Part shown: one piece after another, positions 1 to 64,000 of the stretch
Numbering within the stretch: the stretch's first letter is position 1
Layout: every line of letters begins with the position of its first letter
Origin: an uncultured Gemmatimonadales bacterium
Lineage (GTDB): Bacteria > Gemmatimonadota > Gemmatimonadetes > Longimicrobiales > Gaopeijiaceae
DNA length: 64,000 nucleotides
Reading direction: 5' to 3'
Assembly: GCA_963809895.1 (NCBI GenBank)
Contig: CAWELD010000003.1
Coordinates: 1,856,001 to 1,920,000 of the forward strand
Notes under the pieces: model-generated
Databases searched by the model: none
What the model saw: only the letters and a program-made list of their open reading frames with translations
Told to the model about the DNA's origin: nothing
Made by a program: the position numbers and the translations under genes

Positions 1-25
1 GCCGTGCCGCCGCCAATCTTCGCAC

Positions 26-1474
26 ATGAACGTCGGTCGAAACGACCCCTGCCCCTGCGGCAGCGGGAAGAAGTACAAGCGGTGCCATGGCCGGGCGGCG
101 GAGACTCCGTCCTCGGCCGAGGACGCCACATGGCGCCGGCTGCGCGCATCGCTGGACGGGTTCCCCACCGTCATGCTCCGCTTTGTCGGCAAGGTCTACG
201 GGCCCGGCGTCGTCGACGAGGCATGGGCGGAGTTCACGGCGTGGCGGGACGACGGGGGATTCGATCCCGACACGCCGCACATGCCGGTCTTCATGCCGTG
301 GTTCTTCCACCAGTGGGCGCCGGACCCGGAAGACACCGGCGTCGGGGACACGTCGTTGTACGATCGCAGCCCCACCCACGTCCTGCTGGAGCGCAGGGGG
401 CGACGGCTCGACGCGATCCTGAGGGACTACCTGGAGGCATGCCTCGCCTCTCCGTTCAGCTTCCACGAGATCGTGCGGACCGATCCCGGCCGCGGATTCC
501 ACACCCGTGACGTGTTCACGGGCGAGGAACATGATGTCCTCGAGCGCTCGGCGTCACGCACGCTGCAGCCCGGCGACACCTTCTTCGGGCAACTGGCCAC
601 GTCCCACGGCATCACCCTGCTGGAAGCCTGTTCCCCACATGCGCTTCCTCCGCGGGACAAGCTCCGGCTCATCGACCTGCGCGAGCGGATGGGCGGCGAG
701 GGAGGTCATCTCACCCGCGAGGCGCTGAAGGAGTGGGACATCGAAGTGCGACTGGAATATCTGCGACGCACGGAGGCTCTACGGAACCCGCCGGCCCCGC
801 AGCTTCAGAACACCGACGGAGAGACCATCGCGTTCCATCGATTGTCCTTCGACATTGCTTCGGCGCAGGGAGCGTTCGACGCGCTCAAGAGCCTCGCGCT
901 CGATGACACGGACGACGACCTGCTGGAATCCGCCGACATCGATGCCGACGGACGCGTGCGCCGTGTGTCGTTCGCCTGGAAGCGAACCGGCAACGCCCTC
1001 CACCGGAGTTGGGACAATACCGTCCTCGGCCACATCGAGATCGACGGCGAGCGGCTGGTGGTGAGTGTCAATTCGGCGGAGCGCGCGGCGAGGGTGAGAG
1101 AGCTCGTGGAGTCCCGGTACCCGGCTGCTCGCCTCACGGGCACGGACGCGGAGACGGTCGAGGCGGCGATGGCGCGACGCTCCGAGGCCGGGGAGGACCC
1201 CTCCGAAAAGGCGGACACGTCGTCCCTCAGCGAGATCCCGGAGGTGCGGGAACGGATCCGGGAGATCATGGCGGAGCAGTATGCGGACTGGATCCACGAG
1301 CCGATCCCGGCCCTCGGCGGCCTGACACCGGTGGATGCGGTCAAGAAGGAGGGAGGGCGCGAGAAGGTCGAGGCCCTCGTCCGCCAGATCGAGCGCGATG
1401 GTCGGCGCATGGATCCGCCACTCGATGAAGCCGTCCCCCGGAGAATGCGCGAGCGGCTCGGGTTGGCCGAGTGA
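26..1474 (+). CDS. SEC-C motif protein with C-terminal Xre/MbcA/ParS-like (DUF2384-type) domain
   Basis: N-terminal [19 protein letters not shown] is a SEC-C zinc motif; C-terminal [14 protein letters not shown] resembles the MbcA/ParS C-terminal signature. Confidence 0.75.
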
Positions 1475-2445
1475 CCGTGAATTCCGTCGTTCGCGCGAGG
1501 CGCATCATCACCTCCTCGGTTGCGCTGCTGGTGATCGGCTGCGGACCAGGTGCCGACGCCACGCCCGACGCCGACACACCACGCTCCGCCTCTCAGGGCA
1601 CCGACGCCCCCGGCCTCTGGCAACTCTGGGATCAGACGCTGCGCCACGCTCGCTACGTCGACCTCACCCACACGCTCACCCCCGACATCCCCGTCTGGCA
1701 CGGCTTCGCCCCATCCACCTTCGGCCTCGCGCTCAACCCCGAGACCGGCGAGCCCTATCTGTACGCCGCCGACGGATTCGAGGCGACGCGCTACGAGTTG
1801 GGCACGGACCAGTTCGGAACGCAGCTCGACCCACCCGCCCACTGGGCGCCCGAGTACCCCGCCATCGACGAGCTGCCGCCCACCTACGCCCTGCGGCCGC
1901 TGGCGGTGATCTCCATCGCGAACCAGGTGGCCAGCGAGCCAGGCTACCACCTCCAGGTCGCGGACATCGAACAGTGGGAAGCCCGGAACGGCCGTATCCC
2001 CGAGGGGTCGGTGGTGATGGTGCGCTCGGACTGGTCGAAGGACTGGCCCGATCCGGCGCTGGCGACGCAGACGGTGTTCCCCGGCGTGTCGCTGGCGGCG
2101 CTCCAGTTCCTGCACGAGCAGCGCCACATCCTGTTCCATGGCCACGAGCCCCTGGACACCGACACCACGCCGACCCTCGAGGGCGAGGACTGGCTCATGC
2201 ACCACGGCTACGCTCAAGCCGAGGGCGTCACACACCTGGATCAGGTCCCCGAGACCGGGTGCCTGGTGACGATCGGCTACCCCAAGTTCAAAGGCGGCGT
2301 CGGGGGATTCGCGCGCTACGTGGCCATCTGCCCGTCGGAGTGGACCTCGGGCGTGGCGGTCGGCGAGGTACCGGAGGCCCCGCTACCGCGCAGCGAGCGG
2401 ATCCTGCAGTGGGATTCGGTTCGGGGGATGCGGGTGCGCCGGTAG
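1471..2445 (+). CDS. Cyclase-family (kynurenine formamidase-like) metal hydrolase, probable lipoprotein
   Basis: YVDLTH and [10 protein letters not shown] motifs; lipobox-like LVIGC; GTGA overlap with upstream gene. Confidence 0.8.
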
Positions 2446-2454
2446 CGGCGCTAG

Positions 2455-3630
<1,176 letters not shown>

Positions 3631-3634
<4 letters not shown>

Positions 3635-3891
3635 GAGTCGAGTTTCCGCGCCACCTCTTCGGCCTCGAGCTCGTCGACCAGTTGGTTCAACCGATCGAGA
3701 TCGGTGCCCGGGCGAAAGCCGAACTGGTGCGGTTCGACTGTGAAGGCCGCCGGTGTAGCGGGCTTGTCGGTCATCCCGAGGCCGAGACGGAGCGCGCGGT
3801 TCACGACGGCCTTCATGCCCTCGCCGGAGCGCTTCATCTCCGACTCCAACCGCTTCGCCACATCCGGGTCCAGTGTAAGGGTGGTACGCAT
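3631..3891 (-). CDS. vapB: VapB-type antitoxin (RHH/CopG-like)
   Basis: MRTTLTLDPDV N-terminus; 86 aa; directly upstream of PIN toxin. Confidence 0.85.
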
Positions 3892-3895
3892 GTCC

Positions 3896-3907
3896 GCATC
3901 ATGATGC
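3896..3907. promoter_or_regulatory. Palindromic operator candidate for VapBC autoregulation
   Basis: Perfect palindrome GCATCATGATGC 4 nt upstream of the vapB start. Confidence 0.55.
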
Positions 3908-4055
3908 TCACAGTTGATGATGTCAAGATGATCTCCCGCCACGCGGCGCCCCCAACTCCCGAATCCGCTGAAGGCGTGCAGGCGTCCACAAACTGCACCG
4001 TCCACCTGGGCGAGCCCATGGGTGAATGCGCCGAGTGCCGGCTGGCTGAAGACCC

Positions 4056-6752
4056 CTACTCCGCCCCCAGCACCCTGGCCGGATCCAACCTCGTGGCGGC
4101 GCGCGCCGGCACGAGGATGGCGGCTGCGGATACGGCGACGACCACCACCGCGATCACCACGTACACGAGCGGATCGGTGGCGCTGACGCGGTACAGGAGT
4201 CCCTGGATCAGGCGGGTCAGGAAGAGGGCGGCACCGGTGCCCACCGCGAGACCCACGAGCACGGGCAGGACCATGGAGCGGACCTGGCTCTGGAGAATGG
4301 AATCCCCCGACGCGCCCAGGGCCATGCGCACGGCGATGTCCCGCCGCTGGCGGCTGATGGCGTAGGCGACCACGCCGGCGATCCCCACCACCGACAGGAC
4401 GAGCGCGAGCGCGCCGAACGCGGACAGGAGGACGGCGCCCATGCGCTGCGGCATGAGCACCCCCGCCACCATGTCGTCCATGGTCCTGGCGTAGTACGCG
4501 GATACGTCACGGTCCAGAGATCCCAGGACCGAGCGCATGGTGCCCAGCGCGGCGTCCGGTGAGGCCGAGCGCGTGACCACCGTCAGGAACCTGGACGCCG
4601 CCATGGAGGGCATCTGCGCCAGGGGCGCGTACATGTAGTTCGTGACCTCGTCGTCGAGCCCGTTCCAGGTCGTGTTGCCGAGCTCGCCCACCACCCGGAA
4701 CTCGGTGCCGCTCACCGTGACGAGACCGCCCACGGCCCCACCGGACGGCCAGTAGCGCTCGGCCATCCCCCGACTCACGAGAGCCACGCGCTCGCCGCCC
4801 TGAGCGTCGCCGTCATTGAAGTCACGACCTTCCAGAAGCGGCACACCGACGGTCTCGGAGAATCCCGGAGTGGTGACGACCAGGTCCAGCCGGAGCTCCT
4901 CGTCGGGCGCCGGCTGATAGCCGTTCACGTCGAAGAAGAGCCCCAGGGCGCCGCCGTCCTGCAGCGGCACCCGGGTCGCAGTGGTCACCGACTCCACGCC
5001 CGGTGCCGCCCGGAGGCGATCCTCGAAGGTGCGCACGAAGCTCCAGGCATCCTCCGTCTGGTATCCCACGAGATCCAGATTGTAGCGCAGCGCGGCCACG
5101 CCTTCGGGGCGGAAGCCGAGGTCCGTGGCCAGGCCGGCCCGCAGCGTCCGCACGAAGAGCCCCGACCCGATCAGGAGCACCAGGCTGAGCGCGATCTGCA
5201 CCGCCACCAGCGCCTTGCGGGCCCGGGTGGAGCGGTGATCGTCGCGCGTGCTCCGCCCGCTCGTGAGGGCCTGCGACAGATCCGTGCGGCTGCCCTGAAG
5301 CGCCGGCGCGAGGCCGAACAGCACCGCGGTGCCCAGGGTCACGAGGCCGGTCAGGAGGAGCGCGCCCCCGTCGAGGCCGAGATCCAGCGAGGCGATAGGG
5401 ACCCCGCCCGGCAGATCGAAGCGGCTGAGCACGCGCATGAGGGCGTCGGCCACGACCAGGCCCGCGAGGCCTCCCAGGGCGGCGAGCACCACGCTCTCGG
5501 TGGCGAGCTGCCGCACGATGCGGCCACGATCAGCGCCCATGGCCCGGCGCACGCCCACGTCGCGCCGACGACCCGAGGCCCGGGCCAGGAGCAGGTTCGC
5601 CAGGTTGGCGCAGCACAGCAGGAGCGCGAGTCCCACGGTGCCGCCCAGCAGGAGCACGAAGGTACGGAGGTCGGCCTCGCGCTCGGGCGGCAGGATGTAG
5701 CCCTTCAGCGGGTCCAGGGTCACGGAGCGGGGACCGCGCGCGTCCGGGTCCTCGTCCTGCATCTGCGTCGACAGTGCCAGCAGCTCCGCCCGGGCGGCCT
5801 CGGGCGACGTCCCGGGAGCCAGGCGAGCCACCAGCAGGTCGATCCAGCGACTGCCGCGCACCTCGAAGCGGTCCGTGAAGTCCTCGTCGCCACCCGTCAG
5901 GTACGGGCGCGATTGCATCGGGACCCACAGCTCCGGATGCAGGTTGATGCGGAGGCCGTCGAAGTCGGCGGGCGCGACGCCCACGACCTGGAAGGCCCGG
6001 CCGTTGAGCCGGATCGTCGAGCCCACCACCCCGGGATCGGCGGCGAAGTGCGTACGCCAGAGCTCGTGGGACAGCACCGCCACCGGTGCGCCTCCGCCGA
6101 ACTCGTCGTCTGCGGGCGAGAGCAGGCGTCCCTCGGCCGGCACCAGGCCCAGCAGATCGAAGAAGTTGCCCGTGACCGTCTGGACCGTGAGGAGCTGGGC
6201 GCCCTGATCCTCGCTCCCCAGCGACGCGCTGATGAGCGCCGTGGCGGCCAGGTCCCGGATCCCGTCGGTGCGGTCGCGGTAGTCGAGGAAGTCCGGATAG
6301 GAGCTCGAGCAGCGGGGGGTCCCGTTGCGGCACGTGGTGTAGACAGCGGCCAACTCGCCCACGTCCCGAACGGCCGGCGCGGCGAGGAGCGCCTCTCGCG
6401 CCACGCTGAAGATCGCCGTGCTGGCCCCGATCCCCAGTGCCAGCGTGGTCACCGCCACCAGCGTGAACAGAGGCTCCCGCCGATACGACCGGAGGGCAAT
6501 CCTGAGATCCTGCGCCATCGATCCCACCCACTCGCGGAACGCCGTCGTCCACCTCGTCATCCTCGCCTCCCTCATCATGCGTCTGCGTATTTCATCGGGA
6601 TCCCCGAACGCACGCACCGCCTCGCGCCGCGCGGATGCCGGATCGAGGCCCGACGCCTCGAACTCCTTCGCCCGCATCTCGAGATAGAATCGGATCTCCT
6701 CGCGCACTTCGTCGGAGACGTCCGGCTCTTCGAGTCGCGTCCACAGGCTCAT
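4056..6752 (-). CDS. ADOP-family duplicated ABC permease (MacB_PCD/FtsX x2) with N-terminal prefix domain
   Basis: TLALGIGASTAIFS, CANLANLLLAR, RMALGA motifs; paired with upstream PadR. Confidence 0.9.
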   Translation of the reverse strand: MSLWTRLEEPDVSDEVREEIRFYLEMRAKEFEASGLDPASARREAVRAFGDPDEIRRRMMREARMTRWTTAFREWVGSMAQDLRIALRSYRREPLFTLVAVTTLALGIGASTAIFSVAREALLAAPAVRDVGELAAVYTTCRNGTPRCSSSYPDFLDYRDRTDGIRDLAATALISASLGSEDQGAQLLTVQTVTGNFFDLLGLVPAEGRLLSPADDEFGGGAPVAVLSHELWRTHFAADPGVVGSTIRLNGRAFQVVGVAPADFDGLRINLHPELWVPMQSRPYLTGGDEDFTDRFEVRGSRWIDLLVARLAPGTSPEAARAELLALSTQMQDEDPDARGPRSVTLDPLKGYILPPEREADLRTFVLLLGGTVGLALLLCCANLANLLLARASGRRRDVGVRRAMGADRGRIVRQLATESVVLAALGGLAGLVVADALMRVLSRFDLPGGVPIASLDLGLDGGALLLTGLVTLGTAVLFGLAPALQGSRTDLSQALTSGRSTRDDHRSTRARKALVAVQIALSLVLLIGSGLFVRTLRAGLATDLGFRPEGVAALRYNLDLVGYQTEDAWSFVRTFEDRLRAAPGVESVTTATRVPLQDGGALGLFFDVNGYQPAPDEELRLDLVVTTPGFSETVGVPLLEGRDFNDGDAQGGERVALVSRGMAERYWPSGGAVGGLVTVSGTEFRVVGELGNTTWNGLDDEVTNYMYAPLAQMPSMAASRFLTVVTRSASPDAALGTMRSVLGSLDRDVSAYYARTMDDMVAGVLMPQRMGAVLLSAFGALALVLSVVGIAGVVAYAISRQRRDIAVRMALGASGDSILQSQVRSMVLPVLVGLAVGTGAALFLTRLIQGLLYRVSATDPLVYVVIAVVVVAVSAAAILVPARAATRLDPARVLGAE

Positions 6753-6759
6753 GCGCGGG

Positions 6760-7092
6760 TCAGCGCCCGTCGTCGGCCAGCACCGCCTGCACCGCGCCCG
6801 ACAACTCGTTGAAGCGCGCCGACTGCGTGGCCAGGTGCGCGGTCCCGGCCTCGGTCATGCGGTAGAACTTCGCCCGCCGGCCCGTGTCGGTCCGGTCCCA
6901 TTCGGACACCAGCAGTCCCTGCCGCTTGAGTCGGTGGAGCGCCGGGTAGAGCACCCCTTCCTCGACGTCCAGCACCCCATCCGACGTGTCCCGGATCTCG
7001 CGGCCGATGGCGTATCCGTGCTTGGGTCCGGCCCGCAGGGTGCGGAGGATCAACAGGTCCAGGGTGCCGCTGAAGAGATCGCTACCGCCCAT
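6760..7092 (-). CDS. PadR-family transcriptional regulator
   Basis: GTLDLLIL, HGYAI, EEGVLYPALHRL, GRRAKFY. Confidence 0.92.
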   Translation of the reverse strand: MGGSDLFSGTLDLLILRTLRAGPKHGYAIGREIRDTSDGVLDVEEGVLYPALHRLKRQGLLVSEWDRTDTGRRAKFYRMTEAGTAHLATQSARFNELSGAVQAVLADDGR

Positions 7093-7133
7093 GAGTCACC
7101 TCGCTTGCGGCGAGCAGCGCTCCCGCTCACCCC

Positions 7134-7160
7134 TAGTTCGACTATGCTTGGTTCGAACCA
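7134..7160. promoter_or_regulatory. Two palindromic boxes upstream of PadR (putative operator)
   Basis: Near-palindrome TAGTTCGACTA (7134-7144) and perfect palindrome TGGTTCGAACCA (7149-7160). Confidence 0.5.
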
Positions 7161-7200
7161 GTATAACGGGGGATCCCTATCCGGGCTAGGGGTGGGGGTG

Positions 7201-7626
7201 CTACGAGCCCGGCAGGATCCGGAAGCCCTCCAACCGAGCCGCCAGTGCGAGCCGCTCATCGAACGTGACGAAGGCCGCCCCCGTGAGGCCTGGACTCCAG
7301 ACGCGGGCGGCCGCCAGCTGCAGCGCGTCGGCGGCCTTGAGAGGATGGACGCGAAGGAGCCGCTTGGCGTGATCCCGCACCTCCTCGGAGGGCAGGATCT
7401 CGAGCCAGGACTCGCGGAGCCGAGCGAGCAGGTCGAGGACCTGCCCCTCCTCCTGCGGGGTCAGCCGCTCCTCCCGCCGGAGACGGGCTGCGGCTGATGC
7501 GCATTCGACGGGCGTCCCCCACCATGCGACGATCTCCGGGTCCTCCGAGAGCAGGGCGGAGACGCTCGCGGTCAGCTCCTGTTCCAGGAGCAAGGGGACG
7601 AGCGCCGACGTATCCCAGAACCTCAC
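7201..7626 (-). CDS. vapC: VapC-family PIN domain toxin
   Basis: MRFWDTSALVPL, LKAADALQLAAA, FVTFDERL. Confidence 0.9.
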   Translation of the reverse strand: MRFWDTSALVPLLLEQELTASVSALLSEDPEIVAWWGTPVECASAAARLRREERLTPQEEGQVLDLLARLRESWLEILPSEEVRDHAKRLLRVHPLKAADALQLAAARVWSPGLTGAAFVTFDERLALAARLEGFRILPGS

Positions 7627-7922
7627 CAGCCCTCCGCGCGCTCTTCGAGGACCGCCGCCAGACTGCGGCCCTCGGGATCGGCGGGGCGGGAGCCACTCAG
7701 GGAGCCGGGATCCAGCCGCCGAACCGGCCGTCGGATCAACCCCGCCCGGGCCAACTCCTCCGTGTGGCCCGTGAGGGCGTCCGCCCCCTCCAGCGGACCC
7801 AAGCGGGCGACCGGCGTGCCGCGATCGGTCACGACCACCCCTTCACCCGCCTTCGCCTTTCGCAGGTACTCGCTCAAGTGAGCCTTGAGCGTGGCGACGG
7901 AGACCCGCGCTTCCGACATCAC
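7623..7922 (-). CDS. Phd/YefM-family antitoxin
   Basis: LKAHLSEYLRKAKAGEGVVVTDRGTPVARL; overlaps toxin start. Confidence 0.9.
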   Translation of the reverse strand: MMSEARVSVATLKAHLSEYLRKAKAGEGVVVTDRGTPVARLGPLEGADALTGHTEELARAGLIRRPVRRLDPGSLSGSRPADPEGRSLAAVLEERAEGW

Positions 7923-8025
7923 ACCTCCATGGTCATGATCATATAACCATATTAGTCACATATCCTCCATCAAGCCAGAGAGAGGGTGAGTAAACACCCC
8001 GATCCCTCACGTCGTCTCAGTTCAC

Positions 8026-10452
8026 GTGAACTCCCTCCTCCGTGACCTGTCGCACGGCATCCGCGTCCTGCGGAAGACTCCGGTCTTCTCGGTGGTGGCG
8101 ATCGTGACTCTGGCGCTGGGGGTCGGCGCCAACGCCGCGATCTTCTCGCTGGCCCGCACCCTGTTGGTCCGGCCCGTCGAGGGCGTTCGGGCCGAGGGCG
8201 TATTCCACGTGACCGCCCGGCGCGCCGATGGCACCACGGACGGCATCTTCTCCTACCAGGACTACATGCGCCTCCGGGCGAGGAGCGCGTCCGCGGAACT
8301 CGCGGCGCACTACTCGTCGGCGCCCCTGACCGACGACTCGGACGCCGGCCGTGAAGTGGCCGGTGCGGCCGTGTCGTCGAACTTCTTTCGGGTGCTGGGC
8401 GTGGAGCCCGCGCGCGGGCGGTTGTTCACGTCTGAGGAGGAAGGTCTCCGGGGCGGCGCGCCCGTGGCCGTGATCAGCGATGCCTTCTGGCGGGAGCGCT
8501 TCGGAGGAGCACCGGATGCCGTCGGAGCGGAGATCCGCCTCAACGGGGTCGTGTTCACGGTGGTCGGCATCGCGCCCCCGTACTTTCACGGCGTCCGGAC
8601 CACCTGGCGCAACGACGTGTGGGTGCCGCTCTCCATGCTGGGCACGGCCTATCGCTGGTGTGATCCTTTCGAGCCCGGATGCGACACGCTGGGCCTGGTG
8701 GGGCGACTGCACGGCGGCGCCACCCTCGAGCAGGCGCGCGCAGAGCTGGCGAGTCTGTCCCCTTCCCTGACCCCGGAAGACGGTGACGATGCCCCCCGGA
8801 CGTTGGAGCTGACAACTCTCGGGGGATTGATGCCCGGCGCGGGCCGAGAGGGCTGGCGCAACAATCTCGTCCTCCTCTTCCTCGCAGGTGGGCTTCTTCT
8901 CGGCGTGGCGTGCGCCAACCTGGCCGGCGCGCTTCTGTCGTCGGGGCTCGCCCGCCGTGGGGAGTTGGCCGTGCGCCTGTCGCTGGGCGCCAGCGCCAGC
9001 CGCATTCGACGGCAGCTCCTCACCGAGAGCCTCATGCTCGCCCTGGCCGGTGCGGGACCCGGAATTCTCGTGGCCGATCGGATCCAGCGCCTCCTGGCCG
9101 CCATGTACGCGGTGGACTCCGAGGGATACGCCATGCCGCTGGACCTGCGCCTGGATCCCACGGTCATCGGATTCGCGGTGGTCCTGGCCCTGGCTACCGG
9201 CATGGTCTTCGGACTGGCGCCGGCCTGGCGCGCCGGCCGCGCCGACCTGAGCCGCACCCTGCACGAGTCCGGCACGCGCTCCACGCGCCGCCCACCTCTC
9301 GTCGGTGCCCTGGCGGCGATCCAGGTCGGGCTCACCCTGGCGGCGCTGGTCGGTGGGGGATTGCTGGCCCGCAGCGCAGCCGGGATCGGGGCGGGTGCCG
9401 GCTTCGATCCCTCGCGCGTGGCGCTCTTCCGCGTACGTCCGCGGCTGATCGGCTACAGCGCGTCGCGCGCCCGGGCCTACACCGCCGAGGTGCTCCGCCA
9501 GCTCGAGGCCACACCCGGCGTGCGTTCTGTCACGTTGGCCGACGGGGTCGGGTTCGTGTGGGGAGACGGCTCTCCCACGCCGACGTGGTCATCGGACGCG
9601 CCACCCGACGACCCCGAGGCCGCCCTCCGCGTGGGTCACAAGGAGGTCGCGCCCCGTTTCTTCGAAACCCTGGACGTGCAGGTCGCCGGACGCGAGTTCG
9701 GATCCGGAGACGAGCCCACCTCGGAGCCCGTGGCCGTAGTGGACCGGACCCTGGCCCGGCAGCTCTGGCCCGACGGCGCCGTCCTGGGCCGCAGCGTGGT
9801 GGTGGACGGCCGGACGCGTCGCGTGGTGGGAGTCGTGGAAGACATGCACTTCCACAGCGCCACCGAGCCCGCTCGACCCCACGTGTGGACCCCCTACGCA
9901 CAGGACACCACCCAGGTCGATGCCCGCTTCGCCGTTCGGGTAGAGGGCGATCCCACGACTCGCATGCCCGAGCTACTTCAGGTCGTGCGCGGCGTGGATC
10001 CAGCGGTGCCTGTCACGGAGACGCTGGCCCTGGGCGCCCAGGTGCGCGCCGCGTTCCGGTCCGTTCGCGTCATCGCGCTGGCGGTGGCGTACTCGGCGCT
10101 GCTGGCCGTGGTCCTGGCCGGGATCGGCCTCTACGGCATGGTCACGTTCACCGTGGCCAGCCAGCGGCGCGCTCTCGCCGTGCGCAAAGCCCTGGGGGCT
10201 GCCGCCCCGGACATCATCGGCGCGCTGGCTCGGGACATCGGCACGATCCTGCTGGCCGGCACAGGGGTCGGCATCGTCCTGGCCCTGGCACTGGCCCGCA
10301 CGCTGGCGCACCTGGCCTACGGCGTGGCGCCCTGGGATCCCGTCACCCTGGCCCTGGCCGTCACGACGCTGCTGGCGGTGGCGCTCGCGGCCTTCGCCTG
10401 GCCCACGCGCAGAGCGCTGGAGGTGGAGCCCCGGGAGGCGTTGGCGGAATGA
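8026..10452 (+). CDS. ADOP-family duplicated ABC permease (no N-terminal prefix domain)
   Basis: TLALGVGANAAIFS, ACANLA, ELAVRLSLGA; two FtsX halves. Confidence 0.9.
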   Translation: MNSLLRDLSHGIRVLRKTPVFSVVAIVTLALGVGANAAIFSLARTLLVRPVEGVRAEGVFHVTARRADGTTDGIFSYQDYMRLRARSASAELAAHYSSAPLTDDSDAGREVAGAAVSSNFFRVLGVEPARGRLFTSEEEGLRGGAPVAVISDAFWRERFGGAPDAVGAEIRLNGVVFTVVGIAPPYFHGVRTTWRNDVWVPLSMLGTAYRWCDPFEPGCDTLGLVGRLHGGATLEQARAELASLSPSLTPEDGDDAPRTLELTTLGGLMPGAGREGWRNNLVLLFLAGGLLLGVACANLAGALLSSGLARRGELAVRLSLGASASRIRRQLLTESLMLALAGAGPGILVADRIQRLLAAMYAVDSEGYAMPLDLRLDPTVIGFAVVLALATGMVFGLAPAWRAGRADLSRTLHESGTRSTRRPPLVGALAAIQVGLTLAALVGGGLLARSAAGIGAGAGFDPSRVALFRVRPRLIGYSASRARAYTAEVLRQLEATPGVRSVTLADGVGFVWGDGSPTPTWSSDAPPDDPEAALRVGHKEVAPRFFETLDVQVAGREFGSGDEPTSEPVAVVDRTLARQLWPDGAVLGRSVVVDGRTRRVVGVVEDMHFHSATEPARPHVWTPYAQDTTQVDARFAVRVEGDPTTRMPELLQVVRGVDPAVPVTETLALGAQVRAAFRSVRVIALAVAYSALLAVVLAGIGLYGMVTFTVASQRRALAVRKALGAAAPDIIGALARDIGTILLAGTGVGIVLALALARTLAHLAYGVAPWDPVTLALAVTTLLAVALAAFAWPTRRALEVEPREALAE

Positions 10453-10500
10453 GGGGGCTTCGAGGCCTGGTCCGCTCAGCCCCCGGACCCGCGCCGACCC

Positions 10501-13173
10501 CTACTCGCTCTTGAGCACCGTCATGGGATCCACCCGCGCGGCGCGGCGGGCCGGGACGTAGCCCGCCAGCAATCCCACGAAACCCACCACCAGGGTCACC
10601 AGCAGATAGGTGAGGGGATCCAGGGTCGGCAGGTCGTACAGGAAGCTCTCGAGCACGCGGGAGCCCGCCAGAGCGATGATCAAGCCGAGCACCAGGCCCC
10701 CGCCGCAGAGCCTCAGCCCCGAGCCCAGCGTGGCCCCTACCACCTCGCCACGGCGCGCCCCCAGCGCCATGCGTAGCGCTACCTCGCGCGTGCGCTGGGA
10801 CGCCGAGAACGCCACCACGCCGTAGACGCCCAGCAGGGCCAGGATCGTCGCCAGACCCGCCAGTCCCACCACGAAGAGGGTGCGGAACCGGGGAAGCGCC
10901 ACCGACCGGGCGATGTGCTCATCCAGGACCATCTGCCACCGCACCGGCGTGGTGGGAGACAGATCGGTCACGATGTCCCGGGCTCTGGCCAGGGCGGCGG
11001 CGGGATCCGCGGAGCGGAGCACCCACTGGGATACCTCCCGGCGGCTTTGCGCGGTCGGCACGTACACCTTGGGCTCCGGCGGTTCTTCGAGGGACTGGTG
11101 GCGGACGTTGCCCACGACACCGACCACGGTCGCCCACTCGTCCTTGTTGTGGCGGACGCGGCGGCCGATGGCGGACTGGCCGGGCCAGTAGGCGTCGGCC
11201 AGCGCCTGGTTCACCACCGCCACCCTGGGTGCGCCCGCCAGATCCTGCTCCTCCAGGCCGCGGCCTCGAAGAACGGGAATCCCCATGACCTCGAGGTAGT
11301 CGGGATAGGCCGCGGTGATGAGGACGTCGACGTCTTCACTCACCACGCCGTCCGCGCCCTCGATGTCGTACGAGGTGTAGGACCATGCGCCCGAGAGGGG
11401 GACTTCGCTGCTGCCGGTGACCTGGACGCCGGGCAGGGCGCGCAGCCGTTCCCGCAACTCGTCGGCGAAGGCCTTGCGAGCCGCCGTCTGCGCCTCGTCC
11501 GTCTCGTACAGGGACACGTCGGTAGAGACCGACATGACGGCGAGCCCCTGGGTGGGGAATCCCCGATCCTCGGTCCACAGGTTCATGTAGCTGCGGCCCA
11601 GGAGTCCCGCCCCCACCAGGAGCGAGAAGGCCAGCGCCACCTCGGCCACCACCAGGATCGAGCGCGCCCGTCCGCCGCCGCTGCCGGCCACGGACCGAGA
11701 GCCCTCGGCCATGGCGCGTCCGGGATCGACCCTCGACGCCCGCAGCGCGGGCAGGATTCCCACTGCCACCGCCGTCGCCGTGGTCACCAGGATCCCGAAC
11801 AGGAGCACGGCCGGATCCATGGTCACGTGATCGGCCCGCGGAAGCGACGGCGGCAGCGCAGCCACCAGCGCCGGCAGGGCGACGCCCGCCAGGACGAGCC
11901 CCGTCAGCCCACCCAGGAGCGCGAGGCCCGCGCTCTCGAGCAGGAGTGCCCGGACCAGTCGGCCGCGCTCGGCACCCAGGGCCGCGCGCACGGCGAGCTC
12001 ACGCCGGCGCCCGAGGCTCGTGACGCTCAGCATGTTGGCGATGTTCACGCAGGCGATGGCCAGGACGAAGCCCACCGCCCCCAACAGGAACCACAACGTC
12101 GTGCGCACGGCGCCCACCTCGGAGTCCAGCAGGCCTTCGACGTTGGCCCCGTAGTCCTTCTGCGCGTCGGGGTACGACGCGGACAGGCGGTCCTGGAGCG
12201 CCTCCAGATCAGCCTCCAGTGAGGCGACGGTAGCGCCCGGCTTCAGCCGGCCGATGGCGGTGAAGGACTGGTTGTCGCGCACGTCGGTCTTCCGGTCTTC
12301 GGGCAAGGAGGTCCAGATCTCGACGTTCTCGTGTCTCGGCACCGCGAAGCTCGCCGGCATGACACCGATGACCGTGGTCTGCTCGCCGTCCAGGTCGAGG
12401 GTCGTGCCGAGCACCTCCGCCTCGCCCCCCAGGCGCTCCTGCCAGAAACCGTGACTCAGCACCGCGACGCCCGGCGCTCCCGGCTGGTCGTCGTCCGCGA
12501 CCAGGGTTCGCCCCAGCGCCGCCGGCACCTCCAGGGCGTCGAATACCCCGTGCGTGAGGATCAACGCCTCCACCGTCTCCGCCCGCTCCGGACCCTGCCA
12601 GGTGCGCGTGTCCTGCGCTACGATCCCCACGGACTCGAAGCCCGTGGTCGCCGCCTGCCAATCGTTGAAAGTCGGCACCGACAGCGGCATCCGCTCAGCG
12701 AAGCTGCGGAACATCTTGCTGGGGTGACCCATCCACTCCGGATGGGTCTGCCAGGCCGCCACCAGCCGGTCGGGCTCGGGAAAGTCCAGAGGCCGCAGCA
12801 GGACCCCGTTCACCACGCTGAACACCGCCGTGGTCACCCCCACCGCCACGGCCACCGTGGCCGACACGGCGAGGCTCACCGCCGGCCGGTGGCGCACGCT
12901 CCGGAGCACGCCCCGCAGGTCGGATCCCCATCCTCCGCTCATGGTCGCTCCTCCTCCCCCCGTTTCCACATGTGCCACCCGTCGTAGCTCGAACGGCCGA
13001 ATCCACAGGGTCTGACGCCACATCCAGGCATCGGCGGCGAGCCGTCCAGTCTCGCGTCGCCGCTGGGCGTAGCGCTCGCGCAGATCACCCTCCACCGCCT
13101 CCAGGAGCTCGGCCGGAACCAGCCGCCGGAGCAGCCACACCGCAAGGCGGGGCGGATGCGGTGGACCCGTCAC
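10501..13173 (-). CDS. ADOP-family duplicated ABC permease with PPRLA-type N-terminal prefix
   Basis: PPRLAVWLL...EGDLRERY prefix, IACVNIAN, RMALGA; GTG start overlaps PadR stop. Confidence 0.9.
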   Translation of the reverse strand: MTGPPHPPRLAVWLLRRLVPAELLEAVEGDLRERYAQRRRETGRLAADAWMWRQTLWIRPFELRRVAHVETGGGGATMSGGWGSDLRGVLRSVRHRPAVSLAVSATVAVAVGVTTAVFSVVNGVLLRPLDFPEPDRLVAAWQTHPEWMGHPSKMFRSFAERMPLSVPTFNDWQAATTGFESVGIVAQDTRTWQGPERAETVEALILTHGVFDALEVPAALGRTLVADDDQPGAPGVAVLSHGFWQERLGGEAEVLGTTLDLDGEQTTVIGVMPASFAVPRHENVEIWTSLPEDRKTDVRDNQSFTAIGRLKPGATVASLEADLEALQDRLSASYPDAQKDYGANVEGLLDSEVGAVRTTLWFLLGAVGFVLAIACVNIANMLSVTSLGRRRELAVRAALGAERGRLVRALLLESAGLALLGGLTGLVLAGVALPALVAALPPSLPRADHVTMDPAVLLFGILVTTATAVAVGILPALRASRVDPGRAMAEGSRSVAGSGGGRARSILVVAEVALAFSLLVGAGLLGRSYMNLWTEDRGFPTQGLAVMSVSTDVSLYETDEAQTAARKAFADELRERLRALPGVQVTGSSEVPLSGAWSYTSYDIEGADGVVSEDVDVLITAAYPDYLEVMGIPVLRGRGLEEQDLAGAPRVAVVNQALADAYWPGQSAIGRRVRHNKDEWATVVGVVGNVRHQSLEEPPEPKVYVPTAQSRREVSQWVLRSADPAAALARARDIVTDLSPTTPVRWQMVLDEHIARSVALPRFRTLFVVGLAGLATILALLGVYGVVAFSASQRTREVALRMALGARRGEVVGATLGSGLRLCGGGLVLGLIIALAGSRVLESFLYDLPTLDPLTYLLVTLVVGFVGLLAGYVPARRAARVDPMTVLKSE

Positions 13174-13529
13174 GATCCGTCGCGCGCCACCGAACCCGCG
13201 GCGTCCTCCAGATCCCCCTCCAGCCCGTCCCACATGGACAGGAGCCGCCGACGCGACTCGTCCAACGCCGCCATCCCCTCCGGCTCCACCGAGAAGTAGC
13301 GCCGCGCCCTCCCCCCGCGCTCGTCGGTGGGCTCCCCCATCCACGAGCGCACCATCCCCTTCTTCTCCAGGCGGGTCAGGGTGATGTAGATGGCGCTGAT
13401 GGAGGCTTCCCGGTCCGCCGTCTGATCGAGCTCCTCCTGAATGCGCGCGCCGTAGGCGTCCTCGCCCAGCCGCATGACGGCGAGCAGCGCCATCTGCTCG
13501 AACTCCCCCAGGTGATCGGTCTTGGCCAC
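13170..13529 (-). CDS. PadR-family transcriptional regulator
   Basis: LGEFEQMALLAV, AYGARI, IYITLTRLEKKG, ERGGRARRYF. Confidence 0.9.
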   Translation of the reverse strand: MAKTDHLGEFEQMALLAVMRLGEDAYGARIQEELDQTADREASISAIYITLTRLEKKGMVRSWMGEPTDERGGRARRYFSVEPEGMAALDESRRRLLSMWDGLEGDLEDAAGSVARDGS

Positions 13530-13542
13530 CGATGTCTCCGTG

Positions 13543-13574
13543 GTTTCACAATGTTAAGGTTAACAATGTGAAAC
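13543..13574. promoter_or_regulatory. 32-bp AT-rich near-perfect palindrome, putative PadR operator
   Basis: GTTTCACAATGTTAAGGTTAACAATGTGAAAC, 13 nt upstream of the PadR start. Confidence 0.65.
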
Positions 13575-13616
13575 ATGCGGGCGGAGGACGGGGCGGTCAA
13601 GCAGGGGGGATTGGCG

Positions 13617-14252
13617 TCACTGGTCGGACTCGAGCGCCCGAGCGGCCGCGACGATCCCCTGCGCCCATGCCGGGACGTCGTCAGTCAGGTGGATGATCCG
13701 GTCCCGCTCCAGGTGGAGGAGCAGTCTCGGCTCGACGACGCCCCGCTTGCCGACCGGCGCGCTGTTGTCGTACACCTTCAGCGCAGCCAACTGGGGGATC
13801 AGGCGGATAAGGTTCTGGTGGCTGCTGCTGTATCGCTCCCGGATCTTCCGTTCCGGAATGTCGTGGCCGCCCCGCTCCACCCGCTCCTTGACGCGCTGGA
13901 TGTGGAGCTCGGCGCTCTCGAGACCGACGTACCACATATGAACATCGAGTGCGGCCGCCGCTGCTTCGCGGAGCGTTCGTGAGACCGTCCGTCCACCCAG
14001 CGTGGTCTCGAATGCGAATGTCCCACCGTCCTCGATGGTGGCCTTCAGAAAGTCGATCTCCTTCCTCCAGGCCTTGATGTTGGCCTCGGCCACCGACAGG
14101 CGCGGCTGAATCGCACGCAGCTGACGTGCGACCTCATCCGGGTTGTAGTAGTCGGCGCCGGACTCGCGGAGCATGGACCCGAGCACAGAGCTCTTCCCCG
14201 CTCCATTCGTTCCGGCGAGAACGTAGATCGTCCCCCGACTCCGGCCGCTCAC
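13617..14252 (-). CDS. Zeta-toxin-like P-loop kinase/ATPase
   Basis: LAGTNGAGKS Walker A, FAFETTLGG, RVERGGHDIPE, VYDNS. Confidence 0.85.
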   Translation of the reverse strand: MSGRSRGTIYVLAGTNGAGKSSVLGSMLRESGADYYNPDEVARQLRAIQPRLSVAEANIKAWRKEIDFLKATIEDGGTFAFETTLGGRTVSRTLREAAAAALDVHMWYVGLESAELHIQRVKERVERGGHDIPERKIRERYSSSHQNLIRLIPQLAALKVYDNSAPVGKRGVVEPRLLLHLERDRIIHLTDDVPAWAQGIVAAARALESDQ

Positions 14253-14258
14253 GGTATC

Positions 14259-14801
14259 CTACGGTCGGGACGCGGCTGGCTCATCTTTCTCGATTCTCAC
14301 CCGCGGCTGCGTGTTGAAGGCACGCTGTGCCGCCTCAAGGAACGCCGGCTTCTGCATCCGGGCATACAGCTCATCCAGCTCGTCGTCCAGGATCGCAAGC
14401 GCCGCACGCTGGGCCAGGGTCAGGTCCGAATCTCGCGTGGATTCACCCCTCTGTCCCGAGCGCAACATGCCCAGCAGGTGATTGAAGCCGAGCAGCGCCC
14501 CCAGGACTGTCTCGGTCCGGCCGGATACGATCATTTCACGCGGCGTCCGGTCACCCAACGCCCCCATCGGCGCGTCGAGCCACTCCAAAGCGCGCTCCTC
14601 CCCCACGCTGCGCACTACCTCATCGATGAGCTCCTGCAGTCGCTCGAGGCGGTCACGATACGTCGCCGTCGGCGTCGCGCCTTCGCGCCAGCGGTAGAGC
14701 GTCGCCGAATCCGCACGTAGCGACGTGGCAATTTCGTCGAAGGTCAGCCGGAACACGCGGCGAGCGGCGTCGATCCCGGGCAATTTCGTGTTCGTGCTCA
14801 T
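14259..14801 (-). CDS. HTH + Xre/MbcA/ParS-type antitoxin-like protein
   Basis: HTH LTFDEIATSLRADSATLYRWREG, then WLDAPMGALGDRTPREMI; palindrome TTGCAATTGCAA at 14849-14860 upstream. Confidence 0.7.
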   Translation of the reverse strand: MSTNTKLPGIDAARRVFRLTFDEIATSLRADSATLYRWREGATPTATYRDRLERLQELIDEVVRSVGEERALEWLDAPMGALGDRTPREMIVSGRTETVLGALLGFNHLLGMLRSGQRGESTRDSDLTLAQRAALAILDDELDELYARMQKPAFLEAAQRAFNTQPRVRIEKDEPAASRP

Positions 14802-14952
14802 CGGTACCTCCTGACATCGGGATGCACCTTCAAGATACCAGGAGCACATTGCAATTGCAAGATGGCGACCGAGCTAGCCAGCTTGGGGGCAGCTAGAGCA
14901 GCGCGGGACAAACAACGGCGAAGCCCGAGTAGCAAGCAGAAGCGAGATCTGG

Positions 14953-17325
14953 CTACGCCGAGGGTGGGGCACACTCCACAGCATCGAGCCCTTCGCGGAG
15001 CCGGAAGACGTCGCTCACGTGATCCACTCGGCCAGATCCACCACTCTCCACCCGTCGTTCGGTCTGCACCAGAATCAGCGAGCCACCACCGGAATAGCCC
15101 TTTGGGGCCTCGTCGGCGGCGCGATGCAGGTAGGCGGTCCATCTCCAGCTCAGCGCGAGGAACGGCCCCCAGCGCATGGGTGCGCGGAAGTCGAAGATGT
15201 GCCCGCCAGCGCGCAGATCCCGTGCCTGCCACTCCTCCGGCGTGACGACCGTGACCCCGGCGAGGGGGGCGTCGAGGACCGCCTGGGGTAGGTTCGCCGA
15301 CAGGAGGAACCTCGGCACCTCCTCCACGCCGTGCGACGACGTCGCGATCCCCTGCAGGGACTGGGCGCCCGGTATGGCCGGCCACGGATAGGCTCCTCCG
15401 GCGAAGATCGAATCCACCAGCGGTACCAGCACCGCCACCACCGACTGGGGATCCACCACTTCGCCCTCACCCATCCGGCGGCGGATCTCCCAACGGGCAC
15501 TGCGCACCCGCGCCTCGTCGCCAGAGAGAACGTCGGCCCGGAGCTCGTCGGCGGTTCGCGCGGGGATCGCATCCGCCGCGCGCAGGATCTCTTCCAGGAC
15601 CACCCGCGCCGAATCGTCGGCTGGTGGCCATCCTGCGACCAACTCCGCCATCGGATCTCGGCCGGTGCGGGCGGCGTAGAGACGTAAGGCACGGAGGATC
15701 TGCCTTCGGTCTCGACCACCACCGTTCCACCAGCTCCGCCACGCCGTCCAGTCCGCTCCGGCCGGAGGCACCGCCGGCGCTCCCTTCCGCGCGACCCCGC
15801 GACCGTAACGAATCGCTTCGGCCACCAACGTCGCTCCCTCCTCCTGGCGCACGACCAGAGAATCGAACCAGCGAGCGGGATTCCAGGCGAATCGGCCCAC
15901 GAGCGCCGCGTCGCGCAGTCGAGGCTCGGAGGAGGCTGCGCCGCGCTCGATCATCAAACGGCACGCGGCGGGCTCGCATCCCCAGCGGGTGGAGTCGGGC
16001 TCCGCGATCGGTCCCGAACGCAGGAGCGTGCCGGCCAGCTCGAGGTAGTCGTAGCGGGCAGGGGCGCCCAGGCGCCACAGACGCCCGGGGTCCTCCAGAT
16101 AGGGGAGCACCCGCTCCGCGTCGGCCACGGTGAGCCGCCGCGAGTACGGAATGTGCCCCCGTGCCGTCCTCAACAGGGTCAGGGTATCCTCCCTGGCCAG
16201 AGCGAAGACGCGTGCGAGGGAGTCCATCTGGTCAGCCGTGCGCGTCCCACTCGTATCGTAGCGCCGCAGCAGACTCTGCAACTCGGCGATCTCGTCGGGG
16301 TCCCGGCTGACACGCCAGCGCTCGACCAGGGAGTCGGCAAGCACGGGGTCACCGGCTCGCAGACGCCGCTGAAGGTCGGTGGTTGGGAGCATGAGCATGC
16401 CGGTGCTGGCCCGGGCGCGGGCCGCCCGCATCGAGTCCTGGAGTGCCTCTAAGCTCGCCGAGTCATAGCGCGTCCAGGTGCGCACCCGCTCCATCCGAAC
16501 CCCCGACGTGAGCGGACCGCTCACCGAGTCGCGCAGCACGGCGCGGCCCTCCCAACGCGCCGTGTCCGCTCCGCCCACGCGAAGCATGGTCTCCGGCTCC
16601 ACGAGAGCGATGCCGCGGGTGCGTCCTGCGAGGGTGCGGTCGACCGGCCGCACACTCTTCAGGAGCACGTCGAGGTCAGTCGCCTCGTACTGAACCTCCT
16701 CGACCATCCGGATCCGAAGCGCGCGTCCCCCGCCGGTCATGGTGTCGCCCAGAACCTCGAAGCGACGCACCGACCGATACGATTCGCTCAGCCCTTCACC
16801 CGGCTCCGCGACGAAGGCCAGGGTATCGATCCACCGCTCTCCTGCGGCCAGGTCTTCGCGGGGGAGTGGCACCCACAGCTCGCGGAACCGGCTCGACGGC
16901 AGGCGCAGCGCGACCGCCCGCAACTCAGGCCGTCCTTGCAGCCGCCACACGCCGTTGCGGCGACGATCCGCGGCGTCGTCCCACCTCGTGGAGGACAGGG
17001 CCGGAAGTCGCATCTGCACGGAGCGGATACGACCGCTCTCGTCGAAGTACGCCTCGGCATCGACCAGGCCGGCCGTCACGGTCCAGACCGGATCCCGGAG
17101 CATCGGCGACCGGATCTCGCGAGCGTGGAACGCCTCGACTCTCTCCGTGGTGGGCACGAACTCGGGCGGTGCGTCCTCGTGGATCCAGCGCTCCTCGGTG
17201 ACGCGGCGGATGACCTGGACGGCGGTGGTGTCGGCGGGGACTTGGGCGTCGGCGTGCGCCGGAACGACGACCCCCAGAGCGAGGGCGGTCAGCGTTACGC
17301 GGGGCAAGCAGCGGCACACGGACAT
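14953..17325 (-). CDS. Large secreted hypothetical protein; true C-terminus probably ...GWRVVDLAEWIT ending near 15015 after a 1-nt indel
   Basis: Signal peptide LTALALGVVVPAHADAQ; long ORF; no recognisable family. Confidence 0.65.
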   Translation of the reverse strand: MSVCRCLPRVTLTALALGVVVPAHADAQVPADTTAVQVIRRVTEERWIHEDAPPEFVPTTERVEAFHAREIRSPMLRDPVWTVTAGLVDAEAYFDESGRIRSVQMRLPALSSTRWDDAADRRRNGVWRLQGRPELRAVALRLPSSRFRELWVPLPREDLAAGERWIDTLAFVAEPGEGLSESYRSVRRFEVLGDTMTGGGRALRIRMVEEVQYEATDLDVLLKSVRPVDRTLAGRTRGIALVEPETMLRVGGADTARWEGRAVLRDSVSGPLTSGVRMERVRTWTRYDSASLEALQDSMRAARARASTGMLMLPTTDLQRRLRAGDPVLADSLVERWRVSRDPDEIAELQSLLRRYDTSGTRTADQMDSLARVFALAREDTLTLLRTARGHIPYSRRLTVADAERVLPYLEDPGRLWRLGAPARYDYLELAGTLLRSGPIAEPDSTRWGCEPAACRLMIERGAASSEPRLRDAALVGRFAWNPARWFDSLVVRQEEGATLVAEAIRYGRGVARKGAPAVPPAGADWTAWRSWWNGGGRDRRQILRALRLYAARTGRDPMAELVAGWPPADDSARVVLEEILRAADAIPARTADELRADVLSGDEARVRSARWEIRRRMGEGEVVDPQSVVAVLVPLVDSIFAGGAYPWPAIPGAQSLQGIATSSHGVEEVPRFLLSANLPQAVLDAPLAGVTVVTPEEWQARDLRAGGHIFDFRAPMRWGPFLALSWRWTAYLHRAADEAPKGYSGGGSLILVQTERRVESGGSGRVDHVSDVFRLREGLDAVECAPPSA

Positions 17326-17354
17326 GCGCCTAAGATGGGATTTCTGATCCCCGT

Positions 17355-17921
17355 TCAGCAAGCCATCAACAGGCGCTGACGACATCCTGGGCAGCACTTC
17401 AGGGTCGCGAACCTCCTGCATACCTGCGTGCACTCATCCGTTGCGCCCCATCGGTGGACCGCCCTCCACGAATCGGCCAGGTTCTTCAGGGACGCGTTCA
17501 ACCCTACCTCGTGGTCCTCTGGCCGAATCCCCTCGGGTACGTCTTCAGCCTCGACCGTGACGAGCGTGCCGCCCTTGGTGGACTCAAACGTCCACCTCAT
17601 ACGCATGATGCCTGAGAACGCGGGGTCCTCGCTGTCGAAGGTCACCTCCTGCTCGATCTTTCGTGCGTCTTCGAGCTTCGTCAGGCGCACCGCTACGTCA
17701 TCGGAGTCCTCTGAGCTCTTGCCTCGTCCCAGGTGCCGTTTCGCATAGGTGAGCCGCATGTGATAGGAGCCGCCTTCACGGAAATCGAAGTGCAGCATCT
17801 CGCCCGTCATGTCGCTCGGGGGAATCCACTCCTCCATCGCACCCGGCTCCGCGAAAGCCCGATACACGGCCTCCGGCGTCGCCGAGATCAGTCGAGACGC
17901 TGAATCGACTCTTGGACTCAT
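17355..17921 (-). CDS. SRPBCC / AHA1-like domain protein
   Basis: ASRLISATPEAVYRAF, FDFREGGSYHMRL, VPEGIRPEDHEVGLNASL. Confidence 0.85.
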   Translation of the reverse strand: MSPRVDSASRLISATPEAVYRAFAEPGAMEEWIPPSDMTGEMLHFDFREGGSYHMRLTYAKRHLGRGKSSEDSDDVAVRLTKLEDARKIEQEVTFDSEDPAFSGIMRMRWTFESTKGGTLVTVEAEDVPEGIRPEDHEVGLNASLKNLADSWRAVHRWGATDECTQVCRRFATLKCCPGCRQRLLMAC

Positions 17922-18084
17922 GGTTCTTCCGGTGTGTGATGCGGCTGGGCAGCGAACCCGCCACCTCCAGCTTCGTAGCCATGATCATGCTCCTCTCTTC
18001 GGGCACCGATCAAGATGGGATCTTGGGTCCCCGTGTAGCATGTCTAGGCTGTGACGGCTGGCGCGGTAGCCTTCCGCAGGGGCG

Positions 18085-19608
18085 TCAGGCGGCTGGAGAC
18101 GCGGATCGGAGGATGAATCTCGCGAACGGAGCGAAGTCCTCGTCGAGCTGGGCCGACTTCAGGGTCGCGAAGTACTCATCGCGCTGGTCCACCCGGATGG
18201 TGAGCCACGGAAGCCCTCCCCCCAGGAACGCCGTGTTCATGAGAAACCGTGCGGTCCTGCCGTTTCCGTCCGGGACCGGATACGCCCACACGAACCAGAG
18301 GTGCACCAGGATACCGCGTAGCATTCCCTGATCGTACCCGATCTCCGCGAGCTCCTTGAAAGATCAGGTCCAGCATCGCCGGCACCTTGGTCACGCCCGG
18401 TGGAACATAGAGGGTGTCCCGGATGAACACGGGTCCTGCTCGCCAGCCGCGGAGATCCTCGATTGGAATGATCCCGGCCTCGACGGAGGGCTTGAAGAGG
18501 TCCGTGTAGAGATCGAGGGCCAGCCCGCTGGTGAGGGGCACCTCTCCGTCGGCGTCACTGATTCGGCGAAGCAGCGTGTCGAACGCGAGCCCGTAGCCGA
18601 GTACTGCGAGTCTCGAGCGGACGTCCTCGATGTCCCGTCGATCGTCAGCACCGCCCCCCAGCAGGATGGACACGTCGTCCAGGCTCAGCCGGTACCCTTC
18701 GATGGACGAGGAGTGATAGGCGTCATACACCTTGGCCTGAGCGGCGTCCTCCAGCAGTTCCGCGAGCTTGATGTATTGTGCCGGGCGACCCATCTCGTCG
18801 ATGCGCTGTCGCAACCGCCTCCCGGGACCGTCGGAACGCCACCCGGAGTCTGATCCAACCAGGGCTGGTGGCTCGTTCCGGTCGAGACGACGACCTGGGG
18901 GACCACGAGCCCCCTCCCGACATCGGTCCGATCCCTTCCGATCCGTACCGACTGCTCCTCTGCCAGCACGCCTTCGATCATATCGGCCAGGCGCTCGTTG
19001 CCCACGTCGCGAGCGATATGCTCCAAGCGCTTGAGAACCACCGGGCGTGGGCGTCGTCGATAGGCCGCGACCAGGGCCGGCCGCGCGAGTGTCAGGGACC
19101 TCATCCAGATCGCCACGTCCTCGATTCCGCCGTCCCGGAGGAACTGCAGGGGTAGCGTGAGGAGCACCGTCTCCGGCGAGTCCACCGGAATGCTCGCCTC
19201 GCCCACATCGACCCATTCGCTACCGGACACGTCTCCGCTCTCGACCCTGATGGACACGCCCGGGAGGATTTCCTCGCGCCAACGTGTCTTGCCCGTCTGT
19301 CGGATACGGATCTCAGGGCCGGGGTCGGTCCTCCCGAGAAGCAGGCGGACAGCCGAGTCGCGCTCGACCACGGCGGGCGCGTACGCGGAGGTGATGTGCT
19401 CAACGATAGGCCACAGGAGCGAGCGGACGACCGTGTCTCGGTCATCTCCCGGCGAGCGTACCACGATCACTCCGCCGGGAATGTAGATCGTCAGATCGAG
19501 CCGGCGAAGAGTCTGCAGGACATCTTTCGGGATGTCGCTTTCAAGGAACACCGGAACCGCTTCGGCGTGCGCTTCCAGCCAAGCAAGTGCGCCCTGTCGA
19601 TCGACCAT
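18085..19608 (-). CDS. Fic-domain protein with long N-terminal extension, split over three frames
   Basis: DAYHSSSIEGY, WRAGPVFIR..YVPP and YPVPDGNGRTARFLMN in consecutive frames; indels near 18850 and 18355. Confidence 0.8.
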
Positions 19609-19624
19609 GGCCAGCTCTCCTCAT

Positions 19625-19716
19625 GCATACCTGGCCTCGAACCGTATGCATACGTAAGCGCGAACTACTTGCATACATTAGCGCGATAAAGGCGCATACA
19701 CAAGTGCGATGGGCGC
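19625..19716. repeat. Four direct repeats with exact 23-bp period upstream of the Fic gene
   Basis: GCATAC at 19625, 19648, 19671 and 19694; consensus GCATACnnnAGyGCGA (first unit degenerate). Confidence 0.8.
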
Positions 19717-19812
19717 AAGAGAGCAAGTAGGGACATCGTGATTCCACCAACCGAGGTCCCACGCGCGTTCGGGAACTCGAATACCTCGCAGAAGGCCTCT
19801 CGGGTCCCGCCC

Positions 19813-19869
19813 TTGACTAATCCGATCATCGGAACATAGCTTCCGGCGACACTATTCCGACGATCGGAA
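19813..19869 (+). promoter_or_regulatory. Putative sigma70 promoter with two TCCGA-N3-TCGGA operators
   Basis: TTGACT (19813)-18 nt-TAGCTT (19837); TCCGATCATCGGA at 19821-19833 and TTCCGACGATCGGAA at 19855-19869. Confidence 0.6.
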
Positions 19870-19903
19870 GTTCTCGAGCCAGACCCCCTGCCCGAACCGA
19901 CCC

Positions 19904-20278
19904 ATGTCCGACGACGAGATTCCCCTGACGCCCCTTACCATGGCCCTCCTCCTGGCACTGGCCGGAGGCGATAGCCACGGTTACGCCCTCATGCAGGAGG
20001 TGGAGCGTCAGACCGACGGGCGCCTCAAGCCGGGAACGGGCAGCCTCTATGCGGCCCTGCAGCGGCTCATGGACGACGGGATGATCGAGGAGTCGCCGGA
20101 CCGACCGGGTCCGGGCGAGGACCGGCGCCGCAAGTACTTCCGGATCACCGCCGCGGGCTGGGCCATGGCTCGCCGGGAGGCGGAGCGGATGCTCCAGGTG
20201 GTGGCGGCGGCGAGGGAGCGGAGAATCCTGCAGGAGCCACCGCCCGGGTTGATCACGGACCCGACGGGGCGGACGTGA
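19904..20278 (+). CDS. PadR-family transcriptional regulator
   Basis: PLTPLTMALLLAL, HGYALMQEV, GTGSLYAALQRL, DRRRKYFRIT. Confidence 0.92.
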   Translation: MSDDEIPLTPLTMALLLALAGGDSHGYALMQEVERQTDGRLKPGTGSLYAALQRLMDDGMIEESPDRPGPGEDRRRKYFRITAAGWAMARREAERMLQVVAAARERRILQEPPPGLITDPTGRT

Positions 20279-23048
20279 CGGAGTCTTCGGGGCGGCCCGG
20301 CAAACGGGACACCGACCGTCGGGACCGACTGGGGCCGGCTCCCGCCCCGGAGCCGGAGTCGAGCAGGCTCTACCGGCTGTTGGCAGCGCTGCTACTGCCG
20401 GGGGGATTCCGGGCCAGCCACGGAGGGTCCATGGAGGAGACCTTCCTGCGGTCGCTCGAGCATGCACGGAGGGTTGGGGGGCGGTGGGGCGTGACGCTGC
20501 GCTGGGCCAAGGAGCTGGTGGACCTGGCGCGGACGGGTGTGAGGCTGAGGATGCCGGGGCGGGGGTCACTTCGCGACGCCGGGAGCGACGTGGACTCGGG
20601 GCATAAAGGGAGGGGGCATGGAGCGCACGCTGGGCGGGTGGGCACGGGGTGGATGGGATGAGGCACGGTTCGCCGTCAGGGGGCTGGTGAGGAACCCGAC
20701 CTTCTCGCTCTTCGCGGCGGGGACACTGGCGTTGGGCGTGGGGTCGTCCACCACCGTCTTCAGCGCGCTGGAGGGAGTGGTGCTGAACCCCCTGCCCTTC
20801 GCGGGCGCCGACCGGATGGTGACGGTGTGGCGGTCGACCGCCGGAGGTCGCGGCTTCCTAGCGCCCCACCTGGCACAGGCCCAGGCGTGGCGAGAGATGA
20901 AGGACGTATTCGAGGACCTGCACGCGTACCGAGCTGGAGGTGCCACCCTCACCGGGCTCGGCGACCCGGTCCAGGTACGACACTTCCGGGCCGATGAGGG
21001 GCTGTTCGGGTTCCTGGGCTACGAGCCGATTCTGGGCCGGACCTTCACCCACGACGAGCACGCGGGCCAGGGAGCCCGGGTGGCGGTGATCTCCGAGGGC
21101 CTCTGGAAGCGGCGTTTCGGGGCCCGGCGCGATGTCCTGGGGACCGCTCTCACCCTGAACGGGGAGCCGTGGACCGTCGTGGGCGTGGTGCCGGAGATCC
21201 CGGACCCCACCGCGGCCATCCTCCCGGTACAGGTGTGGTCGCCCCTGGGCACAGGGGCGGCGGTGACGAACATCTCGACGGTGGGGCGGCTGGAAGAGGG
21301 CGTCACTACGGCGGAAGCGGACGCCCGCCTGGAGGCGTACGCGGAAGGAGCGGCGAGCGCGGCCGGCGACGATCCCTCGGAGTGGGCCGCCCGGGCCATG
21401 CTGGTGGCCGAGTTCGGGCGGGACGGTATCGCCGCCACGCTCCGAAGCCTCATGGCCGCGGCGGTGATCCTCCTCCTGATCGCCTGCGTGAACGTAGCGA
21501 ACCTGTTGCTGCACCGGGCCGTCCGTGTGCGTCGGGAGACGGCTGTGCGAGCCGCGTTGGGGGCCAGCCGCGGGCGGTTGCTGCGCCAAGCCCTGGGGGA
21601 GAGCCTTCTGCTGGGCCTGGCCGGATGCGCGGCAGGGACGGGGTTGGCGTGGATCTCGCTCCGGGCGATCGAAGCCCTCCGTCCCACCCAGATGCGGATG
21701 CTGGATGGGCTCACCCTGAACGCGACGGTCCTCGGCTTCGCCCTGGGTGCGTCGGTCGCGGCGGGGCTCCTCTTCGGCGCACTCCCCGCCCTTCGGCTCG
21801 CGCGCCGCGACTGGGCCGCGGGCGTGGGAGGCGCCTCCTGGGCCGGAAGGGATGGCTCGGATGGACGTCGCGCCCGCTGGGCGTTTGTCGCTGCCGAGAT
21901 CGGCCTGTCCTTCGCGCTGGTGGTCGGAGCTGGGGTGGTGGTGGGGTCGCTCCGGGACATTCAGGCCCGGGACCCCGGGTTCCGAGCGGCGGGCCTTCTC
22001 TCGGTTTCGGTCAGCCTACCCTCCTGGCGCTACCAGGAGGCGGCGGGGAGGGAGGCCGCCTTCGGGTCCATGCTCGACAAGGTCCGCCGGCTCCCAGGAG
22101 TCCAGACAGCCGTGCTGGGCTCGGCGCTCCCGCCGAATCTCGGCGCCCTCTTCGGACGGCTCCAGGTGGAGGGACAGCCCGCCGACGAGGAGAGCGCGTT
22201 CATACGCGCCGGCCAGTACGGTCCGGGTATCCTGCACCTTCTGGGACAACCGCTCCTGGCAGGCCGGGACCTGGAGTCGGGCGACGCCGAAGACGGAACC
22301 AACCCCATCATCGTGGGCCAGACCCTGGCCACGCGGCTCTTCCCTGGCGCGTCGCCTGAAGAGGTGGTGGGACGCCGCTTCCGCACCTCACCGGACGAGG
22401 AATTCCAGACCATCGTGGGCGTGGCTGGCGACATTCGCACCTACCTCCCCGCCACGGAGCGCGACGCCGTAGCCTACTTCCCTCGCGCCGCCACGTACAA
22501 CCAGATGACGCTGGCATTGCGCCTCGCCCCCGGCGCGGCGGCCCCAGACCCCGCGACGCTCCGTTCCCTGATCCGCGAGGTCGAGCCTGACGCCCTGGTC
22601 GAGACCAGCACGGCCAGCCGCATGCTCGCAGAGACGGCGGGAAGGGAGCGCTTCACGACCGCGCTTCTTTCGGCCTTTACCCTGCTGGCGCTCGCGCTGT
22701 CGGCCGTGGGCCTCTACGGCGTCCTCTCTCAGGCCGTCGGCGAACGAACCCGGGAAATCGGAATACGCATGTCCCTGGGGGCCGACGCCAGCAAGATCCG
22801 GGGGATGGTCCTTCGAGGAGGGGCCGCAGCCACCCTGACCGGGCTCGTCGTGGGTGTCGTCGTCGTTCTCGTGGGGATGCGCGTCGCGGCGAGCTGGCTG
22901 GCAGGCCTCACGGGCATCGACGAGACCGGGTGGACCTCCTGGCTCACGGCCGCCCTGGTGGTCTCCGGCGTCTCTCTCCTGGCCACCTGGGTCCCGGCCC
23001 GGCGAGCCATCCGGACCGACCCGGCCCGCGCCATGCGAGGCAGAGTGA
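20275..23048 (+). CDS. ADOP-family duplicated ABC permease; prefix 20275-20661 and body 20618-23048 separated by a probable indel, second indel at the C-terminus
   Basis: RLYRLL...FRASHGGSMEETF prefix; IACVNVANLLL, REIGIRMSLGA; corrected end MRAE* at 23048. Confidence 0.85.
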
Positions 23049-23061
23049 GCGGCCCGAACGG

Positions 23062-23232
23062 GCCTCGAGCGCGACATCGATGCCGATCTTCTTCCGGTAC
23101 TTGAAGAGGTCGGCGATAGTCTTCGCGATCGAGTAGACACGGACCTCGACGCCCTCCACCTCGTGGACCTCCTGACCTTCTTCGAACGCAGGTCCCGTGA
23201 ACCAGACGAACTCCATGGTTGGACCGGAGACA
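23062..23232 (-). pseudogene. Internal fragment of abiEi (diverged copy of 24700-24870)
   Basis: Near-identical sequence encoding MEFVWFTGPAF...DVALEA with a few substitutions. Confidence 0.85.
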
Positions 23233-23256
23233 GACGACGCCTCCAGGTACCAGAGG

Positions 23257-23657
23257 CTCTCAATCCGCCGCCCGTAGCCAACGTCCAAGGCCCTCACCTC
23301 ACAGCGAGTACTCCTCGATCCGCTCCTTGCCCGAGACGCTCACCGGCAGCCGTGTCCCGTCGGCCAGGATCGCGAGCCACTTCTCCGGTCCGTCGTCGCG
23401 CAGCTCGCGCACCCGCTCGAAGTTCACCAGAGCCGAGCGATGGACGCGCACGAATCCGTGCGACTCGAGCTTCTTCTGGAGGGAGCGCATCGTCTCACGC
23501 AGCAGGAGGCTCCTGCCCCCGGTGACCACCTGGACGTAGTTGCCTTCGCTCAGGATGTAGTCGATGTCGCGGACGGGCGTCAGGACGGTGCGGTTCCCGA
23601 CGCGCAGGGGGAGGCGGTCATCGGCGTTGGCCGCACGCAGGCGCTGGATGCTCGACC
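23257..23657 (-). repeat. Copy A of LytTR gene 3' end plus downstream flank
   Basis: Encodes SSIQRLRAAN...KERIEEYSL; near-identical to the corresponding parts of copy B (from 25274) and of the gene ending at 29843. Confidence 0.92.
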
Positions 23658-23659
23658 CC

Positions 23660-24582
23660 TCATGCCCATCCCTCACCCGGCTTCCAGCTCTTCCTCATGG
23701 TCCGGCCGGCAGCGGAAGCCTGGAAGACCGGATGCGCGAACTCCCGAACTCGAGCTACGGCCTGGGAGAACTCGTCAGGACCCGAACGGGCCTCGGTCCT
23801 TCGTCGGAAGGCCTCCCACTGCTGCTGGCTATCGGCTTCCTCCGCGAATCCGTCCTGCAAGGCCTCCGGTACCGAACTGGGAATCTCCGTCCGTCGTTGC
23901 CTGAAGGTGGCTTCGATCTGGTCCTGTAGCTTCGGGCCCTCAAAAGGCTCCTCGTTGGACAGGACCAGGATGTCGAAGAAGTCCTTGAAGCGCGTCGTGA
24001 TCCTGCCGAGCTTCACGATTGCCTCGAGCTTCTCGGCGACCACGGCCTCCTTGCTGTAGATCAGCATTCGCGGGCGGGGCAGGTCGAGGATCGCGGGCAG
24101 CTCTGCCGCGATCGGGGCTTCAGCCACGACATCGCCGAAGCCGAGGTCGATCTTGGTCCGAAGTCTGGAGCCGCCCATCCGCCCCGTGACTCGGATCTCG
24201 AAGCCGCGGTATTCTCCCCCTCCTGGGTTTGGATGAACTCCAGGCTGTCCGGGTCGAAGTCGATCGCGTCATCCACGTCGACATCCGCTCCGAGGATCTC
24301 TCTGAAGATCGTGCCGACCTCGGCCTCCGAGTTGGCGAAGTGACCCGCGAAGTCGACATCCCGCGTCGCCCGCTGCGGGTCTCCCCAGAGGAAGAACAGC
24401 CAGGCGCCCTTGAGCACAAAGCGATCGGCATATGCGGATCTGGAGATACGGTACATGAGCCGCTCCGTCGCGTAACGGAGTTGGATGACCTGTGGGTCCT
24501 CGCCGGTCTCACGAGCGAAATTCCGGAGTTGCACGAGGACCGACTGAGCCAGGTTCGTCTTCCCCTCCGTCCAGTGGCTCAT
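23660..24582 (-). CDS. abiEii: AbiEii/AbiGii nucleotidyltransferase toxin (type IV TA), one frameshift near 24215
   Basis: FVLKGA, RATRDVDF, IDLGFGD, AEKLEAI, TRFKDFFDI; ATGA overlap with antitoxin. Confidence 0.88.
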
Positions 24583-25196
24583 GGGGTCGTCGTCAGGGAC
24601 TGGAGGTACGGCCGCATCACCGTTCGCACGCGACACACAGCAGCGTATCGGTCGAGCTCCTCCATGGTGAAGAGTCGATCCCGCCACGCCTCATGAAGAG
24701 CCTCGAGCGCGACATCGATGCCGATCTTCTTACGGTACTTGAAGAGGTCGGCGATAGTCTTCGCGATCGAATAGACACGGACCTCGACGCCCTCCACCTC
24801 GTGGACCTCCTGACCTTCTTCGAACGCAGGTCCCGTGAACCAGACGAACTCCATGGGTGGATCCGAGACATCCGGCTCTCGCCGGTTCTCCCGGTTGAGC
24901 GCCATCCACATCCGGCGAGGCATCTGCGTACCCACCTCATGAAACGCCAGTGCGGACAGGAGACAGACGATGCCCCTAGGCACAAGCTTTGAGGCCTCGG
25001 CGAAGCCGTGCTTCTCCGTGAACTCCGTGTCTGGATGCTTGAACAAGCCAGGAGCGACTTCCAGGAGCTCCCCGCGGTCTCGCAAGCGGTAGAGGAGATA
25101 AGAAGGGAATCCTGCATCCTCGACGTCCCGTGGACGGGCCAAACCCTTCCCGCGGACGAAGTCCCTTACCCGTTCGGTAACGGTACGCTCTTCCAT
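24579..25196 (-). CDS. abiEi: AbiEi-family antitoxin (type IV TA)
   Basis: GIVCLLSALAFHE, VYSIAKTIADLFKYRKKIGIDVALEAL. Confidence 0.9.
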   Translation of the reverse strand: MEERTVTERVRDFVRGKGLARPRDVEDAGFPSYLLYRLRDRGELLEVAPGLFKHPDTEFTEKHGFAEASKLVPRGIVCLLSALAFHEVGTQMPRRMWMALNRENRREPDVSDPPMEFVWFTGPAFEEGQEVHEVEGVEVRVYSIAKTIADLFKYRKKIGIDVALEALHEAWRDRLFTMEELDRYAAVCRVRTVMRPYLQSLTTTP

Positions 25197-25210
25197 CGGA
25201 CGCCCAGATT

Positions 25211-25256
25211 GTGGTGATTTGCGGACACATAACAATATATGTCCGCATTTTACCAC
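25211..25256. promoter_or_regulatory. Inverted repeat, putative AbiEi operator
   Basis: GTGGTgattTGCGGACA ... TGTCCGCAttttACCAC just upstream of abiEi; AbiEi proteins are known to autorepress via promoter inverted repeats. Confidence 0.7.
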
Positions 25257-25273
25257 GCCGCAAGCGGCAGCCC

Positions 25274-25732
25274 CTCTCAATCCGCCGCCCGTAGCCAACG
25301 TCCAACGCCGTCACATCACAGCGAGTGTCTCTCGATCCGCGCCTTTCCCGAGACGCTCACCGGCAGCCGTGTCCCGTCGGCCAGGATCGCGAGCCACTTC
25401 TCCGGTCCGTCGTCGCGCAGCTCGCGCACCCGCTCGAAGTTCACCAGAGCCGAGCGATGGACGCGCACGAATCCATGCGACTCGAGCTTCTTCTGGAGGG
25501 AGCGCATCGTCTCACGCAGCAGGAGGCTCCTGCCCCCGGTGACCACCTGGACGTAGTTGCCTTCGCTCAGGATGTAGTCGATGTCGCGGACGGGCGTCAG
25601 GACGGTGCGGTTCCCGACGCGCAGGGGGAGGCGGTCATCGGCGTTGGCCGCTCGCAGGCGCTGGATGCTCGACCGGAGGTCTTCCCCGCCCGCTCGCCCC
25701 TCGAGCAGGGCGAGGGCGCGCTCCCAGGCCCG
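25274..25732 (-). repeat. Copy B of LytTR gene 3' end plus downstream flank
   Basis: Matches the intact gene up to 30259; ends KARIERHSL instead of KERIEEYSL. Confidence 0.92.
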
Positions 25733-25822
25733 TGCTCTGCACCCCGTTTCTGGTCCACTAGAAGCGAGAGTTTTCGAGCTCCTCAGGGCCTGGGGTGAGT
25801 AGAGCGCGATCGAACCGCGTCG

Positions 25823-26155
25823 TCAGCTGACCGGCGCGTCCCCCAGCAGGTCGCGGCCACGGGCGTAGCGCACGACGGCGTCCAGGCGCAGCAACTCCTC
25901 GCGCAGCGCTTGCCGTCCCGCGCCCGCCAGCACGTAGAAGCGCCGGGGCGGGCCTCCGGACACGGGCTCGTCGATGGGGGCGTCGACCTCGTCGATCAAT
26001 CCCTGCTCCACCAGGCGGTGGACGGCCTCGTACAGGGTGCCGGAGCCCAGCACGACCTGCCCCTCGGTGCGCTCCTCGACGGACTGTTTGATGCCGTAGC
26101 CGTGCAGCGGCCCATCGGCGAGGGCGAGGAGGATCTGGAGCGTCCGGGTCGTCAT
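25823..26155 (-). CDS. PadR-family transcriptional regulator
   Basis: MTTRTLQILLALADGPLHGYGI, GSGTLYEAVHRL, RRFY; downstream of its permease. Confidence 0.9.
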   Translation of the reverse strand: MTTRTLQILLALADGPLHGYGIKQSVEERTEGQVVLGSGTLYEAVHRLVEQGLIDEVDAPIDEPVSGGPPRRFYVLAGAGRQALREELLRLDAVVRYARGRDLLGDAPVS

Positions 26156-26159
26156 GCGT

Positions 26160-28781
26160 TCATCCTTCCTCTCGGAGCGCATCCACCGGGTCGATGCGGG
26201 CGGCCCGTTCTGCCGGTACCCATGCAGCCAACACGCCGGAGCCGAGCACCACGGCCGCCACAGCAACGTACGACACCACGTCCCGAGGCGTCACGTACGC
26301 CAGCACGTCCGTCATCGCGCGGGACGCCAGCGCCGCACCCGCCAGTCCCAGCACGATGCCGATGCCCACTGTCGCGCCGGTGCGCGCCACCACATCCCCC
26401 ACCACCCTGGCGCGGCGCGCACCCAGCGCCATGCGGATACCGATCTCCCGGGTACGGGCCCGTGTGGCGTACGCCGTGGTGCCGTACACGCCCACGATGG
26501 CCAGCAGGAGCGCGATCATCGCGAAGGCGCCGAAGAGCCCGGTGTAGAAGCGCGCCCGGGCGCGGCCGTCGGCGGCGAGGCTCTCCACCGTCGCGATGCT
26601 GGTGACGGGAAGCGCAGGATCGATGCGGTGCACCAGAGCCCGGATCGCCGGCGCCAACGCCGCGGCGTCGCCATCGGTCCGGAGCATCAGGTCCATGCTG
26701 CTCCACGGCACGTCCTGGAGCGGGACCATGATCTCCGGCGGCGTCTCCTCACCGACCGTGGTGCGCACGTCCGCCAGGACACCCACGACCTCGTAGTTGG
26801 CCTCGTCGTCGATGCCCTTTCCGCCGGACCTCACGTGCTTGCCGAGGCCCGACTCCCCGGGCCAGTACTTGCGCACGAAGGCCTCGTTGACCACCGCCAC
26901 GGGGGCGGTTCCGTCATCGGTGGGTCCGAAAGCCCGGCCCTCCACCATCCGCGTGCCCACCGTGCGCACGTAGTCCCCACCCACGACGAGCATGGTGATG
27001 AGGTCGCCCTCTTCGTCGGCCGCCGCAGCCTGCCCGGCCGGCGGCTCGGGGCGGTACGTGGAGCTGATGCGCGTGCCGCTGTACGGCGCCTGGATGGCCA
27101 CGCCAACGGAGGTAACGCCGGGGATCGATGCCGCGTCGTCCATGATCCGCTGCCACATCCCCACCCACTCGTCCTTCCCGAAGCGGGGCTTCAGGTCGAG
27201 GCGGGCGCTGGCCAACCCCTCCGGTCGGAAGCCGGGGTCCTCGTGGGCGAGCCGAACCAGGTCGTGGGCCAGGAGTGCGGAGCCCACGGCGAGCACCACC
27301 GCCAGCCCGGTCTCGACGATGACCAACGTCCCGCGCAGGCGCCCCTCGCTGCGGCTTGCCGTGCCGCGCCGTGTGAGCGTCTCCACGCCGGGGACCGTGG
27401 CCGCCGTGCTGCGCAGCGCGGGAAGGAGGCCGAACAGGATGACGGTGCCCATCGCCACCGCGAGGGAGAACGCCAGGCCGCGGCCGTCCACGGCCACCTC
27501 GACCAGCCGAGGCAGCCCTTCCGGCGCGTGGCTACGGAAGAGCGTCACCGCGCCCCACGCCAGGAGCGCGCCGAGGGCTCCTCCGCCGGCGGCGATGAGG
27601 CCACTCTCGGCCAGGAGCTGGCGCACCAGGCGTCCGCGCCCGGCGCCCAGGGCGACGCGCACCGAGAGCTCACGGGCGCGCTGCGCCCCTCGCGTGAGGA
27701 GCAGGCTCGCCACGTTCACGCAGGCGATGAGCAGCAGGAGCGCGACGGCGGCCATCACCCGGTCGAGGGTCGACCCGATCTTGCCCACCACCTGAGTACG
27801 GTAGTCGGCCACCGACCCCCCGATGACGAAGTTCGGCCCGTCGCTCCCGTACACGTCCGTCACCGCCTGGTCGATCCACGCGTCGAGCTCGGCGAGGGTG
27901 CGTCCCGGGCGCGCCCGCGTCACGCCGACGAGAAAGAAGCTGCGTGTGTGCGCCGAGGCGGTGATGGGAAGAGGCACCCAGAGATCCCCGTCGTGGATCA
28001 GTTCGGGGGGCGGCACGAAGTCCCGGGCGAGCACGCCGATGATGGTGTACGGCTCGTCCCCCATCCGGAGCGTGCGGCCCACCACGCCCGGGTCCGCGCC
28101 GAAGCGGTCGCGCCAGAAGCCGTCGCCCAGGACCACCACCTTCTCCGCACCCGGGTCGTACTCCGCATCCACCGGAAAGCGCCCCAGCCCGGCGCGAGCG
28201 CCGAAGAAGGAGAAGAAGCCGCGGGTCACCTGCATCACCGCGTGCCGCTCGAGCCCGTCTCCGAAGTGGAGCACTTTGGCCGTGGGCGAGGCGGCGACCA
28301 CCCCCTCCGCCGGCCCGAGGCCCTGCTGCAGGCGGACCATGAGCCCGTCGCTCAGCGGGCCCACGCCCTCCGGGTCGTTGCGGGCCTGGATGCCGACGCG
28401 CGCCATGCGCTCCGAGCCCGGATACGGGAGCGGCCGGAGCACCACCCGGTCCAGCACGCTGAACACCGCCGTGGTGGCGCCGACCCCCAGCGCCAGGGTG
28501 AGCACCGCGAACAGCGTGAAGGAAGGCGCGCGCCTGAGCACCCGCGCACCGCTTCCCAGATCCGCCAGCAGCTTCCTCATCCTCCTGTCCCCTCCCCCGC
28601 GCCGCACCGCGGCGGCCGCGCGCAAGTGATCGATCACCAGGCGCGGCCAGTAGCCCACGCCTCCCTCCCCCGAGGCCCGGGCCTCACGGTGGAACGCCTC
28701 CATCTCGGACCCATAGCGGTCCCGATACGCCCGAGGGTACAGGCGGACGAGCCAGCGGAAGAGTCGGGAACGGGGCGCCAT
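26160..28781 (-). CDS. ADOP-family duplicated ABC permease with LYPRAYRDRYG-type prefix
   Basis: TLALGVGATTAVFS, IACVNVASLLL, REIGIRMALGA. Confidence 0.92.
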   Translation of the reverse strand: MAPRSRLFRWLVRLYPRAYRDRYGSEMEAFHREARASGEGGVGYWPRLVIDHLRAAAAVRRGGGDRRMRKLLADLGSGARVLRRAPSFTLFAVLTLALGVGATTAVFSVLDRVVLRPLPYPGSERMARVGIQARNDPEGVGPLSDGLMVRLQQGLGPAEGVVAASPTAKVLHFGDGLERHAVMQVTRGFFSFFGARAGLGRFPVDAEYDPGAEKVVVLGDGFWRDRFGADPGVVGRTLRMGDEPYTIIGVLARDFVPPPELIHDGDLWVPLPITASAHTRSFFLVGVTRARPGRTLAELDAWIDQAVTDVYGSDGPNFVIGGSVADYRTQVVGKIGSTLDRVMAAVALLLLIACVNVASLLLTRGAQRARELSVRVALGAGRGRLVRQLLAESGLIAAGGGALGALLAWGAVTLFRSHAPEGLPRLVEVAVDGRGLAFSLAVAMGTVILFGLLPALRSTAATVPGVETLTRRGTASRSEGRLRGTLVIVETGLAVVLAVGSALLAHDLVRLAHEDPGFRPEGLASARLDLKPRFGKDEWVGMWQRIMDDAASIPGVTSVGVAIQAPYSGTRISSTYRPEPPAGQAAAADEEGDLITMLVVGGDYVRTVGTRMVEGRAFGPTDDGTAPVAVVNEAFVRKYWPGESGLGKHVRSGGKGIDDEANYEVVGVLADVRTTVGEETPPEIMVPLQDVPWSSMDLMLRTDGDAAALAPAIRALVHRIDPALPVTSIATVESLAADGRARARFYTGLFGAFAMIALLLAIVGVYGTTAYATRARTREIGIRMALGARRARVVGDVVARTGATVGIGIVLGLAGAALASRAMTDVLAYVTPRDVVSYVAVAAVVLGSGVLAAWVPAERAARIDPVDALREEG

Positions 28782-28806
28782 GCATGATCTCGGAAACTAG
28801 ATCGGC

Positions 28807-28821
28807 GTCCGACAGTCGGAC
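28807..28821. promoter_or_regulatory. Palindrome GTCCGAC-A-GTCGGAC, putative PadR operator
   Basis: Perfect 7-bp arms upstream of the permease-PadR operon; same TCCGA-N3-TCGGA core as 19821 and 19855. Confidence 0.65.
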
Positions 28822-28939
28822 ATCGACATAGTTAAGGGGCGGAGGTGGAGCCCGCAAGGGCGAGGGAATGGGGGTCGCAGCGCAGCCGACGATGAGATGG
28901 TCACCCCAGGCCCGGACGTACATGCCCTGAGTGATGGGG

Positions 28940-29656
28940 TTAGTCGCGGATCAATCCGCCCGTGTTCTCTCGGGCCCATTGGAGGTCCCGCGGGGTGAGC
29001 CTTCGTCGCTTCAGCCCCGATGGTTGCCGGGCGTCCATGACTGCGCTGACGTCGCCGACGCAGGTCATCGCTCCGCAGACGTGGCCGGGCCCGAAGAGGA
29101 CGTGCCCCCATTCGTGCAAGACCGTGGTCTGCACATCCAGAGCAGCCGCAGGCACGTCGTCCGAGACGCTCCACACGCGGCCCGGATAGTCGAACTGCTT
29201 CGTGGCTGAATTGTATTCCCGCTCGCCGAGGCTCTGGAGCACGATCATTCTGGGCATGCACGGGAAGCGGGGGTGTTGGGCATACGTTGCGAACGCCTGT
29301 GCCCTCTCATAGAAGGCGTTGTTTTCCGTCTCAGACGCCAGCACATCCCAACGGATCAGGACATCGGCCGAGGATGCCGATGGCGAACTCAATCGCTCGA
29401 TCTTGACCCCGGTGTGGTTGGACCACTCTTCGGCGGCGCCCACCATCGCCGCGATCATCTCGCTGTAGCTGTAGAGCAAACTCCGTGGGATGGGTCCCCA
29501 GAACGCCCAGGTGATCGTGGTAGGGGTCGCGGTAGCCTGTGTCGCATCACAATAGTATCCCCGCTCGTCAAAGCGTCGCCCGGAAGTCTCCTGAGGAGCC
29601 GCAAACGCCATGAGCGCAATAAGGGGCGCCAATGCAAACAGGGATACACGCCTCAT
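28940..29656 (-). CDS. Secreted metzincin (matrixin-like) zinc metallopeptidase
   Basis: Signal peptide; LDVQTTVLHEWGHVLFGPGH and downstream SAVM (Met-turn-like). Confidence 0.7.
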   Translation of the reverse strand: MRRVSLFALAPLIALMAFAAPQETSGRRFDERGYYCDATQATATPTTITWAFWGPIPRSLLYSYSEMIAAMVGAAEEWSNHTGVKIERLSSPSASSADVLIRWDVLASETENNAFYERAQAFATYAQHPRFPCMPRMIVLQSLGEREYNSATKQFDYPGRVWSVSDDVPAAALDVQTTVLHEWGHVLFGPGHVCGAMTCVGDVSAVMDARQPSGLKRRRLTPRDLQWARENTGGLIRD

Positions 29657-29842
29657 GATCACTCTCCGCGCCAAGTTCGACTCTGATCCGAGAGAACTGC
29701 CCCCGCGCACGGAGGTCAACCCTCTTGTCCCTGGGCTCATTTCGGCGCCGACAGGATGCGTCGGGCGTCATGGGGTGCCTTGCTGGTTCGGGGGCCCAGG
29801 TGATCCGCCTGCCGAGGGGCCCGTTGCCAACCAACGCCGTGG

Positions 29843-30584
29843 CTAGAGCGAGTACTCCTCGATCCGCTCCTTGCCCGAGACGCTCACCGGCAGCCGTGTC
29901 CCGTCGGCCAGGATCGCGAGCCACTTCTCTGGTCCGTCGTCGCGCAGCTCGCGCACCCGCTCGAAGTTCACCAGAGCCGAGCGGTGGACGCGCACGAATC
30001 CGTGCGACTCGAGCTTCTTCTGGAGGGAGCGCATCGTCTCACGCAGCAGGAGGCTCCTGCCCCCGGTGACCACCTGGACGTAGTTGCCTTCGCTCAGGAT
30101 GTAGTCGATGTCGCGGACGGGGGTCAGGACGGTGCGGTTCCCGACGCGCAGGGGGAGGCGGTCATCGGCGTTGGCCGCACGCAGGCGCTGGATGCTCGAC
30201 CGGAGGTCTTCCCCGCCCGCTCGCCCCTCGACCAGGGCGAGGGCGCGCTCCCAGGCCCGGGCCACGCGCTGGAACTCGAAGGGCTTGAGCAGATAGTCGA
30301 TGGCGGCGACGTCGAAGGCGCGCAGCGCGAATTCGTCGTAGGCCGTCACGAAGATCGTCACCGGCACCTGGTCGGTATCGAGGCCCTCGATGACCTCGAA
30401 GCCGTCCCGGCCCGGCATGCGGATGTCGAGGAATACCACGGCCGGGCGCTGGGCCGCGATCATCTCCAGCGCCTGATCCCCGGACGCGGCCTCGACGATG
30501 GTCAGCTCATCGTCGAGCTGCGGTCAGATGCTCGCGGAGCATCTCCCTCACCAGGGGCTCGTCGTCGGCGATCAGGACCTTCAC
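29843..30584 (-). CDS. LytTR-family response regulator (N-terminal frameshift(s) near 30520-30545)
   Basis: GTG start VKVLIADDEPL at 30584; FLDIRMP, FVTAYDEFA, DYLLKP, FVRVHRSALVN. Confidence 0.9.
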
Positions 30585-31691
30585 GGGATCTTCTCCAGGG
30601 GCAGCGAGACCCGGGCCTCGACGCCGGGCTCGGCCGCTCGGAGCTCCAGCGAGGCCTCACTGCCGTACAGCGCCGCCAGCCGCTCCCGCGTGAGGCCCAG
30701 ACCCGTGCCTTCCTTGACGCCGTTGGGCGAGCCTCCGTTCCGCAAGGCCCACTCCGGTGTCGCGCACGGACAGCAGCAGACGTCCCGGGGAGACGGACGC
30801 CGTGATCGACACCTCCGCCGGACCCGTCCCGGGGGACACCCCGTGCTCCACCGCGTTCTCCACCAGCGGCTGGAGAATCAGGTGCGGGACGAGCGCGTCG
30901 CCGGCCTCGGGATCGATGTCGAAGCGGACCCGCAAGCGGTCGGGCATGCGAAGCTCCTGGATGCCCGTGTAGCGGCGCAGGAAGTCGATCTCGGCATCGA
31001 GGGGCTGCACCTGCCGGCCACTCGTGGACAGCACGCTGCGGTAGAGATCGGCGAGTTGCACCAGTGCCCGGTTCCCCGCCGCGGGATCGCGGGCGTTCAC
31101 GGTCGCCACCGCCTGCAGCGCGTTGAACAGGAAGTGCGGCTGCAGGCGCGCCTGGAGGGACTGCATCTGGGCCCGGGCGAGGCTCGCTTCGAGGGCCGCC
31201 GCCTCGGCGCGCGCGTTCCGGGCCTCCCATGCGTTGACGGCCGACCACCAGGCCGCCAGGAGTCCGAAGCAGGCGATGACCTCCACCAGCAGCACCGTGC
31301 GGAAGTGCGTGAGGAGCACCTGGCCCGCCGGCTCCTGGATCTGATCGCCGAAGAACAGCAGGTCGACACCCACGACGCCGGCCGAATGGAGCAGGATCGC
31401 CACGGCACCCAGCCCGACAAGCGCCGCGATGCGGCGGCCACGAGCGGCATTCCGGCGCCGCAGGACATGATCGACCACGAGGGCCGGAAGGACCGCCGGT
31501 AGCCACGTGCCCCACTTGGCGAGGTTGAACGCGACGAGGGTCGCCACCGTGATGTCGGGAGTCGTGCCGCCGGCCTGCCACGCCAGGAGCGTCTGCGACG
31601 TCGCGATCAGGCCGCAGAGGCCCAGCGCCAGCACGCTCCACCCCAGCAGGCGGACCACGCCCGGCTGCCCATCCACCCGCGTCCGTGTCAC
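30581..31691 (-). CDS. LytS/YehU-type sensor histidine kinase (frameshift near 30715)
   Basis: TM helices, LQARLQPHFLFNAL, LQPLVENAVEHG, VRDTGVG. Confidence 0.88.
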
Positions 31692-31703
31692 ATTCCTCTC
31701 ACC

Positions 31704-33193
31704 TCACCGGTCGTTCCCGATTCCCCGAACCTTCGCACGCAGCGTGTCGGTCGGCGTGGGTTCATTATGCAACGAAAGGATCGTGTCCGCCCGGGCCCCG
31801 ACCGCATCGAGGGCCGCCAACCCTTCCGCGAGCGACTGCCGCCAGAAGTTCGGCTCGAAGCGCTCCGGGACGTAGAGGTCGCCGAGATAGGCGAGCGAGA
31901 CATCGTCGAAGGTCACGATCAACGAAGCGCGCCCCCGATCGCCACCGGGCTGCGGAGCCCGACGGACGACGAGGCTGCCGATCCGCACGCTGTCGGCCAC
32001 CTCCCGCACATCGGATGCGCTTCCCCCCTCCGTGAGCGCGTCGGGCGCCAGCCCGTGCGGAGCCTCCACCATGCCACGGATCGTGCGCGCCGTCCGCGGC
32101 GAAGCGTAGATCGGGATCCCGCGAGCCGCGTACGTGCGCACGCCCGCCAGGTGCGGCCACGCGGGCGAGGCCGCGACGACGCCCTTCACAACCGCGCCCG
32201 GCCAGCGCCGCTCGATCTCGTCGAGGATCGACTGCGAATACCCCCCCGAATGCGGCGCTTCGATGATCACCACCCCGTCCGGCTGCCGGACCAGCGTCAC
32301 GTCGTAGATGCCGCCGATCTGGACCACGCCTCCGCCGTGCTCGGTGATCGCGGGCGACCCGTTCCCCAGGGAGGTGTCCTGCTGGGCCAGGAAGCCCTGC
32401 CGCCGCCCCGCCACGTCCGCGAACGAATCGGCCGGAAAGTCCGCATGCCAGTCGATGTCCGTGTACGAGATCGTCCGCACCCGATGCCCGTCATGCCAGA
32501 CGTTGATCGTGAACGGATAGCGGAGCCCAGTGGAGTCCGCGGACCAGTTGGACCAAGCCACGCGCGTCCTCACGTCCCCCCAGACCGCCCAGTTCGGGTC
32601 GTCGGCAGTAGCTCCGCACGCCCGTCCACCCGGCCGGGAGCGACGTCTCCGCATCGATCAGCAACCGCAGCTCCGGCTCGCCCCAGGCGACGACATGCAA
32701 CCGCCTGCCCCCCAGCACCGTGTCAGGCGCCAGCCACGCATCCGACGCGCCCGCGGCCTCGAGCAACAGACGCTCCGGGGACAGCCGCACTTCCTCCAGC
32801 GCCTCCCCCGGCGTCAGGTCGTCGTCGAGATACTGCGTGAACGCGATCGGGTCCGGCCGCATCGGCAGGAGTCCCTTCATCTCCCGAAGCGCCCGCCCCG
32901 CCCGGACGTCCCGTTGCTCGGTGAACTCCACCGCGAACACCGGCGGCGTCTCGGGATCCAGGGCCACGCCCACGAGCTGCTCCTGGCGCGCGCCCGTTAG
33001 CTCGAGGGCCGAGATGCCCTCCAAGGCCGCCCGCGATCCCATCGCGTCCAGGGATGCAGCGATCACGGCGTCCGCGGAGGCGCGATCCTGCGGGCATCGA
33101 TGGCTCCCCGTCGGACGGGGGATTCCCCCCGCAGCCGAGAACCAGGATCCCGCCCAAGCCCACGGCCACCACTCCCGCCTTCGTCACCAGCAT
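31704..33193 (-). CDS. Secreted protein with C-terminal metallo-beta-lactamase-like fold, split across three frames
   Basis: Lipoprotein-like N-terminus; VVIIEAP, ASPAWPHLAGVRTY, AYLGDLY. Confidence 0.6.
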
Positions 33194-33274
33194 GTCTTCC
33201 TCCCCCCGTCGAGATCCCAGGATGAACGTCCTGCGAACGGTGGGGGGCCCTCACGTCGGTCGCGAGGGGCGTGT

Positions 33275-33302
33275 GGACGAAAGCCGACTGGGCGGGGATG
33301 AA
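33275..33302 (-). promoter_or_regulatory. Putative LytTR-binding direct repeats
   Basis: TTCATCC and TTCGTCC 21 bp apart upstream of the operon containing the LytS/LytTR pair. Confidence 0.4.
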
Positions 33303-33963
33303 GGCCGGGATTGTGTGGAGGAAATCGGGGGGGCGGTGGCAGGAGATGATCGTAGCACCGCCCCAACTTGGATGGGCAGGGGCGATTCCGGTTAGAAAGC
33401 GCTAGGTGGTCAGCCGCGACGAGGGTCCCACGAACAGGCTGAAGACGTTGGCGTTGCCTTGCCGAGGTCCAGTGGGGACTCTCCAGGCCGTGGGTTCGAC
33501 AGCTCCGTCAAGAAGCTGGCGGAAACAAGACTTGGGCCCGTTCAGTGGCGTGACGTGTCAGACGGCCGGGCTCATTGCCCCGCTGGCCTTTCATTCCAGA
33601 GTCCGCCCCGAGTCGATTCGCTACCCTCGCCAATTTGCCCAGGTATTCGCAGCTTGGCATTCTCCACTTGGACGGGGCCATAGGCCTAGATGATACTGCG
33701 GGATCCGTGATCCGCACGCGGGAGGTCCTCGTCGGGATCTGGTTTCGGGAGGGCCCTCCGGTTCCGCATGCCTCCGCCGCGGCGCAGACACGGTCGGACG
33801 CCGTCATCAAGGAGTGACCGGGAGACGAGGTGCTTCTCCGACTCCGTCCAGGTCCCAGGAGATCTCCTTCTGGCGGCACGGCTGGTTGAGGAAGTCCCTC
33901 GTTGGCGGGCCCCTTTTCTCGGGTTGCGCTCAACGCCCGCCAATTGAATGCGCAACGAGAGAT

Positions 33964-35181
33964 CTAATCGGCCGGCGCGACAACTTCAGCTGCGCTCTTC
34001 TTCCTAAAAGAGCCGAAGGAGATGTTATCGAGGAATCCATCGGGGATCGCTTGGACCGGTTCTGGATCGGGCGTCTCTCGCTTTGGGGGGACCAGCGAGG
34101 GCTCTAACGAAACCGTGTCGCCGAAGAACTGCCGTCGGATCTCCAAGCCAAGCACTTCGGCCAAGGCACTCGGTACGGCATTCCCAAGTTGCCGCTGTAT
34201 TGCTGTGATTCCGCCTTGTACTTCAAAACCATCTGGGAAAGTCTGGATACGGCAGAGTTCCCGAGCTGAAAGGCGGCGATTCTCCCAATGGAACGGTCCG
34301 ATCGCGCTGCCGGGCTGCGCCTGAACCGTCCACGAGGGGCGCTTCTTCGCGAGCTTTAGAAGCATGCTCCAATAGCGAGAACGCCACTTGAATATTGGAG
34401 TGCCGCCTCCCCTCTCCGTGTGCCAGAGGTAGTTATTCCCTTCGGGGATCGACGGCAACAAGGGTGCCCACTTCCCGGTCACGGCGAGCGCCTCGGCATT
34501 AGCTGGCCGATCAAGATCCCCTAAGGCATCCCAGGCTGTGCGGTAAGGCTCAAGGTCGAAGACTGAAACCTGCTCCGGGTTCTTCGCCGGATCTGCGAAA
34601 CGTGGCCTCGGAAACTCGAACTCCGCGCCATCCCTTGAGCCGATCAGGAAGACCCTCTCTCGGATTTGGGGAACCCCGAAATCCGCGGCATTCAGCACTT
34701 CGAAGCGTAGTGAGTATCCTGCACCCGTCCGATCGTTGATCTGAGAGAGTGCATCCTTGAGGAAGACCATTCCCTCGTCCTTCCCCTCATACGTGAGTCC
34801 GTAGACGTTCTCAAGAAGAAAGGCCTTCGGAAACGTGTCTTCGAGGACACGCATGTACGCCCCGAGCGTGGAAGCACGAGGGTCGTCGAGCCGCTTCGTA
34901 TCGCCTCGGGCCCAGTATGCTGACTTAGAGAACGGCTGGCATGGCGGACCACCACAAAGAAGGTCGGCCTCTCCGGGCTCCAGCCCGGCGGCCTCTAGGA
35001 TCGCCTCGCTCGGTACGTCGTGGATGTCCCGGTCAATCACTGGCCACTCCCGGTTGTGGCGAAGGGTGCGCACGCAGGTGCTGTCCATTTCGACACAGAC
35101 GCGAGTCTCGAATCCGGCCGCCTCTAGCCCGAGGTCAAGGCCACCGGCACCGGAGAACAGGGAGATTAGCGATCGGGACAT
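33964..35181 (-). CDS. DNA (cytosine-5)-methyltransferase of a type II R-M system
   Basis: LFSGAGG, GGPPCQPFS, ENV, QIRERVF, QLGNAVP motifs. Confidence 0.95.
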   Translation of the reverse strand: MSRSLISLFSGAGGLDLGLEAAGFETRVCVEMDSTCVRTLRHNREWPVIDRDIHDVPSEAILEAAGLEPGEADLLCGGPPCQPFSKSAYWARGDTKRLDDPRASTLGAYMRVLEDTFPKAFLLENVYGLTYEGKDEGMVFLKDALSQINDRTGAGYSLRFEVLNAADFGVPQIRERVFLIGSRDGAEFEFPRPRFADPAKNPEQVSVFDLEPYRTAWDALGDLDRPANAEALAVTGKWAPLLPSIPEGNNYLWHTERGGGTPIFKWRSRYWSMLLKLAKKRPSWTVQAQPGSAIGPFHWENRRLSARELCRIQTFPDGFEVQGGITAIQRQLGNAVPSALAEVLGLEIRRQFFGDTVSLEPSLVPPKRETPDPEPVQAIPDGFLDNISFGSFRKKSAAEVVAPAD

Positions 35182-35257
35182 TGCGCAGGGTAGGTTGAGG
35201 CTTGAGCTTCACGGGTACCGTATCATACCACCCATCCACTGTACCCTCAATACAACC

Positions 35258-35482
35258 GTGCACATCCACATTCGACTACGCGAATGCATGGACCGCCACG
35301 AAGCGCGGACCGGCCGGCGAATCAGCTACGGGGATGTGGCTGAAGCAACGGGCCTGAGCCTTGCGACGATTGAATCCATCGGATCACGCGAGCACTACAA
35401 CGCGACCCTCGCGATCGTGGCGAAGCTCTGCCGGGCCCTTTCAGTCGATATCGCAGAGATTCTCGAACTGAGGGACAGCTAA
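35258..35482 (+). CDS. Small Xre/Cro-type HTH regulator divergent from the methyltransferase
   Basis: ISYGDVAEATGLSLATIESI...KLCRALSVDIAEIL; 74 aa from GTG. Confidence 0.75.
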   Translation: MHIHIRLRECMDRHEARTGRRISYGDVAEATGLSLATIESIGSREHYNATLAIVAKLCRALSVDIAEILELRDS

Positions 35483-36564
35483 TCGCCGACAGCCGTGTCG
35501 ACGATTGCTTTCCAACTCTGCAGACCGACAATTGAGGCCTCGATCTCGAGTAGGCGCTCGTAAATGTCGCGGCCGGCAGACTCCAATACTCGTCTCGGCG
35601 GCCGCCCCGAGTTGAACAAGACGCTGCTCAGCAACTCGAGCCATCCGCAATAGACGGCGAGCGAGATCCCGCGGTCGAACGCTGCGTCCACGAGAGCACC
35701 GAGTTCGAGCCGAGGCTGACCTGTCGCAACCGCAACCATTGCCGCCCAACGCGCCTGGGCCTCGTGGGCCTTCACGAGGAAATGCGAGACGTCGTGTACA
35801 CCGACGACCTTATCTCGGACCTCGTACACGCGCACCACCGAGTAGGGATGCTCGGGATCCAGGACACCTACGTCGCCTGGGAAGCGGCGATCAGGGTCGT
35901 TGATTCGATCGACCAAGACTCGCTCCGGGCCGTAGAGCTGATCAAGGAACCCCGCAGCTACCGCCTGTGCTCGCTTCCCTCCCTCGGAATCCTCGCCTGT
36001 AAACTCCGCGACTATCGCAGCCAGTTCTGACGGGGTCACCCTGATCATCGCGTCGCCGTCTAGCGTCGGGGGTGGCGTACGTGCTCGACCCCGGATGAAT
36101 GCTCGAAGAGCTGCGCGCGCATCGCGTTCATCGCCCGCCTCAAGGAGCTGGATACCCTCCAGCATGATCTTAAATGGAACCTCGGCGTCGCCGCGTAGCT
36201 TCTCCGACGCCTCGTCGAGATCCTTCTTCCCAAAGTAGGGCTGGTTGTTCAGCGGCTCGCGTCCAGTAACGCCCAAGTCGATTGACAAAGCGGGTGCCAT
36301 CGCGGCCAGTACGTGCTGAGCGAGGCTCCGAGCGGAGTAGGCTCCGGGAACGCCAGCCGACACCTTGAGTGTCCGCACGTTGACGCGGGGGTTTGTCGCT
36401 TTGGCGAGGATGGCGGTCCCTAACATCGCTATGTGCGTCTTCGGAGCCCTTTCGCAGGCTCTGGAGAGTCTTGCAACGAGGTCGATCCATACATCCGGAA
36501 TCGGCTCTTCGCTCCGGGCGGCCTCCTTGAGCACCTGGCTAGCTTTCTCGTGATCGATCTTCAT
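35479..36564 (-). CDS. SacI-family restriction endonuclease
   Basis: AYSARSL, LGVTGREPLNNQPYF, SEGGKRAQA, INDPDRRFPGDV, EVRDK; adjacent to C5-MTase. Confidence 0.8.
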   Translation of the reverse strand: MKIDHEKASQVLKEAARSEEPIPDVWIDLVARLSRACERAPKTHIAMLGTAILAKATNPRVNVRTLKVSAGVPGAYSARSLAQHVLAAMAPALSIDLGVTGREPLNNQPYFGKKDLDEASEKLRGDAEVPFKIMLEGIQLLEAGDERDARAALRAFIRGRARTPPPTLDGDAMIRVTPSELAAIVAEFTGEDSEGGKRAQAVAAGFLDQLYGPERVLVDRINDPDRRFPGDVGVLDPEHPYSVVRVYEVRDKVVGVHDVSHFLVKAHEAQARWAAMVAVATGQPRLELGALVDAAFDRGISLAVYCGWLELLSSVLFNSGRPPRRVLESAGRDIYERLLEIEASIVGLQSWKAIVDTAVGD

Positions 36565-37032
36565 ATGTGGCTGGGTGGTGTCAGACTTCTGTCTCAATCG
36601 CGGCATTGGTTCTGGAGACCGCACCGAGACGAGCTTCCTCGCGGATGAGATCTCGCCGCGCAGCCGAAGGTCGTCTCTACACCTGAATCTCAAAAGGCTT
36701 CAAGGCAAGAGGTCCCCATCTGGAAGACATGGTCTGACCCACCCGCGAGCATGCCGCGTAACGTGAGGGGGCTTCCGAACCGGCCCTCAACCAAACGTTC
36801 GACTCGCAGGTTACGCTGAGTCCCGTCGGCTCCGCCAGGGCCTTCCACATGGTTGTGGGTCGATTCGGACGAAGCGCTGCGCCGGTCACCGCGCGGTGCG
36901 AAGCCGAACGCCTCGAGTCAAGTGAGGCGCGAACCGGGCGTTCAAGCCCAGCCCTCCCGATCATGGAGCCGTGACGAGAATGGGCAAGCCACCGTCGTTG
37001 GCCGGCCGATGCGTCTCCGGCACGCCGGGCAA

Positions 37033-37639
37033 TCACACAAGCCACACAGTGACGCCGAATGCACCGAGGACGATCGCTCCGAGGATAAGCCATGGACGCT
37101 GTGCTGCCGCAGACCAACGGAGGCGGGTGAGGAGCTTGCCCCCGAAACTGACCTTGAAGTCGTCAGGCTGTCGCACAGCGAACATCCCGTAGTCGACCGG
37201 CTCGTGGTTCTCAGGAAATCGCTTCAATATGTCGTTGTAGTCCTCAATGAACCCCACCACATCGAGCGCTTCGGCCTCAAGGCTGGCAAGGTCGTAGAGC
37301 CGTCCGAGCCTCGATCGCCGCTCGATGATGTTGGTCGGCCCGAAGCTCATACGACTTCCCATACTCTAGAACTGACACCACAAGAATGGCGATCGCCCCG
37401 ACGGCTGCAAGAAAATCGACCTGCCCGGAGCTTCCAAACGACCCACCGACCAGACCGAAGGCGTTTGCCAAGGACAGGCCCACCAGTCCGAGCGAAGCGA
37501 AAGTTACCGCCCAACGGGACGCCACGCCGGCACGCGCCAGACGGCGGTACGCTTCAAACCGGGCCCCCTTGGTTGTCCAGACCTTTCTCAGTTGCCGGGC
37601 CCTTGAGCCCTCGTCCTTCAGGTTCTTTGGCCGGATCAC
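37033..37639 (-). CDS. SLATT-domain (SLATT_5-like) membrane effector, one frameshift near 37315
   Basis: WTTKGARFEAYRRL, two TM helices, ENHEPVDY, C-terminal TM helix. Confidence 0.8.
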
Positions 37640-37658
37640 GTGACCCCCACCGAGCGTT

Positions 37659-37802
37659 GGGATCCACTGCTACATGATTCTGATGGTCGCTTCGCACTCA
37701 CCGTCAGCACGAAGGGTAGAAGCTCCTACGGAGACTCTGATCACAGCCGCCCTACTCCATGGCGTAGGGGTTCGCCCGTCCCGGGCGAGAGCAGTGGATC
37801 CC
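37659..37802 (-). ncRNA. Putative RT-associated structured ncRNA
   Basis: 13-bp perfect terminal inverted repeat (37659-37671 / 37790-37802) enclosing four hairpins; fills the RT-SLATT gap. Confidence 0.7.
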
Positions 37803-37808
37803 TAAGGG

Positions 37809-39188
37809 TTAGGAGACGAATGCGATGTCCGCTTCAAGATCCGCAATCTGCTGGTTCCGGTAACGTTCGAACAAGTCATTCACCTGTTCCTCACTCACGA
37901 AGTCGTCAGGTCCGATTCGACCTCTCTCAACGAGGAAATCCAGCCTCTGAGCCATCGTCTCAAAGACATCGTAGTTGTGAACGTAGGCACCGGAAGGCCG
38001 ATGGCGAACCTCATGGAATGCGCGGGCCAGACGCTTGACGTCACCTAGTGACTTTGTAGGTAGGCCCGCGAGCCGCGGGAGCATCGAACGTACGGCCGCG
38101 TCCATCCGAAAGAGCAAGGTCTCGTCAGTCATCGCGGAGAAGTAGAACATCCAGCCATACCTTCGCGACTCGCTGATCGCGCCGGTGATTCGCTCGTTCA
38201 ACTCATCGATGAAGACCTGCCTGGCCAGGTCCGGGGTCATCCAGTCGTGCTCTCGGATCAATCGCTGGCGGTCGCGGCGATACCGCGTTGCCCGTGCTGC
38301 GATCTGCTCGAGGAAGCGATCCACGGAGCTGTCACGCACGGTTACCAAATCGCCGGTGAAGACGTAGCCAAGGAAGCCGATAGCCCATTGAGCTCAAATC
38401 GGCCACCCTTGGCCGTTTGGGGCTCCAGCGGATGCACACGGAGGCCGCGATCCTCCAGCTCACCAGAGACGAACTCATAGACCGTCTCCACCGCATCCGC
38501 GCCCACGATCAGCAGCAGATCATCGACGAAGCGGAAGTAGGCTACCGCGTCTTCCCGGATGCGTTCATCCAAGTCCCCAAGGTAAATGTCGGCGAGGACG
38601 TTGGAGATGCGACAGGCCTTGGGGCACTCCCGCGGTCCGGCGGGTACGCGGAACCTGAGACGTCTACTCCCTTCGCGGCACCGCCGGGTTTCGAATCGCC
38701 CTGTAGACCAACTAGACTCAAAGTCCGGCAGGCGCCGCCGCACAAGGGGCATCAACTTCTCATGAGACACGGAATCGTAGAACTCCTTTATGTCCAAACG
38801 AAGGCATGCATGGGTGCCAGGCTCAGCCTCCGTGACGGCGGTGAGGGCCTCCCGAACCATTGTGTTGGGAAGGACTCGACCAACATGTCCGGAGAACTCC
38901 TCATGTAGGCGTTCCTTAGTTGGAGGAGTGCCAGGCGATCCCTCGCCGTTGGGATGCAGATCTTCGCGCGGCGGGCGAGCTTGGTCCCTTGTTTCGCAAC
39001 ACCTGGGCGTAGTTCCCGAACCGATAGGTGCCGTCTTGGACCTTCTGAGAGACCGTTGCTGCCTCCTCCTCCAGACGATCATCTAAGGCGCTCGGAGCAA
39101 CCCGATCCATACCTCTGGTTTCGTCGAGTCTGAGGCGGTCTCTGTATAGACCAACCAGAGCCTCTAGCGACCAAGGATCCGCCACCAT
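37809..39188 (-). CDS. Defence-associated reverse transcriptase (UG17/DRT10-like), multiply frameshifted as assembled
   Basis: Reconstructed across frames: PREICIPTARDR, DIKEFYDS, GVPQGLSISNVLADIYL, YFRFVDD, GFLGYVF, NERITG...YGWMFYFS. Confidence 0.85.
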
Positions 39189-39213
39189 CCCTCCTCGCTC
39201 GAACATGCCCCTC

Positions 39214-40043
39214 TCATCTCTCTCGTGCCTCATGGGTCTCAAGCAGGAACGTGGCGAGCGTCGTCGCCGCCCCCACGGCAAGACGTGCGTGCCGGGGATG
39301 AACACCTTGCGCCCTCCCGTGCTTTCCATGGCCCGTGCCGTACAGATTTCGAAGCTCAGCAAGGCCGTTAACTAGCGTCGCGAGGTTGCTGAGGAGCCGT
39401 CTGATGGACTCGGCACCCTTGGCGGCATCGTCGATGTCGGCCGGAAGAAGCGTCAGGCCTTTCTCGTCTCCTTCACCAGTCGCGGAACGTCCCACTTAGT
39501 ATCGATCGATACTCCACGCTCGGTGAGGATTGTCTTGCAGGTCGTCTCCACTAGTTCCTTCGCGGTACCGATGGCGAGACTAGGGTCCTGCTCTAGGGCA
39601 CCGCGCATGCGGTCGATCTGCCTCCGGAGTTCCGGGGCGTCCATAGACACGAGCGCGGTTCGTAGAGAGCTGTGTCCGGGAAGGCGTAGGCGCCCATCAA
39701 CCTCCTTCAAACCATCACGCGCCAACCACCGCCGCAACACGGCGGCTGTCTCTTCAGCCCAGTCGGCGTTGTGTCCGCCCCCGGATGCCTCAATGTCGAG
39801 ATTCACGAGGACAGCCTCGTAGACGCGAAGCACTCGGTTCGCCTGGACCGGATCGGACCAGTCGATGCCGTGATAGTACTGTTCGACCAAAGACCGTCGC
39901 TGTCCTCCCACAGGCGGATCGAAAGACAGGTCAGCCTCAAATCCCTCCGCACGAAAGGCGTCGTCAATCTTTGCCAACGTCGTCGAGACGAAGTACTCGC
40001 GGAATTCCTGCCGCGTCTTGATGCTAACGAGGTCTCGCGTCAT
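39214..40043 (-). CDS. AbiJ-like abortive infection protein (Abi_C C-terminal domain), one frameshift near 39460
   Basis: AIGTAKELVETTCKTIL and GLAELRNLYGTGHGK...HARLAV. Confidence 0.85.
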
Positions 40044-40433
40044 GCCAGTACCTAGTGCCTATCGACGTTGCTTAACACGCATGCAATCGCTCCCATGTCG
40101 CGCTTCACTTGACTGCCCATATCCGAGTCCTGCTGTGGCTTCATGGCCTGAGTGTACGCCTGGCACTGGCACCGACCGGCCACGCCCTCCAGAATGGCGC
40201 GTGAAAGCTCCGTCCGCAACTTATGCGATGGGATGATGCAGCCGCGCTGCACACGCACCACATCGGAGACTTGGCAACCGCTCCGCAATCAACGCCCAGC
40301 GATCCCCTGAGTGGACCAGCAGCCCAACTGGCCGGACGAACCCGCCCGGAAAAGGCCCCCCAAGTGCCGGGATGATCGTACCGCCCACCCCGCCCATCCC
40401 GGTGGTCAAACCGTGCAGGCAACCCCCCCGTCC

Positions 40434-40600
40434 GACCCCCCGCCCAGGGGCCTCTCCTGCGGGGAATCCGTCGCGGCGCAGCCCGCGAACGCAGCGGGGG
40501 CTCGCCTTCCGCCGCGCAGCGACGGCTAGCGAGCCCCCGAATTTCCCAAACCCCAGTTGGGCGAGCGTGCCCCGCAGGGGAGGCCCCTGAGCGGGGGGTC
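40434..40600. repeat. 167-bp element with 31-bp terminal inverted repeats (REP/MITE-like)
   Basis: 40434-40464 and 40570-40600 are complementary at 29 of 31 positions; internal IR CGGGGGCTCGC/GCGAGCCCCCG. Confidence 0.75.
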
Positions 40601-40615
40601 AGGCCAACAAAGCCA

Positions 40616-41818
40616 CTACTGCACCGTATTGATCATGTCGAAGATCGGCAGGTACATCGCCACGATCATCCCGCCCACGATCACCCCCAGGAACACGATC
40701 ATGATCGGCTCCATGGCCGACAACATGGCCGCCACCGCCGCATCCACCTCTTCGTCGTAGAAGTCGGCGATCTTCTCGAGCATCTCGTCGAGCCCGCCCG
40801 TCTGCTCACCCACGTTGATCATCTGGACCACCATCGGCGGGAACACCCCCGACTCCTTGAGCGGCCCCGCGATCGTCTCACCACCGGCAATGCTGGCCCG
40901 GGATCCCATCACCGCATCGTGGATCACCCGGTTCCCCGCCGTCTTGGCCGTGATCTCCAGTCCTTCCAGGATCGACACGCCCGACGACACCAGCGTGCCC
41001 AGCGTGCGCGTGAAGCGGGCCACGGCCGCCTTGCGCTGCAGGTCCCCGATCAGCGGCATCGCCAGCAGCATCCGGTCGACCGTCAAGCGTCCGCCCTCCG
41101 TTCGGTAGAACTGCCGGATCGCGAAGGCCGTCACCATCACCCCTCCCAGCACCGCCCACCAGTACCCCGTCAGGAAGGCCGACAGCCCGATCACGATCCG
41201 GGTCGGCAGCGGCAGCGGCACGCCCACAGAGCTGAACATCTCCTGGAAGGTCGGGATCACGAAGATCAGCAGGATCGTCACCGCGGAGGCGGCCACGGTC
41301 AGGATCACCGCCGGGTAGATCATGGCGCCTTTGATCTTCCGGACCAGGGCGTCGTTCTTCTCCAGGAAGGTGGCCAGGCGGAGAAGGATCGTGTCCAGGA
41401 TACCGCCGGCTTCACCCGCGGCCACCATGTTCACGAACAGGTCCGTGAAGACCCGCGGGTGGCGGCTCAGGGCATCGGCCAGGGTGTGGCCCGACTCCAC
41501 GTCGTAGAGCACGTCCTGGATGATCTTGCGGAGCGACTTGTTCTCCGTCTGCTCGGCCAGGATGTCCAGGGACTGCACCAGCGGGAGCCCCGAGTTGATC
41601 ATCGTGGCGAACTGACGCGTGAAGATCACGATGTCGCGCGTCTTGACGCCCGTTCCGATCTGGAAGCTGATCTCGCGTGACTTTTCGCGGACCGATACCG
41701 GGATCAGCTTCTGACGATGCAGGAAAGAAAGGACCTCTTCCTTGGTCGGAAGCTCGATCTCGCCGGACTGGATGTCCCCGCCGGTGGCGGGACGGGCGCT
41801 GTAGGCGAACGTTGGCAT
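40616..41818 (-). CDS. pilC: Type IV pilus platform protein (T2SS F family)
   Basis: FTRQFATMINSGLPL, AGEAGGILD, GEQTGGLDEML, AMYLPIF. Confidence 0.95.
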   Translation of the reverse strand: MPTFAYSARPATGGDIQSGEIELPTKEEVLSFLHRQKLIPVSVREKSREISFQIGTGVKTRDIVIFTRQFATMINSGLPLVQSLDILAEQTENKSLRKIIQDVLYDVESGHTLADALSRHPRVFTDLFVNMVAAGEAGGILDTILLRLATFLEKNDALVRKIKGAMIYPAVILTVAASAVTILLIFVIPTFQEMFSSVGVPLPLPTRIVIGLSAFLTGYWWAVLGGVMVTAFAIRQFYRTEGGRLTVDRMLLAMPLIGDLQRKAAVARFTRTLGTLVSSGVSILEGLEITAKTAGNRVIHDAVMGSRASIAGGETIAGPLKESGVFPPMVVQMINVGEQTGGLDEMLEKIADFYDEEVDAAVAAMLSAMEPIMIVFLGVIVGGMIVAMYLPIFDMINTVQ

Positions 41819-41826
41819 GGCCTACC

Positions 41827-42970
41827 TCAACCTAAACTGGAGGGCATGGTCTCGCCGACGGACCGCAGGAGCTCCTGCGGATCGGCCGAGCGCTTGAGTG
41901 CTTCCTCCAGCGTGATCTCGTTCTTGAGATACAGCATCTGGAGGGAGTCGTTCATCGTCTGCATGCCGTGCTTCTTGCCGGCCTGCATGAGCGAATAGAT
42001 CTGGTGGATCTTCTCGTCGCGGATCACCGCGCGAATGGCCGGCGTGCACATCATCACCTCGGAGGCGGCGACCCGGCCCCGGCCCTTGGCCCTCGGGATC
42101 AGCGTCTGGGTCACCACGCCCTCGAGCACGAACGAGAGCTGGGCCCGCACCTGCGGCTGCTGGTGCGAGGGGAAAGCGTCGATGATCCGGTTCACGGATT
42201 CCGCGGCGGAGTTGGTGTGCAGCGTGGCCAGCACCAGGTGGCCCGTCTCGGCGATCGTGAGCGCGGCGCTGATGGTCTCCAGGTCGCGCATCTCGCCGAT
42301 CAGGATCACGTCCGGGTCCTGCCGGAGCGCGTACTTGAGCGCCGCGGCGAAGGACTTGGTGTCGGCACCCACCTCGCGCTGGTTCACCACCGAGTTCTGG
42401 TGGCGGTGGATGAACTCGATCGGGTCCTCGATGGTGATGATGTGCGACTTCCGCTCCTTGTTGATCTTGTCCAGCATCGCCGCCAGCGTGGTCGACTTAC
42501 CCGAGCCCGTGGGGCCCGTCACCAGCACCAGGCCCCGGGGCCGCTCGGCCAGCTTGTTGATGATCGGGGGCAGCCCCAGCTTCTCCACACTCTGGATGTC
42601 GTAGGGGATCTGCCGGATGGCCAGCGCCACGCAGCCCCGCTGCTTGAAGGCGTTGCCGCGGAAGCGGGACAGGTTCTGCACCCCGAAGGAGAAGTCCAGC
42701 TCGTCTTCGGTCTCGAAGCGCTTCTTCTGATTCTCGGTGAGGATCGAGTAGGTCAGGTTCAGCGTGTCCTTCGGGCGCCAGGACCTTCGGGTACTGGGAG
42801 TTCACCAGGTCGCCGTCCACACGCACCTTGGGACGCTCGCCCACGGTCAGGTGCAGGTCCGACGCGCCCCGGCTGATCATCTCCTGCAAGAGGTTGCGGA
42901 GACTCAGCTCGGGGATGCGGGCTCCCTCCTCCTTCACGTTCTGCGCGCTGGTACTGGCTTGTTCGCTCAT
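41827..42970 (-). CDS. pilT: Type IV pilus retraction ATPase (frameshift near 42775)
   Basis: GASDLHL, GPTGSGKSTT, ALRQDPDVIL, AETGHLV, AIRAVIRD, GMQTM. Confidence 0.93.
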
Positions 42971-43046
42971 GCCAGATCTCGGGCTCGGGCGTCTTGTTCG
43001 AGGACCCGGACGCTCCGGGCCACGTGGGGAGGATGGTACGGCATCG

Positions 43047-44756
43047 TCAATCCGACGTCTCCTTGACGATCTCTTCCAGCGTGGTGATCCCCCGCTCCAC
43101 CTTCACGAGACCGTCCATGCGGAGCGTGAGCATGCCCTGACGGAGCGCGATCTCCCGGAGGTCGTCGGTGCTCCGCTCTTCCATGATGCCCCGGCGCAGC
43201 TCCGGCGACATGGCCATCACCTCGTACAGGCCCTGACGGCCCCGGTAGCCGGTGCCGTCACACTGCTCGCAGCCCGTGCCCTTGTAGAAGGTCGTCTTGT
43301 TCGCCCAGTCCATGGGCAGCTTGGCCGCGTGCAGGTACTCCTCTTCGTAGGTCGTCTCGGCCTTGCAGTTGGCGCAGATGCTCCGCACCAGCCGCTGGGC
43401 CGTCACCAGGTTGAGGGCCGAGGCCACGTTGAAGGGCTCCATGCCCATGTCGATGAGGCGGGTGACCGTCGAGGCGCAGTCGTTGGTGTGCAGGGTGGAC
43501 AGCACCAGGTGTCCGGTGAGGGCGGCCTTGAGCGCGATGCTCCCCGTCTCCAGGTCGCGGATCTCACCCACCATGATGATGTTGGGATCCTGACGCAGGA
43601 AGGCGCGCAGCGCCGCGGCGAAGCTCATGCCGATCTCGGTGCGCACCAGCACCTGGTTGATGCCGTGGATGTTGTACTCCACCGGGTCCTCGGCCGTCAT
43701 GATGTTGACGGACTCGGTGTTCACCCGCGACAGCGCCGAGTACAGGGTGGTGGTCTTACCCGAGCCGGTGGGGCCCGTGACCAGCACCATGCCGTAGGGC
43801 CGCGAGATGGCCCACATGAAGTCCTGCTCGGCCTTGGGCTCGAACCCGAACTTGGTCAGGTCGAAGGTCAGGTTGCCCTTGTCCAGGATGCGCAGCACGA
43901 TCTTCTCGCCGAAGATCACCGGCAGCGTGGACACGCGGAAGTCCACCACCTTGTTGCGGATCCTGAGCTTGATGCGGCCGTCCTGCGGCACCCGCCGCTC
44001 GGCGATGTTCAGGTCCGACAGGATCTTGATGCGCGAGGTGAGCGCCGCCTTCATCTTGAAGGGCGGCTTCATGACCTCCTTGAGCGTGCCGTCGATGCGG
44101 TAGCGCACCCGCACCTCGCGCTCGTAGGGCTCGATGTGCACGTCGCTGGCGCCTCGCATGACCGCGTCGGTGAGGAGCCCGTTGATGAACTTCACCACCG
44201 GGGCCTGGTTCACCTCCGCCTGCAACGCGGACAGCGAGACGTCCTCCTCCTCGTCCTCGACGAACTCGACGTCCTCCTCGATCAGGTCCTCGAGGATGTC
44301 CGCCATGCGCTGATCGGCGCTCTCGTAGTACTTCTCGATCTGATGTCGGAGCGTGTACTCGCCCACCACCACCGGCTCGATGTCCAGCCGCGTGATGAAC
44401 TTCAGGTCGTCGATGGCCCCCATGTCGGTGGGGTTGACCATGGCGACCGTGAGCGTGCGTCCCATGCGCCGCAGCGGGAGCACCAGGTGCTTGAACGCCA
44501 CCTCGCCGGGCACCAGGCGGAGGATCTTGGGATCCACCTCCACCTTGTTGAGATCCACGGCGGGCACCCGGTACTGCCGGGCCAGGACTCGGGTCAGCGC
44601 GTCTTCGGCGACGTAGCCGAGACGCACCAACGCAAAACCCAGCCGCGTGCCCTCCTTGCGGGCCTCGCGGAATCCCTCCTGAAGCTGATCGTCCGATACC
44701 AGTCCCTCGCGGACGATCAGATCGCCTAGTCGATCCTGGGCGACGTTGGTGGCCAT
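43047..44756 (-). CDS. pilB: Type IV pilus assembly ATPase
   Basis: MshEN-like RLGDL, ASDVHIEP, GPTGSGKTT, LRQDPN, CxxC/CxxC zinc site. Confidence 0.95.
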   Translation of the reverse strand: MATNVAQDRLGDLIVREGLVSDDQLQEGFREARKEGTRLGFALVRLGYVAEDALTRVLARQYRVPAVDLNKVEVDPKILRLVPGEVAFKHLVLPLRRMGRTLTVAMVNPTDMGAIDDLKFITRLDIEPVVVGEYTLRHQIEKYYESADQRMADILEDLIEEDVEFVEDEEEDVSLSALQAEVNQAPVVKFINGLLTDAVMRGASDVHIEPYEREVRVRYRIDGTLKEVMKPPFKMKAALTSRIKILSDLNIAERRVPQDGRIKLRIRNKVVDFRVSTLPVIFGEKIVLRILDKGNLTFDLTKFGFEPKAEQDFMWAISRPYGMVLVTGPTGSGKTTTLYSALSRVNTESVNIMTAEDPVEYNIHGINQVLVRTEIGMSFAAALRAFLRQDPNIIMVGEIRDLETGSIALKAALTGHLVLSTLHTNDCASTVTRLIDMGMEPFNVASALNLVTAQRLVRSICANCKAETTYEEEYLHAAKLPMDWANKTTFYKGTGCEQCDGTGYRGRQGLYEVMAMSPELRRGIMEERSTDDLREIALRQGMLTLRMDGLVKVERGITTLEEIVKETSD

Positions 44757-44956
44757 ACCGTGCGGGTTTCCTCTGGTGGGAAGGGGGGTGCCCGGTTGTG
44801 ATGGAAGCGACAAAGGCCCACACCCTGCCCGTGCCGGCGCCCTTCGGGAACGGCCCGCCGACTCGAACAGGGAAACGGATGTAGTCATTTCAAACGTAGG
44901 CCGGCCCGGCGCCACGGGTCAAGCATCGTAAAACGGGCCTGGCAAGCCGGCCCCGG

Positions 44957-45646
44957 TCATCCTCCTCCGAGGCGCACGAGCGGCTTCAAGCGCGCCAGCA
45001 CGGCGGGCCCGATCCCCCGCACGCGCAGCAGGTCGTCGGGGGTGCGGAAAGGCCCGTCCCGCTGCCGCGACTCCAGGATCCGGCGGGCCAGCGCCGGCCC
45101 GATTCCCGGGAGCGCCTCCAACGCCCCGGCGTCGGCGTGGTTCACGTCCACGGCGGCGGGCGCCGCCGCCTCGTCCGCCGCCGGTCCCACCAGCGGCTCG
45201 TAGCCCCGGGCGCCGTCGTCGGCGTCCCGCACCAGCGCCACCGAGGCCGGCGGGCGCGAGAAGTCCAGCCGGTCCCGGAGCCGCGTCACCGTGGCCGGCC
45301 CGATGCCCCGCACCCGGGTCAGGTCGTCGGGCCCCCCGAATCCCCCCTCTCGGGTGCGGAAGGCGACGATGGCCCGCGCAACCGACGGCCCCACGCCGGG
45401 GAGCCGCTGCAGCTCGGGCTCGTCGGCCCGGTTGGGGTCGATGCGCTCGCCCGGCGCCAGGGGGGTGGCCGCCCGCGCCTCGGCGTCTGCCGCCGCCCGC
45501 GCCGCCGAGTCCAGCGCCGGCAGCGCCGAGCGGGTGCCGGGCAGTTCGGGCGCAGGGTGGACCCGCTCCACGCCCCAGCGCACGAGCCCGGCCACCAGGA
45601 GCGTCAGCGCGGCCTTCACCAGGGTCCCGCTCTCGCTCTGCGTCAC
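44957..45646 (-). CDS. comEA: ComEA-like DNA-binding protein with two helix-hairpin-helix modules
   Basis: IDPNRA..ELQRLPGVGP and VDVNHA..LEALPGIGP; N-terminal membrane anchor. Confidence 0.85.
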   Translation of the reverse strand: MTQSESGTLVKAALTLLVAGLVRWGVERVHPAPELPGTRSALPALDSAARAAADAEARAATPLAPGERIDPNRADEPELQRLPGVGPSVARAIVAFRTREGGFGGPDDLTRVRGIGPATVTRLRDRLDFSRPPASVALVRDADDGARGYEPLVGPAADEAAAPAAVDVNHADAGALEALPGIGPALARRILESRQRDGPFRTPDDLLRVRGIGPAVLARLKPLVRLGGG

Positions 45647-45734
45647 CCCTCACGGTGGCCGCGCCCCGCGGGCGATGGCATGGCCCGTTGCGCCCCTCCG
45701 CCCGCCGTCGCCCGCGCGCCCCCGCGTCAGCGCG

Positions 45735-48700
45735 TCAGCGCGCGCCGGGAAGCCCGGGCGCACCGGACAGCCCCGGCAGCCCCATGGCGCCGGCCTCGAG
45801 CAGGAACTGTCCGAAGACCGAGAGCTGGAACTGGGTGGAGCCCCGGCGCTGGCCCACGTACGACTGGCGGTCGGTGTAGCTGGCCTGGATGCCCACCTCG
45901 AGGCTCCGCACCTGGGAGTCCAGGGTCATGGAGAGCGCGCGGTTGAGCTGGTCCACGAAGGCCACGCACTCGGGCCGGCCCACGGGCACGCGGCACTCCC
46001 GCTCGGCGACGTAGCTGGCCAGGAGCGACAAGCGCACGGGCCGGCTCACGCGAGCGGCCAGCCCGAAGGGCGGCAGGAAGGACGAGGTGACGGACAGGCG
46101 GTGGGTGGTGCGCTCACGCTCGGTGTCGCCGGTGGGGTCCTCGCCGGTACCGGTCTCGAACCCGGCGCGGTACGACGTCACCAGCCCGCCGGCCCAGGCC
46201 AGCGTCAGGTCCAGCGGCACGCTGCGGTCGTCGAGCAGGCGCCGCTGCGCCGCCTGGCCGTAGACCAGTTGCCGCCGCGCCCGCCGGATCCCGGCCGACA
46301 ACGAGATGCGCTCCAGGGCGCCCCCGAGTACGTCGCCGGCGGGCAGACCGTCGACGCTGGCCCGCAGGTCCGGCCAGGTCTCGGTGCGCACGGTGCGGTC
46401 CGCGCGCGTGTCCAGCGTGGCCACCTCGGTGCGGGCGTAGGTGGCGTCCAGCCCCAGGTGGTCGGCCAGCACGCCCCAGCTCACCTGATGGGCGCTCCGG
46501 TCGGTGAGGGTGGCGGCGGTGTCGCCGTCCAGCACCCGGTAGCCCCCCAGCCCGGTCCAGCCGAACTGGTAGCCCAGCCCCGGATCCACGGGGTCGCGGT
46601 TGAAGCGCGAGAACAGGCCTCCCTGCCAGGTCCAGGACACGGGGCGCAGGTGCCGGAGCACGGCGCCCAGGAATCCCCCGTCACCCGCCTCCGCCCCACC
46701 CAGCGCCTGGGCCAGCGCGTCGGGCTGGAAGCGCGACGAAGGTTCGCAGCGAGCGCTCGCCGCTGGCGTTCCGCTGCAGAAAGACCAGGCTGTCCAGCGG
46801 CTGGGGGATGACGCCCACGAAGCCCGGGTTGCGGTCGCTGTCGTAGCGGGTGGTGAAGGTGAGGTCGTGTCGGAGCCAGGGGACCACGCGCGGGCGGTAG
46901 GACACGGTGGTACGCAGGCTGCGGTTGGTCTCCCAGCCCAGGTCCACCCCGGCCACCTCGGCCCGCTGGTCCTCCAGGAGCTGCTGCACGTCGGGGTCGG
47001 CCACCACGTCTTCCGGGCGCAGCAGATCGCGGGTGGACAGGAAGGTGAGGTCGGCGGTCAGCGATCCCAGGGGCCGGAAGGTGACCTCCGCCGCCGACTC
47101 CAGCGCCTCGCGGGGCGCCTCGGTGGGGGTGACCAGCGAATCCTCCGGCGTCTCGATGATGCGCTGGTAGCGGAAGATGCGGTTGTCCTGGCGCGAGAAC
47201 GACGTGCCCACGATGAAGCGCTCCGGCGACCAGCGCACCCTGGAATCCAGGACCTTGTCCTCCAGGGGCTCGGGCAGGAGCAGGCGCACGAGCCCCTCCA
47301 TGAAGCCGGGGATGGGATCGAACTCCCGGGGCTCCAGACGCCGGTCGTAGCCCAGGCGCAGGTCCATGCCGCTGGCCTCGAGGCGCGAGGTCACCGTCGA
47401 CGAGCGCGCCTTGTACCAGGCCACGTTGCCCTCGAGCCCGTCCATGACCGCCCCCAGCAGGGGGTTCGCCATGGGGGTGGTCTTGCGGAAGCCCAGCGAC
47501 ACGCGGGTGCGCCGGGAGCCGGTGTCGCGCAGGTCACCCAGGCGGTCGGCCCGCACGTCGGAGTCGGTGAGGAAGGTGGGGTCCACGGTGGCGCGGTCCA
47601 CGGTGAGCGACAGCGGCAGCTCCACCCCCCACTCCGCCGGGGCCAGCCGCTCCAGCCGCGCCCGCGAGGTGAAGGTGAGGCGGCGGTCGGTCTGGTAGGT
47701 GGCCCCCTCGCTCGAGCTGGTGGAAGAAGGCGCCCCTGGAGGACAGGGTGAGCTGGTTCTGCAGCACGTCGCCGGCGTTGAGCGAGGCGTTCACCACCCC
47801 CGCCAGCCCCGCGTCGTGCACCCCCCGGGACAGGCGCAGCTCGTCGATCCACACCTCGCCGTCGAAGGGGGTCGGGCCCCGGTTCCACACGCCCACGGCC
47901 AACTCGCGCACGTTGGCCAGGTCCGGCGCCCGCCCCCGGTCCCGGAGCACCACCGCGTAGGTGGAGTCCTGCGCCCACAGGGTGAGGGGCGGATCACCGG
48001 GTCCCCGGGGATTCAGGTTCAGGTCCTCCTCGGCGCGCCGGCGGAGCTCCTGCAGCACGCCGAAGTCCACCACCACCTCGGGCAGCCAGTCCGAGGGGAC
48101 CACGCCGCCGGGGTCCGAGGGGCGCCGGAGCGTGGTGCGGTACAGATAGAAGTTCTCCGGGTCGGTGCCGATCTTGAGGAAGAACGACACCGGGCGCTCC
48201 TCGCCCCAGTCGCCGGAGCGGGCCACCACCCACAGACGGGCCTCGCGGTAGGAGAGGAAGTCCCGGGGCCGCTGCGGAAAGCGGCTGTAGACCTCGGCCC
48301 GCTCGCCGGGCTGGATGTCCTCGACCTTGAGGCTCAGCGACTTCTCGTTGAACTCCACCCCGGTGCCGCCCACCGCCGAGGTGGGGTCGGCGAGCTGCTC
48401 GAGCACGCCGGGCGGCGAGGCGTAGGCGTCGCCCTCGGTGACCCGGCTCACCGGACCCACCTCGACCCGGCCGCCGGCGGCCAGGGTGTCGCCGATGATG
48501 CCGGTGAGCACGCCCTCGATGCCGCGCTTGATCCAGCGCGAGCCCACGATGCGCATGCGGGCCAGGGTGATGTCGGTGCGGTTGCCGCCGGTGACGGTGA
48601 TGCGCAGGTGGCGCACGGCCCGCAGATCCGCCTCGGTGACGGGCCCGTTCACCTGCGTGGCCAGCGTGGAGCGGATGGGGATGCGGTAGAGGCGGAACTG

Positions 48701-51700
48701 GGTGCCGGTCTCGGAGCGGCTGCGGGCCAGGAAGGGCGACGAGCCGCTCAGGTGGATCAGGTAGCGGAGCGAGCGCTCGGCGGTGTCCAGGTTGCCGTCG
48801 CCGTCCAGGTCCTCGGTGTCGTTGCGGCCGTTGCCCCGGGTGCACACGGCCCGGGGGTCGCCCAGCCGGTAGATGCGGCCGGGCTCGGCCTGGCACGACT
48901 CGCCCCACACGCCCAGCGCGTCGGCGGCGTTGCCCCACACCTCGCCCCGGGCCGGGTCCGCCTCCTGATCCAGCAGGCCCAGCCCCCACGGCACTCCCGA
49001 CTCCTTCACCCCCGAGGTGCGCCCCTCCTCGTCGACGAACATGGCGTCTTCGCTCACCGTGCCCAGGTCCACCACCAGATCCGTGCCCTCGCCCCCGGCC
49101 ACGTAGAACTCGATGAACTCGCTCTTGGTCAGGTCGAGGCCCGTGGTGCTCAGGGTGGTGGTGATGGAGGACCAGGCGCGGCCGCCGAAGCCGGGATCGA
49201 AGGTCAGGCGCAGCCCCGGCTCCCGGGTGCGGGTCCCCGCCACCCGGATCTGCTGATCGATCTCCTCGCGGGGCAGGAATCCCTCGTGGATCCCCACGCT
49301 GTCGCCGGCCTGCGACTCCTCGATCCAGGTGTGCTGCCACACCAGGTCGGCGAGGGTGGAGGCGTCCAGCGGCGAAGGCAGCGAGCCTTCGGCGCCCTCC
49401 GCCGAGGTGGGCGCGCTGCCCCGGTTCCAGTCGTAGGCCAGCAGCGAGAGGCCGCGCTCGTCGCCGGCGTCGAAGTCGTCCAGGAAGACGTCACCCCGGG
49501 TGTTGGGATTGGGAAGCGACAGCGCCACCTCGCCGTCCATGGCGAAGGAGGAGCGCTCGCCGACCCGCAGCCCAGGGATCTCCGACAGGACCTGATCCAG
49601 CCAGGTGACGTCGCGGCGCACGCGGCCGTTGAGCCCACCCAGGAGCGCGGCGCCGGGCTCCAGCCCCAGCACCGGGCGCTTCACCAGCGTCTGCTCGGAG
49701 CGGTAGAGGGTGAGCAGGTCCAGGCTGCCCCGGTCCGAGCCGCCCAGGTGCGCGTTGAAGCCGAACACCGAGGTGGGTGCCTGGCGGAAGACCTGCTTCT
49801 GCTCCCAGGTGGCCCGCACCGGCGCGTCGGGGTTGGCGGCGAACAGCGCCTCGGGATCCAGGAGCGTGACCTGGCCCACGTCGTAGTCGATCTCGTAGTC
49901 CACGCCGCGCACCAGCACGCGGTCGCCCAGGTAGACGCGCTCGCTGCCGTCGACGATGCCCAGCGCCCCCAGCGAGAAGGACGAGATGACGCCCTCACTG
50001 CGCACGCGGTAGGGGATGGTCAGGCGGAAGCGTCCCCCGCTGTCCCGCTCGTAGGGGTCCTCGCTCTCGTAGATGCGCCGGTTGGCGTCGTCGGCCAGCA
50101 GCTCGGCCGCCTCGGCGGCGGTGAGCCCCACCCCCGGGTTGGCCGGCGGGTCGGCGAAGGGGTGCAGCGTGGGGAACACCACGAAGGTGCCCTGCACGCC
50201 GCCGGCGTCCTGGAAGAGGTCCTGGGCCGGCGAGTACACGAAGCTCGGGTCCACCTGGTCCACGGGGGATTCCTGGTCCAGGCCGAAGAGCTGCAGCCAG
50301 GTGACGTCGCGGCCGTCGGTGGCCCGCTTGAAGGTGCGGCCCGCGCTGGGCTCGCCCAGCGAGATGGTGACCTCCACCGAGCTGCGCTCCACGTCGGGCG
50401 CCGCGCTCACCCGGTAGATCTGGTGCATCTCCTGCTCCCAGGTGGGCCGGCCCGGCTGGTGGTTGGCGCCCGAAGCCTTGAGCAGGCGGAGCTGGGGGCG
50501 CCCCCCGGCGGTATAGACCCGCTCGGGGTTGTAGGTGCCCACGGTGTCGCCCACCGCGGTCACGTAGGTCACCGCCAGCATCTCGTCGCGAGACAGGGGA
50601 TTCCTGAGCGCGATCCACAGCCCCGAGGGGTGCACGTAGTAGTCCTGACCCGGCACCAGGTAGCGGAACCAGCCCGACTCCACCACGCGCCCGCCGTCGC
50701 CCTCGGCCACGGCGTCGGCCTGGATGTAGCCCTCCACCTGCTGGCGGGCCGCCGGGTCGTTCTCGTAGCGGTAGAGCTGGACCGGCTCGATGCCCGGCAC
50801 CACCTGGGGCGGCGCCGCGCCGGCGTTCAGGTCCAGCACGTCGACGTGGGGATAGTCGGTGAGGAGGCGGGGGTCCACGAGGAAGAAGAACTGGCCCCGG
50901 TCGTAGTCGGCGTCGTCCAGGACCAGCGTGTCCTCCTGCACGAAGCGACGCTGGTTGCCCACGCCGGTGAGGCGGAACTCGCGCGACGACAGATCGCCCT
51001 TCTGCTCGGCCCACACGCTGCGGAAGTCCAGCGGGCCGAGCTGCCCCTCGGCCTGGAAGCCGAAGTTGCCGGCGGGGATGCCCTGGGTCAGGTAGCGGGA
51101 GCGGGGCAGCCGGAAGGTGACGTCACCCACCTCGAAGCGCTTGAGGATGTCGTCTTCCTGTCCCTCGTAGACGATGGAGATGGTGTTGGTGGCGCCGAAC
51201 TCACGGAGCTGATCGTAGTCCACGTCGACCTTCACGCGGTCGGCCACCGTGCCCTGGATCTGCACCGCCAGGTTGACGTCGGGCTGGAGCTGGGGCAGGA
51301 GCGTGGGATTGCAGCTCTCCTGGAACTGGTCCACGCAGGGCCGGTAGCGGGTCCAGTCGCCACCGAGCTCGGTGCGCCCCCGCACCCGGAGGCCCGAGCT
51401 CGGCGTAGCGCGACACCAGGCCCGACAGCTCCTCGCTGCCCACCGCCGCCGGCGGCGGCTCGCCGGCTCCCGGCCCCGCCGTGTCCGGCGGCAGGAAGGC
51501 CCGCGTCGGCGGGGGCGCGCCCGCCCGGGCCACGCGGGCGGCGATGAGCCCCGTCACGATGGCGTCGTCGAACGCCGACCTTCCCCCCGCAATCGCCAGA
51601 CGCACCGGAGGCGCCGTGGGCCGGCGCAGCCAGGGCAGGCGGTCGGCGGCGCGGGGCACCAGGTCCTGGAACGAGGGGGCCTCCACCACCCGGGGGCTCA

Positions 51701-51914
51701 GGCCCAGGTACACCAGGGGCGGACCGGCGGCGCCCGGCCAGCGGGGCGGCGGGCCCACGGGACGGGGCGCCAACAGGTCGGGCCGCAGAATCGTGTCGGC
51801 GCGGGCGAAGCGGGCCCCGGGCGCCGGCCGCGGGTGGAACGCGCCTCCTTCCTGTGGCGGCGGCGGGCGGACCACGCCCAGAATCGCCATCAGAGAAAGG
51901 AAGAAGAGACGCAT
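45735..51914 (-). CDS. sprA: SprA/Sov-like large outer-membrane protein, split by about three or four frameshifts
   Basis: YEGQEDDILKRFEVGDVTF, DYEIDYDVGQV, DDFD, DTEDLDGDGNLD, GEVWIDELRL; C-terminal beta-strand pattern. Confidence 0.7.
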
Positions 51915-52082
51915 GGCCTCGGCTCAGTCGAAGGACCGGTTCGCGCTGCGGCGGGTAGGAGGCGTTGCCGCGTTTCCGCATCGGCCGGTTGAGCGGAATC
52001 GCGGCGCCGGTATACCTTCGTACCTCACCGAGTACGCGACAGTCCGCCGGGGGTTTCCCGGCCCCCGGATCGCCCCGACGGC

Positions 52083-53552
52083 ATGCGCATCCTCACGCGA
52101 CATCTGATCAAGGCCCACCTGGGTCCCTTCCTCTTCGCCCTCTCGGCGCTCACGGGGTTGCTGTTCCTCAACGCCGTGGCGCTCAGGATGGAGGACCTGG
52201 CCGGCAAGGGCCTGACCTGGAACGTCATCGGCGAGTTCCTCCTGCTGTCGCTTCCCCACACCATCGCCCTCACCCTGCCCATGGCGGTGCTGGTGGCGGT
52301 CCTGTACGCCTTCTCGGAGATGACCGCAAGCAACGAGATCACCGCCATGAAGGCCGGAGGAATCCCGCCCCACCGCTTGCTGGTGCCCCTGCTGCTCACG
52401 GGCACGCTCATCGGCGGGGTCATGCTCTTCTTCAACGATCAGGTCCTTCCGGAGGCCAATCACCGCCTAAAGAACCTCATGCTCGACATCAACCGCAAGA
52501 GTCCCACCTTCGTCTTGCGGGAGCAGGTGATGAACCGGGTGCAGACGGGCGAGACCGGCAAGACCTACTTCATCAAGGCCTCGCGCATCGACAATCAGCG
52601 CAACCGCCTCGAGGACGTGGTCATCGTGGACGGGAGCGATCCGGCCCGCCGCCGGACCACCTACGCCGACAGCGGCTTCATGGCCTTCAACGCCGAGCGC
52701 ACGGACCTCTACCTCACGCTCTTCCACGGCAAGTCGCTGGAGCTGGACCCGGAGCGGCCGGGCGGCTTTCGCGTGGCGTTCTTCGAGCGGCAGGCGGTAC
52801 CGCTCCGGGGCGTGGGCAACGAGCTGAACCGCCGCATGGACGCCGCCGACCGGGGGGACCGCGAGATGACGCTGGCCATGCTGCGCGGGCGCGCCGGCGA
52901 GGCCCGGGACAATCTGCGCCTGCTGAAGGAGCAGAGCCGGGACCGCAACGTGGACCTGGTGCGCATCGCCCTGGGCCAGCAGCCCACCGACTCCACGCTG
53001 GCCGATCTGGACCGGAGCGGCGCCCCGACCCGCAGGCCCAGCCCCAGCCAGGGCAACGCGCTGACCCGGGATCCCGTGACCCAGCGGGCGTCGGTGAACG
53101 CCGCCACCTACGCGACCCGGGCCGTGGCCTTCCGGCAGAGCGCGAACCGCTACGAGGTGGAGCTCCACAAGAAGTACACGCTGGCCTTCGCCTGCATCGT
53201 CTTCGTGCTCCTGGGCGTGCCGCTGGCGATCCGCTTCCCGCGCGGGGGCCTGGGGATGGTGATCGCGGCCTCCTCCACCATCTTCGCCGTCTACTGGGTC
53301 GGGCTCATCGGCGGCGAGAAGCTGGCGGACCGCGGCTTCGCGCCGCCGGCCATCACCATGTGGATCCCCAACATCATCTTCACCCTGCTGGGGCTCCTGC
53401 TGGTGCGGAACATGGGCAAGGAGGCCGCCACCACCCGCGGAGGCGGCTGGGACGACCTGTGGTGGGTCACCAAGGGGCTGGTGGGCCGGCTCTTCGGTCG
53501 CGGACGCCCCGCGCTGCCCGAAGGTGGCGATGCCGCGGAGAGCGCTGCATGA
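52083..53552 (+). CDS. lptF: LPS export permease LptF/LptG family
   Basis: MRILTRHL, LTLPMAVL, NEITAMKAGG, VELHKKY, WIPN. Confidence 0.88.
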   Translation: MRILTRHLIKAHLGPFLFALSALTGLLFLNAVALRMEDLAGKGLTWNVIGEFLLLSLPHTIALTLPMAVLVAVLYAFSEMTASNEITAMKAGGIPPHRLLVPLLLTGTLIGGVMLFFNDQVLPEANHRLKNLMLDINRKSPTFVLREQVMNRVQTGETGKTYFIKASRIDNQRNRLEDVVIVDGSDPARRRTTYADSGFMAFNAERTDLYLTLFHGKSLELDPERPGGFRVAFFERQAVPLRGVGNELNRRMDAADRGDREMTLAMLRGRAGEARDNLRLLKEQSRDRNVDLVRIALGQQPTDSTLADLDRSGAPTRRPSPSQGNALTRDPVTQRASVNAATYATRAVAFRQSANRYEVELHKKYTLAFACIVFVLLGVPLAIRFPRGGLGMVIAASSTIFAVYWVGLIGGEKLADRGFAPPAITMWIPNIIFTLLGLLLVRNMGKEAATTRGGGWDDLWWVTKGLVGRLFGRGRPALPEGGDAAESAA

Positions 53553-54616
53553 AGATCCTCGACCGCTTCGTCGGCGGGACCTTCCTCAAGCTCTTCATGG
53601 TGTCGATCCTGGCCACCCCGCCGCTGTTCGTGCTGGGTGACCTCACCGAGAAGCTGGACGACTACCTGGACGAGGGGCTCACCACCCTCCAACTGGTGCG
53701 GGGGTACCTCTTCAACATCCCCGAGTACTTCCAGTGGTCGTTCCCCATCGCCGGGCTCATCGCCGCGGTCTTCACCGTGCACGGCATGACGCAGCACCGC
53801 GAGGTGGTGGCGGCCAAGGCCGGGGGCGTGTCCTTCCACCGGCTGATCCTGCCCATCCTGACCCTGGGATTCCTGTTGGGCGGGCTGGCGGTGAGCGCCA
53901 CGGACCTGGTTCCGCTGAGCAAGCGGCGGGCGGCGGAGATCCTGGAGCAGCGCAACACCGGGCGCGACTGGCGCTCCAATTTCGCCTACCAGACCGAGGA
54001 CGGGCTGGTGCTGTACGTGCAGCGGCTGGAGGTCAACCAGGGCCGCATGACCGGCATCGGCATCAACCGCCCCGCGGGCCCCGGCGACTCCACGGTGATC
54101 CACGCCGACGCCGAACGGGCGGTCTACGACTCGCTGGGATGGCGCTTCGAGACCGGGAGCGTGCGTCGGGTGTGGCCCGACGGCCGCGAGGCCACCTTCC
54201 GCTTCGACGCCCTGCGCCTGCCGGACTTCACCGAGAGGCCCGAAGACCTCATGGAGGAGCCCCGGTCCGACGAAGAGATGACCTACGCCGAGCTGAACCG
54301 ACAGGTGGCCATCGTCGAGCGCTCGGGCGGCAACGTGGGCAAGCTCAAGACCAAGCAGCAGCAGAAGCTGGCGATCCCGGTGGCCACCTTCGTCGTGATC
54401 CTCTTCGGCGCGCCCCTGGCCACCAGCGCCAAGCGGGGCGGCGCCGCCTACGGCATCGGCATCTCGCTGGGCACCACCATCCTCTACCTGCTGGTCTTCA
54501 AGCTGGCCGGCGGCCTGGGCTCCAGCGGCGCCATTCCCCCCGAGTGGGCGGCGTGGGCGCCCAACGCCCTCTTCCTGGTGGCGGGGATCGTGCTCATGGC
54601 CCGGGTGCGGACCTGA
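53549..54616 (+). CDS. lptG: LPS export permease LptF/LptG family
   Basis: MKILDRFV, EVVAAKAGGVS, AAWAPN; ATGA overlap with lptF. Confidence 0.88.
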   Translation: MKILDRFVGGTFLKLFMVSILATPPLFVLGDLTEKLDDYLDEGLTTLQLVRGYLFNIPEYFQWSFPIAGLIAAVFTVHGMTQHREVVAAKAGGVSFHRLILPILTLGFLLGGLAVSATDLVPLSKRRAAEILEQRNTGRDWRSNFAYQTEDGLVLYVQRLEVNQGRMTGIGINRPAGPGDSTVIHADAERAVYDSLGWRFETGSVRRVWPDGREATFRFDALRLPDFTERPEDLMEEPRSDEEMTYAELNRQVAIVERSGGNVGKLKTKQQQKLAIPVATFVVILFGAPLATSAKRGGAAYGIGISLGTTILYLLVFKLAGGLGSSGAIPPEWAAWAPNALFLVAGIVLMARVRT

Positions 54617-55590
54617 GGGGACCGGGGTTGCGGCGTCGGAGGTTGGTCGCAGTTTAAACGCTGGACTGAGAGCCGCGCCGCGAAGCCCGGGTCCAGCACG
54701 CCGTCGCACACCGCCTGCACCGCGCCCCGGAGCTCCACCTCCAGCGCTTCGCGCACCGTCACCTTCAGCGATCCCCCCTCCATGCGCACCGTCTTGGCGC
54801 CGGCCGCGATGCGCCCCGACGCCACGGCGGACACGGCCACGGCGCAGGCGCTGGTGCCCGACGCCGCCGTGTGCCCCACGCCCCGTTCCCACACCAGCGC
54901 CTCGAGGGTGTGGTCGTCCAGCACCCGGGCGAGCTGCACGTTGACGCCGTTGGCGAAGGCCCGGTGGGGCGCCACCCGCGGGCCGATGCGGTCCAGCGCC
55001 GCCCGCTCCAGCGACGCGAACGCCTCGGGATCCCCCCACACCACGCAGTGGGGATTGCCCACGGACACGAAGACCGCGTCCAGGGGCTCGGTGCGGTCCA
55101 GGCACAGGTGGCCGGCCTCGTTCAGGGCGTCGGGGTCCAGCGCCACGGCGGCGGCGCCGGTGCGGGCCCGGCCCATCTGCACCGAGACGTCGTACTCGCC
55201 CCGGTCCACGCCGTGCACGCGCATCCCGATGGTGTCGCCGCCCACGTGGACCTGGAAGGGCTCTTCGGCCACGCGGCCCGTGCGGTGCAGGTACGAGGCC
55301 AGGATGCGGAGCCCGTTGCCGCTGCGCTCGAACTCGGAGCCGTCGGGATTGAACATGCGCAGGCGCCAGGGCTCGTCCTCGCCCCGGAGCAGGACGACGA
55401 CGCCGTCGCCGCCGGGGCCTTCCCAGCGGTGGCAGACCGCGCCCACGGCAGCCGGCGCAACCGGCCACGCGTCCCCCTCCTCGAACACCAGATAGTCGTT
55501 GCCCAGCCCGTGTCCCTTGTAGAACCCCGCGTCCGCGGCGGGGCGGGTATTCTGCCGATCGTGCGACACCGGTTCACTCCCTGGATTCAT
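54484..55590 (-). CDS. dapF: Diaminopimelate epimerase-like protein (Ser/Ser active-site variant); 3' end uncertain, probably near 54650
   Basis: [38 protein letters not shown]; as assembled it overlaps the end of lptG. Confidence 0.85.
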
Positions 55591-55713
55591 GATGCGTGTC
55601 CTGAAACTGCGTACCCCGAAACCGCCGTAGAGGGGGATACGCAACCTCCGTTCCCCTCCATGTATCCAACGTGCTGAGGCAGGGGACCGTTCGCTGGCGG
55701 GAGTTGAAGATAG

Positions 55714-58441
55714 ATGATGAGGACCGGGGTGTGGGGCTGGGTGGTGGCGGGTGTGGTGGGGATGGCGGCGCCGCGTGGCCGCGCAGACGCACAAGGGACC
55801 GCCGGGACTGGCGTCGGAGGTAGCGGCGTGGTGGCGTGCCGGTGGCCGGACCGGGTCGGAGGCTCGCGGAGGGCCGAACGCCGGGCGGCCCACCGCGCCG
55901 ATCATGGAGGCCGTGCGCGTGGGCGCCGAGGTGCCCCGGATCGACGGACGCCTGGACGACGAGGCCTGGGAGCGTGCATCGGTGGCCCGGGACTTCGTGC
56001 AGTTCGAGCCCGATCCCGGCGCGCCGGCGTCGCAGCGCACCGAGGCCCGCGTGCTCTACGGCGACGACGCCCTGTACGTGGCGCTCCGGGCCTGGGACAC
56101 GGCACCCGACTCCATCGTGGGCCAGCTCACGCGCCGCGATCAGTCGTCGTTCTCCGACGAGCTGGCCGTGGTCGTCGACTCCTACTTCGACCGGCGCACG
56201 GCCTTCCACTTCGCGGTGAATCCGGTGGGGGTGAAGACGGACCTGTACCGGTTCGACGACACCCAGGAGGATCCGGGCTGGGACGCGGTGTGGGACGCCG
56301 CCACCTCGGTGGACGAGGAGGGGTGGAGCGCCGAGTTCCGGATCCCCCTGTCGCAGCTTCGCTTCCGCGACGCGGCCGACCAGACCTGGGGCATCAACTT
56401 CCTGCGCAAGATCGCCCGCCACGACGAGACGGTGCTGTGGGCGCCCACCTCGCGGAGCGACGCCGCCATCGTGTCGCGCTTCGGCGAGCTCACGGGGATC
56501 CGCGATCTGCATCCGCCGCGGCGGCTGGAGATGACGCCGTACACGGTGGCGCGCCTGGAGCGGGCGCCTGGCGATCCGGACAATCCCTTCTACCGGCAGA
56601 ACGCCACCTTCGGCACCGTGGGCGCCGATCTCAAGTACGGCATCACCAGCGACCTGACGCTGAACGTCACCCTGAACCCCGACTTCGGGCAGGTGGAGGC
56701 GGACCCGGCCCAGGTGAACCTGTCGGCCTACGAGACCTTCCTGCCCGAGCGGCGGCCCTTCTTCGTGGAAGGCGCCAACCTGTTCAACTTCTCGCTGGCG
56801 CTGGGCGACGGCGACGACGCCGTGGAATCCCTCTTCTACTCGCGGCGCATCGGGCGCTCACCGCAGGGCTCGGTGGACGACCAGGGCGGCTGGGTGGACG
56901 CCGACCCGCGCACCACGATCCTGGGCGCCTGGAAGCTCTCGGGAAAGACGGCCTCGGGCTGGTCGGTAGGGCTCATGAACGCCATCACCGCCGAGGAGAA
57001 GGCCACGGTGGCGCCGGCCGGCGGGGGCCGGATCGAGGAGCCCGTCGAGCCCTTCAGCAACTACTCGGTGGCGCGCTTTCAACGGGACTTCCGTGAGGGA
57101 CGCACCGCGGTGGGCTTCATCGGCACCGCGGTGAACCGCGAGGCCGACGTGGCCGCCGACCTGGGGCTCCGGAGCGGCGCCTACACCGCCGGCTTCGACG
57201 TGCGGCACCGATTCGGCGGAGATCGCTATCAGCTGCAGGCCTACCTGCTGGGCTCCAACATCCGGGGCTCCGAAGAGGCCATCGCGGCGGCCCAGCGTTC
57301 GTCGGCCCGCTACTTCCAGCGCCCCGACGCGCCACACCTGACCTACGATCCCACCCGCACCAGCCTGAGCGGGTACACGGGGATGCTCACCTTCAACAAG
57401 ATCACCGGCGGTCACTGGCGCTTCGGCACCGGCGTGCAGACCCGCTCGCCGGGCTTCGACGCCAACGACGCCGGCTACCTGCGCGAGGCCGACTTCACCA
57501 CCTCGTTCCTGTACCTGGGCTACGACCAGTCGTCGCCCCAGGGGCCCTTCCGCCGCTGGCGGCTGAACGCCAACGGGTTCGGCTCCTGGTCGTACGGGGG
57601 CGAGCGCTACAGCAGCGGCGGCAACGTCAACGGCAACTTCCAGCTCCGCAACTTCTGGAGCGGATACCTGGGCGTGAACCACAACACCCGCGGCTACTCC
57701 AACGGGATCCTGCGGGGCGGCCCCTCGTTCCTGCGCGAGGCCCAGTGGAACGGCTGGGGCGGCCTCAACTCCGACTCGCGGCGGGCGGTGCAGCTCAACC
57801 TGAACGACTGGTGGAACGTGCGGCCGGAGAGCGACTCGTGGACGCTGGGCCTGTCACCGAGCCTGCGTTTCCGGCCCTCGGGGCGCGCCACCTTGAGTCT
57901 GGGGGGATCCTGGACCCGCGCGGTGGACGACCGTCAGTGGGTGCGGCGCATGGGCACCGACGAGGCGCCGGCCTATCTGTTCGGCCGGCTGGACCAGACC
58001 ACGGTGGGCGTCACGGCGCGCCTGGACTACGCCTTCACCCCCACGCTGTCGCTGCAGGTCTACGCCCAGCCCTTCGTGAGCGCCGGAAGCTACGGGGACT
58101 TCAAGCGGGTCACGGATCCCCACGCGCCGACCTACGCGGGGCGCTTCACCGGCGTCGACGTGACGCTGGACGAGGACGGCTACTACCGGGGCGACGTGGA
58201 CGGCGACGGGAGCGTGGACAGCTTCCGTGATCCCGAGTTCAACGTGCGCCAGTTCCACTCCAACACGGTGCTGCGCTGGGAGTACCGGCCCGGCTCGACG
58301 CTCTATCTGGTGTGGGCCCAGGGCCGGGACGCCCTGGGCCCCACCGGGGACTTCCGCTTCAGCGGCGACTTCCGGGGCCTCTTCGACACCCGGCCGTCGA
58401 ACACGCTGATGCTCAAGGTGAGCTACTGGTTCGCGCCGTAG
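55714..58441 (+). CDS. DUF5916 / CBM9-like outer-membrane protein (probable N-terminal frameshift)
   Basis: IDGRLDDEAW, WSAEFRIP, LNPDFGQVEAD, FLPERRPFF, LFYSRRIG, C-terminal KVSYW. Confidence 0.85.
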
Positions 58442-58447
58442 CGCGCG

Positions 58448-61400
58448 CTACTGGTTGGAGCCATACGTCCCGGGATCCAGCACGGTGAGCTCGGTGGTGT
58501 AGCTGCGGTCACCGACCCGTAGCGTGACGGTGTAGGTGCCGGGGGACACCTCTTCGGACTCGCCGAAGCGCGACGGGAACAGCCCGCCGCCTCCGAAGCC
58601 GAACCCGCCCCGGCGGCCACCCGTCTGCGGGCGCACGGCCTGGTTGATACGCTGCTGCAGCGACTGCTCGCCCTGGCCGCCGGGGCCGCCCTGCCTGCCG
58701 CCGGGACCGCCGCCCTGGCCGCCACCCAGCGGTGGGCCCTCGGCCGGACGCGCGTCCCAGGCCTGCGAGCCGCCGCCCCCACCTCCGCCGCCGCCACGGC
58801 CGCGGAAGCTGAAGCCGCCGCCACCCTGGCGGAGCCCGTCGAGCACGTCCTCCACCTCCTGGCGGTCCTCGCCCAGGTTCACGAAGGAGTCGGCCACCAC
58901 CTGGAAGCGCTTCTCCATGGCGAGGCTGTCGCGGCGCTCGGAGGGCGACAGCGGCAGCCGCTCGGGCTGCGTGCGCAGCTGCCAGCTCACCGAGTTCATG
59001 CCCTTCCGGGACGAGCCGTTCAGCGTCTGCATGACGTTCCCCGACGCATCGGCGATCTCGACCTTCACGCTGTCGTCGGTGGCGTCGCCGAGCCAGTAGC
59101 GGATCTCGGCGCCGCCGCCGGGCGTCGGCGCTTGGAAATAGGCCTGGGCCGTGAACTCACCGCCCGTGGGCGGCATGCCGAAGTCGTAGGCCGGCGACGG
59201 CTCGAAGAGATGGACGTCGGAGGCCAGCACCTGCGCGTCGAGCTGCTGCAGCGGCGCCACGTCGACGATCCAGATGGAGCGGCCGTGGGTGCCCGCGATG
59301 AGCTCGTGGTCGCGCGGATGGATCTTCAGGTCCCGAACCGGAACCGTGGGCAGCCCCTGCATGAAGCGCTGCCACGACAGCCCCCGGTCCAGCGATACGT
59401 ACACGCCCACGTCGGTGCCCAGGTACAGCAGATCGGCGTTCACCGGATCCTCGCGGATCACGTGGGCGAAGTCGGGCCCGTCGTCGGGCAGATCGCTGGC
59501 GATGGAGTGGAAGCTCGAGCCCCGGTCCTCGCTCACCAGCACGTAGGGTGTGAAGTCGCCGCGGCGGTGATTGTCGAAGGTGACGTACACCCGGTTCGCC
59601 ACGTGCGACGACGGCTCGATGCGGCTCACGTAGGTGCCGTCGGGCACCAACGAGGTCGTGTTGGCCGTGATGTCGTTCCAGGTGCCGCCGTCGTCCGGCG
59701 ACATCCACAGGTTGCCGTCGTCGGTGCCGGCGTACAGCAGCCCCCGCACCAGCGGCGACTCGTTGAGCGAGACGATGGTGGCGAAGGTCTCGGCTCCGGT
59801 GACGTCGGGGGTGATGCCGCCCGTGGTCTGGGTGCTGACCCGGATCTTCATGGTGTCCTGCCGGCTCAGGTCCGGCGAGATGGGCACCAGGGTGTCGCCC
59901 CGGTTCGTGGACTTGAGGACCCGATTCGCGCCGGCGTAGAGCACGTCGGGATTGTGGGGCGACAGGAAGAACGGGGTGTTCCAGTTGTAGCGGAGCTCGA
60001 GGGCCGCCGAATCGGCGCTGGCCCGGCGCTGGAGCGCCTCGATGCGCGCCTGGCTCTCGGGCGGCATGAGCTCGGTGCTGTCGGGCCACAGCATGGCGAT
60101 GGAGTCCTGCAGGAGGCGGTAGGGCTCCTGCCAGCTGGGCCGGCCCAGCCGGGTGCGCTCACCGGTGGCCAGGTTCGAGCGCCCCATGTTCCCGCCCTGG
60201 GACTCCGAGTAGACGATGTTGGGATCCCGGGGATCCTGCTGCGTGACGAAGCCGTCGCCCCCGCTCACGCTGAACCAGTCGTGGTTGGTGATGGCGCCGC
60301 CGGTCTTCCGGCTGGGCCCGCACCAGGAGTAGTTGTCCTGCAGCCCGCCGCACACGCGGTACGGCTTTCCCATGTCGTAGCTGACGGCGTAGAACTGGCC
60401 GATGGGGAAGATGTTCGGGAACAGGTAGTTGCCGCCCTGATCGTGGCTGATGGCGATGCCGCCGTCGTTGCCCACCACCAGGTGATTGCCGTCGTTGGGA
60501 TCGATCCACATGGCGTGGAAGTCGACGTGCACCTCCTGGGCGGCGTTGCGCATGGTCTTGCCGCCGTCGTCGGAGAAGCGGAGCGAGGAGAAGTACACCC
60601 GGTCCGGATTGGCCGGGTCGACCCGCACCTGGTTGTAGTAGAACGGCCGGCTGTTGAAGTCGTTCATCCGCTCCCAGGTGGTGCCGCCGTCCTGGGACCG
60701 GTAGAGGCCGGACAGGGCTTCGGGCTCCGGGTCGTCGGCGGTGGAATCCGGCGCCGCGGCCTCGATCTCGGCGTACACGGTCGAGGGCCGGCTGGGCGCG
60801 AAGGCCACGTCGATGCGGCCGAGCTCGGTCTCCGGGAAGCCGTTGCCGGTGACCTCGGTCCAGCTCTCGCCGCCGTCGGTGCTCTTCCACAGGGCGCTGC
60901 CCGGGCCGCCGCTCTGCAGGTAGTACGGACCGCGGATGCGCTCCCAGCTCGACGCCAGCAGCACGTTCGGGTTGCCCGGCTGGATGGCCACGTCGACGAA
61001 GCCGGCGCGGTCGCTCACGGACTTGACCAGCCGCCAGGTGTCACCGCCGTCGGTGGTCTTGTAGAGCCCCCGGTCGCCGCCCTCACGCCAGAGGGGTCCC
61101 AGCGCCGCGACCCACACGATGTCCGGGTTGGTGGGATGCACCACGATGCGCGCGATGTGCTCGGTGCCCTCCAGGCCCTTGAGCTCCCAGGTCACACCGC
61201 CGTCGGTGGACTTGTAGATCCCCCGTCCCGGCGAGATGGAGTTGCGGGAGTCCTCTTCGCCGGTGCCGGCCCAGATCTGCATGGTGTCGCTGGGCGCGAT
61301 GGCCAGGTCGCCCATGGCCGCCACCCGCTCGTCGGTGAACAGGGGCCGGAAGGTGGTGCCGTCGTTGGTGGTCTTCCAGACGCCACCCGCCGCCGGCGCC

Positions 61401-61600
61401 ACGTAGAAGGTGGCCGACGGGCTCGGAATGCCCTCGATGTCCGTGACCCGGCCCAGCATGTTGGCCGGCCCGATGGAGCGCCACTCGAAGGCCTCCATCC
61501 AGGTGGAGTCGAGGCGTGGAGGCATGGTGGTCTGGGCAGCCACCGGCGCCGCGAGCAGCAGCGCCAGGGTCGCAGCGGAGATCGCGCGGAATCGGTTCAT
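58448..61600 (-). CDS. Secreted VPS10/BNR (Asp-box) beta-propeller protein
   Basis: Signal peptide; WRSIGPA..GRV; repeated S/T-x-DGG-x-T/S-W boxes; GGLQDN. Confidence 0.88.
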   Translation of the reverse strand: MNRFRAISAATLALLLAAPVAAQTTMPPRLDSTWMEAFEWRSIGPANMLGRVTDIEGIPSPSATFYVAPAAGGVWKTTNDGTTFRPLFTDERVAAMGDLAIAPSDTMQIWAGTGEEDSRNSISPGRGIYKSTDGGVTWELKGLEGTEHIARIVVHPTNPDIVWVAALGPLWREGGDRGLYKTTDGGDTWRLVKSVSDRAGFVDVAIQPGNPNVLLASSWERIRGPYYLQSGGPGSALWKSTDGGESWTEVTGNGFPETELGRIDVAFAPSRPSTVYAEIEAAAPDSTADDPEPEALSGLYRSQDGGTTWERMNDFNSRPFYYNQVRVDPANPDRVYFSSLRFSDDGGKTMRNAAQEVHVDFHAMWIDPNDGNHLVVGNDGGIAISHDQGGNYLFPNIFPIGQFYAVSYDMGKPYRVCGGLQDNYSWCGPSRKTGGAITNHDWFSVSGGDGFVTQQDPRDPNIVYSESQGGNMGRSNLATGERTRLGRPSWQEPYRLLQDSIAMLWPDSTELMPPESQARIEALQRRASADSAALELRYNWNTPFFLSPHNPDVLYAGANRVLKSTNRGDTLVPISPDLSRQDTMKIRVSTQTTGGITPDVTGAETFATIVSLNESPLVRGLLYAGTDDGNLWMSPDDGGTWNDITANTTSLVPDGTYVSRIEPSSHVANRVYVTFDNHRRGDFTPYVLVSEDRGSSFHSIASDLPDDGPDFAHVIREDPVNADLLYLGTDVGVYVSLDRGLSWQRFMQGLPTVPVRDLKIHPRDHELIAGTHGRSIWIVDVAPLQQLDAQVLASDVHLFEPSPAYDFGMPPTGGEFTAQAYFQAPTPGGGAEIRYWLGDATDDSVKVEIADASGNVMQTLNGSSRKGMNSVSWQLRTQPERLPLSPSERRDSLAMEKRFQVVADSFVNLGEDRQEVEDVLDGLRQGGGGFSFRGRGGGGGGGGGSQAWDARPAEGPPLGGGQGGGPGGRQGGPGGQGEQSLQQRINQAVRPQTGGRRGGFGFGGGGLFPSRFGESEEVSPGTYTVTLRVGDRSYTTELTVLDPGTYGSNQ

Positions 61601-61780
61601 GGAATCGTCCGTGTGCAGCGTGTCGCGTGGTGTGGTCCTCATCCCCCGAGGACCCGTGGGAGCGGTGTGGCGTTGAGTTTACGGGTGGGGATGGGGGGAG
61701 GCGAGGGGGGTGGGCGGCCCTCGCCGGCTGGGCCGGCGACGGGTGCGCCATCGCCGACCAGGCCGCCGGCGCGCGCCCCT

Positions 61781-64000
61781 TCACTCCGCGCGCAACGTCT
61801 CCACGGGGTCCTCGCGGGCGGCGCGCCAGGCGGGCACGAGGGTGGCGGCGGCCGCCACCGCGAGGAGGAGCGCGACGGCTCCGCCCAGGGCGGCGGGGTC
61901 GCCGATCCGGACCCCGGGTACGACGGTGGATACCAGCCGGGCCACCACCAGCGCGCCCGCCATCCCCAGGAACAGGCCCAGCAGTGGGGCCACCATGCCC
62001 TGGCGCAGGATGAGCGCGAGGACCCTGCCGCGGGTGGCCCCCAGCGCTCGCCGCACGCCGATCTCGCGGATGCGGCGTCGGACGGCGTAGGCCGTGACAC
62101 CGTACACACCCACGGCCCCGAGCAGGAGCGCCAGCAGACCCAGCGCGCCGCTCACCCACGCCGCGATGCGCTGAGGAGCCAGGTACAGAGCCAGCTCCTG
62201 GGACAGCGGAGCGAGGGGTTCCACCGGAAGATTGGGATCGAGATCATGGATGATTCCGGCCACACGCGCTCGCACGTCCTCTTCGCCACGTCCGGGCTCG
62301 GGACGCACGAACAGCAGCATGTGGGCGTAGTACCACTGAGCCAGGGGCAGGTAATACGCGTTGGGGGTCGCCTCGAACATGCTCTGGTAGCGGGCGTCTT
62401 CCACGACGCCCACCACGGTGAGGTCCCTGCCCTCCTCCAGCGAGCCCAGATGGAAGGTCCGGCCCACGGCGTCGCCCTGGGGCCAGAGGCGACGGGCCAT
62501 GGTCTCGTTCACCAGCGCCACGGGCGTCGAGCCCTCCACGTCGGCGGCTCCGAAGTCCCGGCCCGTCACCAGGGCGAGATCCAGCGCCGCCAGGTAGCCG
62601 GGAGTGATGCGCAGGGTTCGGGCGTCGAAGCCGTACCGGCCCGCGGGGGGGTCCACGCCCTCGACGTTCACCTCGCCGAAGGACGAGCTCGAGGCCAACG
62701 GGAGCTTGTGGGCCAGCCCCGCCGCGGCCACGCCGGGTGCGCTGGCCAGCCGCGCGGTGAGCTCACGGAAGAAGGTCGCGCCCTCTTCTTCGGAGGTGCC
62801 GGTGAGCTCCAGGTCCAGGTCGGCGGTCCACACGCCCTCGGCCCGCCACCCGGGATCCACCTCGCGCATGGCCGCGAGCGTGCGCAGGAAGAGGCCCGCG
62901 GTGACCAGGAGGACCAGCGACAGCGCCATCTGGCCGGCGACGAGTGCGCTCCGTCCGCGGGTCCGGGTGCGCCCGCTGCCGGCGTCGCCCCGGATGGCCG
63001 CGATGACGTCGATGCGCGCAGCGCCCAGCGCCGGCGCCAGGTTGAACACGACCGCCGAGCCCAGCGCCGCCACGAAGGCGAATCCCAGGACTCGCCAGTC
63101 GAGGCCCATATCCAGGGCGAGCTCGAAGCCGGGTGGCAGGGGCGGCTGGAAGGCGAGGAGGAGCCGCCCGACCCACATGGCGAGCGCCAGGGCCAGACCG
63201 CCGGCCGCTGCCGCCAATACGAGGGACTCCGTGAGGAGCTGACGCACGATGCGCTGCCGACCCGCGCCCAGGGCGGCGCGCACGGCGATCTCATCGGCCC
63301 GCTCCACCGAACGGGACAGCACCATCCCCGCCACGTTCGTGCACGCCATGGCCAGCACCAGGCAGACCAGGAAGAGCATGGCCGACAGGAAAGCGGCCAC
63401 GTAGCCCCGAGCCATCGCGGGCACGGGGCCCCAGGGATCCACCTGGATGCGGTAGCGCGCCGGGGCCGAGCCCAACTCCGCCGCCAGCGTGGCACTCCCC
63501 ATGGCGCTCAGCTCTTCCGCAGCCGCCTCCGCCGAAGCACCCGGCCGTAGATGCGCGAGAACCTCCACGTCCCCCGCTCGCGCGGTGGAGAGGGATTCGG
63601 GGGAGTGGAGCCCCGGCACGGGCAATCCCAGGGGCACGAACACGTCCACCGGCGAAATGGCGTGACCCCGGAAGCCGTCGCCGGCAACGCCCACGACCGT
63701 CACCGGCACGCCGTTGAGCACCAGCGTGGCCCCGGGGATGGTGGCATCGGGGAGCCGGATCTCACGCAGCCGCTGGCTGATCACCACGACAGGCCGCACC
63801 GAAGGAAAGGTGGCCTCGTCGGCGTCGAAGAGCCGGCCTACCGACGCGTGCACGCCCAACACGTCGAAGTAGCTGGCCGTGACGCCCAGGGCCGCCCGCA
63901 CTTCGGGATGATCCGCTCCGCCCACGGCCAGCGGCGCCCAGTCCACGGCAGCCACCTCGTCCAGCGTGCGGCTGCCGCCGGCCATGGCCTGGACCAGTGG
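61781..64000 (-). CDS. ADOP-family duplicated ABC permease (5' end outside window)
   Basis: MACTNVAG, EIAVRAALGA, REIGVRRALGA, DPVETLRAE. Confidence 0.88.
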   Translation of the reverse strand, partial: PLVQAMAGGSRTLDEVAAVDWAPLAVGGADHPEVRAALGVTASYFDVLGVHASVGRLFDADEATFPSVRPVVVISQRLREIRLPDATIPGATLVLNGVPVTVVGVAGDGFRGHAISPVDVFVPLGLPVPGLHSPESLSTARAGDVEVLAHLRPGASAEAAAEELSAMGSATLAAELGSAPARYRIQVDPWGPVPAMARGYVAAFLSAMLFLVCLVLAMACTNVAGMVLSRSVERADEIAVRAALGAGRQRIVRQLLTESLVLAAAAGGLALALAMWVGRLLLAFQPPLPPGFELALDMGLDWRVLGFAFVAALGSAVVFNLAPALGAARIDVIAAIRGDAGSGRTRTRGRSALVAGQMALSLVLLVTAGLFLRTLAAMREVDPGWRAEGVWTADLDLELTGTSEEEGATFFRELTARLASAPGVAAAGLAHKLPLASSSSFGEVNVEGVDPPAGRYGFDARTLRITPGYLAALDLALVTGRDFGAADVEGSTPVALVNETMARRLWPQGDAVGRTFHLGSLEEGRDLTVVGVVEDARYQSMFEATPNAYYLPLAQWYYAHMLLFVRPEPGRGEEDVRARVAGIIHDLDPNLPVEPLAPLSQELALYLAPQRIAAWVSGALGLLALLLGAVGVYGVTAYAVRRRIREIGVRRALGATRGRVLALILRQGMVAPLLGLFLGMAGALVVARLVSTVVPGVRIGDPAALGGAVALLLAVAAAATLVPAWRAAREDPVETLRAE

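Follow-up and report, generated by a model that had tools for sequence, protein, structure and literature searches.

A divergent UG17-B DRT10 locus with frameshifted genes in a genome of the Gemmatimonadota

In the stretch of 64,000 nucleotides analysed here (the window), which comes from an uncultured Gemmatimonadales bacterium, a region of the minus strand had been predicted to encode a defence reverse transcriptase (RT) of the UG17/DRT10 type, a structured RNA and a SLATT membrane protein, all hidden by frameshifts. This raises two questions: does the locus belong to DRT10, and are its genes truly broken? Our analyses show that it is a copy of this already described anti-phage system, a divergent member whose gene order is known and whose integrity is uncertain. 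All features described below lie on the minus strand of the window unless indicated otherwise.

The reverse transcriptase, its family and its partner gene

The minus strand between positions 39188 and 37809 encodes one RT that is spread over several frames. When the clean 3' part of the gene was used as a protein query, 41 full-length relatives were obtained, of which the closest, P0001, P0002 and P0003, share 77, 72 and 61% identity with it. Frameshift-aware alignment with each of these three intact RTs resulted in an identical set of eight single-base indels, four extra and four missing bases, located near positions 38978, 38962, 38918, 38712, 38675, 38658, 38609 and 38385, all inside the first ~800 nt of the gene. 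Once corrected, the gene contains 459 codons without a single in-frame stop (alignment spanning 39188-37812), and 305 of its 459 residues are identical to those of P0001. The 7-8 single-base indels in the 5' ~850 nt and the absence of stops that had been noticed earlier are thus borne out, as is the existence of a single RT with intact motifs; the length that had been given, ~450 aa, becomes 459 aa. The motifs DIKEFYDS, GVPQG, FVDD (the active site) and FLGY are all present, as are the three catalytic aspartates, and the C-terminal residue is a serine at the priming position. Residues named for the Escherichia coli H120 enzyme were mapped by their offset, without the H120 sequence; 15 of 21 are matched, including all three catalytic aspartates, and the other six comprise the priming tyrosine, which is a serine here, one residue whose mapping is doubtful and four that also differ in P0001. 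The AlphaFold model of P0001 (pLDDT 88) contains a C-terminal helix (443-460), as described for DRT10.

The SLATT gene (37639-37033), which encodes a two-transmembrane effector of ~201 aa, contains one extra base near 37310. Both of its halves match Pfam SLATT_5, the family that had been proposed as a check, above the cut-off, and 113 of 195 residues are identical to those of the intact homologue P0043. A co-oriented Abi_C/AbiJ-like gene (40043-39214) with one missing base near 39457 is located directly upstream of the RT gene; being no known DRT10 component, it is context. The indel tally given previously, about 7-8, agrees with the eight in the RT gene, but it omitted a ninth in the SLATT gene and a tenth in the Abi_C gene. 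A promoter scan gave no signal above chance.

For all three RT fragments the top PADLOC model was RT_UG17 (E values of 2.7e-38, 6.5e-25 and 2.3e-11). With the intact relatives P0001-P0003 this model reached E values of 1e-117 or lower, while the runner-up model stayed at 1e-34 or higher, a margin of more than 80 orders of magnitude. In a maximum-likelihood tree built quickly from 36 RTs, none of them an experimentally tested DRT10, and with SH-aLRT support only, the window RT and P0001-P0003 form a four-membered branch (support 100) within a clade of 22 (SH-aLRT 98). Fifteen members of this clade come with DNA, and in all 15 the RT gene comes first. Five plasmid RTs form a clade of their own (support 95) outside it, four of them with the SLATT gene first and one without an annotated SLATT gene. 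This last RT, from the Rhodococcus plasmid NZ_CP083976.1 (L113), is UG17-like and groups with SLATT-first systems, yet no SLATT gene is annotated alongside it. Four group II intron-like RTs from related genomes fall outside the clade of the window RT, and so the phylogenetic placement that had been proposed as a check turned out in favour of UG17. In 36 of 45 related loci the RT is followed within 500 nt by a co-oriented ORF; the remaining nine have a contig edge, a broken RT or no co-oriented downstream ORF. Of the 36 ORFs, 35 are SLATT_5 above the cut-off, which confirms the expected SLATT linkage in homologues.

Might a SLATT gene lie by chance beside an RT of another class (that of a group II intron or retron, DRT2 or DRT3)? 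In the PDB, the nearest matches by sequence and by fold are RTs of group II introns and DRT9/DRT2, the PDB search gave no chain named DRT10, and a PDB sequence search with the C-terminal part of the RT gave no match. The scores of the NCBIfam RT models for these classes, however, are far below cut-off, RT_UG17 leads by the margin given above, and the tree and the conserved SLATT linkage both point to UG17; we regard a chance association of this kind as refuted, with next to no probability left to it. The UG17/DRT10 identity originally proposed is therefore backed by profile, tree, SLATT linkage and the C-terminal priming serine, together with the RNA layout described below. In the available text of Sanchez-Nieto et al. 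(bioRxiv 10.64898/2026.04.29.721553), subtype UG17-B is defined by an RT upstream of SLATT with a gap of ~200 bp; the RT-first order of our locus is this known subtype and hence not new. The earlier expectation that automated annotation would miss the locus holds only in part: single-gene profiles recognize all three RT fragments and both SLATT halves, although a whole-system caller might fail on the broken genes.

No relative was found among viral contigs and phage records, and a metagenome scan for related loci resulted in one locus, cut inside the RT. RT_UG17 matches in 9 of 41 genomes of the same order were not counted as DRT10 because the four that were placed in the tree fall outside. 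A stricter search was positive for 3 of 401 genomes of the phylum, including the present one.

The predicted non-coding RNA and its template

The RT and SLATT genes are separated by 169 non-coding nucleotides (37808-37640), in which we predict, from its fold and a layout common to relatives, a non-coding RNA (ncRNA) of 144 nt (37802-37659). Its predicted layout consists of a perfect 13-bp basal stem, SL1 (arms 37802-37790 and 37671-37659), four internal hairpins, SL2 (37787-37773), SL3 (37771-37747), SL4 (37737-37719) and SL5 (37716-37687), and two loops, A (37746-37738) and B (37686-37672), the latter containing an A-B-A' template. The length of the basal stem was matched in none of 1000 dinucleotide shuffles (longest, 10 bp), and the core folds with a z-score of -3.4, compared with only -0.96 for a 186-nt stretch that includes flanks. 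The same layout and a similar loop A are present in the relatives L061, L062, L038 and L045, and the basal stem shows covariation among 20 more distant relatives. The structured gap that had been noticed from the letters of the sequence is thus upheld. A covariance model built on 20 proteobacterial RNAs (R1) did not detect the window RNA significantly (E 0.59 over 37656-37805); it also missed most of the divergent relatives, being significant over the RNA at 2 of 14 loci. A second model, built on four closer RNAs (R2), gave no match to the window RNA at E <= 0.5, and an Rfam search of the RNA gave none either. Since neither covariance model was significant, membership of the RNA rests on position, layout and motifs.

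The putative template (37684-37675; A, 4 nt; B, 2 nt; A', 4 nt) starts 2 nt after the SL5 anchor. In the geometry reported for Eco3DRT10, the 5' linker has 2 nt and the 3' linker 4 nt, and no product is made once two linker bases are lost (available text of Ramirez et al., bioRxiv 10.64898/2026.06.29.735271). As the 4-2-4 arrangement starting 2 nt after SL5 equals the published spacing, a 6-nt repeat is predicted, and the cDNA would consist of 5'-TCTGAT-3' units. The direct repeat in loop B has a period of 6 at offsets 2-4 and a period of 9 at offset 1 only. A 9-nt register (3-nt A, 6-nt B), which would leave DRT10 membership unchanged, finds a basis in this 3-nt direct repeat of period 9 that begins 1 nt past the anchor, and the RNA sequence in the assembly may itself carry an extra or missing base. 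Nevertheless, we consider the longer register improbable: it leaves a 3' linker of only 2-3 nt, while the 6-nt register fits both published linkers, and among 25 non-redundant relatives, 24 have a repeat of at least 2 nt that begins at offset 2 and 10 have one that begins at offset 1, a weak test in that 20-22 of the 25 also have short repeats at offsets 0, 3 and 4. Apart from scattered doublets, no tandem array of the predicted 6-nt repeat was found in the assembly.

How the system would work is carried over from published DRT10s, as described in the available texts of Tang et al. (bioRxiv 10.1101/2025.10.16.682844), Ramirez et al., Chen et al. (bioRxiv 10.64898/2026.10.08.757509) and Sanchez-Nieto et al.; family, gene order, SLATT linkage, residues, RNA layout and A-B-A' template were read from the sequence of the locus, whereas its expression, repeat unit and defence activity are presumed by analogy. 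Two RT molecules would assemble on one ncRNA, and the RT would prime itself on its C-terminal serine. It would then copy the A-B segment of loop B and re-anneal at A', generating long single-stranded DNA of 6-nt repeats, whereas loop A would give rise to short products only. Phage infection would disturb the turnover of the repeat DNA, by which the SLATT membrane protein would be activated and abortive infection would follow.

The origin of the frameshifts

The eight indels of the RT gene lie closer together than a uniform distribution would predict (P = 0.014), and all ten indels of the Abi_C-RT-SLATT block are single-base events without stop codons, with the RT set adding up to zero. The window RT keeps 72 of 87 conserved columns (one of the others being lost to a break), compared with 74-75 in the intact relatives, and its excess in substitution rate is not significant (chi2 <= 1.6). 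In a simulation of neutral decay with five substitutions per indel, the probability of losing at most one extra conserved column was 0.016; decay at five or ten substitutions per indel is accordingly unlikely, but at three per indel it was not rejected (P = 0.13).

Indels of a similar kind occur elsewhere in the genome. They affect 11 of 238 core-gene orthologues, and a separate count in conserved genes gave eight insertions and four deletions in 189 kb. With 21 gap openings over 19.9 kb, near-identical repeats of the genome contain roughly one gap in every kb. Frameshifts are also present in the window at ~42770, ~46700, ~47710 and ~53540, in three genes that are all intact in genomes of the same genus, and serve as a marker of the error rate of the assembly; we take these genes to be pilT, one for an outer-membrane protein of ~2,060 aa and a permease-like gene. 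The frameshifts in pilT and the large outer-membrane gene lie within 12 kb of the block. The assembly consists of 11 contigs, two of which, C1 and C11, are 96-99% identical variant copies of window positions ~2,450-3,180 and ~15,970-17,350, which suggests a mixture of strains. A link of the indels with methylation of a neighbouring SacI-type site was dropped: two indels are at or near such a site, but the core-gene indels are not.

Two readings have to be weighed against each other. The one we favour, with a confidence well above even but short of strong, is a UG17-B DRT10 in a low-GC defence island whose ten indels most likely arose as errors in the consensus of a multi-strain assembly of long reads, the locus itself being intact or having been so until very recently. 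Indels at 3.3 per kb (10 in ~3.0 kb) are, however, ~30-80 times as dense as the background (0.044, 0.063 or ~0.1 per kb), so that ordinary error is insufficient and this reading has to assume that quality fell locally. The same density counts in favour of real indels, that is, of the same UG17-B system truly inactivated, a recent pseudogene cassette whose loss may have been favoured by DRT10 toxicity in a host without SbcB. Each of the three genes in the block is broken, in contrast to the adjacent C5 methyltransferase gene, which has no break in 382 aligned codons; one otherwise invariant RT residue is altered (P70 to N), and private changes are slightly more numerous in the window RT (42 vs 37, 43 vs 32), an excess that is small and not significant. 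The attC-like site downstream (see below) has a degenerate R'' box, and sbcB mutants of E. coli tolerate inactive but not active DRT10 (available text of Sanchez-Nieto et al.), and PF08411, the SbcB family, was not found in the present genome.

Inactivation fits less well with the absence of stop codons and multi-base deletions, with insertions making up half of the events and with the intactness of conserved columns and RNA stems. Moreover, as two genomes of the same class keep intact UG17-B RTs and also lack PF08411, the absence of SbcB does not force loss. We therefore consider true inactivation a serious alternative, but a clearly less probable one, and the indels themselves are probably assembly errors rather than real.

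Genomic setting, related systems and host

The block is part of an island of ~60% GC between pilC and unrelated genes, and its neighbours in this defence island encode a SacI-type restriction enzyme (36693-35479) and the C5 methyltransferase (35181-33964). The small plus-strand ORF between these two genes (~35260-35482) looks HTH-like by eye and has no family match. No DNA match to the island longer than ~940 bases was found in the other 300 genomes of the family that were searched. An inverted repeat at 40434-40600, between pilC and the edge of the island, has arms of 31 bp that are 94% complementary and lie 105 nt apart.

In an integron cassette, one or more genes precede a co-oriented attC whose R'' and R' boxes are paired, and a GTTRRRY core lies ahead of the genes. 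An attC-like site is located downstream of the SLATT gene (36918-36749), with an R' core at 36762 and a degenerate R'' that is complementary to the upstream core at 5 of 7 positions. Its homologues are the repeats that make up an integron-like array at C3:3.21-3.26 Mb; a profile containing array copies only matched the site with E 1.7e-35. In that region (C3:3,211,000-3,263,000), an integrase-family gene that scores below the IntI cut-off is followed by ~12 attC-like repeats of ~190 nt, which lie between short genes and IS-like and toxin-antitoxin-like ORFs. An IntI above the cut-off is encoded at C10:600,939-601,880, where no attC-like repeat was detected nearby. A core-like GTTRRRY site 33 nt before the Abi_C start (40076-40070) could form the 5' end of a 3.3-kb cassette; as the motif occurs six times on the minus strand between 33 and 40.7 kb, this is weak evidence. 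No integrase was found in the island. The attC-like homologue, the core-like site and the genomic IntI make it possible that the block is a stranded three-gene cassette, but R'' is degenerate and the relatives differ: the attC-like profile gave no match in related DRT10 loci and paired core boxes were present in 3 of 38 downstream regions, so that a cassette context is not general. A literature search joining integron, cassette and DRT10 found no paper. In addition, a 17-bp inverted repeat with one mismatch (36916-36932 and 40098-40114), one arm of which abuts the attC-like site, brackets Abi_C, RT, ncRNA and SLATT. It is unique in the genome at up to two mismatches and may have arisen by chance; no target duplication was seen at it.

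Comparison with known systems is limited to what the available texts of the reports state. UG17-B is likewise tripartite, with the RT upstream of SLATT_5 and an ncRNA in a gap of ~200 bp, and has been associated with Pseudomonadota and Bacteroidota (Sanchez-Nieto et al.). The window system differs in forming a separate four-membered branch, in having FVDD instead of YVDD and a terminal serine, in its host, in which SbcB was not detected, and in genes that are broken in the assembly. The E. coli H120 DRT10 (Chen et al.) has an RT of 469 aa, whose named residues map on P0001 at offsets of +1 to +3, and, judging from its numbering, it is probably RT-first. The window RNA fits the H120 ncRNA, which is described as having two loops and five stem-loops, of which SL3 and SL5 each contain a flipped base, together with A-A and C-C pairs. 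H120 primes on Tyr467, where the window RT has a serine, and its R77 and H313 are not kept in the window branch. Eco3DRT10 (Tang et al.; Ramirez et al.) shares the C-terminal serine primer, an A-B-A' with a 4-nt A, the 2-nt 5' linker and five stem-loops. Unlike the window locus, its SLATT and RT genes overlap with SLATT first, its repeat is 9 nt long and the hairpin that is missing belongs to the opposite half of the pseudo-symmetric RNA.

According to the same text of Sanchez-Nieto et al., E. coli needs SbcB to tolerate DRT10. SbcB (PF08411) was detected neither in the present genome, whose completeness is 95%, nor in four relatives; the intact UG17-B RTs mentioned above belong to two of these relatives. 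An intact, serine-primed FVDD branch of DRT10 that travels as a 3.3-kb three-gene integron cassette, makes 6-nt repeat DNA and resides in a host lineage without SbcB/ExoI is a combination that we hold to be rather unlikely. If it were true, both the brake and the phage trigger would be unlike those of the E. coli systems, and an integron integrase could shuffle DRT10 in and out.

The locus leaves the definition of DRT10 unchanged; what it offers beyond membership, namely the predicted repeat, the absent brake and a possible cassette, is modest. It also illustrates that long-read assemblies can conceal such systems behind indels. DRT10 has been connected with the way in which telomerase originated, and the locus extends this system by a divergent branch and by the prediction of a 6-nt repeat. 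If the locus is intact, DRT10 would be present in a host without SbcB, its only known brake, which would bear on how the repeat DNA is restrained and how SLATT is switched on.

Follow-up and report, generated by a model that had tools for sequence, protein, structure and literature searches.

The 64-kb window analysed here, the whole stretch of DNA in which the element lies, carries on its minus strand an Abi_C/AbiJ-like gene, a reverse transcriptase (RT) gene, a structured noncoding RNA (ncRNA), a SLATT gene, and a restriction-modification pair, in that order (Table 1). The SLATT gene is adjacent to the RT gene on the same strand, and the structured ncRNA is located directly upstream of SLATT. 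The positions of the RT stop (37809) and the SLATT start (37639) fit an architecture in which the RT precedes SLATT and the two genes lie about 200 bp apart. Both pieces of the SLATT gene matched Pfam SLATT_5 (E = 3.5e-19 and 5.5e-7). The GC content was 0.59–0.63 across 33500–40500, versus about 0.70 just upstream, and this low-GC stretch is a defence island. A Cro/C1-type HTH frame was also observed between the SacI-type endonuclease and C5 methyltransferase genes, on the opposite strand.

Table 1. Features of the locus, in window coordinates
Feature	Position	Strand	Basis or remark
Type II restriction-modification pair (SacI-type endonuclease and C5 methyltransferase)	33964..36693	minus	
SLATT_5 two-transmembrane effector gene	37033..37639	minus	Pfam SLATT_5, PADLOC RTasSLATT
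ncRNA assigned to DRT10 (UG17-B / Eco2-like)	37659..37802	minus	Homolog-only covariance model and fold; ends are model/fold bounds
SL1, 3' arm	37659..37671	minus	Pairs with 37790–37802
Loop B, predicted template loop, 18 nt	37672..37689	minus	Sequence, covariance-model alignment
Predicted realignment site A' (AUCA)	37675..37678	minus	Inference; begins 7 nt before SL1
Predicted template A-B (AUCA-GA), predicted cDNA unit TCTGAT	37679..37684	minus	Inference
Last inner stem, predicted 5' template boundary element	37690..37714	minus	Core CUUCG/CGAAG
SL4, short hairpin	37723..37733	minus	Fold, covariance model
Loop A, second active-site loop	37736..37749	minus	Conserved G-U core in alignments; geometry as H120 loop 1
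SL3, hairpin	37750..37769	minus	5' anchor of loop A; covariance-model alignment
SL2, hairpin	37772..37788	minus	Fold, covariance model
SL1, 5' arm	37790..37802	minus	Pairs with 37659–37671; 13-bp closing stem
UG17/DRT10 RT gene	37809..39188	minus	PADLOC RT_UG17; start codon and ribosome-binding site read from the sequence
Abi_C / AbiJ-like gene, two overlapping frames	39214..40043	minus	Just upstream of the RT

In terms of RT family, RT_UG17 was the best PADLOC match for all three RT fragments of the window, and also for the intact relatives P0001 (E = 1e-117) and P0003 (E = 2e-119). For P0001, RT_UG17 scored 391 bits, versus 102 for other RT models, with Drt9 at 51.5. With X placed at the breaks in its frame, the window RT was 68% identical to P0001 over 447 aa, and its close relatives showed 60–76% RT identity. 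In an 88-row tree (quick method, midpoint root; L107, L114, L062, and L095 excluded), the window RT grouped with P0001–P0003 and L033 (support 100), next to L055 (97), inside a 62-row branch that contained all 41 RT-then-SLATT loci (SH-aLRT 100). Judged by its sequence, the window RT is from a small, divergent branch with P0001–P0003 and L033. Protein searches found no UG17 RT in 313 other genomes of the family and one in each of the sets of 400 order and 400 class genomes, neither of them close (36–41% identity), and among 400 phylum genomes searched with a profile there were two full-length UG17 matches. The only close relative from a metagenome scan was L033 (53%), on a contig that breaks off within the RT. 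No DRT10 chain was among the solved-structure matches for P0001. The C-terminal residue of the RT is Ser, as in P0001–P0003, and by analogy with Eco3 it is predicted to be the candidate priming residue. The catalytic motif (at about 38530) is FVDD, not YVDD; FVDD is common to P0001–P0003, L033, and L055 and also occurs in two actinobacterial loci (L112 and L113).

Four reports describe the systems to which such RTs belong. UG17 corresponds to DRT10, which comprises an RT, an ncRNA, and SLATT, and makes protein-primed tandem-repeat cDNA from an A-B-A' loop; for six further systems, the predicted repeats agreed with what was made (Tang et al. 2025, PMC12632851). Sanchez-Nieto et al. (2026, 10.64898/2026.04.29.721553), who assigned the E. 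coli H120 DRT10 to UG17-B, described an architecture in which the RT gene is followed by SLATT at a distance of about 200 bp, with the RNA upstream of SLATT. One pseudo-symmetric RNA binds two RTs, with loop B giving repeats and loop A short products, and the template boundaries are geometric (Ramirez et al. 2026, 10.64898/2026.06.29.735271). The lengths of the loops and the bases templated first can be read from the H120 structure (Chen et al. 2026, 10.64898/2026.10.08.757509).

The ncRNA of the window is 144 nt long and consists of five stems round a pseudo-symmetric multiloop. The initial annotation had proposed a 13-bp closing stem and four hairpins within it, and all of these occupy exactly the positions it gave them on the minus strand (Table 1); the two G-U pairs that it required in the last stem were also borne out, as read from the sequence. 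The minus-strand fold had an energy of -66 kcal/mol (z = -3.32), which none of 200 shuffles equalled. However, the plus strand folded equally well (-65.5, z = -3.67, equalled by 2 of 200 shuffles), so fold energy alone cannot choose the strand; this was settled by a covariance model, which gave a full-length match on the minus strand. A scan of 37500–37950 against Rfam gave no matches at E ≤ 10, and neither an intrinsic terminator nor a sigma-70-like promoter was found within 36800–39500.

A scan of genome contigs retained 80 of 135 UG17-like loci, and among the matches listed, the intergenic DNA of RT-then-SLATT loci folds into the same multiloop. Twenty-four homologous RNAs, with the window left out, were aligned for the covariance model (R1). 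RNAalifold on a MAFFT alignment recovered only three helices and was rejected as its basis, and R1 was therefore built on a pair-probability consensus. In an unfiltered search of the whole window, the top match of R1 was 37659–37803 on the minus strand (30.9 bits, E = 6.3e-7), followed by a runner-up at 13.6 bits, among 318 matches in total at E ≤ 10 with rough E-values. The locus was not among the matches of a filtered whole-genome search with R1, and its 30.9 bits compare with 97–171 bits for six-stem Eco2-like RNAs. The conserved stem-base and loop A residues were in register in this homolog-only match. Applied to 85 sources, R1 gave 36 matches at E ≤ 0.5, and the RNAs of L003, L004, and L055 are among the many divergent ones that it overlooked. 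The covariation among homologues that had been named as a check on the initial annotation was found in the resulting 36-row alignment, in which 43 of 45 pairs had changed on both sides (as high in 0 of 500 shuffles) and 89.9% of cells were paired, versus 40–47% with the partners slid, both statistics applying to related rows in an alignment fitted to the structure. In the window, identical weak R1 scores also appeared at about 23370–23650, 25390–25690, and 30045–30220, with spacings of about 2.0 and 4.5 kb, a pattern suggestive of a sequence of a few hundred bases present in three copies.

Several details of the fold are common to the homologs. Both helix segments of the closing stem SL1, which is the 3' anchor of the template loop, covary in the homologs; the SL3 stem is flanked by AC before and CG after it, the same as in the homologs; and the last stem aligns to the homolog consensus CUUCN/NGAAG. 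Each of the two single-stranded loops opens with CG and follows a stem whose last pair is C-G. The window RNA lacks the extra hairpin that separates SL4 from the last stem in Eco2-like RNAs. The last inner stem is SL5 in the Eco3/H120 numbering and SL6 in the Eco1 numbering, and its predicted role as a boundary is taken from the published DRT10 work. No base of loop B was paired in the centroid or in the homolog-based model, and the loop was only moderately open in the thermodynamic ensemble (probability unpaired, 0.33–0.88). Searches by sequence returned little: a DNA search of 60 relatives gave a single 44-bp match, at a locus without a detectable RT; a 15-nt loop A pattern occurred at 50 loci in viral contigs, none with an RT; and blastn with one homolog locus gave no E. 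coli match.

Because of the RT family, the SLATT_5 partner, the gene order, and the independent covariance-model match, the element at 37659–37802 is almost certainly a DRT10 RNA. The initial annotation had proposed realignment "as reported for DRT10" and was right about the kind of mechanism; the element is not merely similar to DRT10, but a member of it, as indicated by RT_UG17, SLATT_5, and the covariance model. On the sequence comparisons, the subtype is probably UG17-B / Eco2-like, since the RT groups with RT-then-SLATT loci and the RNA was matched by the Eco2-like model built here from homologs.

Loop B has a length at the short end of the 18–23 nt found among the aligned RNAs. It contains an A-B-A' arrangement downstream of a stable stem, AUCA-GA-AUCA at 37684–37675, as the initial annotation had it to the base, beginning 6 nt past the last stem when counted from the last canonical pair (offset 6). 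A 4-nt A-B-A' occurred anywhere in an 18-nt loop of the same composition in 14% of 20,000 shuffles, so the motif by itself is weak evidence; at offset 6, with A' 6–10 nt from the closing stem, it occurred in 1.2%, although this position was picked after the papers had been read. The layout was confirmed, but the initial annotation had missed competing registers of the same loop, namely CAU/CAU (period 9), CA/CA (period 3), and GA/GA (period 8), and a 5-nt period-9 match also exists from offset 3 if one dG-rU wobble is allowed. In the window loop, offsets 6 and 7 give a 6-nt unit, whereas offsets 3–5 give 9-nt units, but at the cost of either a wobble close to the end of the primer or an extremely short 3' linker.

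The offsets were compared in homologous loops. When the window and four rows of poor alignment (L077, L087, L115, and L058) were removed from the 36 aligned RNAs, 31 loops remained, 20 of them distinct but related sequences, and A/A' matches of at least 2 nt with A' 6–10 nt from the closing stem were counted. Of these 20, 18 had such a match at offset 6 (5.6 expected), 15 at each of offsets 3, 4, and 7, and 6 at offset 5, where there was no enrichment (5.4 expected). Most homologous loops have GAU...GAU, which raises the counts at offsets 3 and 4. Matches of at least 3 nt were found in 13 loops at offset 3, versus 8 at offset 6. Among 13 divergent loops anchored by folding alone, offset 6 did not stand out, with matches in 6 (4.6 expected) compared with 9 for offset 4. 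Six loops matched at offset 6 but not 3 (L072, L079, L080, L115, L058, and L040) and two at offset 3 but not 6 (L059 and L057), with the anchors of L115, L058, L040, and L057 placed by hand in sequences already seen. L115, whose RT falls in an 11-row branch with that of the window, matched over 5 nt at offset 6, whereas offsets 3 and 4 gave no match.

Given that the element is a DRT10 RNA, the sequence favours, somewhat above even chance, the repeat unit (TCTGAT)n, which is the same repeat as the (TGATTC)n of the initial annotation. The 6-nt repeat corresponds to the best-fitting register in the homologous loops, but a 9-nt unit is a real rival to it, albeit a distinctly less probable one, and a unit that is mixed, or altered by an assembly error, appears no likelier than that. 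The published systems bear on this choice in both directions. Eco2DRT10 of E. coli has a 2-nt A and was analysed with a MEME minimum motif width of 5 (PMC12632851), which would fit offset 6 of an Eco2-type loop, and the H120 base numbers fit the E. coli Eco2-type row UG17_locus_1340 by hand count. In Eco3, the template begins 3 nt after G104, the base directly past the canonical stem (10.64898/2026.06.29.735271, PMC12632851), and this geometry, taken literally, corresponds to offset 4 and favours a 9-nt unit in the window. An initial 9-nt reading, with the boundary 3 nt after the stem, was demoted by the H120 paper and the homolog test.

An alternative that we consider unlikely, though not negligible, is that the same DRT10 RNA has its boundary 1–3 nt nearer the stem (37685–37687) and realigns 9 nt downstream, with ATTCTGATG, TTCTGATGG, or TCTGATGGT as the repeat, or that 9-, 6-, and 3-nt units are mixed via cryptic internal sites of the kind documented for Eco1 (PMC12632851). 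The period-9 and period-3 registers, the wobble-tolerant match from offset 3, the literal Eco3 geometry, and the enrichment of offsets 3 and 4 in the homologs are all consistent with it. However, at offsets 3 and 4 one of the last two primer pairs would have to be a wobble, and changes at these positions in Eco3 (non-wobble) abolished the repeats (PMC12632851), and offset 5, besides being unenriched, leaves A' only 5 nt from SL1, whereas removal of 2 nt from the 3' linker of Eco3 abolished the product (10.64898/2026.06.29.735271). The pattern in L115 also argues for the 6-nt unit. No tandem (TGATTC)2+, (ATTCTGATG)2+, or (TCTGATGGT)2+ was found genome-wide, as expected if the product is not integrated.

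By analogy with the characterized DRT10 systems, and with the 6-nt unit as the preferred reading, one RNA would carry two RT molecules, one at loop A and one at loop B. The loop-B RT would prime on its own C-terminal serine, begin near 37679, and copy up to a boundary set by the stem at 37690–37714 and predicted at 37684. The cDNA would then be released and its new 3' end, TGAT, would re-pair with A' (37675–37678), so that repetition of the cycle would yield a protein-linked single-stranded (TCTGAT)n, while the loop-A RT would yield short products only. Upon phage infection, the repeat DNA may trigger the SLATT membrane protein.

With the H120 / Eco2-like systems (Tang et al., Table S2), the locus shares a UG17 RT of about 469 aa and a SLATT partner, a long closing stem, two loops that are each anchored by one of two equivalent stems, the loop A spacing (an anchor G, a G five bases on, and a 6-nt linker), and the CUUC/GAAG core of the last stem. 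In contrast, the window RNA is far diverged in sequence from the Eco2-like RNAs, and the window differs in its priming residue (predicted Ser vs Tyr467 in H120), catalytic motif (FVDD vs YVDD), third loop-B position (A vs G in Eco2-like), and predicted template and repeat, and its genes are frameshifted as assembled. Eco3DRT10 resembles it in the five stems, the 4-nt A and A', the C-terminal Ser, and the size of the RNA (137 vs 144 nt), whereas in Eco3 the SLATT and RT genes overlap, with the RNA upstream of SLATT, and the missing hairpin is on the 5' half rather than, as in the window, the 3' half; Eco3 also has a 9-nt repeat with a 5-nt B, versus the 6-nt repeat and 2-nt B predicted here. 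Eco1DRT10 and the UG17-A system of Escherichia sp. E3659 share A-B-A' realignment with the window, where it is predicted, but have ACU/AC-type alignment motifs and 8- and 7-nt repeats, and neither the six stems of the Eco1 RNA nor the ncRNA-SLATT-RT order of E3659 is found in the window. Telomerase RNA has in common with DRT10 a short internal template, an alignment segment, and a stem-loop boundary (PMC12632851), but DRT10 is protein-primed, has two RTs per RNA, and acts against phages. Membership of telomerase was rejected, as the element is predicted to work like telomerase without being one.

As assembled, neither the RT nor SLATT has an unbroken reading frame. The RT contains 8 single-base indels between about 38981 and 38385 (about 600 bp) and no in-frame stop, and SLATT contains at least one frameshift, near 37306–37330. 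A pseudogene, in which the RNA is the remnant of a decayed DRT10 and no repeat DNA is made in the organism, fits this density of indels and the split Abi_C gene next to it, and because the frames of rpoB, rpoC, two dnaE genes, and carB are open, the damage is confined to this locus and may reflect real decay. Against this, the indels bring no stops and largely alternate between +1 and -1, and therefore look more like consensus error than decay; the identity to P0001 is retained despite the breaks; and the FVDD motif, the terminal Ser, and all RNA stems are intact. The indels are thus probably local consensus errors, and we judge it likely that the locus is intact in the living organism and improbable that it is a pseudogene. 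The frameshifts cluster in three adjoining genes within 37000–40043 (SLATT, RT, and Abi_C/AbiJ-like); long open frames are seen in the restriction-modification and pilus genes nearby.

It is very unlikely that the element is merely a structured intergenic region (a terminator, a leader, or a fold arising by chance) or belongs with another class of RT, as the RNA of a retron or DRT9. The 5.33-Mb genome has 41 perfect 13-bp inverted repeats with 90–200-nt spacers (7.7 per Mb), the plus strand folds equally well, and the motif alone has a 14% chance, but this reading is countered by the in-register homolog-only match and the covariation, the margin of RT_UG17 over the other RT models on P0001, and the lack of a terminator-like site and of an Rfam match. 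Retron was rejected on the PADLOC classification of the RT as UG17 and the negative Rfam scan, and DRT9 (UG28) on its score on P0001 and the lack of a U run in loop B, as DRT9 needs a poly-U template tract (PMC12632851). The best explanation overall, which we hold with high confidence, is a DRT10 anti-phage system with repeat synthesis, of which the element is the RNA subunit.

The initial annotation had also reported a related motif, AUCAGAGU(C), which lies exactly at 37741–37733; however, its AUCAGA sits in loop A, which in this pseudo-symmetric RNA is the second of two template-like loops. The geometry of loop A appears to match loop 1 of H120 in a mapping made by hand, which would make the G at 37742 its initiation base. 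The AUCAGA (37741–37736) forms the 3' linker of loop A, which has no usable A-B-A', and in Eco3DRT10 loop A gives short abortive products only (10.64898/2026.06.29.735271). (TCTGAT)n is complementary over 6 nt to this AUCAGA, which lies one base past the presumed initiation site, in a place equivalent to A' in loop B. Among 25 pairs of loops A and B, a 6-nt match was found only in the window (the next were 5 and 4, and the others 1–2) and is therefore not conserved; part of it stems from the conserved loop A core. Most likely, the match is a coincidence resting on this core. It is very improbable that the growing cDNA is passed between the RTs of the dimer, gains a short CAC tail, and stops; if true, such a hand-over to loop A would be a built-in length limiter or end mark, novel for DRT10 in the literature examined. 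The finding that engineered Eco3 RNAs with two templates gave no chimeras (10.64898/2026.06.29.735271) counts against hand-over.

Publications of 2025–2026 had already described repeat synthesis by DRT10, the A-B-A' rule, and the 2:1 structure. What is new here is a divergent DRT10 copy, with a five-stem RNA that lacks a hairpin on the half opposite to that of Eco3. Depending on which of two readings of the boundary rule is applied, the window loop predicts 6 or 9 nt, and it could calibrate this rule for RT-ncRNA-SLATT systems.

Other gene arrangements were observed among the homologous loci. L115:1343-3722 (G473) and L058:1875-4010 have a third gene order, SLATT-RT-ncRNA, in which SLATT_5 is upstream of the RT and an R1 match follows straight after the RT stop (20.1 and 16.4 bits); their RTs group among the RT-then-SLATT loci in the tree. 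At L060:4077-4742, a UG17-like RT and a DRT10-type RNA are followed by a 221-aa hydrophobic protein, which was missed by the SLATT profile and had no Pfam or PADLOC matches, and a Mrr-type nuclease gene overlaps the RT start. Proteins with similar starts were found at L065, L066, L069, L074, L075, and L083, and this type of hydrophobic protein is possibly an alternative membrane effector.
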